Both the position numbers and the translations under genes were made by a program. Of a stretch of DNA of 64,000 bases, positions 1-64,000 are shown in pieces (positions within the stretch are counted from its first letter, which is position 1; every line of letters begins with the position of its first letter). The DNA comes from Bdellovibrionales bacterium (GTDB taxonomy: Bacteria; Bdellovibrionota; Bdellovibrionia; Bdellovibrionales; DASUEL01), in contig JBFWOZ010000007.1 in NCBI GenBank assembly GCA_050250255.1, positions 1 to 64,000 on the forward strand. The letters run 5' to 3'. The notes under the pieces were generated by a model that saw only the letters and a program-made list of their open reading frames with translations, searched no databases and had not been told where the DNA came from.

Positions 1-237
1 ATCGGAGTCGTGGATGAGGGAGATCTTCTTTTGCCTCTCGCGAACGGACTCGTAAAGCCGGAAGATCCTATTTTAAGTTTCATCAAAGGGACCGTGCTGA
101 TGGTGGAGTGGGAAGAGCCCCTCCAAAAATTAGCAGAGCTTTTTAGCAAGGGCTATGTCGCCTTGGTTCGTTCACCCGCAGGTAAGTTACACTTATTGAC
201 CAAAATTGATTTGATCGAATATCTCGGAAATTCTTGA
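1..237 (+). CDS. Cystathionine beta-synthase, C-terminal CBS domain (5'-partial)
   Basis: Frame is open from base 1 (IGVVDEGDLL...LLTKIDLIEYL, CBS-domain pattern) and lies directly upstream of a cystathionine gamma-lyase. Confidence 0.75.
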   Translation: MGVVDEGDLLLPLANGLVKPEDPILSFIKGTVLMVEWEEPLQKLAELFSKGYVALVRSPAGKLHLLTKIDLIEYLGNS

Positions 238-249
238 GGAGAATGTTGT

Positions 250-1413
250 ATGGAATGGCCAAGCGATAAATATGGATTTGAAACCCGTGCGATTCATGCG
301 GGTCAGGAGCCAGATCCTTCAACGGGCGCCATCATGACTCCGATTTATATGACGTCGACTTTTGTTCAGAGCTCTCCAGGGGTTCACAAAGGATACGATT
401 ACAGTCGTGCGGGGAACCCAACGCGAACGGCTTACGAAAATTGCCTCGCGAACTTAGAGTCAGGAAAATACGGAATTGCCTTCTCGTCAGGATGTGCGGC
501 GACCGCGACTATTGCTCATCTTTTAAAACAAGGCGATCACGTGGTCTGCTTTGATGATGTTTACGGCGGAACTTTTCGTCTCTTTGATAAAGTGATTTCA
601 AATAATGGTGTGCAGTTCACTTATGTGGATTTAAGAGATCTCAATAAGCTGGAAGATGCCGTTAAGCCGAATACGAAGTTGATCTGGATTGAAACTCCTA
701 CGAATCCGCTTTTGAAACTTGCCGATATCGAGGCAATTGCGAAATTTGCTAAAGCTAAGAACATTCTCACGGCTGTCGATAACACATTCATGAGTCCTTA
801 CTTCCAAAGACCTTTGGAGTTGGGTGCAGATATGGTCGTTCACTCCACAACCAAATACATCAATGGTCATAGCGACATTATTGGTGGGGCCGTGGTGGTG
901 AATCGTGATGATTTGGCAGAAAAACTTTATTTCCTTCAGAAATCTATCGGGGCTGTTCCCGGAAACTTTGATAGCTACATTTGCATGAGAAGTTTAAAAA
1001 CTTTAGCGGTGAGAATGCAGGCTCATGAACAAAATGGCCGAGGGATTGCGCACTTTTTGGAAGAGCATTCCGCAGTCAAACAGGTGATCTATCCAGGCCT
1101 AGAGAGTCATCCCCAACATGCGCTGGCGAAATCGCAGATGCATGGATTTGGCGGGATGATCACCTTCTTTATGAAGGGTGGCCTCAAGGCCGCGAAGACC
1201 GTGCTTGAAAACGTGAATGTCTTTGCCTTGGCGGAAAGCTTAGGTGGAGTGGAGTCTCTCATTGAACATCCGGGAATTATGACACACGCCAGTGTGCCTG
1301 CTGAACAACGGGCAAAGCTTGGAATTGATGACTCTATGATTCGTATTAGTGTGGGTATAGAGCGTTTGGATGATTTGATCTGGGATCTCGATAGCGCCTT
1401 TAAAAAACTCTAA
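250..1413 (+). CDS. Cystathionine gamma-lyase/gamma-synthase (Cys/Met metabolism, PLP)
   Basis: YSRAGNPT, DNTF, HSTTKYINGHSD (PLP Lys), LAESLGGVESL motifs. Confidence 0.95.
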   Translation: MEWPSDKYGFETRAIHAGQEPDPSTGAIMTPIYMTSTFVQSSPGVHKGYDYSRAGNPTRTAYENCLANLESGKYGIAFSSGCAATATIAHLLKQGDHVVCFDDVYGGTFRLFDKVISNNGVQFTYVDLRDLNKLEDAVKPNTKLIWIETPTNPLLKLADIEAIAKFAKAKNILTAVDNTFMSPYFQRPLELGADMVVHSTTKYINGHSDIIGGAVVVNRDDLAEKLYFLQKSIGAVPGNFDSYICMRSLKTLAVRMQAHEQNGRGIAHFLEEHSAVKQVIYPGLESHPQHALAKSQMHGFGGMITFFMKGGLKAAKTVLENVNVFALAESLGGVESLIEHPGIMTHASVPAEQRAKLGIDDSMIRISVGIERLDDLIWDLDSAFKKL

Positions 1414-1506
1414 GCATGGTTCTCAAAAGTGCTCGGTTTTCTTTGACAGACTGAAGCGCATTGAGTACCAGAAAAGGTTCCGATTTTAAGACCGAATTTC
1501 TAAAGT

Positions 1507-1582
<76 letters not shown>

Positions 1583-1589
1583 ACTTCAA

Positions 1590-1710
1590 AAAACACACAC
1601 AATTGAGCCAATACATCGTTGCGTCGTCACTCGCTTCCTTGCGACGTGCAGGCAGCACGTCTCAGTCGCTCGTTCCTAGCGCCTCGTCTTGACTCAATTT
1701 TGTGAGTTTT
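1590..1710. repeat. MITE/REP-like palindromic element
   Basis: Terminal inverted repeats 1590-1611 and 1689-1710 match at 19/22; central GACGTGC-aggca-GCACGTC hairpin. Confidence 0.6.
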
Positions 1711-1748
1711 ATACATAAGGAAAACCGTGCAGGTACACGCGGTTCTCT

Positions 1749-2186
1749 TTAGTTCGTTATACGAACATCGGTAGAGTATTCAGTTTTATCAGGATTGAAG
1801 CGTACTTCGATATCAATGAATGTACTGCCCGATAAACTATTGGGGTCTTTTACTTCATTAGGAAGCGCTTGTGCACGCAACCATATAAAACCGTCTTGTT
1901 TTAAAGTTTGATTATAACTTTGAGTTTTGCTGCCTAGAATGACATATCGAAATTGTTTTCCTTTTAAGGTTTCAAATTTTTCTGGATGTTGAATCATTGC
2001 ATTCAGAAAGTGTGTCATGAACTCTCCAGGTCGTGCTCCTGACGAGATACTTTCAACATCCTTGTCATGAAACCATAAGCTGTTTTCTGATGAGAAAGTG
2101 TTGATCCACGCAGGAGCAGAAGAAAATGTTTGCGCTTGAATAGCCAAAGAATAAAGGCTGAAAAATAAAAGACTGAAATATTTCAT
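1749..2186 (-). CDS. Hypothetical secreted protein
   Basis: Signal peptide MKYFSLLFF...AIQA; GGAG SD. Confidence 0.7.
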   Translation of the reverse strand: MKYFSLLFFSLYSLAIQAQTFSSAPAWINTFSSENSLWFHDKDVESISSGARPGEFMTHFLNAMIQHPEKFETLKGKQFRYVILGSKTQSYNQTLKQDGFIWLRAQALPNEVKDPNSLSGSTFIDIEVRFNPDKTEYSTDVRITN

Positions 2187-2230
2187 TTAGTACTCCACAT
2201 ATCATTTGATCGATGTGTTATTGAAAAATA

Positions 2231-2602
2231 TTACTTTTCGACGAGGCCACAATCTCGTTTGGCTTCACGCATTTTTTCATGAGCGGCCACAACAAAATCG
2301 ACAGAGGCGAGACCAACATCAAATTGCGCTTTTCGTGCCTCAATAAGTTTCTTAAGTAATCCCACACGCTGTTCGCAGGACTTCGGATCTCCTAAGTTTT
2401 GATGACAGATTTTTACTTCCAATAAGTTGTGTTCTGCTTCGATTAAAGAAATGGGAGCCATGGTTCCCTTTTCAACTCGGTCTTTGGAGGTATCATAAAG
2501 TTCTTGGGCTCTCGCTAAGTCGCGCTGATCACAAGTTTTTTGAGCGGCAGAAGCGTTTAAAGTTAAACAAAGACTAAAAAGTAGAAGGCCTAAGCTTTTC
2601 AT
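2231..2602 (-). CDS. Small secreted protein with two TolC/OEP-like helical hairpin motifs
   Basis: ATG 2602 with GGAGA SD; signal peptide; AQELYDTSKDRVEKGTMAPISLIEAE and ARKAQFDVGLASVDFVVAA. Confidence 0.65.
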   Translation of the reverse strand: MKSLGLLLFSLCLTLNASAAQKTCDQRDLARAQELYDTSKDRVEKGTMAPISLIEAEHNLLEVKICHQNLGDPKSCEQRVGLLKKLIEARKAQFDVGLASVDFVVAAHEKMREAKRDCGLVEK

Positions 2603-2637
2603 TTCTATCTCCACGTAAGGTTATTCGGAAACCTTTG

Positions 2638-2653
2638 TGCGAGAATTATTCCA
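2638..2653 (-). promoter_or_regulatory. Sigma-54-like promoter
   Basis: TGGAATAATTCTCGCA, GG-N10-GC spacing, about 35 bp upstream of ATG 2602. Confidence 0.5.
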
Positions 2654-2735
2654 AGTTTTTATGTATTAGGTTCGATGTGGGGGCGGGAAAGAGCCAATAA
2701 TTGCTATTTTTAAAGCTTCGGTGACCTTGAGGGGC

Positions 2736-2765
2736 TCCTGTTTAGAAAAGTCCTGTTTAGAAAAG
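2736..2765 (+). repeat. Perfect tandem 15-bp direct repeat
   Basis: TCCTGTTTAGAAAAG x2. Confidence 0.85.
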
Positions 2766-2932
2766 ATCAAATTCTGAAGTATGTTCCGAAATTCGAAGGG
2801 ACCACTTGGTCCCATACAAACTCATTTTACTTATCGTTGATTTTGCTTTTGCATTTTACAAAAGCGCCGCAGTCCCATAAGTGCAGACTGAGCTTCAAGG
2901 AACAGAACTCCTATACCAATTAGGAGGTAGAT

Positions 2933-3061
2933 ATGAACAACAACCCAGTTGATGTTCATGTCGGAAACCGTCGAAGAAAGCTGAAGGCCAGGATTCGCAG
3001 TACGTATGTTATTTTATCTTGGTTGAAATTTCTTTGGTGGCTCTGGACATTGATCCGTTAG
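2933..3061 (+). CDS. Putative 42-aa small protein (not in ORF track)
   Basis: AGGAGG SD then ATG; MNNNPVDVHVGNRRRKLKARIRSTYVILSWLKFLWWLWTLIR. Confidence 0.5.
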   Translation: MNNNPVDVHVGNRRRKLKARIRSTYVILSWLKFLWWLWTLIR

Positions 3062-3146
3062 TTTGAGTTTAACTTCTCTTTGTGGGTGGCTTTTAAAGCA
3101 TGATCAAGGATGGTGCTTAGGGGTTGCGGCGCCTTTGCTTTGCTAT

Positions 3147-3968
3147 TTAGAAATTTTCTTTGATCACCTGAAGTAGTTTTGAATGAATGCTGGCTGGGCC
3201 GCCGACAATGTCAGTGTGAACAAGAGGATCGAAAGCTTCACCTTTAAAGTTTGTGACGATGCCTCCGGCTTCTTCAATAAGAAGGGCGCCAGCTGCCATA
3301 TCCCATGACGAGAGATTGAGTTCCCAAAAACCATTACAGATTCCGTGAGCGGTCATGGAAATATCTAGTGCGGCCGCGCCATAGACGCGAACGGTAGCGG
3401 CTTTACCTGAAAGCTTAATCGCTTCAATCGACTTGATGATTTTTTTAAGATTCTCTTTCGAGTTATAGCTAAAACCTGTGGCGTAGTAACCTTCCTCAAA
3501 AGAGTCGGCCTCTTTCACTTGGATTTTCTGGCTATTACACGTTGATCCCTTACCTAATTGAGCCGAATAATAATCATCATAAGCGGGAGCATAGACGCCG
3601 GCCGCGAGAACTTTTGTTCCGGTTTTTGTTTTTTCGCAAAACGCGATGGAGATGCAGTAGTAACGGCTACCCTGAGAAAAATTTGTTGTTCCATCAAGAG
3701 GGTCAATGATCCACAGATAAGGAGTCTCAAGGTTTTTTGAAGCGTTTAGTCCAGACTCTTCGGTGATGATATGGTGGTCGGGATACTCTTTTTTGATTTG
3801 TGAAAGCAAATGTTTTTCAGAGGCGAGATCTGCTTGAGTGACGATACCTTTTCCATTGTCCTTGTAGGAGCTTTGGACATTTTTTCTAAAATATTGAAGA
3901 GTAATATCGCCCGCTTCACGAGAGATTTTTTCTAAGAATTTTGAAAGTGCATCTAAATCTAAAGACAT
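3147..3968 (-). CDS. suhB: Inositol monophosphatase family protein
   Basis: VTQADLASE, TEE, WIIDPLDGTTNF, WDMAAG. Confidence 0.92.
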   Translation of the reverse strand: MSLDLDALSKFLEKISREAGDITLQYFRKNVQSSYKDNGKGIVTQADLASEKHLLSQIKKEYPDHHIITEESGLNASKNLETPYLWIIDPLDGTTNFSQGSRYYCISIAFCEKTKTGTKVLAAGVYAPAYDDYYSAQLGKGSTCNSQKIQVKEADSFEEGYYATGFSYNSKENLKKIIKSIEAIKLSGKAATVRVYGAAALDISMTAHGICNGFWELNLSSWDMAAGALLIEEAGGIVTNFKGEAFDPLVHTDIVGGPASIHSKLLQVIKENF

Positions 3969-4015
3969 AAGATTTTGTAGCTGACGTGCGTTCTTCTCGC
4001 AAGATATAACGAGTT

Positions 4016-4624
4016 GTGATGAATAAGAAATATCAAAAACACCTGATTAAAGCGGATTCCAAATTTAAAAAACTCATTCAAAAAGTGGGTCATGTGAAAA
4101 TGAAGGCGCAGCCTTCAAAAGAGGCTTACCGCGCACTGGTGCGTTCCGTCGTGTACCAACAGTTGAGTGGCAAAGCAGCGGCGAAAATTTTCGAACGCTT
4201 TGTAGGTTTGTTTGGCGTAGATTTTCCGACTCCACATCAGGTCATTCAAAAAACGGTAGAAGAACTGCGTCTAGCGGGACTTTCGCGTTCCAAAGCAGAA
4301 ACTATTTTACGAATTGCTCTGGAAGCTCATGAGGGTCGCATTCCTGATGCCCAGGGCATTAAAAAAATGTCGGATCTAGAAATCATAGAATGCTTGACGA
4401 AAATTAAAGGGGTTGGGCCCTGGACCGTGCAGATGTTTTTAATGTTCACGCTGAAGCGCCCAGACGTTATGCCAGTGACAGATTATGGTGTGAGAAAGGG
4501 GTATCAAAAATTTTTGAATAAAAGAAAACTCCCGTCACCAAAACAACTAGAAAAAGACACTCAGCATTGGGCGCCCTATCGCTCTTATGCTGCTTGGTAT
4601 ATGTGGCGGCTTCTCGACGATTAG
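4016..4624 (+). CDS. alkA: DNA-3-methyladenine glycosylase II (AlkA family, HhH-GPD)
   Basis: QQLSGKAA, IKGVGPWT, PVTDYGVR, WAPYRSYAAWYMW. Confidence 0.92.
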   Translation: MMNKKYQKHLIKADSKFKKLIQKVGHVKMKAQPSKEAYRALVRSVVYQQLSGKAAAKIFERFVGLFGVDFPTPHQVIQKTVEELRLAGLSRSKAETILRIALEAHEGRIPDAQGIKKMSDLEIIECLTKIKGVGPWTVQMFLMFTLKRPDVMPVTDYGVRKGYQKFLNKRKLPSPKQLEKDTQHWAPYRSYAAWYMWRLLDD

Positions 4625-4718
4625 CGAGGAATGTAACACCTGAGATTCGTTAAACAAAATTCCAAATTTTAGACTTTCGTAGAGGAAAGAGACGCTTTTG
4701 TTTTGTCGAAAAGTAGAT

Positions 4719-5621
4719 ATGACAAAAATAATCTTATTTTCATTCGCATTTACGTTTTTTAGTTTTAACTACGTGGTTGCGGAGCAAAACGACGCTCCTT
4801 ACTTAATGAATATTGAGAGCTCTCCAAGGTCAGAGAAAGCTCGTTATGATTTTTCTTATTTTCTTTACGCCCAAAAACGTTTCACAGAAGCGCGTACGCA
4901 GCTAAATATTCTTTTTGGTTTGAATTCTAATCACATGCAAGCTCGTAAACTTTTTCGTCATATGAATGAAATCGAAGGTCTGAAGGATATCGACTACATG
5001 AACCGTCAAATGGCGGTCTTTATGAATGAAAAAACATATGAAGATAGCGCGAAGGTTGCGCCGGCGGCTGCTAACACCACTGGGCAAGCGGTGGATACGG
5101 CAGCAGTTCTAAAGGAGATTGATACGACTTACGGTTTGAGTGCAGCCGTAAGGGCCGAGTATAAACCCACGGAAGAAGAAGTTGGATTTTCTCTAGAGGC
5201 ACAAAGCTATTTTAACGAAAAAGTGTATGATCGCGCCGAAAGAATTTATAAATCTTGGACTTTGAAATATCCCGAGTCACCATGGGCACAGTCTGAGTTT
5301 TTAAAGTTTCTCGTGGTACGTGATCGTATGCTGCAAGCTGAAATTATTTTTAATAACGGAAAAGATCAATTTAGCAAATTTTTAAGAAATAAAATCATTG
5401 GTACTTGTATTAAGGAATTCAAAGAAGCTAAGAGTTCGGAACAAAAGGAAGCTGCCAAAGCCAAAATGCAAAAACATCTTTTTGCTTATGAAAAACACTT
5501 GAGAGGAGCTGCTGTTCCAGCAACAGCAGACCCGGTTCCGCATGCAGCCGTACCAGCTCCCGAGTCTCAAGCGGCTCCTTCAGTGACAGAAGCTCCAAGG
5601 CAACCATCAGCGGCGCACTGA
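4719..5621 (+). CDS. Hypothetical secreted helical/TPR-like protein with Pro/Ala-rich tail
   Basis: Signal peptide; TPR-like helices (YDRAERIYKSWTLKYPESPWA). Confidence 0.7.
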   Translation: MTKIILFSFAFTFFSFNYVVAEQNDAPYLMNIESSPRSEKARYDFSYFLYAQKRFTEARTQLNILFGLNSNHMQARKLFRHMNEIEGLKDIDYMNRQMAVFMNEKTYEDSAKVAPAAANTTGQAVDTAAVLKEIDTTYGLSAAVRAEYKPTEEEVGFSLEAQSYFNEKVYDRAERIYKSWTLKYPESPWAQSEFLKFLVVRDRMLQAEIIFNNGKDQFSKFLRNKIIGTCIKEFKEAKSSEQKEAAKAKMQKHLFAYEKHLRGAAVPATADPVPHAAVPAPESQAAPSVTEAPRQPSAAH

Positions 5622-5750
5622 GGAATTCTTCAACAAATGGCCCAACCCCGCTTAAACCCGGAGAGGCTAGGCTCGGTGACAGCTTACGCCAAAGTGTCAA
5701 CGTGCTAGCCGAAGCAGAATAATGGAAGCCTCTAGGGAGTCTGTGACCTG

Positions 5751-5766
5751 TGGCATCTTTCTAGCA
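5751..5766 (+). promoter_or_regulatory. Sigma-54-like promoter
   Basis: TGGCATCTTTCTAGCA, GG-N10-GC, about 36 bp before ATG 5803. Confidence 0.6.
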
Positions 5767-5802
5767 CTTGGGACTTTAATCATCGATGGGAGATTAAAGG
5801 CC

Positions 5803-7083
5803 ATGAAGGTTTTAGTAAAATTTGTGATTTCATTGTGCACGACCCTTTTGGTGAGTGTGCCTAGTTTTGCAAATCAAAAGAGCTGCGCAGCCTTGGGAGG
5901 GCTTTCAAACGAGGTCTCTCTCATTCGCAAAGAAAGCGTTCAGAATCTTCTTAGCTTTGCAGAAAAGTACAGTGGGAATCCAACAGAGCTCAAGCTTTGG
6001 ATTAGAGCGCTTGAAGCCTACTCCGCCGGCCGCGACCCCATCATCGAAGAATTTAGAGAGGTCTTGGGAAAACAGCTGGAGACACTTGCTCAACTCGCAA
6101 TAAGTTTGCGTGACTATAATCAAAGACTTAGTTCCATGCAAGGATATGAAAGGTCAGAAATTGAGGGACCTGTAAGTAATAAAATAATTGAGTTCATTGA
6201 TCGAGTGAGACAGCAGGGGGCGGAGCTTCAAGCAGCGCCGCAATTAACTTTAAGTCGTTATTGGGACTTTGTACTATCACATCTCATTGCGATTTCGTTT
6301 TACTATCCAAGCGGTAAGATGATGGAAACAAAACAATTGGACATGACTTCTTATGTCCCTCTGGTGATAGATCACTTTGGAGATAGAATCTATCCAGGTG
6401 TCCCACTTGCCGGAAAATATGAAAACATGGCAGAGCTTGCGATGCGATTTTCTCAAATGACTCTGAGGTTTCGAAATGTTTGGAATTTTCCAAAGTTTTT
6501 TCAAGAAACAAAAGATGGCAATCTCTTTATGTTTCCAACCCGCCTAGACGATGTTTACTCTTTAAATTTAATTTCAGTCATGGGTGGATTAGCAATTGGC
6601 ATGAAAGATAAAGTAGTGGACGCAGACAATACACAAATGAGTCCTGTGGAATTTGCAGCTCACGACATTTTTCATGGAACACTCATGCTAAATAAATATG
6701 TACGTAATTACGATAATTTAAAACAGGATATAGGTTCACAAAGAGAAAAGTCCATTCAAACTTTTCTTGATATTATGTCAGAAATGGAAAAAAGCGGGCC
6801 CCGTCAATTTGTTGCGGCCAATGTTGTCTGGCATTACTTAACGTATGAATTTAATATGGATTTAAAAAAACCTGAAGTGCCTTCATCGACAGGTGGACTC
6901 GCGGCACATGTGGGCCGTATGTACGCTGCACTTCCCGCTCTAAAAGAAGAAATTAAGAACGGCGCTTATAGCTCGATGAATTTAGGCGCTACAACTCCAG
7001 AGCGAGTACAAAGTGTGGAAATAGCGTTTTATAAAGTTCTCAAGCTCTTGGAGCGTGGAGAACTTGCACTTCATCAAAAATGA
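5803..7083 (+). CDS. Hypothetical secreted protein with an HDxxH motif
   Basis: Signal peptide from ATG 5803; long ORF; ADNTQMSPVEFAAHDIFH. Confidence 0.75.
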   Translation: MKVLVKFVISLCTTLLVSVPSFANQKSCAALGGLSNEVSLIRKESVQNLLSFAEKYSGNPTELKLWIRALEAYSAGRDPIIEEFREVLGKQLETLAQLAISLRDYNQRLSSMQGYERSEIEGPVSNKIIEFIDRVRQQGAELQAAPQLTLSRYWDFVLSHLIAISFYYPSGKMMETKQLDMTSYVPLVIDHFGDRIYPGVPLAGKYENMAELAMRFSQMTLRFRNVWNFPKFFQETKDGNLFMFPTRLDDVYSLNLISVMGGLAIGMKDKVVDADNTQMSPVEFAAHDIFHGTLMLNKYVRNYDNLKQDIGSQREKSIQTFLDIMSEMEKSGPRQFVAANVVWHYLTYEFNMDLKKPEVPSSTGGLAAHVGRMYAALPALKEEIKNGAYSSMNLGATTPERVQSVEIAFYKVLKLLERGELALHQK

Positions 7084-7098
7084 CGAGAAGATGAATCG

Positions 7099-7440
7099 AT
7101 GAAGTATTTTTACCTCACCATTTTGTTATGGGTTAGCACAGCTTCTGCGCAGGCCTCTGACTGCGTTCAGGTAAATATCCAATCCAGTGCTCTTTGCGAA
7201 AAACTGCAAGTTAATTTTGATTCGAGCGAATGTGAAGTGTCGGAAGACATTATGATTTCAAAGGTCTCTTGTAGGAACGAGTTTGTTGCGGAAGTGGTAG
7301 GGAAGTCGACGGAGTATCAGTACGTTGTCGTGGTGACTAAAAACACCGATGGAACATGGGTACCTGGGCAAATTGTACGAAACAAATTGCCCACAGAGCC
7401 CAAATCTAAAAAATCTAACCGTTCTTCGCCGTCGAAGTAA
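7099..7440 (+). CDS. Hypothetical secreted Cys-containing protein
   Basis: Signal peptide ending ASA; four Cys. Confidence 0.65.
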   Translation: MKYFYLTILLWVSTASAQASDCVQVNIQSSALCEKLQVNFDSSECEVSEDIMISKVSCRNEFVAEVVGKSTEYQYVVVVTKNTDGTWVPGQIVRNKLPTEPKSKKSNRSSPSK

Positions 7441-9895
7441 CAGTTGTCATTGTTGATTTTGATCCAAGAAACTCTTCATCACTAAAGTCATCCACCTGAA
7501 TTGCTTGGTATCTTAAAGCTTCGGCATTGATTAAATCGTTCTGTTCTTCTTTGTTAATAATGCCCTTTTCGAGCGCCATGGTGATCAAATCTGCAATCTT
7601 CTTTTTGGGTAAGATCTGTTTTTTCACGGCATCTCGAACTTTTCTCTCGGCACCTTCCGCGCGTTTCACCACGGTAAATGTGTGATCAAGGCGACGGAGT
7701 TGTTGTTCGAGATCTTTCGGAATAAAGATGCCTTCGGTGATGCGATCGCGTTGTTCCGTATCACTGGTAATCAGTGTTGCAAGCTTATGTGTGTGGCTGT
7801 CTTGGCATTCACCAGCGAGAGTGTTCAAGCCTGACCACCAACGGATAGGACCACGGAAGAGCCATGTAAGACCTGGAACCGAGAGGTTCTCGAAAATTCC
7901 ATCAAATCCTTTTTGAATTTGGAAAAGAGAGTAGCTCATCGCGAAGTGAACATAAGGAAGATCTTCTTTTCTTGATCCATCAGCTTGGAAACGACGAAGA
8001 GTCGAAGTTCCGATGTACATCCAAGAAAGAATGTCAGCAAAGCGGCCGGTGATCTTTTCTTTTTGTTTTAAAGCCCCACCGAGTGAGCCCATCGCAATGT
8101 CAGACATAATCGCAAAACTTGCTGAAGCCCAGGAAAGTCTGCGGAAGTACTTAGCTGTGCTTCCACCAAATGGACTTACCGCAAGCCAACCGCGAGTCAT
8201 GCTCAAAAGAATAGAGCGGAACGTGTTACGAATAACGTGACCGATATGACCCCAAAAAGCATCGTCAAATGCTTTTACGTCATTCTTCTCAATGGCATTC
8301 ACTTCTTTGAAAGCATAAGGATGTGCGCGAAGAGCTCCTTGTCCAAAGATAATCAGTGTGCGAGTCATGATGTTCGCACCTTCAACGGTGATTCCAATGG
8401 GAGTGGAGATATATTGACCGGCGAGAAGGTTGCGCTTACCGCGAGTGATACCAGCTCCGCCAAGAATATCCATTCCATCATTTATAATTTTTCTTCCGAG
8501 TTCTGTCGCATTGTATTTTGCGATCGCTGTGATCACGGGGGGTTTAATTCCTTTATCAAGCGCACCGAGAGTGAATCTACGGAAAGCTTCAAGAAGGTAA
8601 GTAAAGCCCGCAATACGTGCGAGAGGTTCTTCAACCCCTTCAAATTTTGCGATTGGTACACCAAACTGTTTGCGAATTGCGGCGTGTGCGCTCGCGACAC
8701 GTGTTGTGAGCTTAGCTCCGCCAACGCTTTGTGCAGGAAGAGAAACCCCGCGGCCAGCCGCAAGACATTCCATCAACATGCCCCAGCCTTTGCCGGCTCC
8801 GTTGATTCCACCAACAATGGCGTCTACAGAAACAACAACGTTTTTACCTTGAGTTGGGCAGTTATAAAAAGGAACACCGAGGGGATCATGGCGTCGTCCA
8901 AGAACAACTCCTGGAGTGTTGGAGGGAATGAGAGCGCAAGTGATACCGATGTCTTCGCCCTTACCTAATAAGTTTTCTGGATCTTTGAGTCGGAAGGCGA
9001 GCCCAAGGACCGTAGAAATGGCGGCGAGAGTGATCCAACGTTTGTTCCAGGTGAGTCGCATGTAGAGCTTGCCGTCTTGTCCTTTAAAGAGAATACCTTC
9101 GGCTTGAATGGCGCCGGCATCACTTCCTGCAGTTGGCTCAGTTAAAGCGAAACAAGGAACGTCTTCTCCGCGTGCTAAGCGAGGGAGATAATGATTTTTT
9201 TGTTCTTCAGTTCCGTAGTGAATTAAAAGTTCGGCAGGTCCAAGGGAGTTAGGAACCATCACTGTAATCGCGGCAGGAATGCTGCGTGTGCTTAACTTCA
9301 TGATCACTTCACTGTGAGCCATTGCTGTGAATCCAAGGCCTCCATATTCTTTCGGAATAATCATTCCGAGAAACTTTTCTTTTCTTAAATAATCCCAAGC
9401 TTCTTTTGAGAGCTGACGGTTTTTCCAAACTTCCCAGTCGTCAATCATTTCACAGAGTTTATCCACGGGACCGTTAATAAATTTCTGTTCTTCTTCTGTA
9501 AGTGTTGGATAAGGCTCTTGCATCACCTTTTTAAAATTAGGTTTTCCTGAAAACAAATCGCTCTCTACCCAAACCACACCTGCTTCAAGAGCTGTACGTT
9601 CTGTTTCCGAAATGTGAGGTAGAAACTTTAATGCTTGAAGTGTTTTCATCACGCCGGAAGAAACAAGCATTGCTCTAAGAGGTTTAATATTAAAAACAAT
9701 CGCGATGGCTGCGAATGTTAAAAAGGCCCACATTGGAACTCCGATGCCGACAAAAACTGCCGCTAAGATCGCAGTCCAAATAATGAGCGGAGCTCCCATA
9801 AACCCTACGGTCAAAATGGCGAATACGGATGCCAAGATGTAGTATTGAAAATGTTCTCCGTAGAAGAAGCCCATAAATTGTTCAAAGTTTTCCAT
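7415..9895 (-). CDS. fadE: Membrane-anchored acyl-CoA dehydrogenase (FadE type)
   Basis: N-terminal TM segments; ISETERTALEAG, VPNSLGPAELL, CFALTEPTAGSDA, ITVEGANIMTR. Confidence 0.95.
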   Translation of the reverse strand: MENFEQFMGFFYGEHFQYYILASVFAILTVGFMGAPLIIWTAILAAVFVGIGVPMWAFLTFAAIAIVFNIKPLRAMLVSSGVMKTLQALKFLPHISETERTALEAGVVWVESDLFSGKPNFKKVMQEPYPTLTEEEQKFINGPVDKLCEMIDDWEVWKNRQLSKEAWDYLRKEKFLGMIIPKEYGGLGFTAMAHSEVIMKLSTRSIPAAITVMVPNSLGPAELLIHYGTEEQKNHYLPRLARGEDVPCFALTEPTAGSDAGAIQAEGILFKGQDGKLYMRLTWNKRWITLAAISTVLGLAFRLKDPENLLGKGEDIGITCALIPSNTPGVVLGRRHDPLGVPFYNCPTQGKNVVVSVDAIVGGINGAGKGWGMLMECLAAGRGVSLPAQSVGGAKLTTRVASAHAAIRKQFGVPIAKFEGVEEPLARIAGFTYLLEAFRRFTLGALDKGIKPPVITAIAKYNATELGRKIINDGMDILGGAGITRGKRNLLAGQYISTPIGITVEGANIMTRTLIIFGQGALRAHPYAFKEVNAIEKNDVKAFDDAFWGHIGHVIRNTFRSILLSMTRGWLAVSPFGGSTAKYFRRLSWASASFAIMSDIAMGSLGGALKQKEKITGRFADILSWMYIGTSTLRRFQADGSRKEDLPYVHFAMSYSLFQIQKGFDGIFENLSVPGLTWLFRGPIRWWSGLNTLAGECQDSHTHKLATLITSDTEQRDRITEGIFIPKDLEQQLRRLDHTFTVVKRAEGAERKVRDAVKKQILPKKKIADLITMALEKGIINKEEQNDLINAEALRYQAIQVDDFSDEEFLGSKSTMTTVTSTAKNG

Positions 9896-10169
9896 TTTTT
9901 TCCCTTCGCTTAAGCGAGCATGTCCACGATAAAATTCGGCAAAATCAGCGATTTAGTTAACTCTATTCTCTTTTAAATTCTCTATTACGGGAAGCTATTG
10001 CGATCTAAATCTTAAATTCTTCCCTAGACCTTTGTCTTCTTTTGTACGAGAGAAGCTATAGAAGTTTAGAAACTTTTTTTAGCCGAAAGTCGAGGTTGAT
10101 TTTTTTTTTAAATAAAGAGAGGCTGAAGAATAACTTTCTGAATCAATTGAAGAGACCGATTAACTCTGA

Positions 10170-11504
10170 GTGCATCAAGATATGGTAGATTTTGGCAAAA
10201 ACTGGAAAAGTGACAATATGTCCCCTCGTCGTCACAGGAGGCTAGGCCCTTCTTTGAGCCAGTCGAAGTTTTTTCTATGGTCTTTCGTACTTACAGTTTT
10301 TATTGGGAGCGTCGGCTTCTTTTTTTACCACGCAACCTCAGTAAACCTCAATCATCGTAAAATCTCAAAATTGATCGGACCAGCGATCGCCGCTAACAAC
10401 TGGCCAAAGACCGCAGTCTATTCTAAAGGAAACATCAAAACTTCCCTCAGTATTAGCTACACCACGGACGCTGTGAGCCAAGAGGCCATCCAAAAACTTT
10501 TTAATGCTTACAAGCCAGATTACGGCGCCCTCGTGGCAATGGATGCTGAAACTGGCCGCATTCTCTCCATGGTGAGTTACACACGTGACAATGAGCCCGT
10601 AGGTAATTTGTCTCTCAGAGCCACGTTTCCTGCGGCATCTGTTTTTAAATTGATCACCGCGACTGCCGCCGTAGAAAGCGCGCAACTGACCCCAGAGACA
10701 ATGATTGCGTTTAGCGGAGGTAGTCACACTCTTTACCGTCGTAACGTTTACGATAAAAAGATCAACCGTTGGACAAGAAATATTTCGCTGAAGCAAGCTT
10801 TCGCACTTTCCGTAAATACAGTTTTTGCTAAACTCGGTCTTGAGCATATGGCACCAAGCACTCTTGCAGAATACGCTCATCGTTTTAAATTTAACCAAGA
10901 CATCGATTCGGACATTCCGGTACAGCCAAGTGTAGCGAAAATTCCAGATGAAGCGACTTGGGAAATTGCAGAAGTGGCTTCAGGTTTCAACAAAGTGAAT
11001 ACCTTAAGTCCTCTTCATGGAGCGATGCTTGCAGCCGCCGTTGTAAACGATGGCGTGATGATGACTCCTTACCTTGTAGATTCCATGCAAAATGAAGATG
11101 GTGAAACGGTTTACTCGGGAGTGCCCAAAATAGATTCAGTGATTATGGAACCGAAAACTGCGGAGAAAATCAAAATCCTAATGGCAGAGACGGTAAAATC
11201 TGGAACTTCTCGTAAAATGTTTCGTGATCTTGTTCGTTCTCCGGCTTATGACCGCGTGTCTTTCGGTGGGAAATCAGGTTCGATGACAGGTCTAGATCCA
11301 CAAGGGAAAACAGATTGGTTTGTGGGTTATGCTCAAAGTGGTGATAGAAAAATCGCTGTTTCTGTAATGACCATTCATAAGAAGAATTGGACCGTGCGCT
11401 CGGCTTATCTTGTGCGCAGATACATCCAAAGTTATTTAGAAAATAACGGAGCGATACAGGCAGAAAGCAAGACCTCTCGCCGTTCTAAAAGAGATCGTAT
11501 CTAA
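10170..11504 (+). CDS. Penicillin-binding transpeptidase domain protein
   Basis: TM anchor; SxxK (ASVFK), SxN (SVN), KSG motifs; start uncertain. Confidence 0.9.
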   Translation: MHQDMVDFGKNWKSDNMSPRRHRRLGPSLSQSKFFLWSFVLTVFIGSVGFFFYHATSVNLNHRKISKLIGPAIAANNWPKTAVYSKGNIKTSLSISYTTDAVSQEAIQKLFNAYKPDYGALVAMDAETGRILSMVSYTRDNEPVGNLSLRATFPAASVFKLITATAAVESAQLTPETMIAFSGGSHTLYRRNVYDKKINRWTRNISLKQAFALSVNTVFAKLGLEHMAPSTLAEYAHRFKFNQDIDSDIPVQPSVAKIPDEATWEIAEVASGFNKVNTLSPLHGAMLAAAVVNDGVMMTPYLVDSMQNEDGETVYSGVPKIDSVIMEPKTAEKIKILMAETVKSGTSRKMFRDLVRSPAYDRVSFGGKSGSMTGLDPQGKTDWFVGYAQSGDRKIAVSVMTIHKKNWTVRSAYLVRRYIQSYLENNGAIQAESKTSRRSKRDRI

Positions 11505-12588
11505 CCTCTCGCGGTTCTTGCGTAGCATCTGTAATAACATCAAAATACAGTCGACCTATTTCACGTCCATCAGAAGTTTCCACTCGCACTTGCCAAGCGC
11601 CGGGCTGATAGTTTGATTTAAGAGCGTAGCCACGATATCCGGCATCACGGCCACCGGAAATCGCAAGCGGGATGATATCGGTATTAGCCCAACCATATTT
11701 AGGATCTTTAAAGAGCCAACGAATTTGAACTTTGTCACTGAAATGCGAAGGCGAAAACAAAGAAACGAAGAAGTAAATTTTGTCTTCGGGACGTGCCGAA
11801 AAAGTCTGTGCCCCCTTTTGCCAAAATCTCCACCAATCTCGATAGTAACCCATCTTGAATTTTCCATCACTTTTTTCTGCAGAATAATAAACACCGACGT
11901 CAGTGAGCGAAAGTGGAACTGGTGGAATCATTTGAAATATGTAGAGAAAAAGAAAGATCGCAAGTACCGCAACCGAAGGCATCGCAACTTCTTTGCGAAT
12001 AAAATTCTCATCAAATTTTCTGCGGCGTAGATGCCACACAAAAAGAGAGATGATCGAGATGCTTGCGAGAAGTGACAAAGTAAAAGGAAGAAGCCCGATA
12101 TGCCTTAAAAGAATTGGCATGAGATAAGAGAAAAAACAAGTGAGGCAAAGAGCATAGAGCGCGAACCGCATCATCAACCCGTACTTTTGAAATCTTGGAA
12201 GTTCATTCAAAATAAGTAATGCGGCAATGAGACCCACAAAAACAAAAGATGTAAAGAGCGATGAGCTTTTAAGAAAAAACAAAGTGTAAGTGCTCAGAAG
12301 GCTTCCGAAAAGAAAGTGTACGGCCATTTCACGATAGCCGAGGAGTTTTTGAACCCAGGGTGGCATTTGTAAACGATTAAACAGTTCATAGGATTCGGCC
12401 ACAAGAAGAATTCCGATGATGATTAAATAAACGGTTTGCTGAATCAGTGAAAAAAGCGAATCAATACGATCAAGAGTGATCACATCAAAAATGAATCCGC
12501 CAATAAAGAAAAGGGCGGGCACTTTGTGCTCATGTTTTTGATAGAAGCTCATCGCTTGTTGATGTTTTTCTTTTACAAAGTCCACCAT
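11485..12588 (-). CDS. DUF2914-family membrane protein
   Basis: GGFIFDVITLDRID, multiple TM segments, IPPVPLSL, GGRDAGYRGY, GAWQVRVET. Confidence 0.8.
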   Translation of the reverse strand: MVDFVKEKHQQAMSFYQKHEHKVPALFFIGGFIFDVITLDRIDSLFSLIQQTVYLIIIGILLVAESYELFNRLQMPPWVQKLLGYREMAVHFLFGSLLSTYTLFFLKSSSLFTSFVFVGLIAALLILNELPRFQKYGLMMRFALYALCLTCFFSYLMPILLRHIGLLPFTLSLLASISIISLFVWHLRRRKFDENFIRKEVAMPSVAVLAIFLFLYIFQMIPPVPLSLTDVGVYYSAEKSDGKFKMGYYRDWWRFWQKGAQTFSARPEDKIYFFVSLFSPSHFSDKVQIRWLFKDPKYGWANTDIIPLAISGGRDAGYRGYALKSNYQPGAWQVRVETSDGREIGRLYFDVITDATQEPREVRYDLF

Positions 12589-12755
12589 AGAATCCCTCAG
12601 ATGAATGAATAAGAAGTGCAGAAAAGATGCCACCAAGCATGGTCCTTTAAGGGGCTATCGAAGGCTGTCTTGGTAAGGAGTGACATTCAAGGGCACACAC
12701 TTTTTTATTCCTAAACACTAGAGCTTACATCAAATTCAATAGATTGAAGTTGGGC

Positions 12756-12771
12756 TGGAATGCTTATCGCA
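12756..12771 (+). promoter_or_regulatory. Sigma-54-like promoter
   Basis: TGGAATGCTTATCGCA, GG-N10-GC, about 28 bp before ATG 12800. Confidence 0.5.
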
Positions 12772-12799
12772 TTGCTTAGCTCTATTGGAAGAGGTGTTT

Positions 12800-13252
12800 A
12801 TGAAATGTTTTATGACTTTAATGGCTTTTGTTGTTTCGGGCTCAGCTCTTGCTAGTGAAGATCAAAGTCGATTTGAACAAGCTAAGGTTGGTGGATCTAA
12901 GTTTGTCACACCGCTGTCTTCTCTTATCTGTGAAAGAAAACATGAGAGCGGTGGTGTCCTGATAGAGCTTAAAAAAATAGCAGGTCAAACCTTTCATTAT
13001 AAAAAAATTGTTCGTAGCGGAGTGAGGGTGTACGGGGTCTATTTTCCAAAGGTTACTCTTATAGAAGATGTTGTGGAGTGCGAGCAGAATAAGGAAGATA
13101 GCGCGAAGGTTGCATGTCGCTCTCCAGATCGGTGGACCTCTGTCAGAACAAATGATCCAGAAACGAATGCACAGCAGATTCATGTCAGTACGGGCGATAG
13201 ACAAGAAATACGTATTGTAACATTTGAACGACGAGAGTGCTCTGTAAAGTAA
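12800..13252 (+). CDS. Hypothetical secreted protein
   Basis: GAGG SD, signal peptide ending ALA, conserved-looking Cys. Confidence 0.7.
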   Translation: MKCFMTLMAFVVSGSALASEDQSRFEQAKVGGSKFVTPLSSLICERKHESGGVLIELKKIAGQTFHYKKIVRSGVRVYGVYFPKVTLIEDVVECEQNKEDSAKVACRSPDRWTSVRTNDPETNAQQIHVSTGDRQEIRIVTFERRECSVK

Positions 13253-13273
13253 AATGGTTACGAAGCGGAATTA

Positions 13274-13738
13274 ATGAAAAGAGAGAAAATGCGTTTTGTT
13301 TATTTGCTTAGTTTATTTTTAGCTTCTGCGATCGGTGTCTCAGCTTCTGAGGCTCAGCAAGATACAAGTGTCTCTGCGGCAGCATTTTCACAGTTTTTGT
13401 GTGAAGAAAAGGAGGGTGAGGCGACGATTCTGAGAATTGAGCTTCGAAAAAAGTCAGAAAACGCCTACGTATTAAACCATCTTTTGCTTGTTGATCGTGA
13501 TGAAAAAGGAAATCTTTTGGAGCAACCCCTGGTGACCGACACCTCTCATCTTGTTTTTTGCCAACAAGATGGTCTAGATCCAATGAAGGTTCTTTGTAGC
13601 GGTACACAAGCTTACTTAAATTCTAATAATACATATACGAACCAAGATATTATTCACTTTGCAATTTCTCCCAAAGACCCTCGCATCTCTTATCGAGTTC
13701 TTCGGGCAGATTGCAAAATTCAAATGGACCTTAAGTAA
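13274..13738 (+). CDS. Hypothetical secreted protein, possible paralog of the upstream ORF
   Basis: Signal peptide; shared pattern L.CE...IEL.K...C.Q...KV.C...C-terminal C. Confidence 0.7.
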   Translation: MKREKMRFVYLLSLFLASAIGVSASEAQQDTSVSAAAFSQFLCEEKEGEATILRIELRKKSENAYVLNHLLLVDRDEKGNLLEQPLVTDTSHLVFCQQDGLDPMKVLCSGTQAYLNSNNTYTNQDIIHFAISPKDPRISYRVLRADCKIQMDLK

Positions 13739-13752
13739 AGGGAGATGGAGTT

Positions 13753-15384
13753 ATGATTTTTAAATTCACAGTCCCGATGATTGCGGTGATAACCCTAGTA
13801 GGCTGCCAAGCGCAGTTTAAAGCGGCGAATGGCCCCGGACAAACTTCCACGGTTGCTCCAGCGGCACCACCGCCACTTCCGACTCCTTATTCACAAAATC
13901 AGCAGCAACCTGCGGCAGCGCAAAATTCTGCGACTCCAGCGGCATCCAATAATCATTCACAAGAGCAACAACAAAACCCAATGCCTTCTAGAAACCAAAA
14001 CAATGAAAGACCTGTCCTGCACGAGGACCCCTATGAAATTAGCACAGACATGTCTCACTGCGAGCCCGATTGCGGGCCTTCGCGACCCCTTCCACAACCA
14101 ACAAATAATAAGCCTGTTGAAAATAAGAAGCCGCCTGTGGGAACGCCGATGATTATCAGCAAACCAACAAAGCCGCCGGTGGTTTTAATTCCGATGCCCC
14201 CTAAAACTCAACCAACGACACCAGCGCCTACACCGACGCCCGCTCCGGTGCCTACGCCGGCACCCACTCAAACTCAAAAGCCACAACCTAAAGGAACATT
14301 GATCAACATAGGTCAGCCACGGCAAGTCACCCTAATTCCTATGCCAAAAAAACTTGAGAGCGATGTTGGTTGTAACAAAAAAACAATTCAGCAACCTCAG
14401 CTAAAGTTAAAGAAGCTCGATCTCCTTTTTGTTCTCGATACATCAAACTCACTTTTTAAAGAGCGAGGCGCTGTGGCCGAAGGAATTGATCAATTCATTT
14501 CTAAGCTCCCGGCGGATATTGATTTTCGTATTGGAGTGATGGCGGGTCATGGAAGCAAAAGCACGCTTACAGGCCAACTCTATAAAAAAGCGAGTAGTTC
14601 GGAGCCGTTAGTGCTTAACTCCTCGGAGCTTTCTTCGCAGCAGTTACGACTCACACTCAAAGATAAACTCACGCAAATTCCCGGGGATCGCCTTTCTGAT
14701 GGTGGCGAGATGAGCATGTATTCTCTGAATAAAGCTTTTGATACTATGAATGTTTCAAAAATGAAATCGGCTGGTTTTTTAAGAGAAGACGCGGCGCTTG
14801 CGGTGATTTTTTTTGCAGATGAAAACGATATTTGTGCTCAATATCCTTCGGGAGTGAAACCTAAAATCGATAAACAAGGACAAGAAAATCTGATTAAAAA
14901 ATCAGGTGTGTGCACGGGCATCACGGCTCTTGGTATCGTAAAGAAGATTCAGTCTGTAAAAGGAAAACAGCCAGTAGCTCTTAACGGAATTCTCTATACG
15001 GATGACCGTACAATCAAAAACCATGATCGTAGCGATGCCTGGTCAGAAGAGAACGAAGTGGGTTACGGATACACGGACATGATTCGTTTAAGTAACGGGA
15101 TTGTCGTAGACCTCGCAAAAGGAAACTATGCCGAGGCACTTTCAAAAATTGGCGAAAAGGTAAATATGAAGCTTTCGACTTCGCTTGAGATTCCTTTGGC
15201 CGCGAGATCAAAAGACTACAGCATCCGTGTGGAAAGCGTGACAATGAATGGTCAAGAATTGCCACGGGTCGGTTACGAAAAAGAAAACGGTTACAATCAC
15301 GCGCAAGAATTAGAAAGCGTTCACTTGCTCTCGGGTAGTCCGGGAGCTATGGTTGAAATCGAATATTGCGAGCAAGCAAATTAA
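13753..15384 (+). CDS. Lipoprotein with Pro/Gln-rich stalk and VWA domain
   Basis: Lipobox LVGC; PT/PAP repeats; MIDAS-like DLLFVLDTSNS; FLREDAALAVIFFADEND. Confidence 0.85.
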   Translation: MIFKFTVPMIAVITLVGCQAQFKAANGPGQTSTVAPAAPPPLPTPYSQNQQQPAAAQNSATPAASNNHSQEQQQNPMPSRNQNNERPVLHEDPYEISTDMSHCEPDCGPSRPLPQPTNNKPVENKKPPVGTPMIISKPTKPPVVLIPMPPKTQPTTPAPTPTPAPVPTPAPTQTQKPQPKGTLINIGQPRQVTLIPMPKKLESDVGCNKKTIQQPQLKLKKLDLLFVLDTSNSLFKERGAVAEGIDQFISKLPADIDFRIGVMAGHGSKSTLTGQLYKKASSSEPLVLNSSELSSQQLRLTLKDKLTQIPGDRLSDGGEMSMYSLNKAFDTMNVSKMKSAGFLREDAALAVIFFADENDICAQYPSGVKPKIDKQGQENLIKKSGVCTGITALGIVKKIQSVKGKQPVALNGILYTDDRTIKNHDRSDAWSEENEVGYGYTDMIRLSNGIVVDLAKGNYAEALSKIGEKVNMKLSTSLEIPLAARSKDYSIRVESVTMNGQELPRVGYEKENGYNHAQELESVHLLSGSPGAMVEIEYCEQAN

Positions 15385-15573
15385 TCACCATTTTGATTTA
15401 AAAAGCTTCGCCTGCTTACGGTAAACGTAGCGGGCGTGCGCGATATAGCTAGCGCACATTAAGAGCGTCAGCGAGGATGCGAAAAGTAAACCCGATTTTT
15501 GTTGAGTCGTAATGGCATAAAGCGCAAACCCTAGTAGCATCCAAGGCTTCATTTCGTACATCGACTTTTCCAA
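15385..15573 (-). CDS. Small membrane protein (hypothetical)
   Basis: Two hydrophobic segments; fills intergenic gap; GGGGG upstream. Confidence 0.4.
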   Translation of the reverse strand: MEKSMYEMKPWMLLGFALYAITTQQKSGLLFASSLTLLMCASYIAHARYVYRKQAKLFKSKW

Positions 15574-15755
15574 GAATTCCCCCTGTTCATTTTTTTGATA
15601 ACAACTGGTCTCTAGGCACCTGTTCTACGAAAAGGTTGCGTTTGACGACCCCATACCCTTCATAATTCAAAGTGTATTCCAAGGAATGCGTCTCAAAACG
15701 AGACACGGGGCTCCTTTGGTTGAGAAGCGTCCTGCTTTTCGCTATTTTGATAGAT

Positions 15756-16370
15756 ATGAAAAGTCTTTTTTTAAGTTTTACTCTTTTGTTTTGTTCTTTC
15801 CAGCTTGAAGCCGCAAAGCCGAGTGTTCCCGTAAAGGTTGTTGTACTCGGTGATTCCCTCACGGAAGGATATGGATTAGATAAAGACCAAGCCTTCCCCG
15901 CACTTGTTGAAAAGAAGTTTCTCGACCGTGGGAAAAAAGTGGAAGTGATCAATGCCGGCGTGAGTGGTTCTACTTCAGCTGGTGGGCTTTCTCGCGTCGC
16001 TTGGGTTATGAAATCTAAACCTCAATTTGTTGTAGTGGCACTTGGCTCTAATGATGGCTTGAGAGGTTTAGATGTTAGCGCCTGTAAAAAAAATATTAAA
16101 GAAATTATTCAACGGGTTCGAGCTGACGGTGCCACTCCTCTTCTTATCGGTATGAAAGTGCCGCCCAACTATGGAGTAGAATACACGAAAAAATTTGAGA
16201 ATATTTTTTTGGAACTCTCAGCGGAGGAAAAAGTACCATTGCTTCCATTTTTGCTTTTAGGGGTTGCAGGTCAGCCAAAATATAATCTTCCCGATGCCAT
16301 TCATCCCAACAAAGAAGGTCATAAAATTTTAGCCGAAACGGTCTATCAATTTTTAGAGAAAAATATATGA
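15756..16370 (+). CDS. tesA: Arylesterase/thioesterase (SGNH, TesA-like)
   Basis: GDSL, NAGVSG, GSNDG, DAIHP; signal peptide. Confidence 0.92.
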   Translation: MKSLFLSFTLLFCSFQLEAAKPSVPVKVVVLGDSLTEGYGLDKDQAFPALVEKKFLDRGKKVEVINAGVSGSTSAGGLSRVAWVMKSKPQFVVVALGSNDGLRGLDVSACKKNIKEIIQRVRADGATPLLIGMKVPPNYGVEYTKKFENIFLELSAEEKVPLLPFLLLGVAGQPKYNLPDAIHPNKEGHKILAETVYQFLEKNI

Positions 16371-17038
16371 ACTCGGATCTTCTCCTTCAAGTTCGCTCTG
16401 TGTCTAAATCCTTTGTTCAAGGTACAAATCGCATTGAAGTTTTAAAAAATTTAGAACTTTCTGTGCGCAAAGGAGAAACCGTTGCCATTCTTGGTGAGTC
16501 AGGAAGCGGAAAGTCCACGCTTTTGTCACTCCTGGCGGGCTTAGACAAACCAGATAAGGGAAATATTCTCATCGACAGTTTTGATATTAGTCAAATGAGC
16601 GAAGCGGAACTAACCAATGTGAGGGGACAGCTTTTAGGTATGGTGTTTCAGCAATACCATCTTATCCCAAGCCTCAATGCTTTAGAAAACATTAGCCTCC
16701 CTCTTGATATTCAAAAACAGGTGGATGCGGAAGTCCGTTCAAAAAATGCCTTGGCGCAGGTGGGTCTTTCTCATCGAGCGTCGCATCTTCCGCATCAGAT
16801 GAGTGGGGGAGAATGTCAAAGAGTGGCGATTGCTCGGGCGATTGTACCACGCCCTCTTCTTTTGTTGGCCGATGAGCCCTCAGGAAATTTAGATGTGAAC
16901 ACCGGAACCCATGTTCTTGATATGATGTTTGACATCATTAAAACAAATCACATGACGGCACTTTTTGTCACCCATAGTGAAGAAGTCGCCAGACGATGTC
17001 AGCGCCGCGTACATTTGAAAAATGGCCAATTAGTATGA
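16367..17038 (+). CDS. ybbA: ABC transporter ATP-binding protein (YbbA/LolD-like)
   Basis: GESGSGKS, MSGGECQR, LLADEP; sits between tesA and the permease. Confidence 0.88.
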   Translation: MNSDLLLQVRSVSKSFVQGTNRIEVLKNLELSVRKGETVAILGESGSGKSTLLSLLAGLDKPDKGNILIDSFDISQMSEAELTNVRGQLLGMVFQQYHLIPSLNALENISLPLDIQKQVDAEVRSKNALAQVGLSHRASHLPHQMSGGECQRVAIARAIVPRPLLLLADEPSGNLDVNTGTHVLDMMFDIIKTNHMTALFVTHSEEVARRCQRRVHLKNGQLV

Positions 17039-19611
17039 AATTGATTTTAAGGTTGGCCTGGAGAGAAATCAGGTCACAACCCAAATTCACTCTTTTTTTC
17101 GTCCTCAACATCGCATTTGGTATGTTGGGATTTTTTTCGCTCCTGTTATTAAAACAATCCATGGAAGAGGCGATTGAAACTCAATCACGGGCGATGTTAT
17201 CTGCAGACATCAGTGTTTCTGGCCGACGTGCTATCACCGAGGAAGAAGAAAAAAAGTTTGTCACGGTGATTGAAAAATTAGATCAAGGGTATGAACCGCA
17301 AAGGCGTACCGATATCGTTGAAATGTTTTCGATGTTAGCCAGTGACTCAGAGAAACAAAAAAAATCTTTACTCGTACAAGTCAAAAGTATTCAAGAGGGT
17401 TTTCCGCTTTTTGGAAGTGTACAATTAGAAAAATTTGGATTGTTGAGTTCGGGAAAAAGACCTGCACATCTTGGAACCTACCCACCCATGTGGGTGTATC
17501 CAGAGATTTTGCCTCAGCTGGGTTTAAAGTTGAATGAACTTGTGCGTTTGGGAGAGCAAACATTTCAGGTGTCGGATCTGGTGCAGAAGGATATCGGTAC
17601 GGCATTTCGTCTTCTCTCGCTAGCTCCAAAAGTTTATATTCAAAGTCAGGATTTAGAGCGCACTGGTCTTATTCGATTTGGTACCACAAGTACTAGTACT
17701 CTCTTTTACATTTTAAAATCTGCACCCGCGGAGTTAGTGGAAAACGAATTGCAAAAAGTTTTGCTTGATCCAGGGCTCGATGTGCGAAGTCACAAGACGG
17801 CGAGTGAGCAGATGAATCGTCTCATCAGCTATTTAAGCGATTATTTAGCGCTTGCGGCCGTTGTGGGTCTTTGCCTCTCGTCGCTCGGAACAGGTTTTCT
17901 TTTCCGTAATTATATAAATAAACGCTTCAAGGATATCGGAATTTTTATTTCTTTAGGGCTATCGCGCTCAAAAAGTGCTTTGGTTTTTGTCGCCGTTGCT
18001 TTTTTGTTGAGTTTAGCAGCGCTACTGCTGAGTACGATATTTTCCATCACAGTGAGCCCGTTTTTACTTAATCTTGTAAAGGCCTTTACGCCTTTTGATC
18101 TTCATTTTAGTTTTGCTTTTGAGAATGTGTTTTTTTTCTTTCTTTTTTGTTTCGTGACTGTGGCTCTCTCCTGCGCTCCGGTTATTCTTAAAATACAGGA
18201 TTTAAAACCTTCGGGTCTTTTTCGTGAGCATGAATATGCAACGATGTCTCACAGCCTTAAGCCATGGTTGGTATTTCCTATTGCTTTGGCCGTTTTATGG
18301 GCCGTGGCCATTTGGCAAACACAATCTCCTCGTGTGGGAAGCATTTTTGTTGCAAGTTTCTTAGGCTCCTTTTTGCTGATTTATTTTTTCGCTCGATGTT
18401 TATTTTATCTTATCGCACGCCTCCCTCAGCCACATAATATTCAATGGAAAATCGCTTTCCGAAATATTGTTCGCATGGGGCCGGGAGTGCTCGAAAGTTT
18501 TTTATGTTTAAGCTTAGGATGTCTTCTCATGAATCTTATTCCGCAACTGCAAACCAGTATCCGCTCTGAAATTACGCAGCCGGAAAGCTTAAGCTTACCG
18601 AGTTTTTTTCTTTTTGATATTCAGCCAGAGCAAGTTGAGCCTCTCCAACAATTAGCAAAAAAGCATCAGTTTCAACTAGAGGCACTCTCACCACTCGTGA
18701 GAGCGAGGCTTGCGGCCATCAACAATCAAACTTTTCAAAAATCAGAAGAGAACGAAACGGGGCAGTCTCGCGAAGAGCAGCGAAACAATAACTTTAGAAA
18801 TCGTGGTTACAATCTCACGTATCGTGAATCCCTCAACTCGAGCGAAGTGATCATTGCGGGGCGTCCGTTCAGTACCCAAAAAGAGAAGGAGGCGGAGATC
18901 TCTGTGGAGAAAGATTTCGCAAGCAGACTGAATCTTAAGCTTGGGGATAAGTTGAGTTTTGATATTCAGGGTGTTCCTATTGAAGGAAAAATCGTAAACC
19001 TGAGACGGGTAAAGTGGAACAGTTTTCAACCCAATTTCTTCGTTGTTTTTCAATCTGGTGTGTTGGAAGAAGCGCCGAAGACATTTCTTGCGTCGATTCC
19101 GAGTCTCCCTCGCGTGCAGAGAGGTGTGCTTCAATCAGAACTGGTCTCGCAGTTCTCTAACGTTTCTATCATTGATGTAGAGAGAGCTATTCAACAAATT
19201 TTGGAACTCACAGAGCAGATGTCGTGGGCGCTCTTTTTTATGGCAGGTCTTTGTATTCTTTCGGGGCTTGTCGTGCTTTATTCGGTGGCCAATTTGCAGG
19301 CTTACAACCGACGCTGGGACTACACGATGTTAAAAATCTTAGGTAGTAAGTTGAGTGATCTTCGCAAGAGCGTGCTGGTGGAGTATGGAGGCATGGCTTT
19401 CCTTGCGGCCCTCATTGGTGCAAGTATTAGTCTGCTTATGAGCTACGTACTGTCGATTTATATTTTTGATGGATCTTTTGAATGGAATACCTGGTCTTTT
19501 GTCCTGTCGATAGCCGCAGTCATTGTACTGAGCCTGTTGGTGGTGTGGATTGCTACCTATGTTTATTTGAAGGAAAAGCCAGGTCGCTATTTATTCAACC
19601 GAGATCTTTGA
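17035..19611 (+). CDS. ybbP: FtsX-like ABC permease (YbbP type)
   Basis: ATGA overlap; PSFFLFDIQPEQ, RRVKWNSFQPNFF; two TM clusters. Confidence 0.88.
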   Translation: MKLILRLAWREIRSQPKFTLFFVLNIAFGMLGFFSLLLLKQSMEEAIETQSRAMLSADISVSGRRAITEEEEKKFVTVIEKLDQGYEPQRRTDIVEMFSMLASDSEKQKKSLLVQVKSIQEGFPLFGSVQLEKFGLLSSGKRPAHLGTYPPMWVYPEILPQLGLKLNELVRLGEQTFQVSDLVQKDIGTAFRLLSLAPKVYIQSQDLERTGLIRFGTTSTSTLFYILKSAPAELVENELQKVLLDPGLDVRSHKTASEQMNRLISYLSDYLALAAVVGLCLSSLGTGFLFRNYINKRFKDIGIFISLGLSRSKSALVFVAVAFLLSLAALLLSTIFSITVSPFLLNLVKAFTPFDLHFSFAFENVFFFFLFCFVTVALSCAPVILKIQDLKPSGLFREHEYATMSHSLKPWLVFPIALAVLWAVAIWQTQSPRVGSIFVASFLGSFLLIYFFARCLFYLIARLPQPHNIQWKIAFRNIVRMGPGVLESFLCLSLGCLLMNLIPQLQTSIRSEITQPESLSLPSFFLFDIQPEQVEPLQQLAKKHQFQLEALSPLVRARLAAINNQTFQKSEENETGQSREEQRNNNFRNRGYNLTYRESLNSSEVIIAGRPFSTQKEKEAEISVEKDFASRLNLKLGDKLSFDIQGVPIEGKIVNLRRVKWNSFQPNFFVVFQSGVLEEAPKTFLASIPSLPRVQRGVLQSELVSQFSNVSIIDVERAIQQILELTEQMSWALFFMAGLCILSGLVVLYSVANLQAYNRRWDYTMLKILGSKLSDLRKSVLVEYGGMAFLAALIGASISLLMSYVLSIYIFDGSFEWNTWSFVLSIAAVIVLSLLVVWIATYVYLKEKPGRYLFNRDL

Positions 19612-19800
19612 GTATGCAGGGCGTGTCCATACTTAGATTTTGGCTGCAAAAGTCATCTTCCTTCGCAGAAAATTGCTGCTCGTCTGCGATTTTCTGCGAC
19701 TTGGCTACGGCCAAGCCTCAAAAATCTTGTCTGCGCCTCAATTTTCTACTCGAAATCTGAACTTTTTCGCTTCAAAATCTAAGTATGGACACGCCCTAGG

Positions 19801-20418
19801 ATGGAAATTACCTATTTTGATAACTACGAAGCTTTAAGTGCATCGGCGAATGAATGGTGTCGTGAAAAAATTCAGACCCACAAAGCGAAGAGTCTTTACG
19901 TTCCCGCTGGCCAAACACCTATTGGCCTTTATCATCTTTGGGAAGAGACAAAACCAAATTTTTTAAAGTCCATTCAGCTCATTCAGATTGATGAAGTGAT
20001 TCAAGGGAACAAAAAAGATCTCTTCAAAAGTTTCTTTGAACAAGAGCTTCCTTCTTTTAAAAAACAAATTGAGTTTATAAAAGACAAACCACATTATGCG
20101 GATCTAGGCGTTCTTGGTTTGGGTACTAATGGACATGTGGCTTTTCATGAGCCGAGTGTGGACCCGGCCTTTTCTTTTGGGTATGTGGACCTCTCTGAAT
20201 CTACCAAAAAACATTTGGGAATTGAGGGCACTGCCGAGGCTGTTTCCTACGGGGTGGGGGCCTTTCTCAGGACTAAGGCACTTCTCCTTCTCATTAGCGG
20301 TAAAAACAAGAAACTTATTTTTGATCGTTTAATAGCAGGGGAAGACAATATCCCGGCTGTTTGGCTGACCTCCCATGAACGCTTGGATGTCTATGTAGAC
20401 CAGAGTTCCATCACTTAA
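19801..20418 (+). CDS. Glucosamine-6-phosphate deaminase/6-phosphogluconolactonase family (short form)
   Basis: PAGQTP, QIDE, LGLGTNGHVAFHEP. Confidence 0.82.
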   Translation: MEITYFDNYEALSASANEWCREKIQTHKAKSLYVPAGQTPIGLYHLWEETKPNFLKSIQLIQIDEVIQGNKKDLFKSFFEQELPSFKKQIEFIKDKPHYADLGVLGLGTNGHVAFHEPSVDPAFSFGYVDLSESTKKHLGIEGTAEAVSYGVGAFLRTKALLLLISGKNKKLIFDRLIAGEDNIPAVWLTSHERLDVYVDQSSIT

Positions 20419-20674
20419 ATATTGGAATTCTCAAGCAAAAAGGGCCCTTTCTCCTTCCTTAAAGGATCCCCCATAGAGGAAGTGTGTTTTCATTAGGCTT
20501 TCGTGAAGAAATGGTGCCGATTGAAAAAAAAGTTTCCTGACTTAGGGGGTTATGGTACATCATTTTCAAGTAAACAGTCCGCGCGGGTCCGGTAGATGGC
20601 TACTCAGTTCCTTAAGCGGCTACGTAGGGTCGAGAGTGATGCACTCTATGATCTAGGATATGAGGAGGCTACAC

Positions 20675-21028
20675 ATGGGTAAAAAACTATACATCGGAAA
20701 TCTTCCGTTCTCGGTGAATGATGCAAGCTTACAGGAGCATTTTTCACAGGTTGGACAAGTTGAATCTGCAAAGGTCATCACTGACCGTGATTCTGGTCGA
20801 AGCAAAGGTTTTGGATTTGTAGAAATGGGTTCTGATTCTGAAGCAGCTGATGCTGTTACAAAATTCAACGGAACAGAATTCCAAGGTCGAACAATGACAG
20901 TTGCGGAAGCACGTCCACAAGCTCCACGTGAAGGCGGCGGCGGCGGATTCCGTGGCGGTGGCGGCGGACGCGGCGGTGGCGGCGGACGTGGCGGCGGTGG
21001 CGGCGGCGGTTGGAACAGAGACCGATAG
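20675..21028 (+). CDS. RRM RNA-binding protein with Gly-rich tail
   Basis: RNP2 LYIGNL, RNP1 KGFGFVEM; GAGGAGG SD. Confidence 0.95.
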   Translation: MGKKLYIGNLPFSVNDASLQEHFSQVGQVESAKVITDRDSGRSKGFGFVEMGSDSEAADAVTKFNGTEFQGRTMTVAEARPQAPREGGGGGFRGGGGGRGGGGGRGGGGGGGWNRDR

Positions 21029-21058
21029 TCCACAGTTTAAAAATAAAGCTAATAAGAG

Positions 21059-21087
21059 AAAAGGGTATCGCAAGGTGCCCTTTTTTT
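21059..21087 (+). terminator. Intrinsic terminator, possibly bidirectional
   Basis: AAAAGGGTATC-GCAA-GGTGCCCTTTTTTT between convergent genes. Confidence 0.8.
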
Positions 21088-22438
21088 ATTGATTGAATTG
21101 GGAAATGGCTTGAGTGGCTTTGAAAAGATTCAGTCGACCGTTACTCATGCTCTTGTCTTTTAAGGCCTCAATGGCATCTACGTTTTGTAAAAGAATTTTT
21201 TTAAGAGACAAGCTCGCTTCTTTAGGAGAGCTTTTGTAATAGTCGTTAAAAGTTCGGTTTGCAGCGCTGTGAAGAAGCGCAACGGCACCCGCCACGTAAG
21301 GAGTAGCCATAGAAGTTCCGGTCATCTTCATAATGCTCTGACCGGGCACTGTCGAGAGGACATCCGTTCCTGGAGCGCCAAGATCGATGCTCTTTATTCC
21401 ATAACCTGAAGAGGTATTGAGACGATCGAGTTCGTCGGTATTTGTAACCGCGATTAAGCTTTCGCTTTCACATCCTGTTGGAACATCTCCTCTTGCATCC
21501 ACATCGATATTGCGATTGATGGTGGCAGCGACAGAGAGAATGCCATAGTTCCCCATCAAATTATAAATATCATTCCATGGTTTATATTCATTGGACTTAC
21601 AATCTGCAAAGTCGACACCGAAGCTCGAGTTTGTGGCGACAACATTGGCGCCTTTCATACCTCTGGATTCTAGCCAGATTTTTTTCTGAACAAGTACGTA
21701 GTTATAGGCCTTTAAAACGGTAGAGGTTTTTCCTGAAGCTCCAACAACCGACATAATTTTTACTTGATGATTCACGCCGCACACTTGAATCTGATTGTTT
21801 CCTCGTGCTCCTACAATTCCTGCAACATGGGTTGCGTGTGCATCACGAGGGAGTTTACCGCTGTCATCAAACGCGTTCCAACCATTTACGTCGTCGATGT
21901 ATCCATTACCATCATCGTCTTTACCATTGGCTGCAATTTCTGTTTTGTTCACCCAAATATTTTCTCGAAGGTCTTCATGGAGAATATCAATTCCACCATC
22001 TACAACGGCAACGACGATATCGCTGCCCGAGACATCCTGACCACCCTTTGAATAGTTCCAAGCCTCTGTCGCTTTGATGTCGGCATTGGGGGTTACAGTA
22101 TTCTTCAATGGCCATTGCAATTTAAAATCTGGATCGTTCGGCATATCTCGGAGCGACACCTCGTAATCGGGCACCGCGTACTCTACGCTTTTAATTTCTC
22201 GAAGTTGTCTGAGTGTTTCACCGATAGAGACATTATTTTTTTTGTAGCCCAAATAAATACCAAGTGCGGGTACAAGCTCTTCCGTGTGAGTCACGGCGTT
22301 GAGAAGATTGGTCTCTTTTATTGCAATAGAATTTTTCAACCGAAAAATCACTTGCTCAGAAGAGAATTCAGCCGCTTTAGAATTTTGAGTGAATAAAAAA
22401 AGACAGAGAGACAGTGGCCAGCAAAGAGTCGTTTTCAC
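21086..22438 (-). CDS. Secreted S8 subtilisin-like serine protease
   Basis: VAVVDGG, HATHVAG, GTSMATP catalytic triad motifs; signal peptide. Confidence 0.95.
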   Translation of the reverse strand: MKTTLCWPLSLCLFLFTQNSKAAEFSSEQVIFRLKNSIAIKETNLLNAVTHTEELVPALGIYLGYKKNNVSIGETLRQLREIKSVEYAVPDYEVSLRDMPNDPDFKLQWPLKNTVTPNADIKATEAWNYSKGGQDVSGSDIVVAVVDGGIDILHEDLRENIWVNKTEIAANGKDDDGNGYIDDVNGWNAFDDSGKLPRDAHATHVAGIVGARGNNQIQVCGVNHQVKIMSVVGASGKTSTVLKAYNYVLVQKKIWLESRGMKGANVVATNSSFGVDFADCKSNEYKPWNDIYNLMGNYGILSVAATINRNIDVDARGDVPTGCESESLIAVTNTDELDRLNTSSGYGIKSIDLGAPGTDVLSTVPGQSIMKMTGTSMATPYVAGAVALLHSAANRTFNDYYKSSPKEASLSLKKILLQNVDAIEALKDKSMSNGRLNLFKATQAISQFNQ

Positions 22439-22572
22439 AAATTCCCCCTAGGAAAAGACTCTTTCAGTGTAAGTCGAAGGGGAGGGATTTCCCTAAGGTA
22501 GCGAGGGCTGGCTCTTCTGTTTCCAGACAAGAGTCAGGAGACTTTATTGCTCCATCAAGCCCTTTGTACGGC

Positions 22573-23451
22573 CTAGAACATGTCATCCACGGCACATGGA
22601 TTTTCTATCTCTCGAAGGAGGAAGTTCTTTGTGTCGAGAGGTTTCCAACCGCGCCCCAAAAGCTCATTGTACTTAGACTGAGGGACAGATGGGACTTGAG
22701 TCGAATCAAAGAAATCTGTGTTCGTGGTGTAGCCATTAAGAGGATCCATGACATCGGCAGGGTTTGTGGGCCAAGGTCTCCACATCAAAACCATAGAAAT
22801 GTGCATGCGAGGTCCTTGGTAGTATTGTAGCTTCATAGGTAAGCGAGTCGTGCGATCAAAATGTACGGCCTGTGTGGCGACTTGGAAGCGCGTAGGATGA
22901 TCGTTTTCGTTTTCAATCAAAGTTTGAAACGGAACGTTGCTGTCAGGTTGGAGGCTAAGAGTTGCTCCATCATCTGAGAGGATAGCGAATTGATAATCAC
23001 CGATGTGCGTATCGGAAGCATTTAACATCAACGTACTTTCGAGTTGTAAACCAAAGTATTCGTAGAGCGTGTCCCCGGTATTTGTTTTAAGGGTGACGCC
23101 CTCTTGTGTGGTAAACCCTAGGTCAAAGGCGCGCGTCGGAACAAAGAGTCGACTTAAAAATAAGGTGACTCGATCTACAAGAACTCCATGGTTGATGTAG
23201 TCTGATGAACGATTGTAGCGAGGCATATCGTCGGTGAGGTAATAGAATTTTCCCGTTAAACCATTTTGACGGTAGACGAGTTCATCGTTACTAAAGGGAT
23301 CACAAACAACCGGCTCTACAGGCGGATTGATCTCGAGCTTCATCCCTTCGCTACTTTGTCCAGAGCCATTATCTTGGCCGGGCTGGCAGGCCAACTGCGA
23401 GACAGAAATAATAAGACCGTAAAGTATTATGCTTATTCTTTTTATCGCCAT
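22573..23451 (-). CDS. PA14-domain lipoprotein
   Basis: Lipobox QLAC; YQFAILSDDGA, LQYYQGP. Confidence 0.8.
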   Translation of the reverse strand: MAIKRISIILYGLIISVSQLACQPGQDNGSGQSSEGMKLEINPPVEPVVCDPFSNDELVYRQNGLTGKFYYLTDDMPRYNRSSDYINHGVLVDRVTLFLSRLFVPTRAFDLGFTTQEGVTLKTNTGDTLYEYFGLQLESTLMLNASDTHIGDYQFAILSDDGATLSLQPDSNVPFQTLIENENDHPTRFQVATQAVHFDRTTRLPMKLQYYQGPRMHISMVLMWRPWPTNPADVMDPLNGYTTNTDFFDSTQVPSVPQSKYNELLGRGWKPLDTKNFLLREIENPCAVDDMF

Positions 23452-23657
23452 ACGTTCCTCATCAAAGTCGAATCTTGTACCTAGATATAAGAATACCGGG
23501 GAACTGGACCTTTGTGTTGTAGCAGCTTGAGACTGACTAAAAGTTTAATAATAAATTATGAAAATTTGATGAAACTTCGTACACACATTTGTGAATGCTC
23601 TTGTTTATCGGGGGCTTACGGAAAAACAAAGGGAAATATAAAATCTCAATTTGAGAG

Positions 23658-23821
23658 AGGTTGGAGGTTTGGGGTTTATCGTTTGAGGTTTGTCGTACCG
23701 TTAGAGGTTTACCGTTTGAGTTTTCGGTTGAGTACCGCCTGAGATTTAGACCTCCAACCTCCAACCTTTAAACGGTACCTCAAACCCTAAACCTCAAACG
23801 ACAAACCTCCAACCGTAAACC
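23658..23821. repeat. Inverted array of degenerate heptamer repeats
   Basis: Left arm GGTTGGA/GGTTTGG/CGTTTGA/GGTTTGT units; right arm complementary CCTCCAA/CTCAAAC/GACAAAC units. Confidence 0.8.
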
Positions 23822-24450
23822 TATGTCGTCACCAACACCGCTCTAACAGGAGAAGCATCCGCGCTAGCAATCTTCAACGGCATCGCAATCAACGTATAGT
23901 TACCAGGCTGTACATGAGCAAGAACAAGTCCTTCGAGATTCACAATTTGATTTTTCGAAATCGCTTGATGGCTTTCAAGAATTTTGTCAGCAAAAGGGTC
24001 AATGGAAGGAGTGTCGATTCCTATCAGGAGCACGTTCTTTTCGGACAAAAATTCAATCAGCTCGGGTGAAAGACTATTGAAATCTTCATTGAAATGATTG
24101 GGATCGGGAAAGGAATTTGTTTTGAGGAGTATTCTCTGCGAGGTGATGGATTCTTTTAGATCTTGAACTTGGATTCGCTTTCCTCGAGGGATATTCACTT
24201 CTAGCACCTGACAGTGACCGTAATAAGGTTCGAGCTCCATACGATCAATGCTCGGACCACTTCGTAGGTAGTGAGAGCGGGCGTCGGCATGAGCACCTAA
24301 ATGTACGGTTGTATGAATAGAACTGAGTCCAATGTTCGCGCCTTGCTCCATATCTAACGAAATGTTGCGAGTAAAAGGCGTATCGCCTGGCCAAACCGCA
24401 ATCTTTTCTGAAATGAGTGGCGAAATATCAATGAATTGGTTCTTCTTCAT
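23821..24450 (-). CDS. kynB: Cyclase family, kynurenine formamidase-like
   Basis: VWPGD, HLGAHAD metal motif, GIDTPSID, LEGL, DASPVRAVL. Confidence 0.82.
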   Translation of the reverse strand: MKKNQFIDISPLISEKIAVWPGDTPFTRNISLDMEQGANIGLSSIHTTVHLGAHADARSHYLRSGPSIDRMELEPYYGHCQVLEVNIPRGKRIQVQDLKESITSQRILLKTNSFPDPNHFNEDFNSLSPELIEFLSEKNVLLIGIDTPSIDPFADKILESHQAISKNQIVNLEGLVLAHVQPGNYTLIAMPLKIASADASPVRAVLVTT

Positions 24451-24457
24451 AATCCTC

Positions 24458-25825
24458 TTATAAGGTCGCGATCACTTTAAATTCCACAGCGATAGGCGTA
24501 GGTAAGGCGATCACCGCCAGCGTTGTACGGGTTGCTTGAATCTTCGAAAAATATTCCGCGTAAACTTTATTGAAGGTCGCAAAGTCACGATCCATATCGA
24601 TGAGATAAACGGTCACATCAAAAACTTTTTCCAGTGAAGAACCGGATTCTTCCAAAATTCGTTTTATGTTCTCGATGACCGCTCGGGTTTGTAATTCTAC
24701 GTCATACTTCTGAATATTTCCTTGAGCATCACGAACGGGGCCTCCAGGAATGGCATTTGTTTCTGGTTGTCTTGGGCCAACTCCGGAAAGAAAAAGAAGA
24801 TTCCCCACTTTACGTGCATGTGGGTAAGCCCCCACAGGCTTTGGTGCTTTCGAAGAGTGAGCGTGGACGGCGGACGAAGTGGATGTGGTTGTCTGAGTGA
24901 CCAAAGGTTGAGCTATCGTCTCAACGGGTTGAGCGGAAAGAACATTCTGATTTCCTTTGAATGTTTCCGTATCCTCTTCATCGAACTCTCTTTCCATCCC
25001 GGCTTTGTCAGAAGGAGTGAGTCCTACGAGTGCGGCACCCGTACCGTAAATAGGCTGATATTCAAACACCTTGCCTTCGTAGTGATTGTTTTGCCCCATC
25101 GCCGAAGCCAACCACCAGAGAGCTTTCATTTTTTGATCGCCATTGGCCTGAGCACTGAACTCTCTGGCTAATTGGGAGACGTCTTCAAGCCGACCATCAG
25201 CAAGAAGTTCCAAGAGTTTGCGGTTCCACTCATCATCTTTACTCGAATAAATACGATCCTCCTTAGGATTGATCTTTTTCGAGAACATGCGGTGAGAAAG
25301 AGAAGTGACCGCGATCACTACGGTTTTTTTATTTTGTGAGAGAATCGCATCACGAGTGGCTTTTCCTAAGACGAGCGTTTCGGCTCGATCCGCGTACATG
25401 TTGCACGAGAGTACGCATGCGGGAAATTTATTTTTCGGATTGAGAAGTTTTAGAGCCACGACCGTTCCGGTATCAATCGGAAAACCTTTGTAGGCGACAG
25501 TTCGTGCATGTAAGCCTCTTTTTTGTGCGGCCTTCTCAAGCTCAGAGGCGTAACTTGCATCCATCTTAAATTGGTAAGGAATTTCCCCAAGCGCATGAAA
25601 CTCTTGGTCCACATGAGTCCATTGGGGTTCAGGATCTGCTTGAATTTGATGGCCGATCACGCTTGGCCACTGCGAGCTATACACCATGATAAGATCAGGT
25701 TTGATTTCTTCTATCTCTGCGCAGACTTTTTCAAAAGATTTACGTAATGCGCCCCAACCCTCGTTTTGATCAGCGGCTAAGAGAGGATGAGGTTTTCCGG
25801 GTACGATATATCCTTTAACAATCAT
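24458..25825 (-). CDS. 2-aminophenol 1,6-dioxygenase alpha subunit fused to RidA-family (2-aminomuconate deaminase-like) domain
   Basis: N-terminal LigB-like part (YSSQW, FPIDTGT, GTGAA); C-terminal APKPVGAYPHARKVGNLLFLSG...ATRTT...LPTPIAVEFK. Confidence 0.85.
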   Translation of the reverse strand: MIVKGYIVPGKPHPLLAADQNEGWGALRKSFEKVCAEIEEIKPDLIMVYSSQWPSVIGHQIQADPEPQWTHVDQEFHALGEIPYQFKMDASYASELEKAAQKRGLHARTVAYKGFPIDTGTVVALKLLNPKNKFPACVLSCNMYADRAETLVLGKATRDAILSQNKKTVVIAVTSLSHRMFSKKINPKEDRIYSSKDDEWNRKLLELLADGRLEDVSQLAREFSAQANGDQKMKALWWLASAMGQNNHYEGKVFEYQPIYGTGAALVGLTPSDKAGMEREFDEEDTETFKGNQNVLSAQPVETIAQPLVTQTTTSTSSAVHAHSSKAPKPVGAYPHARKVGNLLFLSGVGPRQPETNAIPGGPVRDAQGNIQKYDVELQTRAVIENIKRILEESGSSLEKVFDVTVYLIDMDRDFATFNKVYAEYFSKIQATRTTLAVIALPTPIAVEFKVIATL

Positions 25826-26700
25826 GACATACTCCAGCTCACCACGGCATTGCCGGTACCAATCACGCTTCCATAGGCGTGAACCTCAGCTGGGGATTCA
25901 GGGAAGTCCATGCTGCTCAGAAGCCAGCTCAACCCGCCGGTTTTACATTCACTCACAGATTGATCAATGAAGTCGGTCATCACATCAAAGAGTTGTTTCG
26001 ACTTTCCTTTTTTCATGAGTTTTAAAACCATCATGTCCCATAGATACTGATTGTGGTTGTAGATATGTTCGTGAGTCATGTCTTCGGGGAGCGCGGGTTC
26101 TTCGGTGAAGTGGCGGTGGCTTAAAGAAGTGCTTGCGAGTAACAAAGCTCTCTTACCTGATTTTTCAACGGCCTTTCGAGTGGCTTCGCCAAGCTTTAAC
26201 ATCTCTTGTTGGCCCACATCATTACTATAGTCAAAGTAGGCGGCATTGGCAGAAATGGAAACGATAGGTTTATCGAATGTGGGGTTGATCATGTGTCCAG
26301 AAATAATAGTTCCGTAATCCACTCGGAAAGATGGATTCGTCATCAGTTCACTTTGTAAACCAACACCGACAATTTCTTTGTGTAAGAGTTTTGCAAGGTC
26401 TGTGTCGACTTTCATTTTATAATGATAACGAAACAAGTTAGGGAAGACCGGATCTACGGAGAGGCTCGACATTTCGGGAACACATAAGACGTGATGACCC
26501 GTGTGGGTAAACCAATGCGGCGTGTGTACGATGATCACATCGTAATCACTGGCATTGATAGTTTTTCGACAACGCTCGTAACCCCATCGCAATTCTTCCC
26601 AACCACATTCAGACTTAGGTTCATTTTGCGGAGGATTTTCGGCGTACACCAGATGTGGAGGATGCGGAGCTAAAACTCCCGCAACAATTTTTCCACTCAT
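25822..26700 (-). CDS. amnB: 2-aminophenol 1,6-dioxygenase beta (catalytic) subunit
   Basis: APHPPHLVYAENPPQNEP signature; H13, H62, Y129, H195 and E251 fall at the positions I recall for the Comamonas CNB-1 enzyme. Confidence 0.93.
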   Translation of the reverse strand: MSGKIVAGVLAPHPPHLVYAENPPQNEPKSECGWEELRWGYERCRKTINASDYDVIIVHTPHWFTHTGHHVLCVPEMSSLSVDPVFPNLFRYHYKMKVDTDLAKLLHKEIVGVGLQSELMTNPSFRVDYGTIISGHMINPTFDKPIVSISANAAYFDYSNDVGQQEMLKLGEATRKAVEKSGKRALLLASTSLSHRHFTEEPALPEDMTHEHIYNHNQYLWDMMVLKLMKKGKSKQLFDVMTDFIDQSVSECKTGGLSWLLSSMDFPESPAEVHAYGSVIGTGNAVVSWSMS

Positions 26701-28148
26701 AAATGTTCTCCTGTATTGATACAGACAGTTTTTGTCTCGCTGAAAAACTCAAGACTCAGTTTTCCACCCTCACGTCCCACACCGCTGTCTTTCACACCAC
26801 CAAAGGGAACACGCAAATCTCTCATGAGCCACGTGTTCACCCAAACCGTTCCGGCTTGAATGAGGTGAGCCACTCGATGAGCACGGTTTAAATTTTCCGT
26901 CCAAATCGAAGCGCTCAAGCCGTAATTGAGGTGGTTACAGGATTCGATGACCTCGGACTCAGATTCAAATGCATGAATGGTTACCACAGGACCAAAAATT
27001 TCTTCTTGGGCTGTTCGACACGTGTCGGGAAGATCGGCGATGATTGTAGGGGGATAGAAAAAACCGTTGGCGTTATTTCCAGAGAGTGTGGGTTTCTGTC
27101 CTCCAAGAACAATGCGCCCGCCTTCTTCTTGAGCGAGCGTGACATACTTTTCAATTTTGTCTCGGTGCGCGGAGGAAATCAAAGAACCAAATTGAGTGGT
27201 CATATCGGTTGGATCACCCATTTTCCAAGATTTCACTTCTTCAACCAAGCGTTCGAGAAATTTTTTGTAGATGTTTTTCTCAACGTAAATGCGTGAACCA
27301 CAAAGACAAATTTGTCCCTGATTTAAAAAGCTGGAACGAGCGACGCCCTTAACGGCTTTATCCATATCACATTCAGAAAATACAACTGTCGGATTTTTTC
27401 CGCCCATTTCGAGGCTTGTTTTTTTGAAAGATTCCGAAGTGAGTTGCGACACACGACGACCCGTCACCGTGCCTCCGGTAAAGGAAACCGCTTTGACGAG
27501 AGGGTGTTTTACAAGTGGTTCGCCGATTTTAGGTCCAAGTCCATGAACAACGTTAAAAATTCCCGCAGGTGCTTTGATGTCATGAAAGGCTTGGGCCAAT
27601 CGATTAGCTGTAAGCGGAGTGAGTTCACTAGGTTTAGCTACTACGGTATTTCCCATAGCGAGAGCTGGCGCGAGTTTCCAAGTAAGAAGATAAAGAGGAA
27701 GATTCCATGGAGTGATTAAACTCACCACTCCGAGCGGTTGTCGGATCGAATAACTAAATCCATTGGGAGTATTAAAAAAATCCGTATTGTTTTGTTGAAT
27801 GGCTTGAGAGAAAAAACGAAGGTTACTGATCGCACGCGGAATGTCTAGCTCTCGGCAGAGAGAAAAAGGTTTACCGGTGTCCAGACATTCCAGTTCACAA
27901 AACTCTTGAAAGTTTCTTTCAATTTCAGAGGCCAAGCGTTCGAGAAGATCCGCGCGTTCTTTGAGAGTGGTTTTAGACCAAGTTTCAAATGCATGAGTCG
28001 CGGCTTCAATCGCTTTACTGCCATCGGAAGCTTGGCTCGAAGGAATCTGACAAATCAACTCTCCAGTTGCGGGATTGAGATTGGGCATCGTCTCTCTGGT
28101 CTCAGACCATTTGCCACCGATGTAATTGAGCACATTTGAAATTTTCAT
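26697..28148 (-). CDS. 2-aminomuconic/2-hydroxymuconic semialdehyde dehydrogenase (ALDH8-like)
   Basis: LDIPRA, PWNLPLYLLTWK, LEMGGKN, NQGQICLCGSR, RDLRVPFGG; ATG 28148 overlaps the upstream stop. Confidence 0.9.
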   Translation of the reverse strand: MKISNVLNYIGGKWSETRETMPNLNPATGELICQIPSSQASDGSKAIEAATHAFETWSKTTLKERADLLERLASEIERNFQEFCELECLDTGKPFSLCRELDIPRAISNLRFFSQAIQQNNTDFFNTPNGFSYSIRQPLGVVSLITPWNLPLYLLTWKLAPALAMGNTVVAKPSELTPLTANRLAQAFHDIKAPAGIFNVVHGLGPKIGEPLVKHPLVKAVSFTGGTVTGRRVSQLTSESFKKTSLEMGGKNPTVVFSECDMDKAVKGVARSSFLNQGQICLCGSRIYVEKNIYKKFLERLVEEVKSWKMGDPTDMTTQFGSLISSAHRDKIEKYVTLAQEEGGRIVLGGQKPTLSGNNANGFFYPPTIIADLPDTCRTAQEEIFGPVVTIHAFESESEVIESCNHLNYGLSASIWTENLNRAHRVAHLIQAGTVWVNTWLMRDLRVPFGGVKDSGVGREGGKLSLEFFSETKTVCINTGEHL

Positions 28149-29233
28149 AGAAGACCTCTTTCGTAATCTTGCCAAGAATAATACCAACGATCTTGGTTGG
28201 GATCCCAATTGTCCCAGGTGGGAACAAGTTCTAATTTTGAAAGGAGAGAAGGCGGAACAATTCCAGGAACAAGAAACGCTTTTTGACGTTTCATAGAATA
28301 AGGATTGCGTAAATCAAAACCCAAAACGCCTAAAATTCCACGTGCGATATACCAGGTTGCTTGTGGGTTCCAGCCGTGAGCAATTTTAATAACGATACCT
28401 AACCCTTCAGGATAATCGGGATGGACGACCGAGAGTCCGAGTAAGCCATCGGCTCCCTCTTTCGCAAGTACCTTACCACCGCAGGCTTTTAAAATTGTGG
28501 AATCGAGACGATTGAATCCGCCTACGAGATCGGGGTGGCGAATCATCGCTTCCCAAATCCAGTTTTCATCTCGATGTTTTGCGAGACCTGAGAAAATTTT
28601 TGCAAGCTCAGTCACCGTATTGGAAAAAGTCGGTAGGCCACAACCGTCGCGAGCGACACGAAGAGGTTCCCAGGTTTTTCCGAGAAACTTTCTTGTTTCT
28701 TCAAGGTAGCCCATGAAAAAAGGATGCATCGGAAGCATATAGCCCGTGCGACTCCAGCCTTTGAGTTGGCAACCTGCTAAAATTGCGGCGTGTTCACCGG
28801 AACAGCAGTGATACCAGCGTCTGGGTCTGCGAACTTGTCTTCCAAATTGTACGAGAGGCACATCGAGAGGAGTTTGCATCAATCCCCAGTCGGATTCTTG
28901 AAGGATGGATTGAGCGGCGGCCACGTGTTCGGTATCACCGTTATGACTTGCAACCGAAATTGCTTTTTGTTCCCAATTCAAAACGTTCGCTAATTCTTTT
29001 TCAAAAACTTTTATCATGATCGGCTTCATCATGCTTCGTCCGTAACAGAGAACGTTTCCACCAAAGGAATGCACAACCTTATCACCACTGCACCAAGCGA
29101 TGGCTCCGTGAATGGTGGTTTCGCTCACATCATGTCTACGATAATCAACCAATGGTTCCCACTCCACATCTCGGCCGGTGGGGATACCTTTATGATCTTC
29201 ACCGATGGGACTTTTTGGGTAAAACTCGCTCAT
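28145..29233 (-). CDS. Class 3 (Rhizobium etli-type, asparaginase II family) asparaginase-like hydrolase
   Basis: RSMMKP (SxxK), ASHNG, CCSGEH (canonical NCSGKH), DGCGLP, AKEGADG. Confidence 0.85.
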   Translation of the reverse strand: MSEFYPKSPIGEDHKGIPTGRDVEWEPLVDYRRHDVSETTIHGAIAWCSGDKVVHSFGGNVLCYGRSMMKPIMIKVFEKELANVLNWEQKAISVASHNGDTEHVAAAQSILQESDWGLMQTPLDVPLVQFGRQVRRPRRWYHCCSGEHAAILAGCQLKGWSRTGYMLPMHPFFMGYLEETRKFLGKTWEPLRVARDGCGLPTFSNTVTELAKIFSGLAKHRDENWIWEAMIRHPDLVGGFNRLDSTILKACGGKVLAKEGADGLLGLSVVHPDYPEGLGIVIKIAHGWNPQATWYIARGILGVLGFDLRNPYSMKRQKAFLVPGIVPPSLLSKLELVPTWDNWDPNQDRWYYSWQDYERGLL

Positions 29234-30465
29234 GGACGAAGCCTTTCTTTTACCAATGGGATCACTTTAGTCTTAAAAGCATTCATGTTTTCAACGATGC
29301 GACCACTGTCATGATTAAAAAAGTCAAACCATAACATGAGCCGATCATCAGGATGAAAACGTTCGACAATTTGGGTTGCAACTTCCTCAGCTGTTCCTAT
29401 GAGAGCGTTATCCGCGGCGTTGGAAATTTTCTTAGGATCCAAAGTTCCTTCAATGGCTTTCCAGTACGCCGAGAGGGCTTCCTGAGCTTCTGCGCGCGCT
29501 TTCTGAGATTTTTGTTCTGTTGAAAGATTTGTTTGTTCGTTGAGAAATACAAAAACGGTTCGTGGCATGTATTCGCGTTTCCACGGCCCACCAGCGTGGT
29601 GATAGGACTTTTGCATTCGTGCGTGGGTTTCATCAATCACTTCAGGCTTAGTGATGGAAAGATTAAACACGCGAGTTGGGAAAAACTGGTTTGCATGTTC
29701 TTGAGCCTGAGGATCGTGAGAACCGATGATGGGTTGGCACAAGTCTCGCTGCCAATCCTGAGGAATAATTTTTATTTTTTCAAACTGCCAACGATTAGTG
29801 ACGACGATGTGGTCATTTTTCTTTTGCGAAGCTTCGGCGCTTTTCCAGGCGTTGTCCCAGTCTTCTTTTGTACGGAAATCCGAAGGCTTTAAAGTTGCTG
29901 GTGACACGTCGTTAGAAGCAATGGCTTCACCACGTAAAAGACGCAAAAAGATTTCGGTTGCCTCAAGAAATATTTTTCCTTTTAAGACGGGCCATACTTG
30001 TTCTTCAAAAGAATTACGAGCGAGAACTCCGCTCACACGATTCATAAATTCAAAACGACCGGCCGAAAAACCTAAATGTATTTTTCTTTTCTCTTCTGGG
30101 TTTAAACCATGAAGTGTGCAAAAAGTGGCAAGCTTTTCAGCCGCTGCGATAGGACCACCGTTACAAACGATGTTCATGACGGCAGAGCCTGTTTCGATTT
30201 TTTTTGTCTTATGGAAAACTTGGTGGGAAAGCTGAAAAATATCGGCATTGAGTCCGACTTCCCCTTCCCAATGAGGCACGACCACGTGTTTATGTGTTTT
30301 TTGAGTTTGCGCAGAGAAGTGGGATTCGGCAATCCACGCGGTCTCATAACCGAGTTCATCGGCGGCGATAACTTGTTCAAAAAAGTTTTCGAACATGACC
30401 TGTTCGGTCGGAAGGTAGCCTTGCACCGGCGTTTGGCTGATGGAGAAAAAAATATCAAACTTCAA
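29230..30465 (-). CDS. Luciferase-like (LLM) flavin-dependent monooxygenase
   Basis: MKFDIFFS, AADELGYETAWIAESH, LGFSAG, IGTAEEVATQI; TTG start. Confidence 0.85.
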   Translation of the reverse strand: MKFDIFFSISQTPVQGYLPTEQVMFENFFEQVIAADELGYETAWIAESHFSAQTQKTHKHVVVPHWEGEVGLNADIFQLSHQVFHKTKKIETGSAVMNIVCNGGPIAAAEKLATFCTLHGLNPEEKRKIHLGFSAGRFEFMNRVSGVLARNSFEEQVWPVLKGKIFLEATEIFLRLLRGEAIASNDVSPATLKPSDFRTKEDWDNAWKSAEASQKKNDHIVVTNRWQFEKIKIIPQDWQRDLCQPIIGSHDPQAQEHANQFFPTRVFNLSITKPEVIDETHARMQKSYHHAGGPWKREYMPRTVFVFLNEQTNLSTEQKSQKARAEAQEALSAYWKAIEGTLDPKKISNAADNALIGTAEEVATQIVERFHPDDRLMLWFDFFNHDSGRIVENMNAFKTKVIPLVKERLRP

Positions 30466-30503
30466 ATCGCGTCTCTTGTTACGTTAATTTATTATGTCAG
30501 CTA

Positions 30504-31292
30504 CTAGAGGCTTTTCGTTCTGCCGCCGTCGACCGCTAAACTCACGCCTCTCACATAGGATGCGGCGGGTGAGGCCAAAAAACAAATTGCGTGGGCAATT
30601 TCAGAAGGATCGGCAAAGCGGCCCTCAGGTACAGTTTGGAGCCATTCTTTCTCTATTTGTTCGACGGAGCAACCCCTTTTTTCGGAGGCCATTTTCATCA
30701 AAGCCTGTAGGCGATGGGTGTTGGTGTAGCCCGGCAAAACGTTATTAATTGTGACCGATTTTGGAAGCTCCATGGCGAGTGTTTTAGACCAAGAGGCCAT
30801 AGCCCCTCGTAAAGTGTTGCTGACGCCAAGGTTCGGGAGAGGTTCACGTACCGAAGTAGAAATAACGTTAATGATTCGCCCATAAAATTCTGCCTGCATT
30901 GAGGGAAGGCAAACCTGTACGAGAGTTTGGGCAGAAAAAAGATGGCGCTTTAAGGCAAGAAGATACTCCTCAGAAGAGGCTTTAAGAGCGGGACCGGGAT
31001 TTGGGCCCGCAGAGTTATTCACTAAAATATGGATCGGACCTTTTGTTCCGATGACTTGCTCGACTCGCGTTTTTAATTCTGCGGTATTCTCCATATCGAC
31101 TGCGAGAATCTCTCCAACTTGTCCACCTTGCGTGACGATTTCGTTCTTTAATTCGAAAAGCGCGTCTTCGCTTCTCGCTAGAAGGTGAATCTGTGCGCCA
31201 AGTTTTGCGAGCTCGAGAGCGGTCGCCCGTCCAATTCCTTTGCTGGCACCACAAACTAAAGCAGTTTTATGTTTTAAAGAAAATGGATTCAT
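30504..31292 (-). CDS. Atypical short-chain dehydrogenase/reductase
   Basis: GASKGIG, VNNSAGP, SNTLR in place of YxxxK, NNVLPG, VDGG. Confidence 0.9.
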   Translation of the reverse strand: MNPFSLKHKTALVCGASKGIGRATALELAKLGAQIHLLARSEDALFELKNEIVTQGGQVGEILAVDMENTAELKTRVEQVIGTKGPIHILVNNSAGPNPGPALKASSEEYLLALKRHLFSAQTLVQVCLPSMQAEFYGRIINVISTSVREPLPNLGVSNTLRGAMASWSKTLAMELPKSVTINNVLPGYTNTHRLQALMKMASEKRGCSVEQIEKEWLQTVPEGRFADPSEIAHAICFLASPAASYVRGVSLAVDGGRTKSL

Positions 31293-31307
31293 AAAGACTC
31301 CTTATTT

Positions 31308-32870
31308 TTAGCCTCGTGTCGTTTTAAAATAGCGTGAAACAAATTCGATCCCCCAGCGTACGCCAAAGCCGGTGGTTAATGTATTCACTAGTCCCAGGCC
31401 TCCTTTGTTTTCGCAGGCAGCTAGGTCTACGTGAACCCAGTTTGTTTCTTCACCAATAAAATTTTGCAAAAAAGTAGCGGCGTAAATGTGATCTCCGGGA
31501 CTTTCCATGCGGCACTGAAGAAGATCGGCCACCGTGGATTTGATTCCGTCTTTGTAGTCTTCACCGATAGGGAAAGACCAAGTTCGTTCCCCACTTCGTT
31601 CACCTGCGGCTACTGCTTGTTCTAGGAGAGCAGGAGGTCCGCCAAAAATAGCAGAACGTTTTGTATCGAGAGCGTACACGGCAACGCCCGTGAGAGTCGC
31701 AAAATCAATTACAAGATCAGGATTTATTTTACGTGCGAGCGCCAATGTGTCGGCGAGAGCCATGCGCCCTTCGGCATCGGTATTTTGTACTTCGATGGTG
31801 GTCCCATCCATGGCCGTCACCACCTCATTGGGTTTGTAGGCGGTAGGAGAAATTAAATTTTCCGTGAGCGCGAGGTAGGCGTGTACTTCGTGGGGGAAAT
31901 CTATTTTCAAAAGGGTTTCGAAAATGGCGAGCGCCACTGCGGAACCAGTCATGTCGTTCTTCATGCCGTACATGTGTTTTACTTTGACGTCGTAACCACC
32001 GGTATCAAAACAAAGACCTTTGCCAACAAGTGCGAGTTTTTTAGAATTCTTTTTACCGGGCTTCCAAATGTGAACGATGCCTGTAGACTCTGGAGCGGCT
32101 CGTGCTACTGCAAGAAAAGCTCCGGCTCCCATTTTTTCTAATTTTTTGTGATCATAGAATTCGAATTTATATTTTTGTTCTTTAGCTCGAGCTTCCACCA
32201 ACTCCGAATAGGTTTGCGGGTTGAGCATATTGGGTGGAATTTCCGCTAATGTGCGAACAAAGTTATTCGCTTTTCCAAGCATAAAACTTTGTTCCGCAAT
32301 CTGTGAGATTTCCTTCGGACTTAAAGAACTTTGCACCTGAAGTTCGAAGTGTCTTGTTTTGACCTTCTTGGGTTTTTTGCTTGTTTTTGGGCTCTCCCAA
32401 TGTACGAGTGCCAATAGACAAGAAAAAGCTTCGAGAGCTATTGGTTGCAGATTTTTAGGGAGGTCGCTGAGGACTAATTCGATGGGACCTTCCCAATCCA
32501 ACTTAAGTGGGACTGCAAAGAGTTCGCGAAACCAAGAGTGGAGTTCGAAAACAGTGACATTGGGCTTTAGAAAAAGAAACTGACAAGCTCCGCCTTCGTC
32601 AAAATGAACGGTTGCAGCGCTCTTCACCTTCTCGTCGTTTTCCCAATCTTTCATTTTTTTGGTCAGTTGCTTTTTAGCGCCTTCAGACCACTGATTTTTT
32701 TTAGGGAAACTATCGGTCACTTTTTTGGATTGGCTTAACGGTGCGATCACGCAAGTGAGATTTTGGAAGCGAGAAGTAGGCTTACCTGAGCTCTTTAAAA
32801 CCTTCAGTGAGAGAGTTTGTTCAGAGGCTTTAACCTTGTCTTTGGGGAGGAATTTTGTGAGTGAATTCAT
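31308..32870 (-). CDS. M17 leucyl aminopeptidase
   Basis: VGKGLCFDTGG, MKNDM, NTDAEGR, ATLTG. Confidence 0.93.
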   Translation of the reverse strand: MNSLTKFLPKDKVKASEQTLSLKVLKSSGKPTSRFQNLTCVIAPLSQSKKVTDSFPKKNQWSEGAKKQLTKKMKDWENDEKVKSAATVHFDEGGACQFLFLKPNVTVFELHSWFRELFAVPLKLDWEGPIELVLSDLPKNLQPIALEAFSCLLALVHWESPKTSKKPKKVKTRHFELQVQSSLSPKEISQIAEQSFMLGKANNFVRTLAEIPPNMLNPQTYSELVEARAKEQKYKFEFYDHKKLEKMGAGAFLAVARAAPESTGIVHIWKPGKKNSKKLALVGKGLCFDTGGYDVKVKHMYGMKNDMTGSAVALAIFETLLKIDFPHEVHAYLALTENLISPTAYKPNEVVTAMDGTTIEVQNTDAEGRMALADTLALARKINPDLVIDFATLTGVAVYALDTKRSAIFGGPPALLEQAVAAGERSGERTWSFPIGEDYKDGIKSTVADLLQCRMESPGDHIYAATFLQNFIGEETNWVHVDLAACENKGGLGLVNTLTTGFGVRWGIEFVSRYFKTTRG

Positions 32871-32932
32871 AGGTTTCGTTTAACTCTCAAACTCATTGAA
32901 GTCGAGAGAAATCCTGCCTATGATAGAGGTCC

Positions 32933-34030
32933 ATGGTGATCGCTCATGTATTTGCAAGTACCAGCTGGGGAGGGGCGGAAATCTACTCCCTTGAGCTCGC
33001 AGAAGCTCAAAAAAAAGCGGGTCTCAACATTCTTTTTTGGGCTACGCCAGGCTCCCGTCTGTGGGAAGAAGCAAGGGCAAGGGGTCTAGAGGTTATCGAT
33101 CAACCTTTACCACCGCGCATTGATTTCTTCTCGCTTCGTAAAATCAAAAAAATCCTCGAAATTCATTCCATTTCGCATGTCCATCTGCACTGGTCGGGAG
33201 GGCTTTGGACCTTCGCACTCATTAAAAAATGGTTTTCGTTTCGTCTGATTTACCACGTTCATCTTTGGATGAAGCATAAAAAACGAGATCCTCTCCATTG
33301 GCAGCTCTATAAATCGATTGATCACATTGTTGTCGCTGGTCAACGAGCAAGAGAGGCCGTCTTAAGATGTTTGCCGGTGAAGGGGAATCAAATTTTTGTA
33401 TGTCCTTATGCGCGCCATTTTTCTCACAAGCAAGATCCTACAATTACGCGTTCTGCTTTACAGATTCCTGAGGAGAAATTGGTTTTTGGTATTTTTGCGC
33501 GGCTCGATCGACAAAAAGGAATTTTAGAATTTTTAGAAGCTCTTAAGACAATACAATCTCACAACAACAATAAACTTTTTTTCGCACTCGTTGTGGGAGA
33601 CCCTACGGCGGGAGAGCAAGATGCTGAGAAATATCAAATGGAACTTCAGGGTTTTGCGAGGGCCTATCTACAAGGGCAGATCAAATTTCTTCCACATCAA
33701 AAAGATTATTTAAGCTTTATGAATCTCTGTGATGTGTTGGTGGCACCGAGCTATCATGAATCCTATTCCCTCGTTTTTCTGGATGCTTTTTATCTCGGAA
33801 AACCGGTCATCTCTACAAATGCGGGCGGTACGCCTGATCTCGTCACTCAAAAGCGTGGCTGGCTTGTTCCTCCGCAAAACACGGAGTTTTTAGTTCAGAC
33901 ATTACAAGTCGTTGTGGAGCAACCAGAAATCATTCAGCAAAAGGGTCAAGCGGCTCAAGAGTATGTTGTGGCCGAACACTCTTTCGAAAAAGTGTTGGAA
34001 CAACTTAATTTCCTCTACGCAAAAGAGTGA
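32933..34030 (+). CDS. Glycosyltransferase family 4
   Basis: WGGAE, ARLDRQKG, PSYHESYSLVFLDA, GKPVISTNAGG. Confidence 0.9.
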   Translation: MVIAHVFASTSWGGAEIYSLELAEAQKKAGLNILFWATPGSRLWEEARARGLEVIDQPLPPRIDFFSLRKIKKILEIHSISHVHLHWSGGLWTFALIKKWFSFRLIYHVHLWMKHKKRDPLHWQLYKSIDHIVVAGQRAREAVLRCLPVKGNQIFVCPYARHFSHKQDPTITRSALQIPEEKLVFGIFARLDRQKGILEFLEALKTIQSHNNNKLFFALVVGDPTAGEQDAEKYQMELQGFARAYLQGQIKFLPHQKDYLSFMNLCDVLVAPSYHESYSLVFLDAFYLGKPVISTNAGGTPDLVTQKRGWLVPPQNTEFLVQTLQVVVEQPEIIQQKGQAAQEYVVAEHSFEKVLEQLNFLYAKE

Positions 34031-34788
34031 TGGAGCCAGCCTTTTTCTTGAGCAATGCCCTTGAGTCTTGCTTCGGTCGCGACGTTGACTTCGCCAGGAA
34101 GCGCAGACGCTACGGCGAGAGGTGCGGTGCTTGCGGTTTCGACGAGATGAGCATCATGAGTGGTATTTCCAGAAGCTAAAATGGGTCGCACCCCTTTTGT
34201 TCTTTCAAGGAGCACGGTCGCTTTTCCAGCATCGACAGAGAGTGGGTAGACACCCTGATCGGTAAGCACGCCGCCTTCTTCTGTGACCTCAATACCCAGG
34301 ACATGACCCGCATCAATCCCCATACTTTTCGCAAAAGGTTCAACCGCCCACTTGATCGATGCAGTCACAACAAAGACTTCTACTTTTTTGTCCTGCAAAT
34401 AAGCAATCAACTCTCTTTGGCTTTCGTGTACGGGAAAATGAGTCGTAGTTTCAAAACATTTCTGAGCTTTTTGTCGAACCTCAGTGAGTTTTAAGCCCTT
34501 ATTGATTTGTGCCAGGAGGAGACAGCTTGCAGGCACATCTACTTTTTTTACCGCACAGTAATGGTCCCATGGATCGCCGGTCATTTCTGGTGGTCGATAG
34601 GGAATGCCTTCCTTAATTTGGTATCGAAAAAAAGTTTCTCCGGCATCGAGAGGCCAAAGTGTGCCGTCAGCATCAAAAGCCGCATAATGGGGACCTGGCT
34701 GGCGCAGAGCTTGATCGACTCGCGATTTGATGTTGGACCAGAGTTCTTTGGAGAAGCTTTTGTAGGCATAGGTTTTCTGTGGAATCAT
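34015..34788 (-). CDS. HAD-IB family hydrolase
   Basis: AFDADGTLW, VVTAS, GNTTHD. Confidence 0.85.
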   Translation of the reverse strand: MIPQKTYAYKSFSKELWSNIKSRVDQALRQPGPHYAAFDADGTLWPLDAGETFFRYQIKEGIPYRPPEMTGDPWDHYCAVKKVDVPASCLLLAQINKGLKLTEVRQKAQKCFETTTHFPVHESQRELIAYLQDKKVEVFVVTASIKWAVEPFAKSMGIDAGHVLGIEVTEEGGVLTDQGVYPLSVDAGKATVLLERTKGVRPILASGNTTHDAHLVETASTAPLAVASALPGEVNVATEARLKGIAQEKGWLHHSFA

Positions 34789-34823
34789 ATGGACAATTAT
34801 GTATGATGACCAAAAGGAATTCA

Positions 34824-35279
34824 ATGACGTTTGATGCACGGGTCGTCGACATTTCGGAAACAGATGAAATCTTTGAGTTCGAGCAAAAAAGACTCGAAAC
34901 CAGCGTTGAAGACGAACAACTCAGAATGATTTTATCGTGGCAGGCACCTTGGCGAAAGGAGTCTCTAGAATTTTATTTGCCAAAGGGATGGTGCTTTGCA
35001 GTTCGGCAAAACGAACAATTGGTGGGTTATTTTTTAGCTCAGCCCGTTTTATTTTTCCGCCAGATGACACAAACTTTATGGCTGGAACATGTGACTTTTG
35101 ATTCTAAAGAGGCGGGGGATTATCTTCTTGAGCTTGCGTTTAAAACGGCTCGTGAAAAACACATACAGTCCGTACTCGTTTCTCCACAAGAGGAATTGAT
35201 TCCCCTTCTTCAGGCGCGTGGAGCAAAACCCGTTAGTGATTTGTACTACGAATTTCAATCCACAAAAATTGCAAAGTAG
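34824..35279 (+). CDS. Hypothetical protein, GNAT-like fold
   Basis: AAGGA SD; FAVRQNEQLVGY and G.YLLELAFKTARE resemble GNAT elements. Confidence 0.6.
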   Translation: MTFDARVVDISETDEIFEFEQKRLETSVEDEQLRMILSWQAPWRKESLEFYLPKGWCFAVRQNEQLVGYFLAQPVLFFRQMTQTLWLEHVTFDSKEAGDYLLELAFKTAREKHIQSVLVSPQEELIPLLQARGAKPVSDLYYEFQSTKIAK

Positions 35280-35288
35280 GAATACGGC

Positions 35289-36932
35289 ATGAAAGAATTT
35301 TCGAGCCAAACTCGTAGTGAAAACCTCCAGAAACTTTCTGAAGAAAATTTTGATTTGTTGATTATTGGCGGTGGGATCACGGGTACGGGTGCCGCACGAG
35401 ATGCTGCGAGCCGAGGCTTAAAGGTTGCGCTCATCGACGGCCAAGATTTTGCCTCGGGCGCGAGCTCACGATCGAGCAAACTCATTCATGGTGGTATTCG
35501 TTATCTCGAAAACTATGAATTTCATTTAGTTTTTGAAGCACTTAATGAGCGACAACGTTTATTTCACATCGCCCCTCATCTCGTTCATCCTCTGAAGTTT
35601 GTTCTCCCGCTCTATGAGGGGGACCGCGTCACTCCATTTCTCATGGGAATTGGAATGTGGCTTTATGATGCGCTCGCACTGTTTGATGTGCCAATGCTCC
35701 ATTACTTTATGGGCCCTCGAAGTACGAAACGTGAGATTCCAAGTCTGCAAACAGATGGTTTAAAGGGTTCTTATGTCTATTCTGATGCGTACATGGATGA
35801 CGATCGACTCGTGATCGAAACCTTGCGCTCGGCTCATCAGTGGGGAGCCACAGCGGTGAACTACACCAAAGCGATCGGTGTAGAAATGCAAAATGGAAAA
35901 GTGGTGGCCGTTGATTGTCGCGATGAAAAAACAAAAAACACTTTTAAGATCAGAGCCAAACATTTTATTTCGACTGTAGGTCCGTGGACCGATATTTTAG
36001 GTCAGGATTTACTCAAAGATTGGAAAAAGCTTCTTCGACCAACAAAGGGAATTCATCTCACGTTTGAACAACATCGCTTTCCTTTGAAAGATGCCGTGGT
36101 TATGTCCACTCGAAATGATAAGCGCATTGTTTTTGGAATTCCTCGCCACGATATGGTGATTGTTGGAACGACAGACACCGCCTACCAAGAGCATCCAGAA
36201 AAAGTTTCGGCGACACGAGAAGATGTCGAATACCTTCTTAAAATTGTGAATAGTTATTTCCCTGGTGCAAAGCTCACCACAAAAGACATCGTAGCAAGTT
36301 ACGCAGGCGTTCGTCCGCTCATTGATGACGGCGCCGAGACCGAGAGTAAAACCAGTCGCGAACATCTCATCAAAAGTGATCCACGCAACATCACATTTGT
36401 GGCGGGCGGGAAATACACAACCTACCGCTACATGTCGCAGCAGACGATCGATGCAGCACTTGAAAACTTTGATCACGAAACTCGAAGTCGTTTGCAAAAG
36501 AGTCAAACCGAGTTGCCGCTCAATCCTGCCGCGAGCACGGACAATATCTGGAGAAGTTTGCGAGAAGTGGACGGGCTTGCTCAAGAATATGGACTCAAAC
36601 CTTCGAGCGTAGAATGGCTCATTCGTCGACACGGTTATGAAGCACAAAATCTTTTAGCAATAAAAACCGAGCAAGACCCTGATCTCGCCATTTGGCAAAT
36701 GGAGGTGATTCAAGCGGTACGATATACAATGTGTCTGCACCTATTGGATTTTTATGTTCGAAGAACTCCACTGATGTTGTCGCGAAGAGATCACGGCATG
36801 GGACTCATCGATGCAATCGCTCAATATTTCAGCCAAGAGCTCGGCTGGTCTGAAAATCAAAAAAGAGCTGAAGTTGAATCGGTAAAACAGTTCATTCTCA
36901 CCGAATACCGCTGGCGCACCACGAAGTTCTAA
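35289..36932 (+). CDS. glpD: FAD-dependent glycerol-3-phosphate dehydrogenase
   Basis: IGGGITG, SSRSSKLIHGGIRYL, GTTD, AGVRPL, GGKYTTYR. Confidence 0.95.
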   Translation: MKEFSSQTRSENLQKLSEENFDLLIIGGGITGTGAARDAASRGLKVALIDGQDFASGASSRSSKLIHGGIRYLENYEFHLVFEALNERQRLFHIAPHLVHPLKFVLPLYEGDRVTPFLMGIGMWLYDALALFDVPMLHYFMGPRSTKREIPSLQTDGLKGSYVYSDAYMDDDRLVIETLRSAHQWGATAVNYTKAIGVEMQNGKVVAVDCRDEKTKNTFKIRAKHFISTVGPWTDILGQDLLKDWKKLLRPTKGIHLTFEQHRFPLKDAVVMSTRNDKRIVFGIPRHDMVIVGTTDTAYQEHPEKVSATREDVEYLLKIVNSYFPGAKLTTKDIVASYAGVRPLIDDGAETESKTSREHLIKSDPRNITFVAGGKYTTYRYMSQQTIDAALENFDHETRSRLQKSQTELPLNPAASTDNIWRSLREVDGLAQEYGLKPSSVEWLIRRHGYEAQNLLAIKTEQDPDLAIWQMEVIQAVRYTMCLHLLDFYVRRTPLMLSRRDHGMGLIDAIAQYFSQELGWSENQKRAEVESVKQFILTEYRWRTTKF

Positions 36933-36988
36933 AAGGTACGGACACACTTTTGGGACTTGGTGCGTCCCAAAAGTGTGTCCGTACCTTT
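36932..36988. repeat. Perfect 25-bp inverted repeat (REP-like or bidirectional terminator)
   Basis: AAAGGTACGGACACACTTTTGGGAC-ttggtgc-GTCCCAAAAGTGTGTCCGTACCTTT. Confidence 0.9.
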
Positions 36989-37256
36989 ATAGAAATTTGA
37001 TGACTGTCGCGGCAGCTGCGATCGCTATGGTGACAATTGTTCCAAGTTTAATAACGATTCGGTATTCTGATTGAAGCATTTTGTGTTCCAGTCGTTCTAC
37101 AGACACGTCTAATTTGACTTCGAGATTTTTGACATCTTGTTTGGTAGCCAAATCACCCTCCGTGATTTCAGTTATCACTTGCACGTGGGCTTCAGCTTGT
37201 TCTCTCGCAATCCCACTTGCTTCAAGAAGTTTAACATATTTCAAAGTATTGTTCAT
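36987..37256 (-). CDS. DUF1640/CCDC90-like coiled-coil membrane protein
   Basis: TLKYVKLLEASGIAREQAEA, DLATKQD, C-terminal TM; GGAGG SD. Confidence 0.8.
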   Translation of the reverse strand: MNNTLKYVKLLEASGIAREQAEAHVQVITEITEGDLATKQDVKNLEVKLDVSVERLEHKMLQSEYRIVIKLGTIVTIAIAAAATVIKFL

Positions 37257-37360
37257 AGTGACCTCCAATGATAGGTACTGCTGCAATCTCTGTTGCGGTA
37301 TGGAGGTTGTGCTGCGTATGACTTGAAACAATTTTCAGGTCGATAGTCGTACATTGGAAG

Positions 37361-37381
37361 GAGCCTGTCTTAGACAGGCTC
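37361..37381. repeat. Perfect 10-bp palindrome (terminator or operator)
   Basis: GAGCCTGTCT-T-AGACAGGCTC. Confidence 0.6.
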
Positions 37382-37387
37382 GAGAAG

Positions 37388-37846
37388 TTATGTACTCTTC
37401 AGGTTTTTGACGATCGAGGCGATCTTTGAAAGGCTTGAAACTCCGTGCATTGCGAGGAATTTCATGAAAGTGGCGCCGCCTTCTTTCACGATGCCGAGAT
37501 AGCCATTCATGGTGATGGACAGGACGCTGCCGGGAACTTTGATTCTGACTCCGCCCGCCATATATTCTTTCAGTACGGCAATACCGAATTCGCCGACATC
37601 TTCACCGGGGTGTTGGCAGAGAATTTCTACCGTTTCGGGCTTCAGGTAGAAAATCACATCAGGTTTTTGCGCCGGTCGTTCTTCCAAAACGGGCTGTCCG
37701 TCACGGTGAAAATAGGCACATTCGATCTGATTGCCAATCACAACGCCCACTTCGACGTTTTTCTTCAGATGTTTCACGGATTTCTGGCTTGCAGGCTTGG
37801 ATTCCAAAAAGGCTTTAAGTTTTTCGAAGGTAGTTGGAGCTGGCAT
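37388..37846 (-). CDS. Hypothetical protein (possibly SCP2-like)
   Basis: GAGG SD; plausible coding composition; EERPAQKPDVIF resembles an SCP2 strand motif. Confidence 0.7.
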   Translation of the reverse strand: MPAPTTFEKLKAFLESKPASQKSVKHLKKNVEVGVVIGNQIECAYFHRDGQPVLEERPAQKPDVIFYLKPETVEILCQHPGEDVGEFGIAVLKEYMAGGVRIKVPGSVLSITMNGYLGIVKEGGATFMKFLAMHGVSSLSKIASIVKNLKST

Positions 37847-38013
37847 AGAATCGACCTCGTTTCAGCGGTTTCTTAACAGGTGTTAGTGGGTACACCCAAA
37901 CCCCCTAGAGATCAACGGATCGCCACGACAATTTGCGCATAGCAATAGGACCCCCTCAAGAGATGGTAACTAATCGTATTGACTCTTTTTTTGGCACCGC
38001 CGTAAGATTGTAG

Positions 38014-39096
<1,083 letters not shown>

Positions 39097-39099
39097 AAA

Positions 39100-39564
39100 A
39101 TGATCAACGAAACACAGATGAAATCTGTGGCACTCTTCTTTTTCTATGCATTTATGGAAGAGTCTGTGGCAACGGCGGCGATTAGCAAATCTTTACGAAA
39201 AATCGAAAGATCCCTGAGAAAAGGCGACGGCTTTTCCTCTTTTTCTTCCGCTTCCGTTTACTGGACAGAAAAAGTGTGGAGTCGTTATAACAAGAAAAAA
39301 CAATTTGTAAACCTTGGACTCGAGCGCATGTTTTCTCTGCCCAAAGATGTCGAACTAGAACCATGGAAACAACTACAAAAAGATGTGCTCCCTGAAGAGT
39401 ATTTGGCGGCTATCTGGACTGGTCTGCTTCAATATCCTCCGCAAGATATCGCAGAAGGTTTGGGTGTTAGTGTCGGCACGGTTCAACATCGTTCAGGTAT
39501 AGCTCTTAAAAAATTAGGTCTCTTACTCCAATCAGGAAAGCTTCATGCCAAAAAGAGAACTTAG
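39100..39564 (+). CDS. Degenerate ECF sigma-factor-like protein (sigma70 region 4 HTH)
   Basis: QDIAEGLGVSVGTVQHR...ALKKL; precedes a zf-HC2 gene. Confidence 0.6.
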   Translation: MINETQMKSVALFFFYAFMEESVATAAISKSLRKIERSLRKGDGFSSFSSASVYWTEKVWSRYNKKKQFVNLGLERMFSLPKDVELEPWKQLQKDVLPEEYLAAIWTGLLQYPPQDIAEGLGVSVGTVQHRSGIALKKLGLLLQSGKLHAKKRT

Positions 39565-40627
39565 TTGCTTTCTATGCCGCGAACTCCTCTATGAATTCGT
39601 GACGGGGACAATCGATAGTCGCCGCCGTCAAGCGGTGCAAGAGCATTTAGAAACCTGTCCTGAATGCAAAAAAGAACAAGACACTTTCAATCAGGGTCTC
39701 ACTTATTTGAAAGAACTGGGTCAGGCTAAAATTCATCCGAATTATCTTAAAGAAATTTCTGAACCAGAACCATTTCCAAAACGAATTCTCAAAAAGATCG
39801 GGTGGCATAAGTGGCCAGATCCGGTGAGATGGACTGTAGAAAGTGTTGTTGTCGGTTCTGTGCTAGCAGTATTGATCGGAGTGGTATCTCAAAAATTTCT
39901 TTTCAACTCCGAGAACAATGAGGCGGCTCTTTACACAGATACTGAAAATCCAGTAGAAGTCGCACAGCAGGTTCCAGAAACACCTTCCGATCAATTACAG
40001 GGTAATGAAAACGGTGAAAATCCCTATACAGGAAGTGATGAAGAATACTCTCCTGAGGTGGAGACGACTCCTGCTGCAAAAGTGGAAACTTCACTGCCCC
40101 CAGCGTCGACACCATCAGCTCCCGTTGCTAAGAGTGAAGCAGTGGCTAAAGCTCCGACGGTGACAGAGCCAAAATCCGACGGCTTTCTCTACCGTGGCAG
40201 CATGTATATTCAAGAGGTGGGTGCGGCAACTCCTTCTGTCGTGAAAAAAATTATTTCTCTTGGCGGAAAAAGAGCAGGGGAAGTGGAGCTGGGTTGGAAA
40301 CAACCTGGAGGAAGCTACTTCCACTTTTCTATGCCGGAAAAAGAGTTGAATGCTCTCTTGGAACATTTAAAACAGTATGGAAAATTAAACCTCGTAAAAG
40401 AAAAAAATCGTCGGGTCATGCCGTCAGGAACAATTCGTATCATTTTAAATTTGAATGGTCCTCGAGGAGACGCTACAGTTCCGATGACAAATCCTGAACC
40501 TTCTAATCCTTCAGAGCCTTCTGAAAGTGCGGTTCCTGTGCCAACGCCGGCGTCGGATGTGCCCGTACCTCCAGCGGTTCCAGTGGAAGAGGCAACTCCT
40601 GAAGCAAATGTAGAGGAGGCCCAGTGA
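39545..40627 (+). CDS. zf-HC2 anti-sigma-like membrane protein
   Basis: C...HLETCPEC (HxxxCxxC), one TM segment, periplasmic domain. Confidence 0.8.
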   Translation: MPKRELSCFLCRELLYEFVTGTIDSRRRQAVQEHLETCPECKKEQDTFNQGLTYLKELGQAKIHPNYLKEISEPEPFPKRILKKIGWHKWPDPVRWTVESVVVGSVLAVLIGVVSQKFLFNSENNEAALYTDTENPVEVAQQVPETPSDQLQGNENGENPYTGSDEEYSPEVETTPAAKVETSLPPASTPSAPVAKSEAVAKAPTVTEPKSDGFLYRGSMYIQEVGAATPSVVKKIISLGGKRAGEVELGWKQPGGSYFHFSMPEKELNALLEHLKQYGKLNLVKEKNRRVMPSGTIRIILNLNGPRGDATVPMTNPEPSNPSEPSESAVPVPTPASDVPVPPAVPVEEATPEANVEEAQ

Positions 40628-42555
40628 GATCCGCAAGAAAATCAAAACGTTCTCTCCGAAGCGCATTGATGTTTTCTTATTTGCTCTTTTCAATCGCACC
40701 GCTCGCATTTATTACCGCTTACTCGCTCGCAATCTATCAGGGAGCTATTAACGATGAATTGAAAAAGCGTCTGGATGGCAATGCTCGTGAGATCAGTGTG
40801 ATTATTACGGAATGGGAACAGCACTTACTTTCCTATGGAAGGATTCACGCGTCAGAACCAAGTTTAATCTACGATCTCTCTACTAGTTCGACATCACGAT
40901 CAAAAACTTTGCTAGAAGGTTGGCTGCGCACTTATATTGCGAATCGAATTTCAGTGTTTGATGACGAAGGGGCCCTTGTTATTTCTAGTACCAGAGTCGG
41001 TCCAGGAAAAGTACAGACAGTGGCCAGCTCTTCTGATCAAGAAGTCTTGTTAAACACGAACATTCTGAGCACACTCAAAAATAAGGACCAAATGAGTGTG
41101 CGTGACCCACGTCCTAGCGAAAATCTAGAATTAGTTGTTTATACGAAGATCATGAACAAAAAGGGTGGAGTTGCTGGTTATCTTGAAGAGCTCATCGTGA
41201 TCGATCAAAATTTTCTTTCCAATTTAAAAAATCGACTGAAGCTTGAGGTGATTTTGCTTAATGAACAGGGACAAGTCTCCGTTTCTAGCCAAAAAGACTT
41301 TTCACTCTACTCCCAATCGTTTTTCCAAGAGCGTATGGATCAGGAGAAAATTGGTTTTTTTGATCACACGATTCGTGATGAGCCTTATGGATTTATCATT
41401 CGTCCTTTGCAAAGTTCTGGCGGAAAAATTCTTATCGCACTTGGTGCCTCTAAAAAAGACTCTCAGCAAGTCTTGAGGCGTATTGCGGTAGCCATGTTTT
41501 CTGTCTCGGGCGTTCTTATTTTACTTCTGTTCCCTACGCTTTTTTGGATTTCCCGCATGATCTTAAAACCATTAGATCAACTTGTTTCGGCAGCGCAAAA
41601 AATTGAAAGCGGCGAGGCGGTTCAAAAAATCCCAATTGAAAGTACGAGCGAAATATCGGTTTTAACTGATGCCTTCAACAATATGTCGCATAAGGTGAGC
41701 CAAGCTCGTAAAGAGCTCACGAATAAAATTGCAGAGTTAGAATTAACCAATAAAGAACTTCAAGAAACGCAAGCGCAGCTTGTTCATTCCAGCAAGATGG
41801 TGAGCCTTGGTCAGTTGGTAGCGGGTATTGCCCACGAACTTAACAATCCGATTGGTTTTATTTATTCGAATATGGCTCACTTGAAAGAGTATTCAGATAA
41901 ACTCGTAAGCCTCATCGAAACGGCAGAAAAACACCCAGAAAATCTTCTTTCGGAAAAAAAGAAAGCCGAGTTTGATTACATTATCGAAGATTTACCACGT
42001 CTTATAAAAAGCTGTGAAGATGGGGCGCGCCGAACCCGCGACATCGTTATTGGATTACGTAATTTTTCTCGTCTGGATGAAGCACAAATTAAAGAAATGG
42101 ATATCACGGAGAGTATCAAAAACACTTTGGATCTACTTACCGGTGAATTGAAAAATCGAATTGATGTAAAAACAGATTTCCAAAAACTCCCTCTCGTAAA
42201 ATGTTACGTCAGTCAAATTAATCAAGTTTTTATGAACATCCTTACTAATGCCGCTCAGGCCGTTGAAGGCAAAGGAACGATTTGGATTAAAACATCACAA
42301 GAGGCTGACCAAATTCAAGTGAGTGTTCGTGATAGCGGTCAGGGAATCAGTGAAAAAAATCTCGAGAAGATATTTGACCCGTTTTTTACGACAAAACCTG
42401 TTGGTCAGGGAACCGGGCTTGGTCTAAGCATTTCTTTCGGCATTGTCAAAAAGCACGGCGGAGATATTACGGTTGAATCTGCTCCTGGAAAAGGAACAGA
42501 ATTTGTAATCTGTCTCCCCATCAATCCTCATCTCGAGGAAATCGCGGCTGTTTAA
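40624..42555 (+). CDS. Sensor histidine kinase (TM-HAMP-HisKA-HATPase)
   Basis: AGIAHELNNP, NILTNA, DSGQG, FDPFFTTK, GTGLGL. Confidence 0.95.
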   Translation: MRSARKSKRSLRSALMFSYLLFSIAPLAFITAYSLAIYQGAINDELKKRLDGNAREISVIITEWEQHLLSYGRIHASEPSLIYDLSTSSTSRSKTLLEGWLRTYIANRISVFDDEGALVISSTRVGPGKVQTVASSSDQEVLLNTNILSTLKNKDQMSVRDPRPSENLELVVYTKIMNKKGGVAGYLEELIVIDQNFLSNLKNRLKLEVILLNEQGQVSVSSQKDFSLYSQSFFQERMDQEKIGFFDHTIRDEPYGFIIRPLQSSGGKILIALGASKKDSQQVLRRIAVAMFSVSGVLILLLFPTLFWISRMILKPLDQLVSAAQKIESGEAVQKIPIESTSEISVLTDAFNNMSHKVSQARKELTNKIAELELTNKELQETQAQLVHSSKMVSLGQLVAGIAHELNNPIGFIYSNMAHLKEYSDKLVSLIETAEKHPENLLSEKKKAEFDYIIEDLPRLIKSCEDGARRTRDIVIGLRNFSRLDEAQIKEMDITESIKNTLDLLTGELKNRIDVKTDFQKLPLVKCYVSQINQVFMNILTNAAQAVEGKGTIWIKTSQEADQIQVSVRDSGQGISEKNLEKIFDPFFTTKPVGQGTGLGLSISFGIVKKHGGDITVESAPGKGTEFVICLPINPHLEEIAAV

Positions 42556-42935
42556 ATGATGTGGCCTCGATCTTTAAAGCTGTAATAAGTTTCTGTTGTT
42601 AGGACGAGATGATCTACGATAGGAATCTGCAAAAGTTGAGCCGCCTGAATGAGATTATCTGTGATTCGGACATCTTCGGAAGAAGGCTTACAATCGCCGG
42701 AAGGGTGGTTGTGCGCCACTAGTAAAGATGAAGCATTCTGCTGTATAGCAAAACGAAAAATATCTCGAGGATGAATAACGCAGCGATCGACGGTGCCTCG
42801 AAATATCATGCGACTTGCAAGCAAACATTTCTTGGAGCTAAGAGCTAAAACCCAAAACTCCTCCACATCTGAACTGATCTGGTTTTTAAGATATTGATAG
42901 GCGATTTGACTGGAAATAACGCTAATGGAACTCAT
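42552..42935 (-). CDS. RadC-like JAB-domain-only protein
   Basis: EEFWVLAL, HPRDIF, HNHPSGD..PS.ED, DHLV. Confidence 0.9.
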   Translation of the reverse strand: MSSISVISSQIAYQYLKNQISSDVEEFWVLALSSKKCLLASRMIFRGTVDRCVIHPRDIFRFAIQQNASSLLVAHNHPSGDCKPSSEDVRITDNLIQAAQLLQIPIVDHLVLTTETYYSFKDRGHII

Positions 42936-43003
42936 ACTATGTCTCCCACATGCAAAGTGGGAGATTCTCAGCAAAAGCTTAAGCTAAAAAGTGAGCTTGA
43001 AAT

Positions 43004-43372
43004 TTATCGAGATTCGGATGGTTGATTCTGCTCTTCGTAAATTTGTTCTTGAATCAAAGCATCAGAATTTTTTGGTTTATAAGACTTTCGGAGCGAAGTG
43101 TCTTGAATGCCCGGCTCGGTTTGCATATTTACCCCGAAGCTGGAGTAGTCCGCTTGGTTTGTAAAGCTCGCCGACTGATCGATGTTCGGAGCAGAAAGAG
43201 AGTTGTCGACTTCGACTTTGTCTTTTTCGAGTTGCATTTTTTTGTGAGTGTAGGTCATGTGCTCATTCACAGACTTAAGAGATTTTTTAGGCGCCTGATT
43301 CCGTGCCTCTACAAAAGAAGTCCGAGAAAACAGCAGTATCGTTATGAGACAAAATAGATTTTTGTAAGACAT
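43004..43372 (-). CDS. Hypothetical secreted protein
   Basis: Signal-peptide-like N-terminus. Confidence 0.55.
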   Translation of the reverse strand: MSYKNLFCLITILLFSRTSFVEARNQAPKKSLKSVNEHMTYTHKKMQLEKDKVEVDNSLSAPNIDQSASFTNQADYSSFGVNMQTEPGIQDTSLRKSYKPKNSDALIQEQIYEEQNQPSESR

Positions 43373-43562
43373 ACCCTTTTATTATAGCAAAAACGTTGCC
43401 TTTTCGAAAGCTAACCAGCCCTTTGGCAGCTGTTATGGCCTGTACATCTGGGCATATGTCGCACACCTCAAATCTTCGTCCCAAAATGTCTCAAGCCATT
43501 TTATGTTGTGAGACATAATTGCAGCATTTTTAGGGTAGGGCGAGTTATAGGCGCCTTGAGAG

Positions 43563-43578
43563 CGGACCCCTTTTTGCT
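43563..43578 (+). promoter_or_regulatory. Sigma-54-like promoter
   Basis: CGGACCCCTTTTTGCT, GG-N10-GC, about 33 bp before ATG 43612. Confidence 0.45.
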
Positions 43579-43611
43579 TCGTTAAAAGGCACAACTAGGA
43601 AGGAGACATCT

Positions 43612-43938
43612 ATGAAGTACTTTCTGTATACAGTTTTAAGTATCTTTTTTGTTTTTGGAGCTCATGCGCAGTCGGTCGTAGCACCTAATTTTGAGATTCT
43701 GTCTTATGCTTTTCAGTCAGAGAGTGTGAAGTCGGCGTTAAGGAATCATTCTCTTCAGAGCGTGGTCATTACCCAATCTGTGGAATTTACAACTTGGACT
43801 TTTGCTATTCAGATTCAGTCTATTCCCGGCGCGGAAATAGAGACTCAATCATGCCAAACTCTTATTGTTGTGAAAGCGATCAGTGGTATTGCGGGCATGA
43901 TCATCGATCCGCCAAAAGTTTTAGACTCTTGTGAATAA
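43612..43938 (+). CDS. Hypothetical secreted protein
   Basis: AAGGAG SD; signal peptide ending AHA. Confidence 0.7.
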   Translation: MKYFLYTVLSIFFVFGAHAQSVVAPNFEILSYAFQSESVKSALRNHSLQSVVITQSVEFTTWTFAIQIQSIPGAEIETQSCQTLIVVKAISGIAGMIIDPPKVLDSCE

Positions 43939-43949
43939 TTGGAATGTTC

Positions 43950-45002
43950 CTACTGTTTTTGCCCGCTTCGCAGCTTAAGGCTTGCGGAGGCGGCTAAAAT
44001 AGAACGAACGGCCCCATCATCATCTTCATCATAAATATCCCCGATAATTTCTTCGAGAATGTCCTCAAGCGTGATGATGCCGATTAAAATATCGGTGTTT
44101 GAGAGTACAAGGCACATATGTTTACGGCTCACTTGCATGAGGCGAAGAGCTTTAAGAAGCGAGTCCCCTTCTTTAATTTTTAAGATGGGTCGAATGATGG
44201 ATTTCCAATCCACAGCACCAGCATGTCGAAAGGCCATAAACTCTTTGGTATGCAAGATTCCGAGAACGCTGGAGTCATCACAAACGGGGAGGCGCGTGTG
44301 GCCCGACGCTAAAACAATCTCGGCTACGCGTTCGGCGGTTTGGGTCACGTGAACCGTGTTTACTTTTTCCCATGGAAACATCACATCGCGAATTCGCTTC
44401 TTCTCTAAATCGACAAGATTGATCACGTACTGTTGATGTTGCGCGGAGAGCTTATCGATATTGAGATTGTCGGTGCCTTGGCTTTTCGGCTCATTACGAA
44501 AGCGAAAAAATCGAGCGATGGTACGAGTGGAGATCTCTAAAACAAAAACAATCGGAGAAAAAATATTATCGAGTATGACTAAAAGAGGAGCTCCAAATTT
44601 CGCAACGGTGAGGGGGTGTCGTAGAGCTATAGTTTTTGGAACAAGCTCGCCAACCACCACCGTTAGGTAGGTGAGGGGTAATACAACAATCATCACTGCA
44701 ATGGCACCGGCGACACTGTCGCTTAAGCCAAACTCGGTGGTTAAAATAGGACTTAAAACTTCTTCCGCACCGGCTCCGCCAACGGCTGCTGAAATAGCAC
44801 CTACTAATGTGATCCCTACCTGTAGGATCGAGAGTGTTCGCTCAGGGTTTTCGCGGTAAGTGAGAAGGCGTCCCGCAAGGGTGTCTCCATCTTTTTTTAA
44901 TTGCTTAAGAAGCGGGAGGCTTAAGGAGATAAAGGCCATTTCCACTGCGGAAAGAAGGGCATTGATCGCAAGACATGTAAGAACGACAGCTATTTTTAGC
45001 AT
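43950..45002 (-). CDS. Hemolysin-family/CNNM (DUF21) + CBS protein
   Basis: SAVEMAF, QVGIT, GELVPK, HTRLPV, TLEDILEEIIGDIYDE. Confidence 0.92.
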   Translation of the reverse strand: MLKIAVVLTCLAINALLSAVEMAFISLSLPLLKQLKKDGDTLAGRLLTYRENPERTLSILQVGITLVGAISAAVGGAGAEEVLSPILTTEFGLSDSVAGAIAVMIVVLPLTYLTVVVGELVPKTIALRHPLTVAKFGAPLLVILDNIFSPIVFVLEISTRTIARFFRFRNEPKSQGTDNLNIDKLSAQHQQYVINLVDLEKKRIRDVMFPWEKVNTVHVTQTAERVAEIVLASGHTRLPVCDDSSVLGILHTKEFMAFRHAGAVDWKSIIRPILKIKEGDSLLKALRLMQVSRKHMCLVLSNTDILIGIITLEDILEEIIGDIYDEDDDGAVRSILAASASLKLRSGQKQ

Positions 45003-45130
45003 CCGCGCACCATAGAAGTACTAAGGCACCATTAACTGGCCGCGTTGTCAAACGAGGCGGGGCCGCATTAAATCTTTCGTCGTTTCTAGGTTTGTATATA
45101 CTTATCCTTTAATCTCTTTAAGGAGTGTCC

Positions 45131-45727
45131 ATGAAAAACAGTTTATTTGTTTTACTGTGCGTTGCTTTGTTCGCTGTCGGCTGTGGTCCTAAGGCCTTTG
45201 TAAAAGGTGATTACGATAAGGACGTTGAAAGAGACAATCTCTTAAATGACCAGTGGTCTGAAACAGATATGCAAAAAGCGGTGAAAGATCTCGTCGAGAG
45301 CATGGCCAATCACCACAGCATTGCTGCGGCTAAAAAACCGCCAACCGTAATGGTGACGAAGCTTCAAAACAAAACCAGCGAACATATCGACACTCAAAGC
45401 ATTATGGATATGGTTCGTGTGGAAATCATGAACAAAAAGAACGTTGCATTTGTGGATCGTGAAGCGCGTGAAGATATGGACGAAGAGTATAACTACCAAA
45501 ACTCCGGTCGTGTAGGCAAAGACAGCAAAAAAGGCCCGGGCAAACAGATTGGTGCCGACTTTATTTTGAATGGTCGATTAGATTCAATCGTTCAAGAAGT
45601 GGGTAAAGACAAAACGGTTTATTACAAGCTCACTTTAAATCTCACCAATCTTGAAAGTGGTGTGATTGCTTGGTCAAACTATAAACAAATCCGTAAGATC
45701 TATAAAAAGAAATCAATCGGCCTTTAA
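45131..45727 (+). CDS. lpoB: Penicillin-binding protein activator LpoB family lipoprotein
   Basis: Lipobox AVGC; WSETD, NKTSEHID, GADFILNG, YYKLTLNL. Confidence 0.8.
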   Translation: MKNSLFVLLCVALFAVGCGPKAFVKGDYDKDVERDNLLNDQWSETDMQKAVKDLVESMANHHSIAAAKKPPTVMVTKLQNKTSEHIDTQSIMDMVRVEIMNKKNVAFVDREAREDMDEEYNYQNSGRVGKDSKKGPGKQIGADFILNGRLDSIVQEVGKDKTVYYKLTLNLTNLESGVIAWSNYKQIRKIYKKKSIGL

Positions 45728-45748
45728 TTCACTTAGGAAAAAGGAAGA

Positions 45749-46978
45749 ATGAAAAAGCTTTTTCTATCGCTCTCCATTCTTCTTTTCGTTATCGGTTGTT
45801 CGACCTATCAAAAAAAATCAGGCGAAGCTCGAGGGCTTCTCGAGCGCGGCCGCCCAGATGAGGCCATCAAAATTTTAGAACCATTAGCGAAAGAAGAAGG
45901 CGATGACCAGCTCGTTTATCTTCTCGACTATGCCGTCGCTCTCCAATCAGCTGGTCGCTACGAGGACAGTACAAAAGCCTTTTTACAAGCGGCGAAGCTT
46001 GCGGAAGTGAAGGACTACCATAGTCTTTCGCGTGTCGTGGGATCCTTCGCTCTTAATGAGGGGATGATTCAATATAAGGGCGAAGATTACGAAAAGCTGT
46101 TGATCAATGTATTTCTCGCCCAAAACTTTCTCATGCAAAACGATCTCGATGGAGCTTTGGTTGAAACTCGAAGGCTCGATCAAATGCTCAATAAATATCG
46201 TATTGAAGCCAAAAGAGATTACGAGCAAAACGCGTTTGCCGTTTATCTCTCGGCCATGATCTGGGAGGCCGACCGCAAGTGGGACGATGCTTACATTGCT
46301 TACAGCCGTGCTCACAAGCTTCGACCCGATATCAAGATGTTAGGTGCCGATTTACTTCGTAGTTCACAGATGGCACAGCGACCTGAAGAATTCGACAAGT
46401 GGAAAAAACTCTACCCTAAAGTGAAAATGGATAAAAAGTGGTGGAAGGACCCAAATATGGGAGAGCTTGTTCTTGTCTACCAACAAGGGAGGGCGGCAGT
46501 GAAAAGACCGCATCCTGATATGCATAGAATTCCAAAACTTTTTCATGTTCCGTCGAACACGGCCGCGGCCCGACTCGAAGTGATAGGCGGTCCCACTCAA
46601 GATACCGAGATTGTTTACAATGTTTCTCAAATTGCTATCAAAACCCTCGATGATGCCTACACCGCGCTTATCGCCAAAAGAGTAGCGGGATTAGCGGCCA
46701 AAGCCGTGATCGCTGATCAGGTGAGACAAAAAGATGAGCTTCTGGGCTTCATCACATGGATTGGATTAAATATCGCGGATCAGGCGGATCTCAGGCAGTG
46801 GTCGACGCTCCCTGAAACCTTCCAAGTGGCCCGAATCCCTCTCGCAGCCGGTACTTACAAGATGAAGATTCATGGCTTGCTTGCTTCAGGAACTCCTTCG
46901 GGAGAGGCGGCCGGTGAGCAAGAAATTAAAATCGAACCTCGTAAGAAAAAGTTTTTGCTCTGGCGTTCGTTCCAGTAA
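45749..46978 (+). CDS. COG3014-like TPR lipoprotein
   Basis: Lipobox VIGC; YKGEDYE, ALVETRR, ADLRQWSTLP. Confidence 0.8.
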   Translation: MKKLFLSLSILLFVIGCSTYQKKSGEARGLLERGRPDEAIKILEPLAKEEGDDQLVYLLDYAVALQSAGRYEDSTKAFLQAAKLAEVKDYHSLSRVVGSFALNEGMIQYKGEDYEKLLINVFLAQNFLMQNDLDGALVETRRLDQMLNKYRIEAKRDYEQNAFAVYLSAMIWEADRKWDDAYIAYSRAHKLRPDIKMLGADLLRSSQMAQRPEEFDKWKKLYPKVKMDKKWWKDPNMGELVLVYQQGRAAVKRPHPDMHRIPKLFHVPSNTAAARLEVIGGPTQDTEIVYNVSQIAIKTLDDAYTALIAKRVAGLAAKAVIADQVRQKDELLGFITWIGLNIADQADLRQWSTLPETFQVARIPLAAGTYKMKIHGLLASGTPSGEAAGEQEIKIEPRKKKFLLWRSFQ

Positions 46979-47166
46979 ATCCCCCCCCTGAGATTGTGGA
47001 CATTATCATTACGCATAATCTGAGTGACATGAAAACCGTTACTTTGTGCGCGGGAAAAATTAGTATAAAAGTACTAGCTCTCGAAGATCTGATTAAAATG
47101 AAATTGCAGAGCGGTCGCCCTCAAGATCTTGAAGACGTCAAAGCCCTAAGGGAGCTTAAAAAATGA
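46978..47166 (+). pseudogene. 5'-truncated nucleotidyltransferase remnant
   Basis: Frame reads NPPPEIVDIII...LEDLIKMKLQSGRPQDLEDVKALRELKK*; ATGA overlap with the next gene. Confidence 0.7.
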
Positions 47167-47411
47167 AGGCTCTACAAAAGTTTTCCAGTGAATATTTGGA
47201 GCAGTGTAAACACCTAAAGCCCGAGGAAACCCTAAAGTTCCTTGATGATTTTCGTCGCCTTCATGGAGAAAAATCGAAACTGAAATCGAAGCTTATTAGT
47301 ATGAAAGTTTCCGAACCTCTTCTCGAAGCCTTTAAGAAAAAATCTGAGCTCCCGGGTATTCCCTACCAAACACAAATCAAAAAGCTCATGCTTGAATGGC
47401 TTAAAAGTTAA
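47163..47411 (+). CDS. CopG/BrnA-like ribbon-helix-helix antitoxin
   Basis: SKLISMKVSEPLLEAFKKK...GIPYQTQIKKLM. Confidence 0.75.
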   Translation: MKALQKFSSEYLEQCKHLKPEETLKFLDDFRRLHGEKSKLKSKLISMKVSEPLLEAFKKKSELPGIPYQTQIKKLMLEWLKS

Positions 47412-47526
47412 TTTCGTATTGAGACATCTCAACGCGAGACGATTTTCTGAGACGTCAATCTTTTGCGAAGTAACAGCCTTCGTTTAACAAACAACGTCCT
47501 CAAGTCCATAGAAACTCATTAAAACC

Positions 47527-47542
47527 TGGTACCTACTTTGCT
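47527..47542 (+). promoter_or_regulatory. Sigma-54-like promoter
   Basis: TGGTACCTACTTTGCT, near consensus, about 31 bp before ATG 47574. Confidence 0.65.
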
Positions 47543-47573
47543 CTTATTCCTTGTATTACAAGGAGTCACAACC

Positions 47574-48227
47574 ATGACTGTTTCATTTTTAAAATATCTA
47601 CTTTCTGTCTGCATTTTAGTTGTCTCAATTTCATCCAATGTATTTGCCACCGATGAGGTTCCTCAATCTATCAAAGAGTTGGCAATGAAAATTGAAAGAA
47701 ACCAACCTTTCGAAATGCCAAAAACAGAAACTGAATTAAGACAACTCCGTCGCGTTTTGAGTTCTAAGGCAACACAACATATGAAGTATGCAGTAGAGAT
47801 GGTGAGTCGCATGAACTATCGAACGGAACTCGCTATTGTAGAAGTGTTGAAGCTTCATGTAGGTCGTATTACTCGCACCCTTTCAAAGATGTCCAAAGCT
47901 GCGGCTCAAGCCGCTGCACGTACAACTATGGCAGCGGACTCGGTTGTACCTTATTTTACACGTGACTTGTATGAGCGCCGACTTACTCCAAAAACTCTTT
48001 CCATGCTTGTTGCTGTTGAAGAGAAGTGTGACCTTGCAATGTACGACTCACTTCTGTTTGGTATTGAAAAAATAAATGCAAACGAGATCTCAGATATTTT
48101 TTGTAAAACGGCTGTTCAAAACTATCTCATATATAAATCGGGTATTGCAGAAAATCACATATTGAATGAGCAGCCCCTATCCTCTCCAGTGCCAGTGGTG
48201 GCAGAAAAGACAGAAGTGAATCGGTAG
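47574..48227 (+). CDS. Hypothetical secreted helical protein
   Basis: AAGGAG SD; signal peptide ending VFA. Confidence 0.7.
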   Translation: MTVSFLKYLLSVCILVVSISSNVFATDEVPQSIKELAMKIERNQPFEMPKTETELRQLRRVLSSKATQHMKYAVEMVSRMNYRTELAIVEVLKLHVGRITRTLSKMSKAAAQAAARTTMAADSVVPYFTRDLYERRLTPKTLSMLVAVEEKCDLAMYDSLLFGIEKINANEISDIFCKTAVQNYLIYKSGIAENHILNEQPLSSPVPVVAEKTEVNR

Positions 48228-48246
48228 GAATAGGAAGAAAAGGATT

Positions 48247-48924
48247 GTGGAGTTCCGAATGCGGATGATTATACTAACCATTTTATTATTTACTTCTAGT
48301 TTAGCGAAGGCAGATAACCTTGCGCTTAAATTATTTGAACAACAAGTTTCCGAACTCACTAGAGAAATTGCTGTTGGTTTTAAGCCAGTGGAAGTTTTGG
48401 CGCAAGACTTGCTAAAGCTCTATGCCATTTATCCAGATGAGTACATTAAATTAGCTTCAGCATTGAACTCTCGCATTGAAGGATCTCTTGTGAGACATGC
48501 CTATGAACATTATAACTTCGAAGAGGCACAGCAATTCCGATCACGACTAAAAGATATATTGAAAATCACTCGTGAGGCCGCTGTCGCTCGTGATTTTTCA
48601 GCTCAACCATCCATAGCCGCACATTTAGATCTTCTCATCATTAAAAAAGCAAACTTAAAGGGGTCACACTTACCCTCTACGATAAGTCGCCTTGAGCATT
48701 TACAAGCTCAAATTTTGAGATGGGCGGAACTTGAATATAAGGGTGCAAAAATCTTGGGACAAGGAAACGATTCCTACATGGGATTTTCTCAAAGAGCGCG
48801 AGATCTAAAAATGGCTGCACGGCTTATCTCACAAAAGATGAATGCAATTAAGGTGGACACCGCTAAGGATTTCCATGGTGTAGCAGCGGGCTTTTGTGGG
48901 AATTACTTAAATATAAATCACTAA
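48247..48924 (+). CDS. Hypothetical secreted helical protein
   Basis: Signal peptide ending AKA; start uncertain. Confidence 0.7.
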   Translation: MEFRMRMIILTILLFTSSLAKADNLALKLFEQQVSELTREIAVGFKPVEVLAQDLLKLYAIYPDEYIKLASALNSRIEGSLVRHAYEHYNFEEAQQFRSRLKDILKITREAAVARDFSAQPSIAAHLDLLIIKKANLKGSHLPSTISRLEHLQAQILRWAELEYKGAKILGQGNDSYMGFSQRARDLKMAARLISQKMNAIKVDTAKDFHGVAAGFCGNYLNINH

Positions 48925-48938
48925 ATAAAGGATATAGC

Positions 48939-49502
48939 ATGAAAAAACTTTTCACTCTTTTTGTTGTTTTGTTCTCTGCAATGACCTCATATGCGCAACG
49001 CCTTTCTGATGAGGAGCTCAATAGGCGTGTTCCAAAGTCTATTGCTAATTTCTCTATTCTGGATTCCGCCATTCGCGAGTTTAGCCAAGGCAAAGAAAAC
49101 GTGGGTCGATACCTCACTCTCGTCTCTGGAGCGATGGGAAGTGAAAAGACCGGACAAACGATCTTTACCGAAAAAAACATTGTGGACACTTACAATAAAG
49201 TGAAAGACGATTCACGTACACTTCAAAATCTCTATTTGATTCTTATAAATTACACAGAACTTTTAAAGACGGGTAAGCTTGCAGGACGAGTCACGCTAAG
49301 AGATGCCACGGTAGAGGTAATAGCTTTTCAGCATTATAAAAATATGGGTGATTTGGGTGTGGTGGAGCCAGGTGTAGACGCACGAATTAAAAATGAGGCC
49401 CGCGTTGAGGCTGCTCCAATTGCGAATCAACTTTTACAAGATCTCTTTGTCGCAGAAACAACCGCCCCACAAAAGCCTACCATGCAAAAAGGTGGAAGAT
49501 AG
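48939..49502 (+). CDS. Hypothetical secreted protein
   Basis: AAGGA SD; MKKLFTLF...SYA signal peptide. Confidence 0.7.
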   Translation: MKKLFTLFVVLFSAMTSYAQRLSDEELNRRVPKSIANFSILDSAIREFSQGKENVGRYLTLVSGAMGSEKTGQTIFTEKNIVDTYNKVKDDSRTLQNLYLILINYTELLKTGKLAGRVTLRDATVEVIAFQHYKNMGDLGVVEPGVDARIKNEARVEAAPIANQLLQDLFVAETTAPQKPTMQKGGR

Positions 49503-49521
49503 GCCGTGAGATTTTATTCGC

Positions 49522-50073
49522 TTAATCTTTATTATCAAACACGTACATCACTCTTAGAAGTACGGTGACAAAACTTTGAATACCTTTGAGTCGCTGTCCT
49601 GAAGGGTCGGTGACTTCTGTATCAAAAGCCCAGTGATATTTTCCTTGAAGACCGGCGTTGAAGCGTTTGCCGAGTTCAAAATCCACACCTAATCCCGTGT
49701 AAAGTCCAAAGCCTGAGCTTGTTGCTCTTTCGGTAGGAAGATCGTGACCAATAAAGTCCACCCCAGCAAGAGCAGAAAAGTAAGCGGCATCGTAACTATT
49801 GAAGTAAAAATTTAAACCGGTGCTGATTTCTTGATGGCGAAGTCCGTTGTGGCTGCTACTCAAGTAACCAATCTCAAATTGCATTTCAGAGCTTGTCGTA
49901 TAGTTTCCAAATACTCCAAACCCAAGAGCATTGCCGTAGCGGCTTCCAACGTCTTGTTGTAATCCGACATGACCTGCTTGAACACCAAGGCGCACCTCGT
50001 GCTCATCGATGGCAAAAGCGGGGGAGAGAAAAAAGAAACTTACTGCAGCTGCAGAGACAAATCGGGAAATCAT
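49522..50073 (-). CDS. Outer-membrane beta-barrel protein
   Basis: Signal peptide; alternating beta strands (GLYTGLGVDFEL); aromatic end YVF. Confidence 0.8.
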   Translation of the reverse strand: MISRFVSAAAVSFFFLSPAFAIDEHEVRLGVQAGHVGLQQDVGSRYGNALGFGVFGNYTTSSEMQFEIGYLSSSHNGLRHQEISTGLNFYFNSYDAAYFSALAGVDFIGHDLPTERATSSGFGLYTGLGVDFELGKRFNAGLQGKYHWAFDTEVTDPSGQRLKGIQSFVTVLLRVMYVFDNKD

Positions 50074-50148
50074 ACACACTCCTTCTAAAATATGAGGTTA
50101 TTTGAAACCTCGAAAAAATTTAGTGTAGTTGAGAGTCTCTAAAAACAC

Positions 50149-50183
50149 AAAAGCCCTACTCGTTGCGGCGAATAGGGCTTTTT
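50149..50183 (-). terminator. Intrinsic terminator
   Basis: AAAAGCCCTA...TAGGGCTTTT hairpin downstream of the PhaR-like gene. Confidence 0.75.
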
Positions 50184-50207
50184 ATGGTCTTCATCTTAAA
50201 AGATGAA

Positions 50208-50738
50208 TTATTGGTTCAAAGACTTGTTAGCTCCTGGAAGCTCTGGAGTGTCATCGATATCCACTGAAGTATCAGATGAAGACTCACCGCGAGCATTCGC
50301 TAAGCGTTGATCAAGAGCGCTTTTCACATCGTCATAAGAACGAGGTGTTTCAACATACTCAGTCACGCGTGGCTCAGAAGGTCTAACCGCATTGGCTGGG
50401 AAGGCACCAAGCTTTGCAAGAAAGCTAGAGATGCTGCCGTTGCCATGCTGGATGATTTCGCGAAGAGTTGAAAGAGGAGCATATTCAGAAGCCTTCTTCT
50501 CAGCTTCAAAAATGATCTGAGTTAAAGTTGCAGCTGTGATGTCTCTTTTAGTCTTATTATCAATAACCATCACTTCTTCGTTCGCACGGATCATCTTGGC
50601 GATGTCCTCAAGCGTAACGTAGCAGCTTTGTTGCGTGTCATAGAGTTTGCGATTCTGATATCGCTTAATGATCTTCACGCTCGTGCTCGTATTTGGTCTT
50701 GCCATCACTGATGGTGTTGTTTGAGATTGTGTATTCAA
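50208..50738 (-). CDS. PhaR-type (PHB_acc_N) DNA-binding domain protein
   Basis: IIKRYQNRKLYDT..SCYVTL, DITAATLTQII; likely TTG start after GGGGAGG. Confidence 0.85.
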   Translation of the reverse strand: MNTQSQTTPSVMARPNTSTSVKIIKRYQNRKLYDTQQSCYVTLEDIAKMIRANEEVMVIDNKTKRDITAATLTQIIFEAEKKASEYAPLSTLREIIQHGNGSISSFLAKLGAFPANAVRPSEPRVTEYVETPRSYDDVKSALDQRLANARGESSSDTSVDIDDTPELPGANKSLNQ

Positions 50739-51022
50739 GTTTGCCTCCCCTTCTTTCAAAGAGCCCTGATTAACGTTAGTACTTTCTTTTTTTGTCCATT
50801 CGTCCATTATTTTGTCCCACCGATTGCCTGTTAAACTACTTATTTCACTGGCAAATTTTAAGTCGTGGTTGTCCCGTTTGATGCCCGTCCCAGATGTGTG
50901 GGCACAATAGGTCTGGCCGCCACATGTTGTCAAGCGATCTAATAGCACCTTTCTTGATTTTTAACGCACCACGTACGGTCCCTTTGTTAGGAAGCTTTCC
51001 GAGAGAAAACTGGTTAGTGCTC

Positions 51023-51050
51023 TCAAGTTTTTCCTAAAACTGGCCGAAGG
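51023..51050 (+). promoter_or_regulatory. Sigma-28 (FliA)-like promoter
   Basis: TCAAGTTT-N12-GCCGAAGG. Confidence 0.45.
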
Positions 51051-51060
51051 TACAGGGAGC

Positions 51061-51537
51061 ATGAGAAGTTGGAATAAAAAATCAGAATTTATTGAAAAAA
51101 TTAAGCAAAATCAAGCATTTGCAACGTCTGATTTGCTTCTTGTTTTGGGCTCAATTTGTCTCGTTTTGATCATTGTGATCCCTATATTACTTAAGGGGGC
51201 AGAAGGAAGCCGAGTGGAAAAGGCTCAGCGAGAAATGAGAAAATTCACTCAAGAATCAACATTTTTGCAGCTCGCCATGTATCACCCAAAAAAATCTTCG
51301 AGAAGTTTAGCCTCTGTTTCTCCAATCGTAGAAACCTCCAAGCATGATCCATGGGGACATCCTTACAAAATGGATACGATTGTCGACCATTACGGGCAGC
51401 CTAGTTTTTTCGTGATCTGGTCGCCCGGTCCTAATGGGATTATAGAGACTCCTCAAGCACAACCTATTCTTCGCAGTGGTCGTGTACAGCTTCAGTTTTT
51501 GGGGGACGATCTCGGCTATGCAATTGCGCTCAAGTGA
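51061..51537 (+). CDS. GspG-like pseudopilin
   Basis: Hydrophobic N-terminal helix after AF; DPWGHPY, WSPGPNG, GDD. Confidence 0.7.
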   Translation: MRSWNKKSEFIEKIKQNQAFATSDLLLVLGSICLVLIIVIPILLKGAEGSRVEKAQREMRKFTQESTFLQLAMYHPKKSSRSLASVSPIVETSKHDPWGHPYKMDTIVDHYGQPSFFVIWSPGPNGIIETPQAQPILRSGRVQLQFLGDDLGYAIALK

Positions 51538-51588
51538 GCGACGTCTGTTCATCGCTCGTCGCCCTCAAATAACCAGACTTTCACCCTC

Positions 51589-51615
51589 TTAAGTCTCAGA
51601 ACAGAACACCGAAGA
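51589..51615 (+). promoter_or_regulatory. Sigma-28 (FliA)-like promoter
   Basis: TTAA-N15-ACCGAAGA. Confidence 0.4.
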
Positions 51616-51643
51616 GTCATTGAAGCCTCATAAAGGAATAAAA

Positions 51644-53476
51644 ATGGCTCAATTGGCTCGCAACTTCAGAATTCTTTTCGTCGTTTTGATCGCGGTAGGG
51701 TTGAGCGCGTGTTCTAGCGTTTCGACAAAGAAAAGTCCTAGCGAAGTCTCTTCCAATCCTTATTATGATGGCAATCAAGCACCAGAAGCGATGCGACCGC
51801 CCCAGGATTTTAGCACCGATAAAGTTCTGTTGGACCCCCTCTATTTAAACACTCAAGCAGACTATCACTACACTCTTGGCGAATCTTATAGCTTGGAAGG
51901 TTCTGCCGATCGCGCCATTGAAGAATTCAAACTCACACTTGTGTATGATCCTAATTCTGCAAAGGTGCGTCTTCGTCTCGCGAGCGAATACGTTCGCAAG
52001 GGGATGATTTCAGAGGCGCTCGAGCAAGCAAAAACGGCAGTACAAAACGAGCCCAACTATTACGAGGCACGCGTGCTTTATGCGGGGATTCTGGCTTCTT
52101 TGAAAGTTTATGATGAAGCAGAGGCCGAGTACAAAACGACGATCGCAAGGTTTCCAGACAAAAAAGATGCGGTTCTTCACTACGGTGCTTTGCTTGCAGA
52201 AGAGAAAAAGTATGACGAGTCGATTGCTCAATTCATGAGCCTAACTAAAGACAAAAACTACGAAACGCCACACATCCCTTACTACTATGCGGGACGTGTG
52301 TATTCAGAAGTAAAGAACTACTCCAGTGCGGAAGAATGTTACGTAAAATCTCTTTTGAGTAAGCCAGATTTTGAAGAGTCTGTTTTGGCTCTCGGTCGAC
52401 TTTTTGAAGATACAAAAAAGCGCGAGCGTACACTTCAACTTTTTGAAACCTTTCAAGATAAACAAGGTCCCAGTGAGCGTGTTGCGGAACTTCTTGCTCG
52501 TCTCTATTTAGAAGACGAAGAGTATGAAAAAGCGTATCGCCAATACGAAATCATTGAAGCTGCCGACGGTGCGAATTTAAATGTGAAAGTAAAAATGGCT
52601 TTGATCCTCATCGAAAAGAAAAACTTCGATCAAGCGATTGCAAAGTTAAAGCAAGTGTTAGCGCAGGCTCCTGACTCTGACAAAATTCGTTTTTACCTCG
52701 CTGCGGTTCACGAAGAAACAAAAGAATACGACACGGCGATTGAGCACTTTTCTAAAATTCCCACGAGTAGCAGTTTCTACGTCGAGTCCATCGTGCACAT
52801 GTCGTATCTACAAAAGGTCAAAGGAGATTTGCCTCAAGCGATCCAAACAGTAGAAGCCGCGCTCAAGATGAATCCCGATGCAGAACAGTTGTACACAATT
52901 TACGGATCACTCCTGCATGAAAACAAACAGTACAATCAAGCCGTTGCGGCCATGTTAAAAGCGACAGAGAAATTTCCTAAAAATGATCAGATCTGGTTTT
53001 TCCTTGGTTCTCTTTACGATAAGTTAGAGAAAAAAGAAGAAACCATCACCACAATGAAAACCGTTTTAGATTTAAACGAGACGCATTATCAGGCGATGAA
53101 CTACTTAGCCTATACATATGCTGATATTGGCCAAAATTTACCTGAAGCGGAGTCCTTGGCAAAAAAGGCACTCGCATTAAAGTCCGACGATGGATACATC
53201 CAAGACACATTGGGCTGGATTTTATTTAAGCAGGGACGATTCGACGAGTCGGTGAGAGTTCTCGAGCTTGCATATCAGCTAAAATCTGATGAAGCTATAA
53301 TTGCAGAGCATTTGGGAGATGCCTATCACCGAATGTCTTTGCCAAGTAAAGCAAAGAAAATGTACCAGAGGGCCATCCAACTTGAAACCGATACACAAGT
53401 TATTCACAAGCTTAATTCTAAAATCTCCGCGATCGATGCGGTCATGCCTTCTCGTATCCCCGCTTCTGCTGATTAG
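51644..53476 (+). CDS. TPR-repeat lipoprotein
   Basis: Lipobox LSAC; many TPRs; NYLAY...DTLGWI...HLGD C-terminal pattern. Confidence 0.9.
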   Translation: MAQLARNFRILFVVLIAVGLSACSSVSTKKSPSEVSSNPYYDGNQAPEAMRPPQDFSTDKVLLDPLYLNTQADYHYTLGESYSLEGSADRAIEEFKLTLVYDPNSAKVRLRLASEYVRKGMISEALEQAKTAVQNEPNYYEARVLYAGILASLKVYDEAEAEYKTTIARFPDKKDAVLHYGALLAEEKKYDESIAQFMSLTKDKNYETPHIPYYYAGRVYSEVKNYSSAEECYVKSLLSKPDFEESVLALGRLFEDTKKRERTLQLFETFQDKQGPSERVAELLARLYLEDEEYEKAYRQYEIIEAADGANLNVKVKMALILIEKKNFDQAIAKLKQVLAQAPDSDKIRFYLAAVHEETKEYDTAIEHFSKIPTSSSFYVESIVHMSYLQKVKGDLPQAIQTVEAALKMNPDAEQLYTIYGSLLHENKQYNQAVAAMLKATEKFPKNDQIWFFLGSLYDKLEKKEETITTMKTVLDLNETHYQAMNYLAYTYADIGQNLPEAESLAKKALALKSDDGYIQDTLGWILFKQGRFDESVRVLELAYQLKSDEAIIAEHLGDAYHRMSLPSKAKKMYQRAIQLETDTQVIHKLNSKISAIDAVMPSRIPASAD

Positions 53477-54050
53477 CACTTTATTCTCTGGTTGTTCCAA
53501 TGTTCCCGTGCGATGGGATCAACAAACTCAAGGTCAGTGGAAGGGACGCGCGCTTGTTCGTGATCTTGTTGCAAAAAAAACCAATGTTGTTCGCATTGAT
53601 TTGATTGCTCAACGGCCTCAAAAGCTTCGAGCGGATTTTTCAGCATCACTCGGTATTTATCTTGGCACCTTGACAATGAATGAGAGGGAGTTATCGTTTC
53701 TCATTAAAAATCAAAAAACTCTGTATCGCGGAAGTCCACAATCTGAAAAGCTTTCGCAACTCACTCCATTTCCTTTGAGTCCTCGACAGCTGATGAGGTT
53801 GCTTTTTGACCAAGAGCCTGACGACTGGAAATGTGTAAGGGATGAGAAATCTTTTTTAAAAGAATGCATGACGGATTCTCATCTCAAAATCAGCTGGACG
53901 AAACGCCAGGATTCCAGGCGCACTGTGACGATTTTAGGTCGACAGTTTGAGATACAACTAGACCTAAGTGGGTCTGACTCTCCGATTCCGACGAATGACT
54001 CAATGTTTCTGCTCACCGTGCCTGCAGGATTCGCAATCAAGAAAATTTAA
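53436..54050 (+). CDS. LolB-like lipoprotein
   Basis: Lipobox FSGC; beta-rich; follows the TPR gene as in the TPR-lolB arrangement. Confidence 0.55.
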   Translation: MRSCLLVSPLLLISTLFSGCSNVPVRWDQQTQGQWKGRALVRDLVAKKTNVVRIDLIAQRPQKLRADFSASLGIYLGTLTMNERELSFLIKNQKTLYRGSPQSEKLSQLTPFPLSPRQLMRLLFDQEPDDWKCVRDEKSFLKECMTDSHLKISWTKRQDSRRTVTILGRQFEIQLDLSGSDSPIPTNDSMFLLTVPAGFAIKKI

Positions 54051-54170
54051 TATTTTGCATTAATTCAACTTCACGTTTGCGGCCCGCAAATTTTATCAAG
54101 AAGCTTGGTGTTCCTGCTTTTTATCAGGCATAATTATAAGAAGATCCTATCCCAAATTTGGAGGGGAATA

Positions 54171-56255
54171 ATGACCAATGATGCGTCAAAGATCGACTTC
54201 TCGGGTATTATTAAAAATCTACAATCTGCGCAAAACTACAAAGACTTAGCGTGGAAAGGCTCATTCAACGACTACCTCACGTTGGTGAAAGAAAATCCTA
54301 AGATCACTCGCAACGCTTTTCAGAGGTTGTATGACCTCATTATGGAAGCGGGTACAGGCGAGTACGTCGAATTTAAAAAGAACATTGTTCAATACAAGTT
54401 CTTTTCGGATGAGAAACATAACGGACAAGACGCCGTATTTGGTCTCGACGTACAACTTATGAAGTTGGTGAATGTTTTTAAATCCGCTGCACAAGGATAT
54501 GGAACAGAAAAGCGCGTGATTTTACTTCACGGTCCCGTGGGAAGCGCGAAATCAACCATTGCACGTCTTCTCAAAAAAGGTGTGGAGGAATACTCCAAAA
54601 CTGAGCAAGGTGCCATGTACACTTTTGAGTGGACCGATGAGGGTGCAAACCCACACGGTCTTCTTGGTAAAGATATCAAATCATTCCCATGTCCTATGCA
54701 CGAAGAGCCTTTGCATCTAATTCCGATCGAAATGCGTCCACGAGTCATGGAAGAAATGAATCGCGGCAATAAGGGCGAATATCGTGCTCACGTACAGGGG
54801 GAGCTTTGCCCTGCCTGCCGATTTATTTTCAAAGGTTTGCAAGATAAGTACGAAGGCGATGTTTTAAAAGTTTTCAATCACATCCGAATAAAGAGATTAA
54901 TTCTTAGTGAATCCGATCGTATCGGGATTGGAACTTTCCAACCGAAAGATGAAAAAAACCAAGATAGTACGGAGCTCACGGGGGATATTAACTACCGTCA
55001 GATTGCGATTTATGGTTCCGACTCAGATCCTCGTGCCTTTAACTTTGATGGAGAATTCAACATTGCCAACCGTGGGATGATTGAGTTTGTCGAAGTATTA
55101 AAATTAGATGTGGCGTTCTTGTACGACCTTCTCGGTGCTTCGCAAGAGCATCGTATTAAGCCCAAGAAATTTGCACAAACTCACATTGATGAAGTGATTA
55201 TTGGTCACACGAACGAGCCCGAGTATCGTCGTCTTCAAAATAATGAATTTATGGAAGCTTTAAGAGATCGTACGGTGAAAATCGATATTCCATATATCAC
55301 TAAGCTTCACAACGAAATCAGTATTTACGAAAAAGATTTTAACGATCGTAAGATTAAAGGCATTCACATTGCTCCGCATACCATCGAAATGGCAGCAATG
55401 TGGGCTGTGATGACTCGCCTTGAAGCTCCAAAGAAGGCGAATCTCACACGCATTCAGAAGTTAAAACTTTATGATGGAAAATCTCTACCAGGTTTTACTG
55501 AGGACAACGTGAAGGAGCTTCGTAAGGAAGCCATTCGCGAAGGTTTAGATGGAATTTCTCCTCGTTACGTACAAGATAAACTTTCTAACGCTCTCGTGAA
55601 TACTAAACACGGAGATGTGGGGTGTGTGAATCCGTTTATGGTTCTCAATGAACTAGAGAGCGGATTAAAACATCACTCGCTTCTTTCGAACGAAGAAAAG
55701 AAGGCATCTTATAAAGAGATGCTCGCGAGCGTAAAAAAAGAATATGAAGACATGGTGAAGTCAGAGGTTCAGCGTGCGATCAGCGCGGATGAAAATGCTC
55801 TTTCTCGTCTGTGCGGAAACTACATCGATAACGTTAAAGCCTACACGCAGCGTGAAAAAGTGAAAAACCCGTTTACGGGTCAAGATGATGAACCAGATGA
55901 AAGACTCATGCGCTCGATCGAAGAGAAGATCGAGATTCCCGAGTCGCGTAAGGATGATTTCCGTCGTGAAATCATGAACTACATCGGAGCTCTTTCTCTT
56001 GATGGAAAGAAATTCAACTACAAAACAAATGAGCGTCTCCATAAAGCGTTGGAGCTGAAGCTGTTTGAGGATCAAAAAGACAGCATTAAGATCGCAACTC
56101 TTGTTTCGAGCGTAGTGGACAAAGCCACTCAAGAAAAAATCGACATCGTTAAGACTCGTTTAATTAAAGATTACGGTTACTGCGAAATCTGTTCGACAGA
56201 CGTATTAAATTACGTAGCCAGTATCTTTGCTCGCGGGGACGTAAAAAAGACTTAA
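54171..56255 (+). CDS. prkA: PrkA/YeaG AAA+ serine kinase family
   Basis: [37 protein letters not shown]. Confidence 0.95.
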
Positions 56256-56285
56256 GGTGAAGTTATAATTTTGAATTGAGTTGAA

Positions 56286-57380
56286 ATGGGAATTAGACAA
56301 GACCACTCTCGATTTCGAGATATTATTAAAGGTCGCATAAAAGAAAATTTTAAGCGCTATATCACTCATGGAGAAATGATTGGTAAGCGCGAAAATGATT
56401 TTGTGAAGATTCCCATTCCTCATATTGAAATCCCTCGCTTTAAATATGGACCCAAACAATCGGGCGGAATCGGCCAGGGCGAAGGAAACCCGAACGACCC
56501 TTTAGAGGAGGGAAAGCCGGGACAAGGTGCTGCCGGCGATGTGCCAGGTGAGCACATTTTAGAGGCCGATGTTTCTCTCGAGGAGCTGGCAGAAATTCTT
56601 GGTGAGCAACTGGCTCTTCCTAAGATTGAGCCTAAGGGCAACAAAACCATTGATACGACTCACATTAAGTATTCTGGTCTCGCTCCTGTGGGTCCCGAAG
56701 GACTAAGGCATTTTAAATCGTCTTATAAACAAGCACTCAAAAGATCCATCTCGATGGGAATGTATGATCCAGATAATCCTGTGATTATTCCTATCAAAAA
56801 AGACATGCGCTACAAATCCTACAAGACCGTGGTGAAACCTCAGGCGAATGCCGTCGTTATCTACATGATGGACGTTTCGGGCTCGATGGGTGAAGAGCAA
56901 AAAGAGATTGTTCGTCTCGAGAGCTTTTGGATTAACACGTGGCTCAAACATCATTACAAGGGCCTTCACACGCGTTTCATTATTCACGATGCGGGAGCGA
57001 AAGAAGTCGATGAAGCCACTTTTTTTAGTACGAGCGAATCGGGTGGAACATTGATCAGTAGCGCATATAATCTCTGCAAAAAAATCATCGACGAAGAATA
57101 CCCCATTAACGAATGGAACATTTATCCTTTTCATTTTAGTGACGGGGATAACTGGAGCAGTGAAGATACTCAGTATTGTATTAAACTCCTCAAAGAAGAC
57201 CTCACGCAAAAAGTGAACATGTTCTGTTACGGGCAAGTTGAGAGTAAGTACGGAAGTGGGCAGTTCCTCAAGGATCTCGAGGCGGCCTTTCCTGAAAGCG
57301 AAAGCATCATCATGAGTAAAATTGAAAATCGCTCAAAAATCCCCGAATCCATCAAAGATTTTTTAGGAAAGGGTAAGTGA
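56286..57380 (+). CDS. yeaH: DUF444 (YeaH/YhbH) family
   Basis: [21 protein letters not shown]. Confidence 0.9.
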
Positions 57381-57381
57381 G

Positions 57382-58902
57382 ATGTCGAATCTGACTCCTG
57401 AGCTTGAAAAAGCCAGACTCGAAATCAAAAAAATTGCGGAGAGCTATGGTCTCGACTTTTTCGAAACGATTTTCGAAGTCATCACTTACGATCAAATGAA
57501 TCAGTTCGCCGCTTACGGAGGCTTCCCTGTTCGCTATCCTCACTGGCGCTTTGGAATGGAATATGAATCTCTCTCAAAGGGTTACGAATACGGACTTTCT
57601 AAAATTTACGAAATGGTGATCAACACGAACCCTTGTTATGCCTACCTCATGGAAGGCAATATGCTTGTAGATCAAAAGCTCGTGATGGCTCACGTTTATG
57701 GTCACTGCGACTTCTTTAAAAATAATCAGTGGTTTGGAAAAACGAATCGCAAGATGATGGACGTAATGGCAAACCATGCCACTCGTATTAGTCGATATAT
57801 GGATCGTTATGGGGTTGAAGACGTCGAAAATTTTATCGATCAGTGTTTAAGCATCGAAAATTTGATCGATCGTTACAGTCCTTATATTGAGCCGAGCAAA
57901 GAAAAGAAAGAGTCAGAGGAAACGCCGAAGCCACAAAATCCCTTCTTGTTTCAGACTGAACGCAGTTACATGGATAAGTTTATCAATCCCCCTGATTTAG
58001 TTGAAAAACAGCGAGATGAGCATCAAAAGTCGGAAGAGATTAAACAAGTTTTTGGTCGCCCTGAGCGTGATGTCCTGAATTATTTGATTCAGCACGCGCC
58101 TCTTAAAACTTGGCAGCAGGACATTCTCGCGATCATTCGCGAAGAAGCTTATTATTTTGCTCCCCAGGGTATGACCAAAATCATGAACGAGGGCTGGGCC
58201 TCTTACTGGCATAGCACGATGATGACCCAAAATATTTTATCGGATTCAGAAGTCATTGATTATGCCGATCATCACAGTGGAACGGTTTCAATGACACCGT
58301 CCAGATTTAATCCCTACAAAGTGGGCATTGAATTATTCCGTGATATCGAAGAGCGCTGGAACAAAGGCCAATTTGGTAAAGAGTGGAACGAGTGTGACAA
58401 CTATGGTGAGCGAAGAAATTGGAATAAAAAATTAGGACTTGGTCGTCAAAAAATTTATGAAGTTCGACGAGATTACAATGACGTCACTTTTATCGATACG
58501 TTTATGACCGAAGAGTTTTGCGTTCAAAATAAATTATTCGTTTACAAATTTAATAAAAAAACTCAGCGCTACGAAATCGACACGAAAGATTTCAAACAGA
58601 TCAAAAGACAACTTCTGTTTCAATTAACCAATTGGGGCCAGCCGATCATTGAAGTGATTGATGGAAATTTTGAAAACCGTGGTGAGTTGTTATTAAGGCA
58701 TCTCTATGAGGGTGTCGATATGCAACCCGATTACATGGAGGCGACGCTCAAAAATATTCAAGCGATTTGGGGGCGTCCCGTGAATCTTGCCACTTACATG
58801 GATCAAGAGCCAAAAGTTTATCATTTCAATGGCAAAGAATTTAAAGATCTCACGAACAGTAACAGCCAGCCGCTCGCAAAGGGTGAAGCCAATAAAGGTT
58901 AG
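57382..58902 (+). CDS. spoVR: SpoVR/YcgB family
   Basis: [39 protein letters not shown]. Confidence 0.95.
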
Positions 58903-59312
58903 TTGAGAGCGAAATAGAAAAGTTGGCCGGCAAGCCCTAATATCATGAGCCAACCAGTTGCAAACCAACGTACGCGTTTCATGATGCGATTTTTTCCAAG
59001 ATGTTCAAAGGAGTGTCCTAAGCGACTCGCAACAAAAAGCCATGCGAGAATCAAAGTGATTTGATCCACATTCTTCATTGCAAAGTGGGCAACACAAAGA
59101 ATAAGAAACACGGTCGGCAATTCAAACTGGTGATCGTAATGTCGACCAACGACGACAACACGTTCGGAAGCATCACCCTGGTAGGATTTAAAAAACTGCA
59201 TAGGCATTTTTTTTGATTTGATCGCGCCAAGACGCGTACGAAAATTCAACAGAGCTAAACACCAGATGTAGAACACATAGAAAATCATGGGGAAGAGAAT
59301 TTGTTTTTCCAT
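58899..59312 (-). CDS. MAPEG family membrane protein
   Basis: HQFELPTVF, LAWLFVASRLGHS. Confidence 0.8.
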   Translation of the reverse strand: MEKQILFPMIFYVFYIWCLALLNFRTRLGAIKSKKMPMQFFKSYQGDASERVVVVGRHYDHQFELPTVFLILCVAHFAMKNVDQITLILAWLFVASRLGHSFEHLGKNRIMKRVRWFATGWLMILGLAGQLFYFALN

Positions 59313-59372
59313 GCAGTTACTCGATCATCCCCAATTCTTTTCTGTCAAACCGCGTATTGGCCGCCTATATGG

Positions 59373-60203
59373 CTAAGGTACTGGCTCTAAAATCTGCATT
59401 GCAGAGTAGCCAACGAGACGAATCATGTTGGCGAGATACTTGTAGTTAATCGTATCCCAGGTGTCACAGGCTTGATGGTAGCAGGGCGTGCTGTCTCCAG
59501 TGAAAAACTTTTCTTGAGCGTTCACAGCGGGTAGACCGGCTCTCCAAAAGCTGCCTTGATCTGAGCGACGATTACATTGAATGACTGGCTTCAGAAAAAG
59601 GTTTTGCGTTTGGATTGTATTGATCATGAGTTTTGCGAGAGCATGACTTGCTTCCCCACTCTCAGCACAAACTTGAACTTCCATGCCACCATCATCATTA
59701 GAATCATAACCAATCATATCCATAGTGAAAGCGCCGGCAAAAGGTGGCTTCAAAACTTCTCTTACGAAAATAGAAGAACCGACCAACCCGCTTTCTTCAT
59801 GATCAAAAAAAACGACTTGAATCGTGTTTTTAAAGTTCGTCTTTGCCAATGAGGTCGCAATGATCAGGGCACCAATGCTTCCTGATGTGTTGTCGTCGGC
59901 ACCAGAATAGTAACGGTCATAATGAGCGCCGATAAGAACTGTTTTAGGGGTTGGGGAGGACCCCTTCTTTTCAAAAACTAAATTGAGACCTGAAGCGTAT
60001 CCAAGCTTGAAAGCGTGAGGGGTGTAGCTGTAGCCTAAAGCTTTAAGTGCCTCGATATAATATTGCTGGCGCTGTGCTTGTTCCATCGTTGTGAGAAGCT
60101 TCATCTTTGTAATGAGGTCAGCTTCACTCACTTCAACCTGAGGAAGTGCTAAGGCAGCAGTCGAAAAAAACAAAGTGACAAAAATAGATAAGATGAATTT
60201 CAA
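59373..60203 (-). CDS. Secreted M28 family metallopeptidase
   Basis: GAHYD, GADDNTSG, DHEESG, MDMIG, YHQACD; likely TTG start after AAGGAG. Confidence 0.9.
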   Translation of the reverse strand: MKFILSIFVTLFFSTAALALPQVEVSEADLITKMKLLTTMEQAQRQQYYIEALKALGYSYTPHAFKLGYASGLNLVFEKKGSSPTPKTVLIGAHYDRYYSGADDNTSGSIGALIIATSLAKTNFKNTIQVVFFDHEESGLVGSSIFVREVLKPPFAGAFTMDMIGYDSNDDGGMEVQVCAESGEASHALAKLMINTIQTQNLFLKPVIQCNRRSDQGSFWRAGLPAVNAQEKFFTGDSTPCYHQACDTWDTINYKYLANMIRLVGYSAMQILEPVP

Positions 60204-60301
60204 GCAGTCTCCTTTAAACAAAAAATGTCTAAAGGATATATTCATAGTTTAAACAAATATGCAAGTGGGCGAAACTGAAGAGGACGTATTAAAATACGAA
60301 A

Positions 60302-60772
60302 CTAATCGTCGTCTTCGTCCGCGTAATCTTCATCATCCTCGTCGAGATCAAGATCGTCGTCGTCATCGTCGTCTTCATCCTCTTCGTCGTCTGTACGAGC
60401 CGCTTTTTTGTTAGCGGTTTCGAGGAAGTCCGCGAGTTCTTGTGGGCTTTCGGCTTCAACACGAATGAGCCAGCCATCACCCATAGGATCTTCAGAGATG
60501 AGTTCGGGATTTTCAATGACGGAAGCATTCACTTCGATCACGTTGCCTCTGACGGGAACGTAGAGATGAAGAGGTCCGTCGCGGGTATCAAGCTCACCAC
60601 AAACCTCATCGGCATCAACAACCGTGTTTTCTGTTGGTAATTCTGCAGAAGTGATTTCGCTCAGTTCGTCTAAGCCTTCTTCTGTGATTCCAATAGTTAA
60701 GACACTGTCATTCACAGTAATCCACTCATATTCAGCGTATGGAATAAAATCTTCTTCAAAATCTTTTGCCAT
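60302..60772 (-). CDS. Glycine cleavage H-protein-like, acidic tail, no lipoyl-Lys
   Basis: YEWI, TIGIT, PVRGNVIEVN, PELISEDPMGDGWL; DTRD at the ESVK site. Confidence 0.8.
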   Translation of the reverse strand: MAKDFEEDFIPYAEYEWITVNDSVLTIGITEEGLDELSEITSAELPTENTVVDADEVCGELDTRDGPLHLYVPVRGNVIEVNASVIENPELISEDPMGDGWLIRVEAESPQELADFLETANKKAARTDDEEDEDDDDDDDLDLDEDDEDYADEDDD

Positions 60773-60940
60773 TTTTTCTCTCCGAAGTGTGAGGAAGCTA
60801 TCAAATGCTAACAAAGACCGCCATCTTTTTTCTGTTACTGCATTGCTTCCCAATAAATTATTTTATGAGTCCTCGTGTTGCGCGACCCCCTTATTTTTGA
60901 TACAAGCATCGACCGTCTAAAAAATTCTGGGGGGAATGAA

Positions 60941-61570
60941 ATGGATGTAAATACGAATTCTACGGAGTCGGCTGTCCTTTCGAGCACTTTATTCGTCTAT
61001 GGTTCATTTTATGAGGGGATGGTTCACTTTGAGCGTATTGCTCCATTTATTAGCAAAAAAGAAGATGCCGTTTTAAAAGCCACAGCTTATCGTTTGGATG
61101 CAGGTTATCCTGTTCTTCTATTAGAGGGTGAAGATACGATTCGCGGCCAACTCGTTTCTATTGAAGCTCCTGAAACTCTTTGGAAACTTCTTGATGAATT
61201 TCATGGTTATTCTTTAAAAACTCCTGAAAAAAGTCTTTTCTTTAGAGCCTCTGTAGAAGTGGAAGTGAATGGAGAAAAAATCCATAGCTGTTCGTATGTG
61301 ATGAATCCTATTAAACTTCCACGATCCGCACAAAAAATTGAAAATGGAGACTGGCAAGGTTCCATCACCGCTCGTGAACCGATGGTAAAAACTTTGACTG
61401 TGAATCAGCGAACTTATGTTCAAAAGCTAGGTCGCTCCACAGGTCGCGATATTGTCCCTATTAACCTCGACCTTTATCGAGAGTTAATGAACAAGGGGCT
61501 TATCGTAGACAAAGGTCGAAGACTCGCGCTCACTTCTCTCGGACAAGAAGTGTTTCGATATCTGGAATGA
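60941..61570 (+). CDS. Gamma-glutamylcyclotransferase-like protein with C-terminal extension
   Basis: LFVYGS, GYP, IENGDW. Confidence 0.8.
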   Translation: MDVNTNSTESAVLSSTLFVYGSFYEGMVHFERIAPFISKKEDAVLKATAYRLDAGYPVLLLEGEDTIRGQLVSIEAPETLWKLLDEFHGYSLKTPEKSLFFRASVEVEVNGEKIHSCSYVMNPIKLPRSAQKIENGDWQGSITAREPMVKTLTVNQRTYVQKLGRSTGRDIVPINLDLYRELMNKGLIVDKGRRLALTSLGQEVFRYLE

Positions 61571-62037
61571 GTTCTTCCAAGTTTCATGTTGTTCTTGTTG
61601 AACCAGAAATTCCTAATAATACCGGGAATATTGGTCGCACCTGCGTTGCTGCGACTTGCGATCTTCATTTGATAGGGAAACTCGGCTTTGAGATCACCGA
61701 TACCAATTTAAAGCGCGCAGGCCTCGATTATTGGCAACATTTGAGCTGGTATCACCATGCAAGTTGGGAAGAGTGGCTCAAACAGGTTCCAGATTCGAGC
61801 CGCATTTTTCTTTTTACGGCTAAGGCCAAGAAAAGCCTCTTCCAAGCTCAGTTCCAGGAAGGTGATTGGCTCGTATTTGGTAAGGAAACTGAAGGATTAT
61901 CGGCTGATATTGTTGCGCAGCATAATGAGCGTGCGCTCACAATTCCTCAATATGGCCCCGTAAGAAGTTTGAATCTCGCAAATGCGGTCACCGTAGCCGT
62001 GTATGAGGCCATTCGTCAGATCCATTTCCCCTCTTAA
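61567..62037 (+). CDS. trmL: tRNA (cytidine(34)-2'-O)-methyltransferase
   Basis: PEIPNNTGNIGRTC, RAGLDYW, FGKETEGL, RSLNLAN. Confidence 0.95.
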   Translation: MSSSKFHVVLVEPEIPNNTGNIGRTCVAATCDLHLIGKLGFEITDTNLKRAGLDYWQHLSWYHHASWEEWLKQVPDSSRIFLFTAKAKKSLFQAQFQEGDWLVFGKETEGLSADIVAQHNERALTIPQYGPVRSLNLANAVTVAVYEAIRQIHFPS

Positions 62038-62088
62038 GCACGACTGCGAAATAGACACTCGATGTAGGAAGCGATAAGCTACATTTCT

Positions 62089-64000
62089 ATGTTTAAAAGT
62101 CTCATGGCTGCTGTAGTAGGCACCAAGCACGATCGGGATATGAAACGTCTGCAACCCACTGTGGTTCAGATCAACTCCTTTGAGTCCAAGCTCAAAAATT
62201 TTACGGATGCGGAATTACAGTCGCAGACGGCAAAGTTTCGCGAGCGTTTGTCGCGCGGAGAAGCGCTCGACTCCATTTTACCTGAAGCGTTTGCAACGGT
62301 TCGCGAAGGTTCTCGCCGCGTTTTAGGAATGAGACATTACGATGTGCAGTTGATTGGTGGACTTGTACTTCATCAAGGTAAAATTGCAGAGATGAAAACA
62401 GGAGAAGGAAAAACTCTCGTCGCCACTTTGCCAGTGTACACAAATGCCCTTGAGGGAAAAGGTGTTCACGTTGTAACGGTGAACGATTATCTTGCAAAAC
62501 GTGACTCCGAGTGGATGGGTCGCCTTTATAGTTTTCTTGGAATGAAGACAGGCATTATTGTTCACGAACTCAATGATCGCCAAAGAAAAGAATCATACGG
62601 AAGCGACATCACTTACGGAACAAATAACGAATTTGGTTTCGATTACCTTCGCGACAACATGAAGTTTGAGCTTTCGTCTTACGTGCAAAGAGGCTTCAAC
62701 TACGCCATCGTGGATGAGTGTGACTCTATTTTAGTGGATGAAGCACGTACGCCTCTTATTATTTCAGGTCCTTCGGAAGACTCCACTGACAAATATTATA
62801 CCGTGAACAAAGTGATCCCGAGCCTTCTTCGTGGAAAACACTTTGAGATGGAAGAAAAATCCAAAACCGCTTCGCTTACCGAAGAGGGTGCAACGAAAGT
62901 CGAAGAATTACTTTCTATCGACAATCTTTACGAACCTGCGCACATCGAAATTCTTCATCATATCTATCAAGGCTTAAAAGCTCATCATCTCTATCGTCGT
63001 GACGTGGAGTACATGGTGAAAGATGGCGAAGTGGTTATCGTCGATGATTTTACAGGCCGACTTATGCCAGGTCGTCGTTGGAGCGATGGGCTTCACCAAG
63101 CGATCGAAGCAAAAGAGGGTGTAGAAGTTCGTAGCGAAAACCAAACGCTCGCGACAATCACATTCCAAAATTATTTCCGTATGTACAAAAAACTGTCGGG
63201 CATGACGGGAACAGCCGACACCGAAGCAGTGGAATTTAAGAAGATTTATAATCTTGATGTCATCGTGATTCCAACCAACAGGGCGGTTTCGCGTAAAGAC
63301 ATGAACGATGTTGTTTACAAGACGGAAGAAGGAAAGTTTAAGGCCCTCGCGACAGATATCAAAGAACGACACCAGGCGGGTCAGCCAGTTCTTGTTGGTA
63401 CCGTGAGTATCGAAAAGTCGGAAAAACTCAGCACCTATCTTAAAAAGCAAAATGTGACTCACAATGTACTCAATGCCAAACATCACGAGCGTGAAGCCGA
63501 GATCATTGCGCAGGCGGGACGAAAAGGGGCAGTCACGATCGCTACCAACATGGCAGGTCGTGGAACCGATATTCTTTTGGGCGGTAACCCAGAAGGGCTC
63601 GCGAAGAAACTTCACAAAGATGAAGAGTCTGAAGATTTCAAAAAAGAAGTCGCTAAGTGGAAAGAAACCACGGAGCAAGAAAAACGTGAAGTGATTGAGG
63701 CCGGCGGCCTCTACATTATGGGAACCGAACGTCACGAATCTCGTCGTATTGATAATCAGCTTCGAGGTCGAGCGGGTCGTCAGGGAGATCCGGGAGCTTC
63801 TAAGTTTTACCTTTCTCTTGAAGACAATCTCATGCGCATTTTTAGCGGTGAGCGTATTCAAAAACTAATGACCATGCTGAATATGCCAGACGATGAACCT
63901 ATCGAAGCACCGATGGTGAACCGTGCTATTGAAGGCGCACAAAGAAAAGTAGAGGGTCACAACTTCGATATTCGTAAACATCTTCTTGAATATGACGATG
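62089..64000 (+). CDS. secA: Preprotein translocase ATPase SecA (3'-partial; absent from ORF track because it runs off the end)
   Basis: [16 protein letters not shown]..., [49 protein letters not shown]. Confidence 0.97.

Follow-up and report, generated by a model that had tools for sequence, protein, structure and literature searches.

An asparaginase-fold hydrolase with a variant zinc motif, predicted to release aspartate and 2-aminophenol from a kynurenine-derived ester or anilide in a gene set that likely degrades tryptophan

The closest described relatives of the protein considered here are the class 3 L-asparaginases ReAV and ReAIV. Enzymes of this class hydrolyse L-Asn, bind zinc and form homodimers. 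ReAV of R. etli possesses a pair of Ser-Lys tandems (Ser48-Lys51 and Ser80-Lys263) and, according to the accessible portions of two reports, binds zinc through Cys135 and Lys138 of its NCSGKH motif together with Cys189 (PMC11024299, PMC8602277), so that this premise of an earlier sequence-only reading of the locus is borne out. Lys138 is given as 97% conserved among ReAV orthologues in the accessible text of PMC11024299. Zinc and Arg47 anchor the alpha-amino/carboxyl end, as stated in the available parts of PMC12292245 and PMC12951835, and ReAV and ReAIV are without glutaminase activity in what is available of PMC10917881. Three further systems bear on the gene neighbourhood. The textbook bacterial kynurenine pathway to 2-aminomuconate employs TDO, the formamidase KynB, KMO, kynureninase (KynU), 3-HAO and ACMSD, along with a semialdehyde dehydrogenase and a Rid deaminase. 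Meta-cleavage of 2-aminophenol is encoded by the amn/cnb/nbz genes of nitroaromatic degraders and by the ARO microcompartment locus, the natural 2-aminophenol source of which is called unknown in PMC10470539. Type II Baeyer-Villiger monooxygenases with a luciferase-type TIM barrel include the diketocamphane monooxygenases (4uwm/5aec) as well as a luciferase-like monooxygenase (LLM) which, in the accessible portion of PMC12239570, oxidises an acyclic ketone in progesterone degradation. An aryl-ketone amino-acid substrate for luciferase-family Baeyer-Villiger enzymes was not found described in the literature searched, and no paper on the protein clade or the route proposed below was found in a search outside of which most subscription journals lay.

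The window, i.e. the whole stretch of 64,000 nucleotides analysed, derives from a Bdellovibrionales bacterium and contains the following features:

23821..24450, minus strand: KynB-type arylformamidase (kynurenine formamidase; TIGR03035, 200.8 bits, cut-off 223)
24458..25825, minus strand: AmnA (alpha subunit) fused to a Rid-family 2-aminomuconate deaminase (7txy_A, E 2e-50; the Rid part has 6izh, a 2-aminomuconate deaminase, as top match, E 2.5e-25)
25822..26700, minus strand: AmnB, 2-aminophenol 1,6-dioxygenase beta subunit (3vsg_B, E 6e-105, ungapped over 291 aa)
26697..28148, minus strand: ALDH, 2-aminomuconate/2-hydroxymuconate-semialdehyde dehydrogenase-like (TIGR03216, E 4.5e-176, under its cut-off)
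28145..29233, minus strand: ASP (P0001), 362 aa, class 3 asparaginase-fold Ser-Lys hydrolase, predicted beta-aspartyl-2-aminophenol hydrolase
28457..28462, minus strand: ASP codons K258-E259, second catalytic Lys and clade-invariant Glu (ReAV K263-L264)
28790..28807, minus strand: ASP codons C143-C144-S-G-E147-H148 (ReAV N134-C135-S-G-K138-H139)
29230..30465, minus strand: LLM, 411 aa (PF00296), predicted kynurenine Baeyer-Villiger monooxygenase
30504..31292, minus strand: short-chain reductase (SDR), probably a late-pathway step
31308..32870, minus strand: M17 leucyl aminopeptidase, 15 bp upstream of the SDR gene

ASP is read from 29233 to 28145, the plus-strand reading being ruled out by stops all along. 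Its gene overlaps that of LLM by 4 nt, and the likely ATG of ALDH at 28148 produces a further 4-nt overlap with the ASP stop. The aminopeptidase gene is possibly co-transcribed with the cluster, beside which it was seen at just two of the loci compared, this one and L001. A promoter/terminator scan remained at chance level, and none of the annotated cluster genes encodes a shell protein.

ASP matches the Asparaginase_II profile (PF06089; 167.8 bits, E 4e-49) as well as ReAIV (8cly, E 2e-16) and ReAV (7os3, E 2e-13), to which it is about 22-24% identical. Its AlphaFold model (pLDDT 92.8) finds ReAV/ReAIV as best structural matches (E ~1e-19, TM ~0.68). The motifs read R66-S67-M-M-K70, A-S96-H97, C143-C144-S-G-E147-H148, D196-G-C198 and K258-E259-G-A-D-G. 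In the pairwise alignment with ReAV, C143, C144, E147 and C198 stand opposite Asn134, Cys135, Lys138 and Cys189, which confirms on the 362-aa reading frame the initial observation that the hallmark Asn has become Cys and the Lys Glu while SxxK, ASH, DGC and K.GADG are kept. Both tandems recur (S67/K70 and S96/K258), and Arg47, His139, Tyr156 and Asp187 are present as R66, H148, Y165 and D196. The residues that serve catalysis or bind the alpha-carboxylate in ReAV (R47, S48, K51, S80, H139, Y156, D187, K263) are thus all found in P0001, and the same set is near-invariant across 111 rows of the ASP clade. Both zinc cysteines are retained (C144, C198); the third ligand, Lys138, and the motif residue Asn134 are absent, E147 and C143 taking their places. 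The His, Cys-Gly and KxxDG marks of canonical class 3 enzymes are replaced in the ASP clade. No second asparaginase-family gene was found in the source genome, P0001 being the sole copy.

CCSGEH is not a sequencing error, because CCSGEH is found in 79 and xCSGEH in 118 of the 121 proteins most similar to ASP. The sequence-only reading regarded this motif as the signature of a subfamily retuned for another substrate. The subfamily is indeed distinct and tied to its neighbourhood, but the signature does not hold. Within one and the same clade the motif appears as C/T/G/S/P-CSGEH, as HPCSGKH with the Lys kept, or as NSSG[QH]H with both zinc cysteines lost; among 80 aligned genome-locus proteins only four carry CCSGEH, while 61 carry NSSG[QH]H in the same operon. 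Lys-keeping members (HPCSGKH/HPCAGKH) likewise reside in the full operon (L132, L192, L194, L195) or directly behind the same LLM. CCSGEH was therefore rejected as a neighbourhood marker. Position 143 changed 14 times on a 47-row tree, and 80 of 268 aligned rows lack both zinc cysteines at once. Judged from the alignment, invariant Glu259 is a better clade marker than the Lys-to-Glu change, since the position of ReAV Leu264 is Glu in 239/239 clade rows compared to 1/29 canonical ones. The Lys-to-Glu change arose after recruitment of the clade, and the particular motif change probably did not give ASP its new job. The zinc site of the CCSGEH proteins is probably Cys/Glu/Cys. It would have been Cys/Lys/Cys at recruitment, with loss afterwards in one branch, and may hold the alpha-amino-acid end in an adjustable way without setting the new job. 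A quick tree placed the Cys-less group basal to the main group, which would imply regained cysteines; a careful mixture-model tree gave the reverse, and xCSGEH monophyly was not rejected by the AU test (p 0.354). We regard the branching order of the Cys-less and xCSGEH groups as likely.

The variant is not scattered over unrelated contexts. LLM, AmnA/B, KynB or TDO accompany 170 of 178 ASP-clade loci (L111, L114 and L118 counted as canonical by hand, duplicates and motif-unreadable loci skipped), and tryptophan-catabolic neighbours were found at none of eight canonical loci with matched 15-19 kb flanks; the genomes are related and at least three appear twice with identical coordinates, so that these and the following counts overstate independence. 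Unlike canonical class 3 enzymes, ASP is a constant member of a kynurenine/2-aminophenol gene set, which numerous uncultured bacteria and archaea of the sea have in common; GTDB genomes contain 458 matching stretches. The neighbours among 81 loci are AmnA (70), AmnB (69), Rid (62), ALDH (59), LLM (52), SDR (45), TDO (22) and KynB (15), ASP thus adjoining AmnBA more often than LLM. Genome-wide, TDO occurs in 50 of 50 genomes and LLM in 49, kynureninase above cut-off in none. The cultured Sulfidibacter corallicola M133 has one AmnB-AmnA-ASP cluster, the ASP motif of which reads NSSGHH, and one TDO-SDR-LLM-ALDH-Rid cluster; KynU was not found in it.

Compared with the textbook pathway, LLM, ASP and AmnBA occupy the place of the relatives' KMO, kynureninase, 3-HAO and ACMSD, with the same TDO/KynB and ALDH/deaminase/SDR genes around them. 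The SDR is 50% identical to that in a relative's textbook KMO/KynU cluster and was for this reason rejected as flavin reductase of LLM. Type II Baeyer-Villiger monooxygenases work with a flavin reductase partner. No flavin reductase gene is present in the operon, and the source genome yields no match to PF01613 and three to PF03358. This genome (99.2% complete) has TDO, on contig C33, and kynurenine formamidase; KMO, KynU, 3-HAO and ACMSD were not found in it, the KynU, KMO and 3-HAO queries being positive in 9/9 comparison genomes. Its sole full-length FAD monooxygenase (L083) is UbiH-like and was rejected as KMO. With the amn systems the cluster shares AmnB, AmnA, AmnC-like and AmnD-like genes; for the lower amn module (oxalocrotonate decarboxylase, hydratase), present in some relatives, there is no tblastn match in the source genome.

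In a phylum sample of 251 genomes LLM occurs in 39, of which 38 have an ASP-clade member and none has KynU, a KMO orthologue or 3-HAO. The exclusion of LLM and KynU is also seen inside four families having both types, and all 30 AmnB genomes of the sample contain LLM and clade ASP. LLM is present in 26/26 genomes with a non-fused clade copy but in only 1/23 with a canonical copy alone; both copies coexist in five genomes. An ASP-KynB fusion was found in 15/15 group-B loci examined and in P0130. Directly upstream of it lies KynU in L124 and L136, while LLM fills that slot in L128, L130, L133, L139, L142, L146 and L159, which suggests that LLM fills the role of the C-C cleaving enzyme. Eight genomes hold TDO, LLM and ASP without AmnB; ASP therefore seems to precede ring cleavage. 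One genome (G281) has TDO-LLM-KynB and lacks clade ASP; its canonical copy was tested on sequence as a hidden clade member and rejected.

We consider it rather probable that LLM Baeyer-Villiger-oxidises kynurenine and that ASP hydrolyses the resulting beta-aspartyl-2-aminophenol ester or anilide to aspartate and 2-aminophenol. The substrate class put forward in the sequence-only reading, a beta-aspartyl aryl ester or anilide, is accordingly probable from gene context. TDO and KynB would, by their family matches, provide kynurenine. LLM with reduced FMN would then insert oxygen between aromatic ring and ketone to yield, by aryl migration, 2-aminophenyl beta-aspartate; in Baeyer-Villiger oxidation of such a ketone an electron-rich aryl group is expected to migrate first. 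An O-to-N shift would turn this ester into an N-substituted asparagine, N4-(2-hydroxyphenyl)-L-asparagine. Ser67 of ASP may attack the carbonyl equivalent to that of Asn and proceed via a beta-aspartyl-enzyme, as shown for ReAV. AmnBA, ALDH and the deaminase would convert 2-aminophenol to 2-oxohex-3-enedioate, which the SDR probably reduces. If LLM acted before deformylation, the substrate would be the 2-formamidophenol ester and the end products would be unchanged. Since C10 kynurenine is to become a C6 semialdehyde with neither a PLP enzyme nor a decarboxylase, the remaining C4 would be aspartate, as opposed to the Ala and CO2 of the textbook pathway, and there would be no quinolinate route. 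AmnB contains H13, H62, Y129, H195 and E251, presumably its functional residues. LLM adopts a luciferase-like TIM barrel with RslO1 (7bip) and luciferases as nearest structures; its identity to solved structures, the type II Baeyer-Villiger monooxygenases included, reaches only 12-16%, and its reaction is therefore not fixed by homology. Further points against this reading are G281 with its missing clade ASP, the basal LLM-ASP pairs, the nine genomes that keep an ASP-KynB fusion but no LLM, P0001 as the sole family member found in its genome, the operon's want of a flavin reductase gene and the more frequent adjacency of ASP to AmnBA.

An unlikely arrangement of the same genes would make LLM a KMO analogue forming 3-hydroxykynurenine, with AmnBA opening the ring and ASP, in the manner of a meta-cleavage-product hydrolase, cutting the C-C bond of a beta-aspartyl enamine to yield aspartate and 2-aminomuconate semialdehyde. 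Carbon balance and attacked carbonyl would be the same, in many loci of Bdellovibrionales and Acidobacteriota ASP immediately follows AmnB-AmnA, and the more frequent company of AmnA/B fits as well. ASP would, however, be left without substrate in the eight genomes devoid of AmnB and in the basal LLM-ASP pairs (L175-L186), which lack TDO and Amn genes in their vicinity; moreover, LLM trades position with KynU, not KMO, and AmnB is very near plain 2-aminophenol dioxygenases.

That ASP is an ordinary L-asparaginase with a variant zinc site, travelling with an amino-acid-catabolic operon, is unlikely. Every catalytic residue is kept, P0001 is the one family member found in its genome, and the accessible parts of PMC11024299 and PMC10917881 report ReAV K138A and ReAIV K137A as partly active. 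In addition, nine genomes retain an intact-looking ASP-KynB fusion alongside KMO/KynU/3-HAO and without LLM, where the ASP domain has diverged no more quickly than in genomes with LLM (distance ratios of 0.95-1.63 against 1.07-1.44). Yet an ordinary asparaginase would explain neither the 26/26 versus 1/23 distribution of LLM nor the eight canonical loci devoid of these neighbours, and it would leave a gap from kynurenine to 2-aminophenol. Furthermore, C135A and C189A kill ReAV, as far as the accessible text goes, whereas the clade branch lacking both cysteines is still 66-74% identical. ASP is likely no longer mainly an asparaginase.

It is quite improbable that the cluster degrades some other aromatic beta-aspartyl or formyl amide with only a secondary link to tryptophan: the basal pairs do lack tryptophan genes and TDO is common in the phylum regardless (180/251), but TDO lies within the cluster in 22/81 loci, KynB is adjacent or fused to ASP, and kynureninase is absent wherever LLM occurs. 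Alkyl migration to O-anthraniloyl-serine, from which ASP would release anthranilate and serine, or a PLP-free kynureninase activity of ASP giving Ala, would explain the mutual exclusion of LLM and KynU (0/39), expected if both yield anthranilate, but is very improbable, as anthranilate is not an o-aminophenol, the loci have no conserved further hydroxylase or decarboxylase, the ester carbonyl would sit at a Gln-like position unsuited to enzymes devoid of glutaminase activity, and the aryl group should migrate first.

Tryptophan is likely degraded by this gene set along a route that is apparently undescribed. The full proposition we hold to be probable, if slightly less so than the two reactions themselves: a PLP-free route that gene transfer carried from predatory bacteria into Poseidoniia archaea of the sea, in which kynurenine is divided into aspartate and 2-aminophenol by a new Baeyer-Villiger enzyme of the LLM type together with a beta-aspartyl-arylamide hydrolase of asparaginase fold, the hydrolase clade having Cys/Lys/Cys, Cys/Glu/Cys or no Cys ligands, the last being probably a zinc-free class 3 enzyme.

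If true, this would add a tryptophan breakdown route that is apparently widespread among uncultured bacteria feeding on protein and among abundant archaea of the sea. The upstream genes, by which the cluster differs from the amn systems, suggest where 2-aminophenol comes from in nature, the enzymes acting on it being known chiefly from degraders of pollutants, and 2-aminophenol 1,6-dioxygenases would gain a natural job. Many proteins annotated as L-asparaginase II would not be asparaginases, which would be relevant wherever class 3 enzymes are screened for therapeutic use. With C/K/C, C/E/C, S/Q/D and S/H/D at 62-91% identity, nature offers a series that is a ready test of the role of the class 3 zinc site.

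All motifs named in the sequence-only reading are found in a minus-strand ORF encoding ASP, the asparaginase-fold hydrolase under study, with CCSGEH aligned on NCSGKH. The features concerned are:

29233 to 28145, minus strand: ASP, 362 aa; PF06089 (168 bits), matches to R. etli ReAIV and ReAV
Operon, minus strand, in order: M17 peptidase, SDR, luciferase-like monooxygenase (LLM), ASP, ALDH, 2-aminophenol 1,6-dioxygenase subunit AmnB, subunit AmnA fused to a Rid domain, arylformamidase KynB
22573-23451, minus strand: 292-aa lipoprotein-like ORF downstream of KynB, without Pfam or NCBIfam match
21086-22438, minus strand: subtilisin-family protease downstream of KynB

The latter two are not conserved beside the cluster in 80 loci. 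ReAV and ReAIV are the clear top structural matches of the ASP AlphaFold model (pLDDT 92.8). In the alignment Cys143-Cys144-Ser-Gly-Glu147-His148 of ASP lies opposite Asn134-Cys135-Ser-Gly-Lys138-His139 of ReAV, and Cys198 opposite Cys189. Cys135, Lys138 (97% conserved among orthologues) and Cys189 are described as the Zn ligands of ReAV, with 1.5% of activity left in the K138A mutant and none in C135A and C189A (PMC11024299); Asn134 is reported to form H bonds to Lys51 and Ser80 (PMC8602277). ASP shares this fold and is predicted to work in the manner of a class 3 asparaginase, but lacks counterparts of both Lys138 and Asn134, and an assay is needed before it is classed as an L-asparaginase. 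Residual asparaginase activity is possible since ASP is the sole asparaginase-family gene found in the genome of the window.

Four junctions of the operon are overlaps of 4 nt and the remaining gaps measure 7-38 nt, the ALDH start being taken as the ATG at 28148. AmnB aligns with 3vsg_B without gaps (E 6e-105), AmnA matches 7txy_A, and the best match of the Rid domain is 6izh, a 2-aminomuconate deaminase; the deaminase gene is described as marking the 2-aminophenol as opposed to the catechol branch (PMC10470539). TDO is located on a separate contig of this genome (99.2% complete), in which no kynureninase (KynU), KMO, 3-HAO or ACMSD was found.

Among the closest 121 proteins (the query and the best 120 of 1686 matches) CCSGEH occurs in 79, TCSGEH in 34, GCSGEH in four, PCSGEH in one and other motifs in three. 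The best 80 of 458 GTDB stretches (68-81% identity) stem from Bdellovibrionota, Myxococcota, Planctomycetota, Acidobacteriota and Thermoplasmatota; 79 of them were aligned with ASP, L067 being left out as its homologue (740-1957) is split into two ORFs by a frameshift or assembly error. These 80 sequences comprise NSSGHH (35), NSSGQH (26), TCSGEH (14), CCSGEH (4) and GCSGEH (1). The residues at positions 144 and 198 always vary as a pair (Cys/Cys in 188, Ser/Asp in 80 of 268 rows), and therefore both Zn cysteines were lost together in one branch. The operon is common to all motif types, its genes occurring at 81 loci as follows: AmnA (70), AmnB (69), Rid (62), ALDH (59), LLM (52), SDR (45), TDO (22) and KynB (15). 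Deeper relatives (26-65% identity) keep the Lys as HPCSGKH or HPCAGKH, their genes standing in the full operon at L132, L192, L194 and L195 and elsewhere directly behind the same LLM, which is present at 70 of 80 metagenome loci. If a locus with LLM, AmnA/B, KynB or TDO is scored as positive (pooled, de-duplicated, three rows re-binned by hand), this holds for 4/4 CCSGEH, 66/70 other xCSGEH and 65/67 NSSG[QH]H loci, and for 35/37 Lys/Gln-keeping clade members compared with 0/26 canonical ones. Six of the eight negative clade loci are stretches below 4.2 kb. As most canonical loci have flanks of 1.5 kb only, eight with 15-19 kb were checked, and none showed these neighbours. The observation that CCSGEH stands in place of NCSGKH is confirmed, while its interpretation as the mark of a retuned, operon-tied asparaginase-II subfamily is supported in part only: the clade tracks with the neighbourhood but the hexamer does not, since Lys-keeping and NSSG[QH]H forms share the operon. 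P0224, a canonical-looking PF06089 protein, contains HCCSGQH; Asn-to-Cys thus occurs outside the clade, too.

A mixture-model tree (47 of the 268 rows, motif columns excluded) gives the order canonical, KynB-fused group (HxCFSKH), L123 (PCSGQH), L132 (PCSGKH), xCSGEH. NSSGQH and NSSGHH form one clade (98/90) nested within xCSGEH, the Cys pair having changed once; CCSGEH is not a clade (five changes), and position 143 changes 14 times. This order is likely, though not proven, because a quick tree roots the main group at the opposite end and xCSGEH monophyly is not rejected by the AU test. On either tree the association with LLM and KynB predates the Lys-to-Glu exchange. Loss of Asn134 at the clade stem would fit, but Asn is present again in the Cys-less branch. 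The clade is marked best by Glu259, which occupies the position of ReAV Leu264 beside the oxyanion hole (239/239 clade versus 1/29 canonical rows); a wider count (111/111 versus 1/34) is partly circular since some rows were found or sorted by that motif.

Eight regions of textbook KynU genomes, read by eye, harbour SDR, ACMSD, 3-HAO, Rid, ALDH, KynB, KynU, KMO and TDO genes (3-HAO confirmed, KMO and ACMSD assigned by gene position and by the look of their sequences), one SDR being 50% identical to that of the window. The same entry and exit genes thus surround both blocks, and LLM, ASP, AmnB and AmnA replace KMO, KynU, 3-HAO and ACMSD. Of 50 genomes taken from the 80 behind the GTDB loci, 50 contain TDO, 49 LLM and none kynureninase over the cut-off. 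In an even sample of 251 phylum genomes (at least 90% complete) KynU occurs in 60, TDO in 180, LLM in 39 and AmnB in 30; PF06089 is present in 70, with a divergent (clade) copy in 47 of these and nothing but a canonical one in the other 23. Clade ASP accompanies LLM in 38 of the 39 LLM genomes, AmnB never occurs without both, and KynU is found in 0/39. Likewise, KMO orthologues and 3-HAO were detected in 0/39 (G183 giving matches of only 31-33%), while both searches were positive in 9/9 KynU comparison genomes. The Fisher p of 1e-8 overstates this profile as kin are not independent, but families f2, f3, f7 and f16 each contain both types.

The replaced block leads from kynurenine (C10) to 2-aminomuconate semialdehyde (C6). 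As AmnBA requires 2-aminophenol, LLM and ASP would have to take off a C4 unit and leave a ring oxygen. Baeyer-Villiger insertion with aryl migration by LLM would give 2-aminophenyl beta-aspartate, which would be converted by O-to-N acyl shift to N4-(2-hydroxyphenyl)-asparagine. With an aryl group on its amide nitrogen, this asparagine would be of the class naturally suited to an asparaginase scaffold keeping the alpha-amino-acid anchor. LLM has a luciferase fold (nearest RslO1, 12-16% identity), and Baeyer-Villiger activity has been documented for LLMs (PMC12239570). The two steps are placed by KynU filling the LLM slot in L124 and L136 and by eight genomes with TDO, LLM and ASP but no AmnB, in which a short route would end at Asp and 2-aminophenol. 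We infer this mechanism as a whole; its main chemical rival, of identical carbon balance, would run through 3-hydroxykynurenine and hydrolyse the C-C bond once the ring is open. Against the LLM/ASP route speak nine f16 genomes which retain divergent ASP together with the textbook enzymes and without LLM, the six fetched having intact ASP-KynB fusions and five of these, compared pairwise, an ASP domain drifting no faster than elsewhere. Against it also speak the lack of any flavin reductase found linked to the operon, the status of ASP as sole family member of its genome, and G281, in which TDO-LLM-KynB (L255, contig C6) has no ASP between LLM and KynB and only a canonical PF06089 copy was found elsewhere.

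Several loci vary this arrangement. ASP-KynB fusions of about 530 aa (HxCFSKH) occur at L124-L126, L128, L130, L133, L136, L139, L142, L146, L149, L151, L152, L155 and L159; P0130 (HPCSGKH) appears to be the product of an independent fusion. A PF00551 formyltransferase flanks the operon at KynB-less loci (L011:7242-7958, L210:3272-3994; 17 GTDB archaeal and two metagenome loci, KynB absence judged at the locus) and is a candidate THF-dependent formylkynurenine deformylase. Close to SDR at KynB-less loci lies a BD-FAE alpha/beta hydrolase containing HGGFW (L218:2013-2789; 25/80 metagenome loci), which resembles eukaryotic-type formamidases and may be one. PanB (ketopantoate hydroxymethyltransferase; L233:10261-11082) is found in or beside the cluster at 33/80 metagenome loci, where checked between ALDH and AmnB. 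A 2-oxoadipate dioxygenase/decarboxylase (HGLS; L031:15590-16399) immediately after KynB is in keeping with 2-oxoadipate as the SDR product; in some other relatives the place of SDR is taken by oxalocrotonate decarboxylase and hydratase. L175-L186 are two-gene LLM-ASP units (HPCAGKH) adjoining an amidohydrolase and an RNA pseudouridine synthase, with no TDO or Amn genes found nearby. In the cultured Sulfidibacter corallicola M133 the gene set is divided over two clusters (L058, L259).

The literature searched, whose coverage excluded most subscription journals, yielded no description of the clade or route. ASP sits inside a probably undescribed pathway.

Follow-up and report, generated by a model that had tools for sequence, protein, structure and literature searches.

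A 64,000-nucleotide stretch of a Bdellovibrionales contig (hereafter the window) raises the question of which reaction is catalyzed by a luciferase-like monooxygenase (LLM) encoded next to an asparaginase homolog in a cluster of 2-aminophenol cleavage genes. The genes concerned are all on the minus strand:

23821-24450, minus strand: KynB, a kynurenine formamidase-like cyclase (TIGR03035, 200.8 bits, slightly below the cut-off of 223)
24458-25825, minus strand: AmnA-like 2-aminophenol dioxygenase alpha domain fused to a Rid-family (aminomuconate deaminase-like) domain (LigB 20-266, PF01042 326-454)
25822-26700, minus strand: AmnB-like, 2-aminophenol 1,6-dioxygenase beta subunit (3VSG_B 6e-105, 8IHG_A 1e-102, 7TXY_B 1e-99)
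26697-28148, minus strand: AMSDH-like, 2-aminomuconate 6-semialdehyde dehydrogenase (top seven PDB hits all AMSDH, E about 1e-140 to 1e-142)
28145-29233, minus strand: class-3 (Rhizobium-type) asparaginase homolog, 362 aa (PF06089, E 3.9e-49)
29230-30465, minus strand: LLM of an isolated subfamily, 411 aa, TTG start
30504-31292, minus strand: short-chain dehydrogenase/reductase (SDR), a putative lower-pathway reductase
31308-32870, minus strand: M17 leucyl aminopeptidase, directly upstream of the SDR

By homology, the 2-aminophenol meta-cleavage set downstream of the LLM is complete, with a two-subunit dioxygenase, an AMSDH, and a deaminase. The AmnB-like protein matches HpaD at an E-value of only 3e-12, and the AmnA-like alpha subunit is 30% identical to the beta subunit. 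The ATG of the AMSDH-like gene at 28148 overlaps the stop of the upstream gene, and the LLM stop and the hydrolase start overlap as ATGA (29230-29233), in agreement with the translational coupling of these two genes claimed in the first-pass annotation of this DNA. The M17 aminopeptidase gene was not seen to recur next to related loci.

A genome scan for LLM relatives returned at least 580 stretches, the best 80 of which, many ending at contig edges, were analyzed as loci. These 80 belong to Bdellovibrionota, Myxococcota, Planctomycetota, Acidobacteriota, Krumholzibacteriota, and marine Thermoplasmatota, and in a quick tree the LLM lies nearest to a Bdellovibrionales record (64%). Among the best 80 of at least 580 loci, the LLM neighbors include the asparaginase homolog (71 loci), an aldehyde dehydrogenase (ALDH, 64), AmnA/B (49), Rid (47), an SDR match (40), KynB (32), and TDO (16). 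In the same best 80, the four-nucleotide overlap of hydrolase start and LLM stop is possible in 33; the hydrolase otherwise lies within 200 nt after the LLM (18), farther away (13), or on the opposite strand (7), and is absent from the locus in nine. The LLM-asparaginase cluster is conserved across Bdellovibrionota, Myxococcota, Planctomycetota, Acidobacteriota, and marine Thermoplasmatota, and is reduced in one genome (G224, L105:8462-12269) to a minimal LLM-AsnII-KynB-TDO run, where AsnII denotes the asparaginase homolog. The LLM subfamily is currently annotated as SsuD/Mer-like oxidoreductase or generic LLM, and its partner, by Pfam, as asparaginase II. An orphan homolog (48%) is present on the Streptomyces clavuligerus megaplasmid (L145:20001-21245; NZ_CP027859.1 532574-533773), with AGSH in place of the AESH motif described below and no pathway neighbors, and possibly has a different function. 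This Streptomyces is a cultured source of an LLM homolog.

The LLM itself is a real, conserved, uncharacterized enzyme, and its description in the first-pass annotation holds. The 411-aa open reading frame was confirmed, with homologs that align from residue 1 and thereby support the TTG start, and in length it is an ordinary family member, the alignment having a median of 410. The AESH motif, reported in place of AEHH, is found at A46-E47-S48-H49, and the apparent insertions appear in profile alignments with 8K74 and 8CBB as 15-17 extra columns directly after the motif and a further 6-7 near residue 120. AESH occurs in 110 of the 133 rows of the family alignment and AEAH in 11 of 133, while His at the Ser48-equivalent position is seen in P0127 alone among the family rows listed; in profile alignments the matching place reads EHH in LuxA (1BRL) and 8CBB, and QHH in 8K74. 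The PF00296 match (42.8 bits, cut-off 27.9) covers the N-terminal part only. A luciferase-type TIM barrel spans the whole chain, with only 317-320 of the 411 residues alignable to the three best structural matches, and luciferase-type enzymes appear to rank closest in structure, ahead of RutA, SsuD, and F420 enzymes.

A light-emitting luciferase is disfavored. Compared with LuxA and the homodimeric Enhygromyxa luciferase (8CBB), the LLM carries Ser48 where LuxA has His44, a residue described as catalytic (PMC7671414), and it has no lux operon context; lux genes do not recur in the best 80 of at least 580 loci, where the recurring neighbors are genes of tryptophan and aminophenol catabolism. 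The AESH motif speaks mainly against a light-emitting luciferase, and conveys little about the reaction of the LLM.

As described in the sources cited, the type II Baeyer-Villiger LLMs, namely the 2,5-/3,6-diketocamphane monooxygenases (DKCMOs) (PMC6352141), the progesterone LLM EGO55_13860 (PMC12239570), and AbmE2, resemble the LLM in their luciferase TIM barrel, in a flavin reductase encoded elsewhere, and in the ketone-to-ester chemistry that we propose for it. The LLM differs from them in its larger insertions and in its distance in sequence: it is only 12-13% identical to 3,6-DKCMO, which lies about 4 Z units below the luciferases in structure comparison, and a phmmer search gave no link to a characterized Baeyer-Villiger LLM with E < 0.06. 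Unlike theirs, its proposed substrate is an amino-acid aryl ketone, which would require aryl migration.

The first-pass annotation also reported no recognizable flavin reductase in the window, and our searches agree. The genome to which the window belongs (99.2% complete) contains no match to PF01613 reductases; its candidate reductases, comprising two FMN_red genes with a further weak match, a pair of nitroreductases, and a single gene of FNR type, are all on other contigs, with none on that of the window. Nor was any flavin-reductase family found among 137 representatives of 187 neighboring ORFs from 70 of the best 80 of at least 580 loci (ORFs of 120-420 aa within 1.5 kb of a pathway gene, a mechanical choice that may miss genes in GC-rich loci). 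Supply of reduced flavin in trans is plausible and ordinary for such enzymes. Published precedents are an LLM that oxidizes an acyclic ketone in Baeyer-Villiger fashion while its reductase is encoded at a distance (PMC12239570), and plasmid-encoded DKCMOs served by chromosomal reductases (PMC6352141). The missing adjacent reductase is ordinary, and gives little information on the reaction. The adjacent SDR is probably a lower-pathway enzyme, not the flavin reductase of the LLM. In a eukaryotic protein of 1501 aa (P0124, EukProt ANDGO_01838, presumably from the jakobid Andalucia godoyi, to which the ANDGO prefix points), this LLM (41%) is fused to a class-I GATase, ApbE, and a C-terminal part that, among Atlas clusters, comes nearest to PF01613-like flavin reductases (score 0.90), which we take as a lead only.

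The rest of the genome was searched for the enzymes that would precede and follow the LLM. TDO is encoded on another contig and NadA is present, while no kynureninase (KynU), KMO, or oxalocrotonate decarboxylase match was found in this 99.2%-complete genome; the HAO query also gave no match, but it matched nowhere and is uninformative there. A squalene-epoxidase-like FAD monooxygenase encoded elsewhere in the genome (L083:1477-2841, G000:C41) is not KMO. The SDR has a 50% ortholog (L119:9670-10461) inside a canonical TDO-SDR-ALDH-Rid-HAO-ACMSD-KynU-KMO cluster without LLM, and was found in 22 of the 46 LLM carriers as well as in 18 non-carriers; it is a candidate enzyme for leaving 2-oxo-3-hexenedioate by reduction. 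It occurs in both pathway types (also at L121 and L122) and, in the loci seen, appears to alternate with the oxalocrotonate decarboxylase/hydratase pair; in genus g9 it is present alone in 15 of 21 genomes. The available part of a preprint on a 2-aminomuconate reductase (10.64898/2026.06.05.730449) mentions neither an SDR nor a route of the kind proposed here.

No prokaryote genome checked contained both the LLM and kynureninase. In a sample of 301 genomes from its own phylum, 46 carry the LLM and 72 KynU, and none carries both (about 11 expected); within the five families that hold both genes, the overlap is also zero (9.4 expected). A second phylum gave the same picture, with 29 LLM carriers (six of them already among the 50 cross-phylum carriers below), 38 genomes with KynU over the cut-off, and no overlap (about 5.5-6 expected) in 201 genomes. 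Related genomes are not independent, so P values for this exclusion are overstated and it is best read as a pattern. Among 50 of the best 80 of at least 580 loci whose genomes (completeness not given) were searched in full, KynU over the cut-off was found in none, six acidobacterial carriers having a kynureninase paralog at 114-125 bits against a cut-off of 246, and TDO was found in 47. KMO is present in all 27 KynU genomes tested (those of the 72 in the same order or in family f17; the KMO query was confirmed), while a KMO-level match was found in none of 96 carriers (46 own-phylum, 50 cross-phylum), one own-phylum carrier having paralogs of 31-33%. Conversely, AmnB is present in 36 of 45 LLM carriers and in none of the 27 KynU genomes.

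Gene order in sister loci shows the same exchange, with LLM and AmnAB in the slot of KynU, HAO, and ACMSD. The cluster in G127 reads Rid-ALDH-hydratase-decarboxylase-HAO-ACMSD-KynU-AsnII/KynB, that in G147 AmnB-AmnA-Rid-ALDH-hydratase-decarboxylase-LLM-AsnII/KynB, and that in G089 TDO-SDR-ALDH-Rid-HAO-ACMSD-(unassigned ORF of 274 aa)-KynU-KMO. Subtracting the shared genes leaves KMO, KynU, HAO, and ACMSD on one side, and LLM, the hydrolase, AmnB, and AmnA on the other. Since both sets end at 2-aminomuconate semialdehyde, the LLM and the hydrolase most likely bridge kynurenine to 2-aminophenol, and we consider it very probable that the LLM has a place in a kynureninase-free tryptophan route. 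The first-pass annotation had assigned to it the committed oxygenation step, and none of our tests spoke against that interpretation; gene context and mutual exclusion lend strong support to the role in place of KMO and KynU, while the chemistry is the less certain part.

The same data bear on an earlier alternative, in which the LLM hydroxylates and decarboxylates anthranilate to 2-aminophenol. This would feed AmnAB in one step, and KynB and TDO are part of an anthranilate route in other bacteria. Neither the genome of the window nor any carrier tested has a kynureninase over the cut-off, however, which leaves no catabolic source of anthranilate; the LLM itself occupies the KynU slot, and the hydrolase is left without a role, as had been pointed out in the first-pass annotation. 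We regard this alternative, weakened in this way, as very improbable.

It could also be argued that the substrate is not a tryptophan intermediate at all, for example another aminoaryl ketone or an aromatic amide from prey or detritus, and that the link to TDO and KynB is incidental. TDO is present in all 46 own-phylum carriers, yet also in 31 of 34 order-mates with neither kynureninase nor LLM (G056-G347), so that TDO at the genome level is not discriminating, and the orphan in S. clavuligerus shows that homologs exist outside the pathway context. Against this stand the physical linkage to KynB and TDO, including the minimal run in G224 and fusions of the asparaginase homolog to KynB, and the mutual exclusion of the LLM with KMO and KynU in two phyla, and such a substrate seems quite unlikely to us.

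If the LLM and its neighbor bridge kynurenine to 2-aminophenol, the nature of the neighbor constrains the chemistry. The nearest structures of the asparaginase homolog are ReAIV and ReAV (TM about 0.68, 22-23% identity), and it keeps R66, S67, K70, S96, K258, D196, C144, C198, and H148. Mapped by motif onto the ReAV numbering of PMC12292245, R66, S67, K70, S96, K258, and D196 correspond to Arg47, Ser48-Lys51, Ser80-Lys263, and Asp187. In ReAV, as described, Arg47 and the metal grip the substrate by its alpha-carboxylate and alpha-amino groups while Ser48 attacks its beta-carbonyl (PMC12292245, PMC12951835). The homolog is like ReAIV and ReAV in its fold, both Ser-Lys tandems, the Arg, and the Asp, but its Cys-Lys-Cys zinc site is incomplete: the position of ReAV Lys138 is E147, and is Glu in at least 69 of 78 rows. 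In a minority (L106:6364-7290, L107:8693-9733, and at least six rows from other loci) both zinc Cys are replaced, in a Ser/His/Asp pattern, which suggests a remodeled metal site. The ReAV-type catalytic residues and fold suit a beta-aspartyl ester or amide, and the partner is probably a beta-aspartyl ester or anilide hydrolase. By way of speculation, the GATase of P0124 may be an analog of this aspartyl hydrolase.

Kynurenine is an aspartate with a 2-aminophenyl group on its beta-carbonyl, and the mass balance closes: kynurenine + O + H2O = 2-aminophenol + aspartate. With a partner suited to a beta-aspartyl ester or amide, the simplest reaction of the LLM would be oxygen insertion with aryl migration, and the LLM would likely supply the ring oxygen between kynurenine and 2-aminophenol. 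Judged from sequence and gene context, a formal Baeyer-Villiger insertion by the LLM followed by aspartyl hydrolysis by its partner is the best reading, to which we give a probability of roughly 0.6. By family matches, TDO and KynB would convert tryptophan to kynurenine. The LLM, with O2 and reduced FMN from a housekeeping reductase, would place a single oxygen atom between ring and ketone carbonyl of kynurenine or N-formylkynurenine, through either nucleophilic attack by a peroxide or ipso-hydroxylation with acyl migration. From kynurenine the product would be the beta-(2-aminophenyl) ester of aspartate, which on chemical grounds may rearrange, its acyl group moving from O to N, to N4-(2-hydroxyphenyl)asparagine, a compound that resembles asparagine still more closely. 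The Ser-Lys hydrolase, whose catalytic residues are present, would release aspartate and 2-aminophenol from the ester or anilide, and AmnAB, AMSDH, and the Rid domain, all close homologs of characterized enzymes, would convert 2-aminophenol to 2-oxo-3-hexenedioate, the entry into the normal kynurenine lower pathway. In the N-formylkynurenine variant KynB would act last, as allowed by the AsnII-KynB fusions and by the LLM-AsnII-KynB-TDO order in G224.

The same products would arise if the LLM were a non-homologous kynurenine 3-hydroxylase and the asparaginase homolog cleaved the aryl-carbonyl C-C bond of 3-hydroxykynurenine; the genes, the mass balance, and the exclusion from KMO and KynU would all be identical. 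What separates the two is the hydrolase: a Ser-Lys amidase would have to expel an aryl carbanion equivalent, while the homolog keeps an ordinary amide/ester hydrolase center. The hydrolases known to carry out retro-Friedel-Crafts cleavage have polyphenols as substrates and share no kinship with it. We regard the 3-hydroxylase scheme as unlikely.

Alternatively, the LLM alone may be enough, through oxygenative cleavage of kynurenine or a self-hydrolysing ester, with its neighbor mainly an ordinary asparaginase or clean-up enzyme. The AsnII-KynB fusion occurs in 12 LLM carriers (one truncated by the contig end), but also in nine kynureninase genomes of family f17 that have KMO and KynU and no LLM (L099:11214-12815, L115:7612-9201, and seven more loci). 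The asparaginase domain is kept intact in these nine, with all catalytic residues in each of the eight that could be fully scored, and has not diverged faster within genera (ratio 1.19 versus 1.20), so at least that subfamily is useful without LLM. G281 carries the LLM without a linked hydrolase, and the window gene is the only PF06089 member of its genome. On the other side, the close hydrolase subfamily is 63-81% identical across phyla, better conserved than the LLM itself; all 33 genomes with a close homolog (E <= 1e-57) also carry the LLM; and the hydrolase departs from ReAV at the zinc-ligand Lys. Sufficiency of the LLM alone seems doubtful to us, and hydrolysis by the partner remains our preferred reading.

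Several observations count against the route with insertion and aspartyl hydrolysis. An AmnB match is missing from nine of 45 carriers (G224, G136, G248, G281, G084, G098, G112, G143, and G163). In G281 the run is LLM-KynB-TDO, and the only asparaginase match, a weak one, lies elsewhere in the genome. Further counter-evidence comes from the lack of a characterized Baeyer-Villiger LLM among the sequence relatives, from the AsnII-KynB fusions without LLM, and from the S. clavuligerus orphan. The minimal run in G224 would release 2-aminophenol without evident ring cleavage.

The proposed route shares TDO, KynB, AMSDH, the deaminase, and the lower-pathway SDR or decarboxylase/hydratase with the canonical kynurenine pathway, and has the LLM, the asparaginase homolog, and AmnAB in place of KMO, KynU, HAO, and ACMSD. 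It would release aspartate instead of alanine and CO2, and form no quinolinate; the genome of the window has NadA. The sequence aryl ketone, aryl ester, phenol, ring cleavage is similar to that of the 4-hydroxyacetophenone pathway, which uses HAPMO, an esterase, and a ring-cleavage dioxygenase; HAPMO is a single-component FAD/NADPH type I enzyme, and the LLM fold is unrelated to it. The amn/cnb and ARO clusters likewise contain homologs of AmnB, AmnA, AMSDH, and the deaminase, but serve nitroaromatics or, in the case of the ARO microcompartment, an upper pathway that the paper describing it gives as unknown, as it does the compound from which 2-aminophenol arises (PMC10470539). Luciferase, asparaginase, kynurenine, and tryptophan are not mentioned in the main text of that paper. 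A title- and abstract-level search of mainly open literature found no published description of an LLM/asparaginase route for tryptophan.

Taken as a whole, the odds are somewhat better than even that the LLM is the key enzyme of an aerobic pathway for tryptophan that is widespread among predatory bacteria, planctomycetes, acidobacteria, and marine archaea. It would act as a flavin Baeyer-Villiger oxygenase that converts kynurenine to an aspartyl ester, and its "asparaginase II" partner would in reality be an esterase or anilidase for aryl-aspartates. Such a pathway would bypass KMO, KynU, HAO, and ACMSD, and give the 2-aminophenol dioxygenases a natural source of substrate. If true, it would be an additional route in core amino-acid catabolism, an undescribed way to break down tryptophan, with a share of 14-15% of genomes in each of the two phylum samples (46 of 301 and 29 of 201). 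Two subfamilies would be reassigned, one now annotated as SsuD/Mer-like or generic LLM and the other as asparaginase II, and the first would provide a catalyst for Baeyer-Villiger oxidation of an amino-acid aryl ketone. The enzymes that cleave 2-aminophenol in nitroaromatic degraders would, in turn, have a natural origin.
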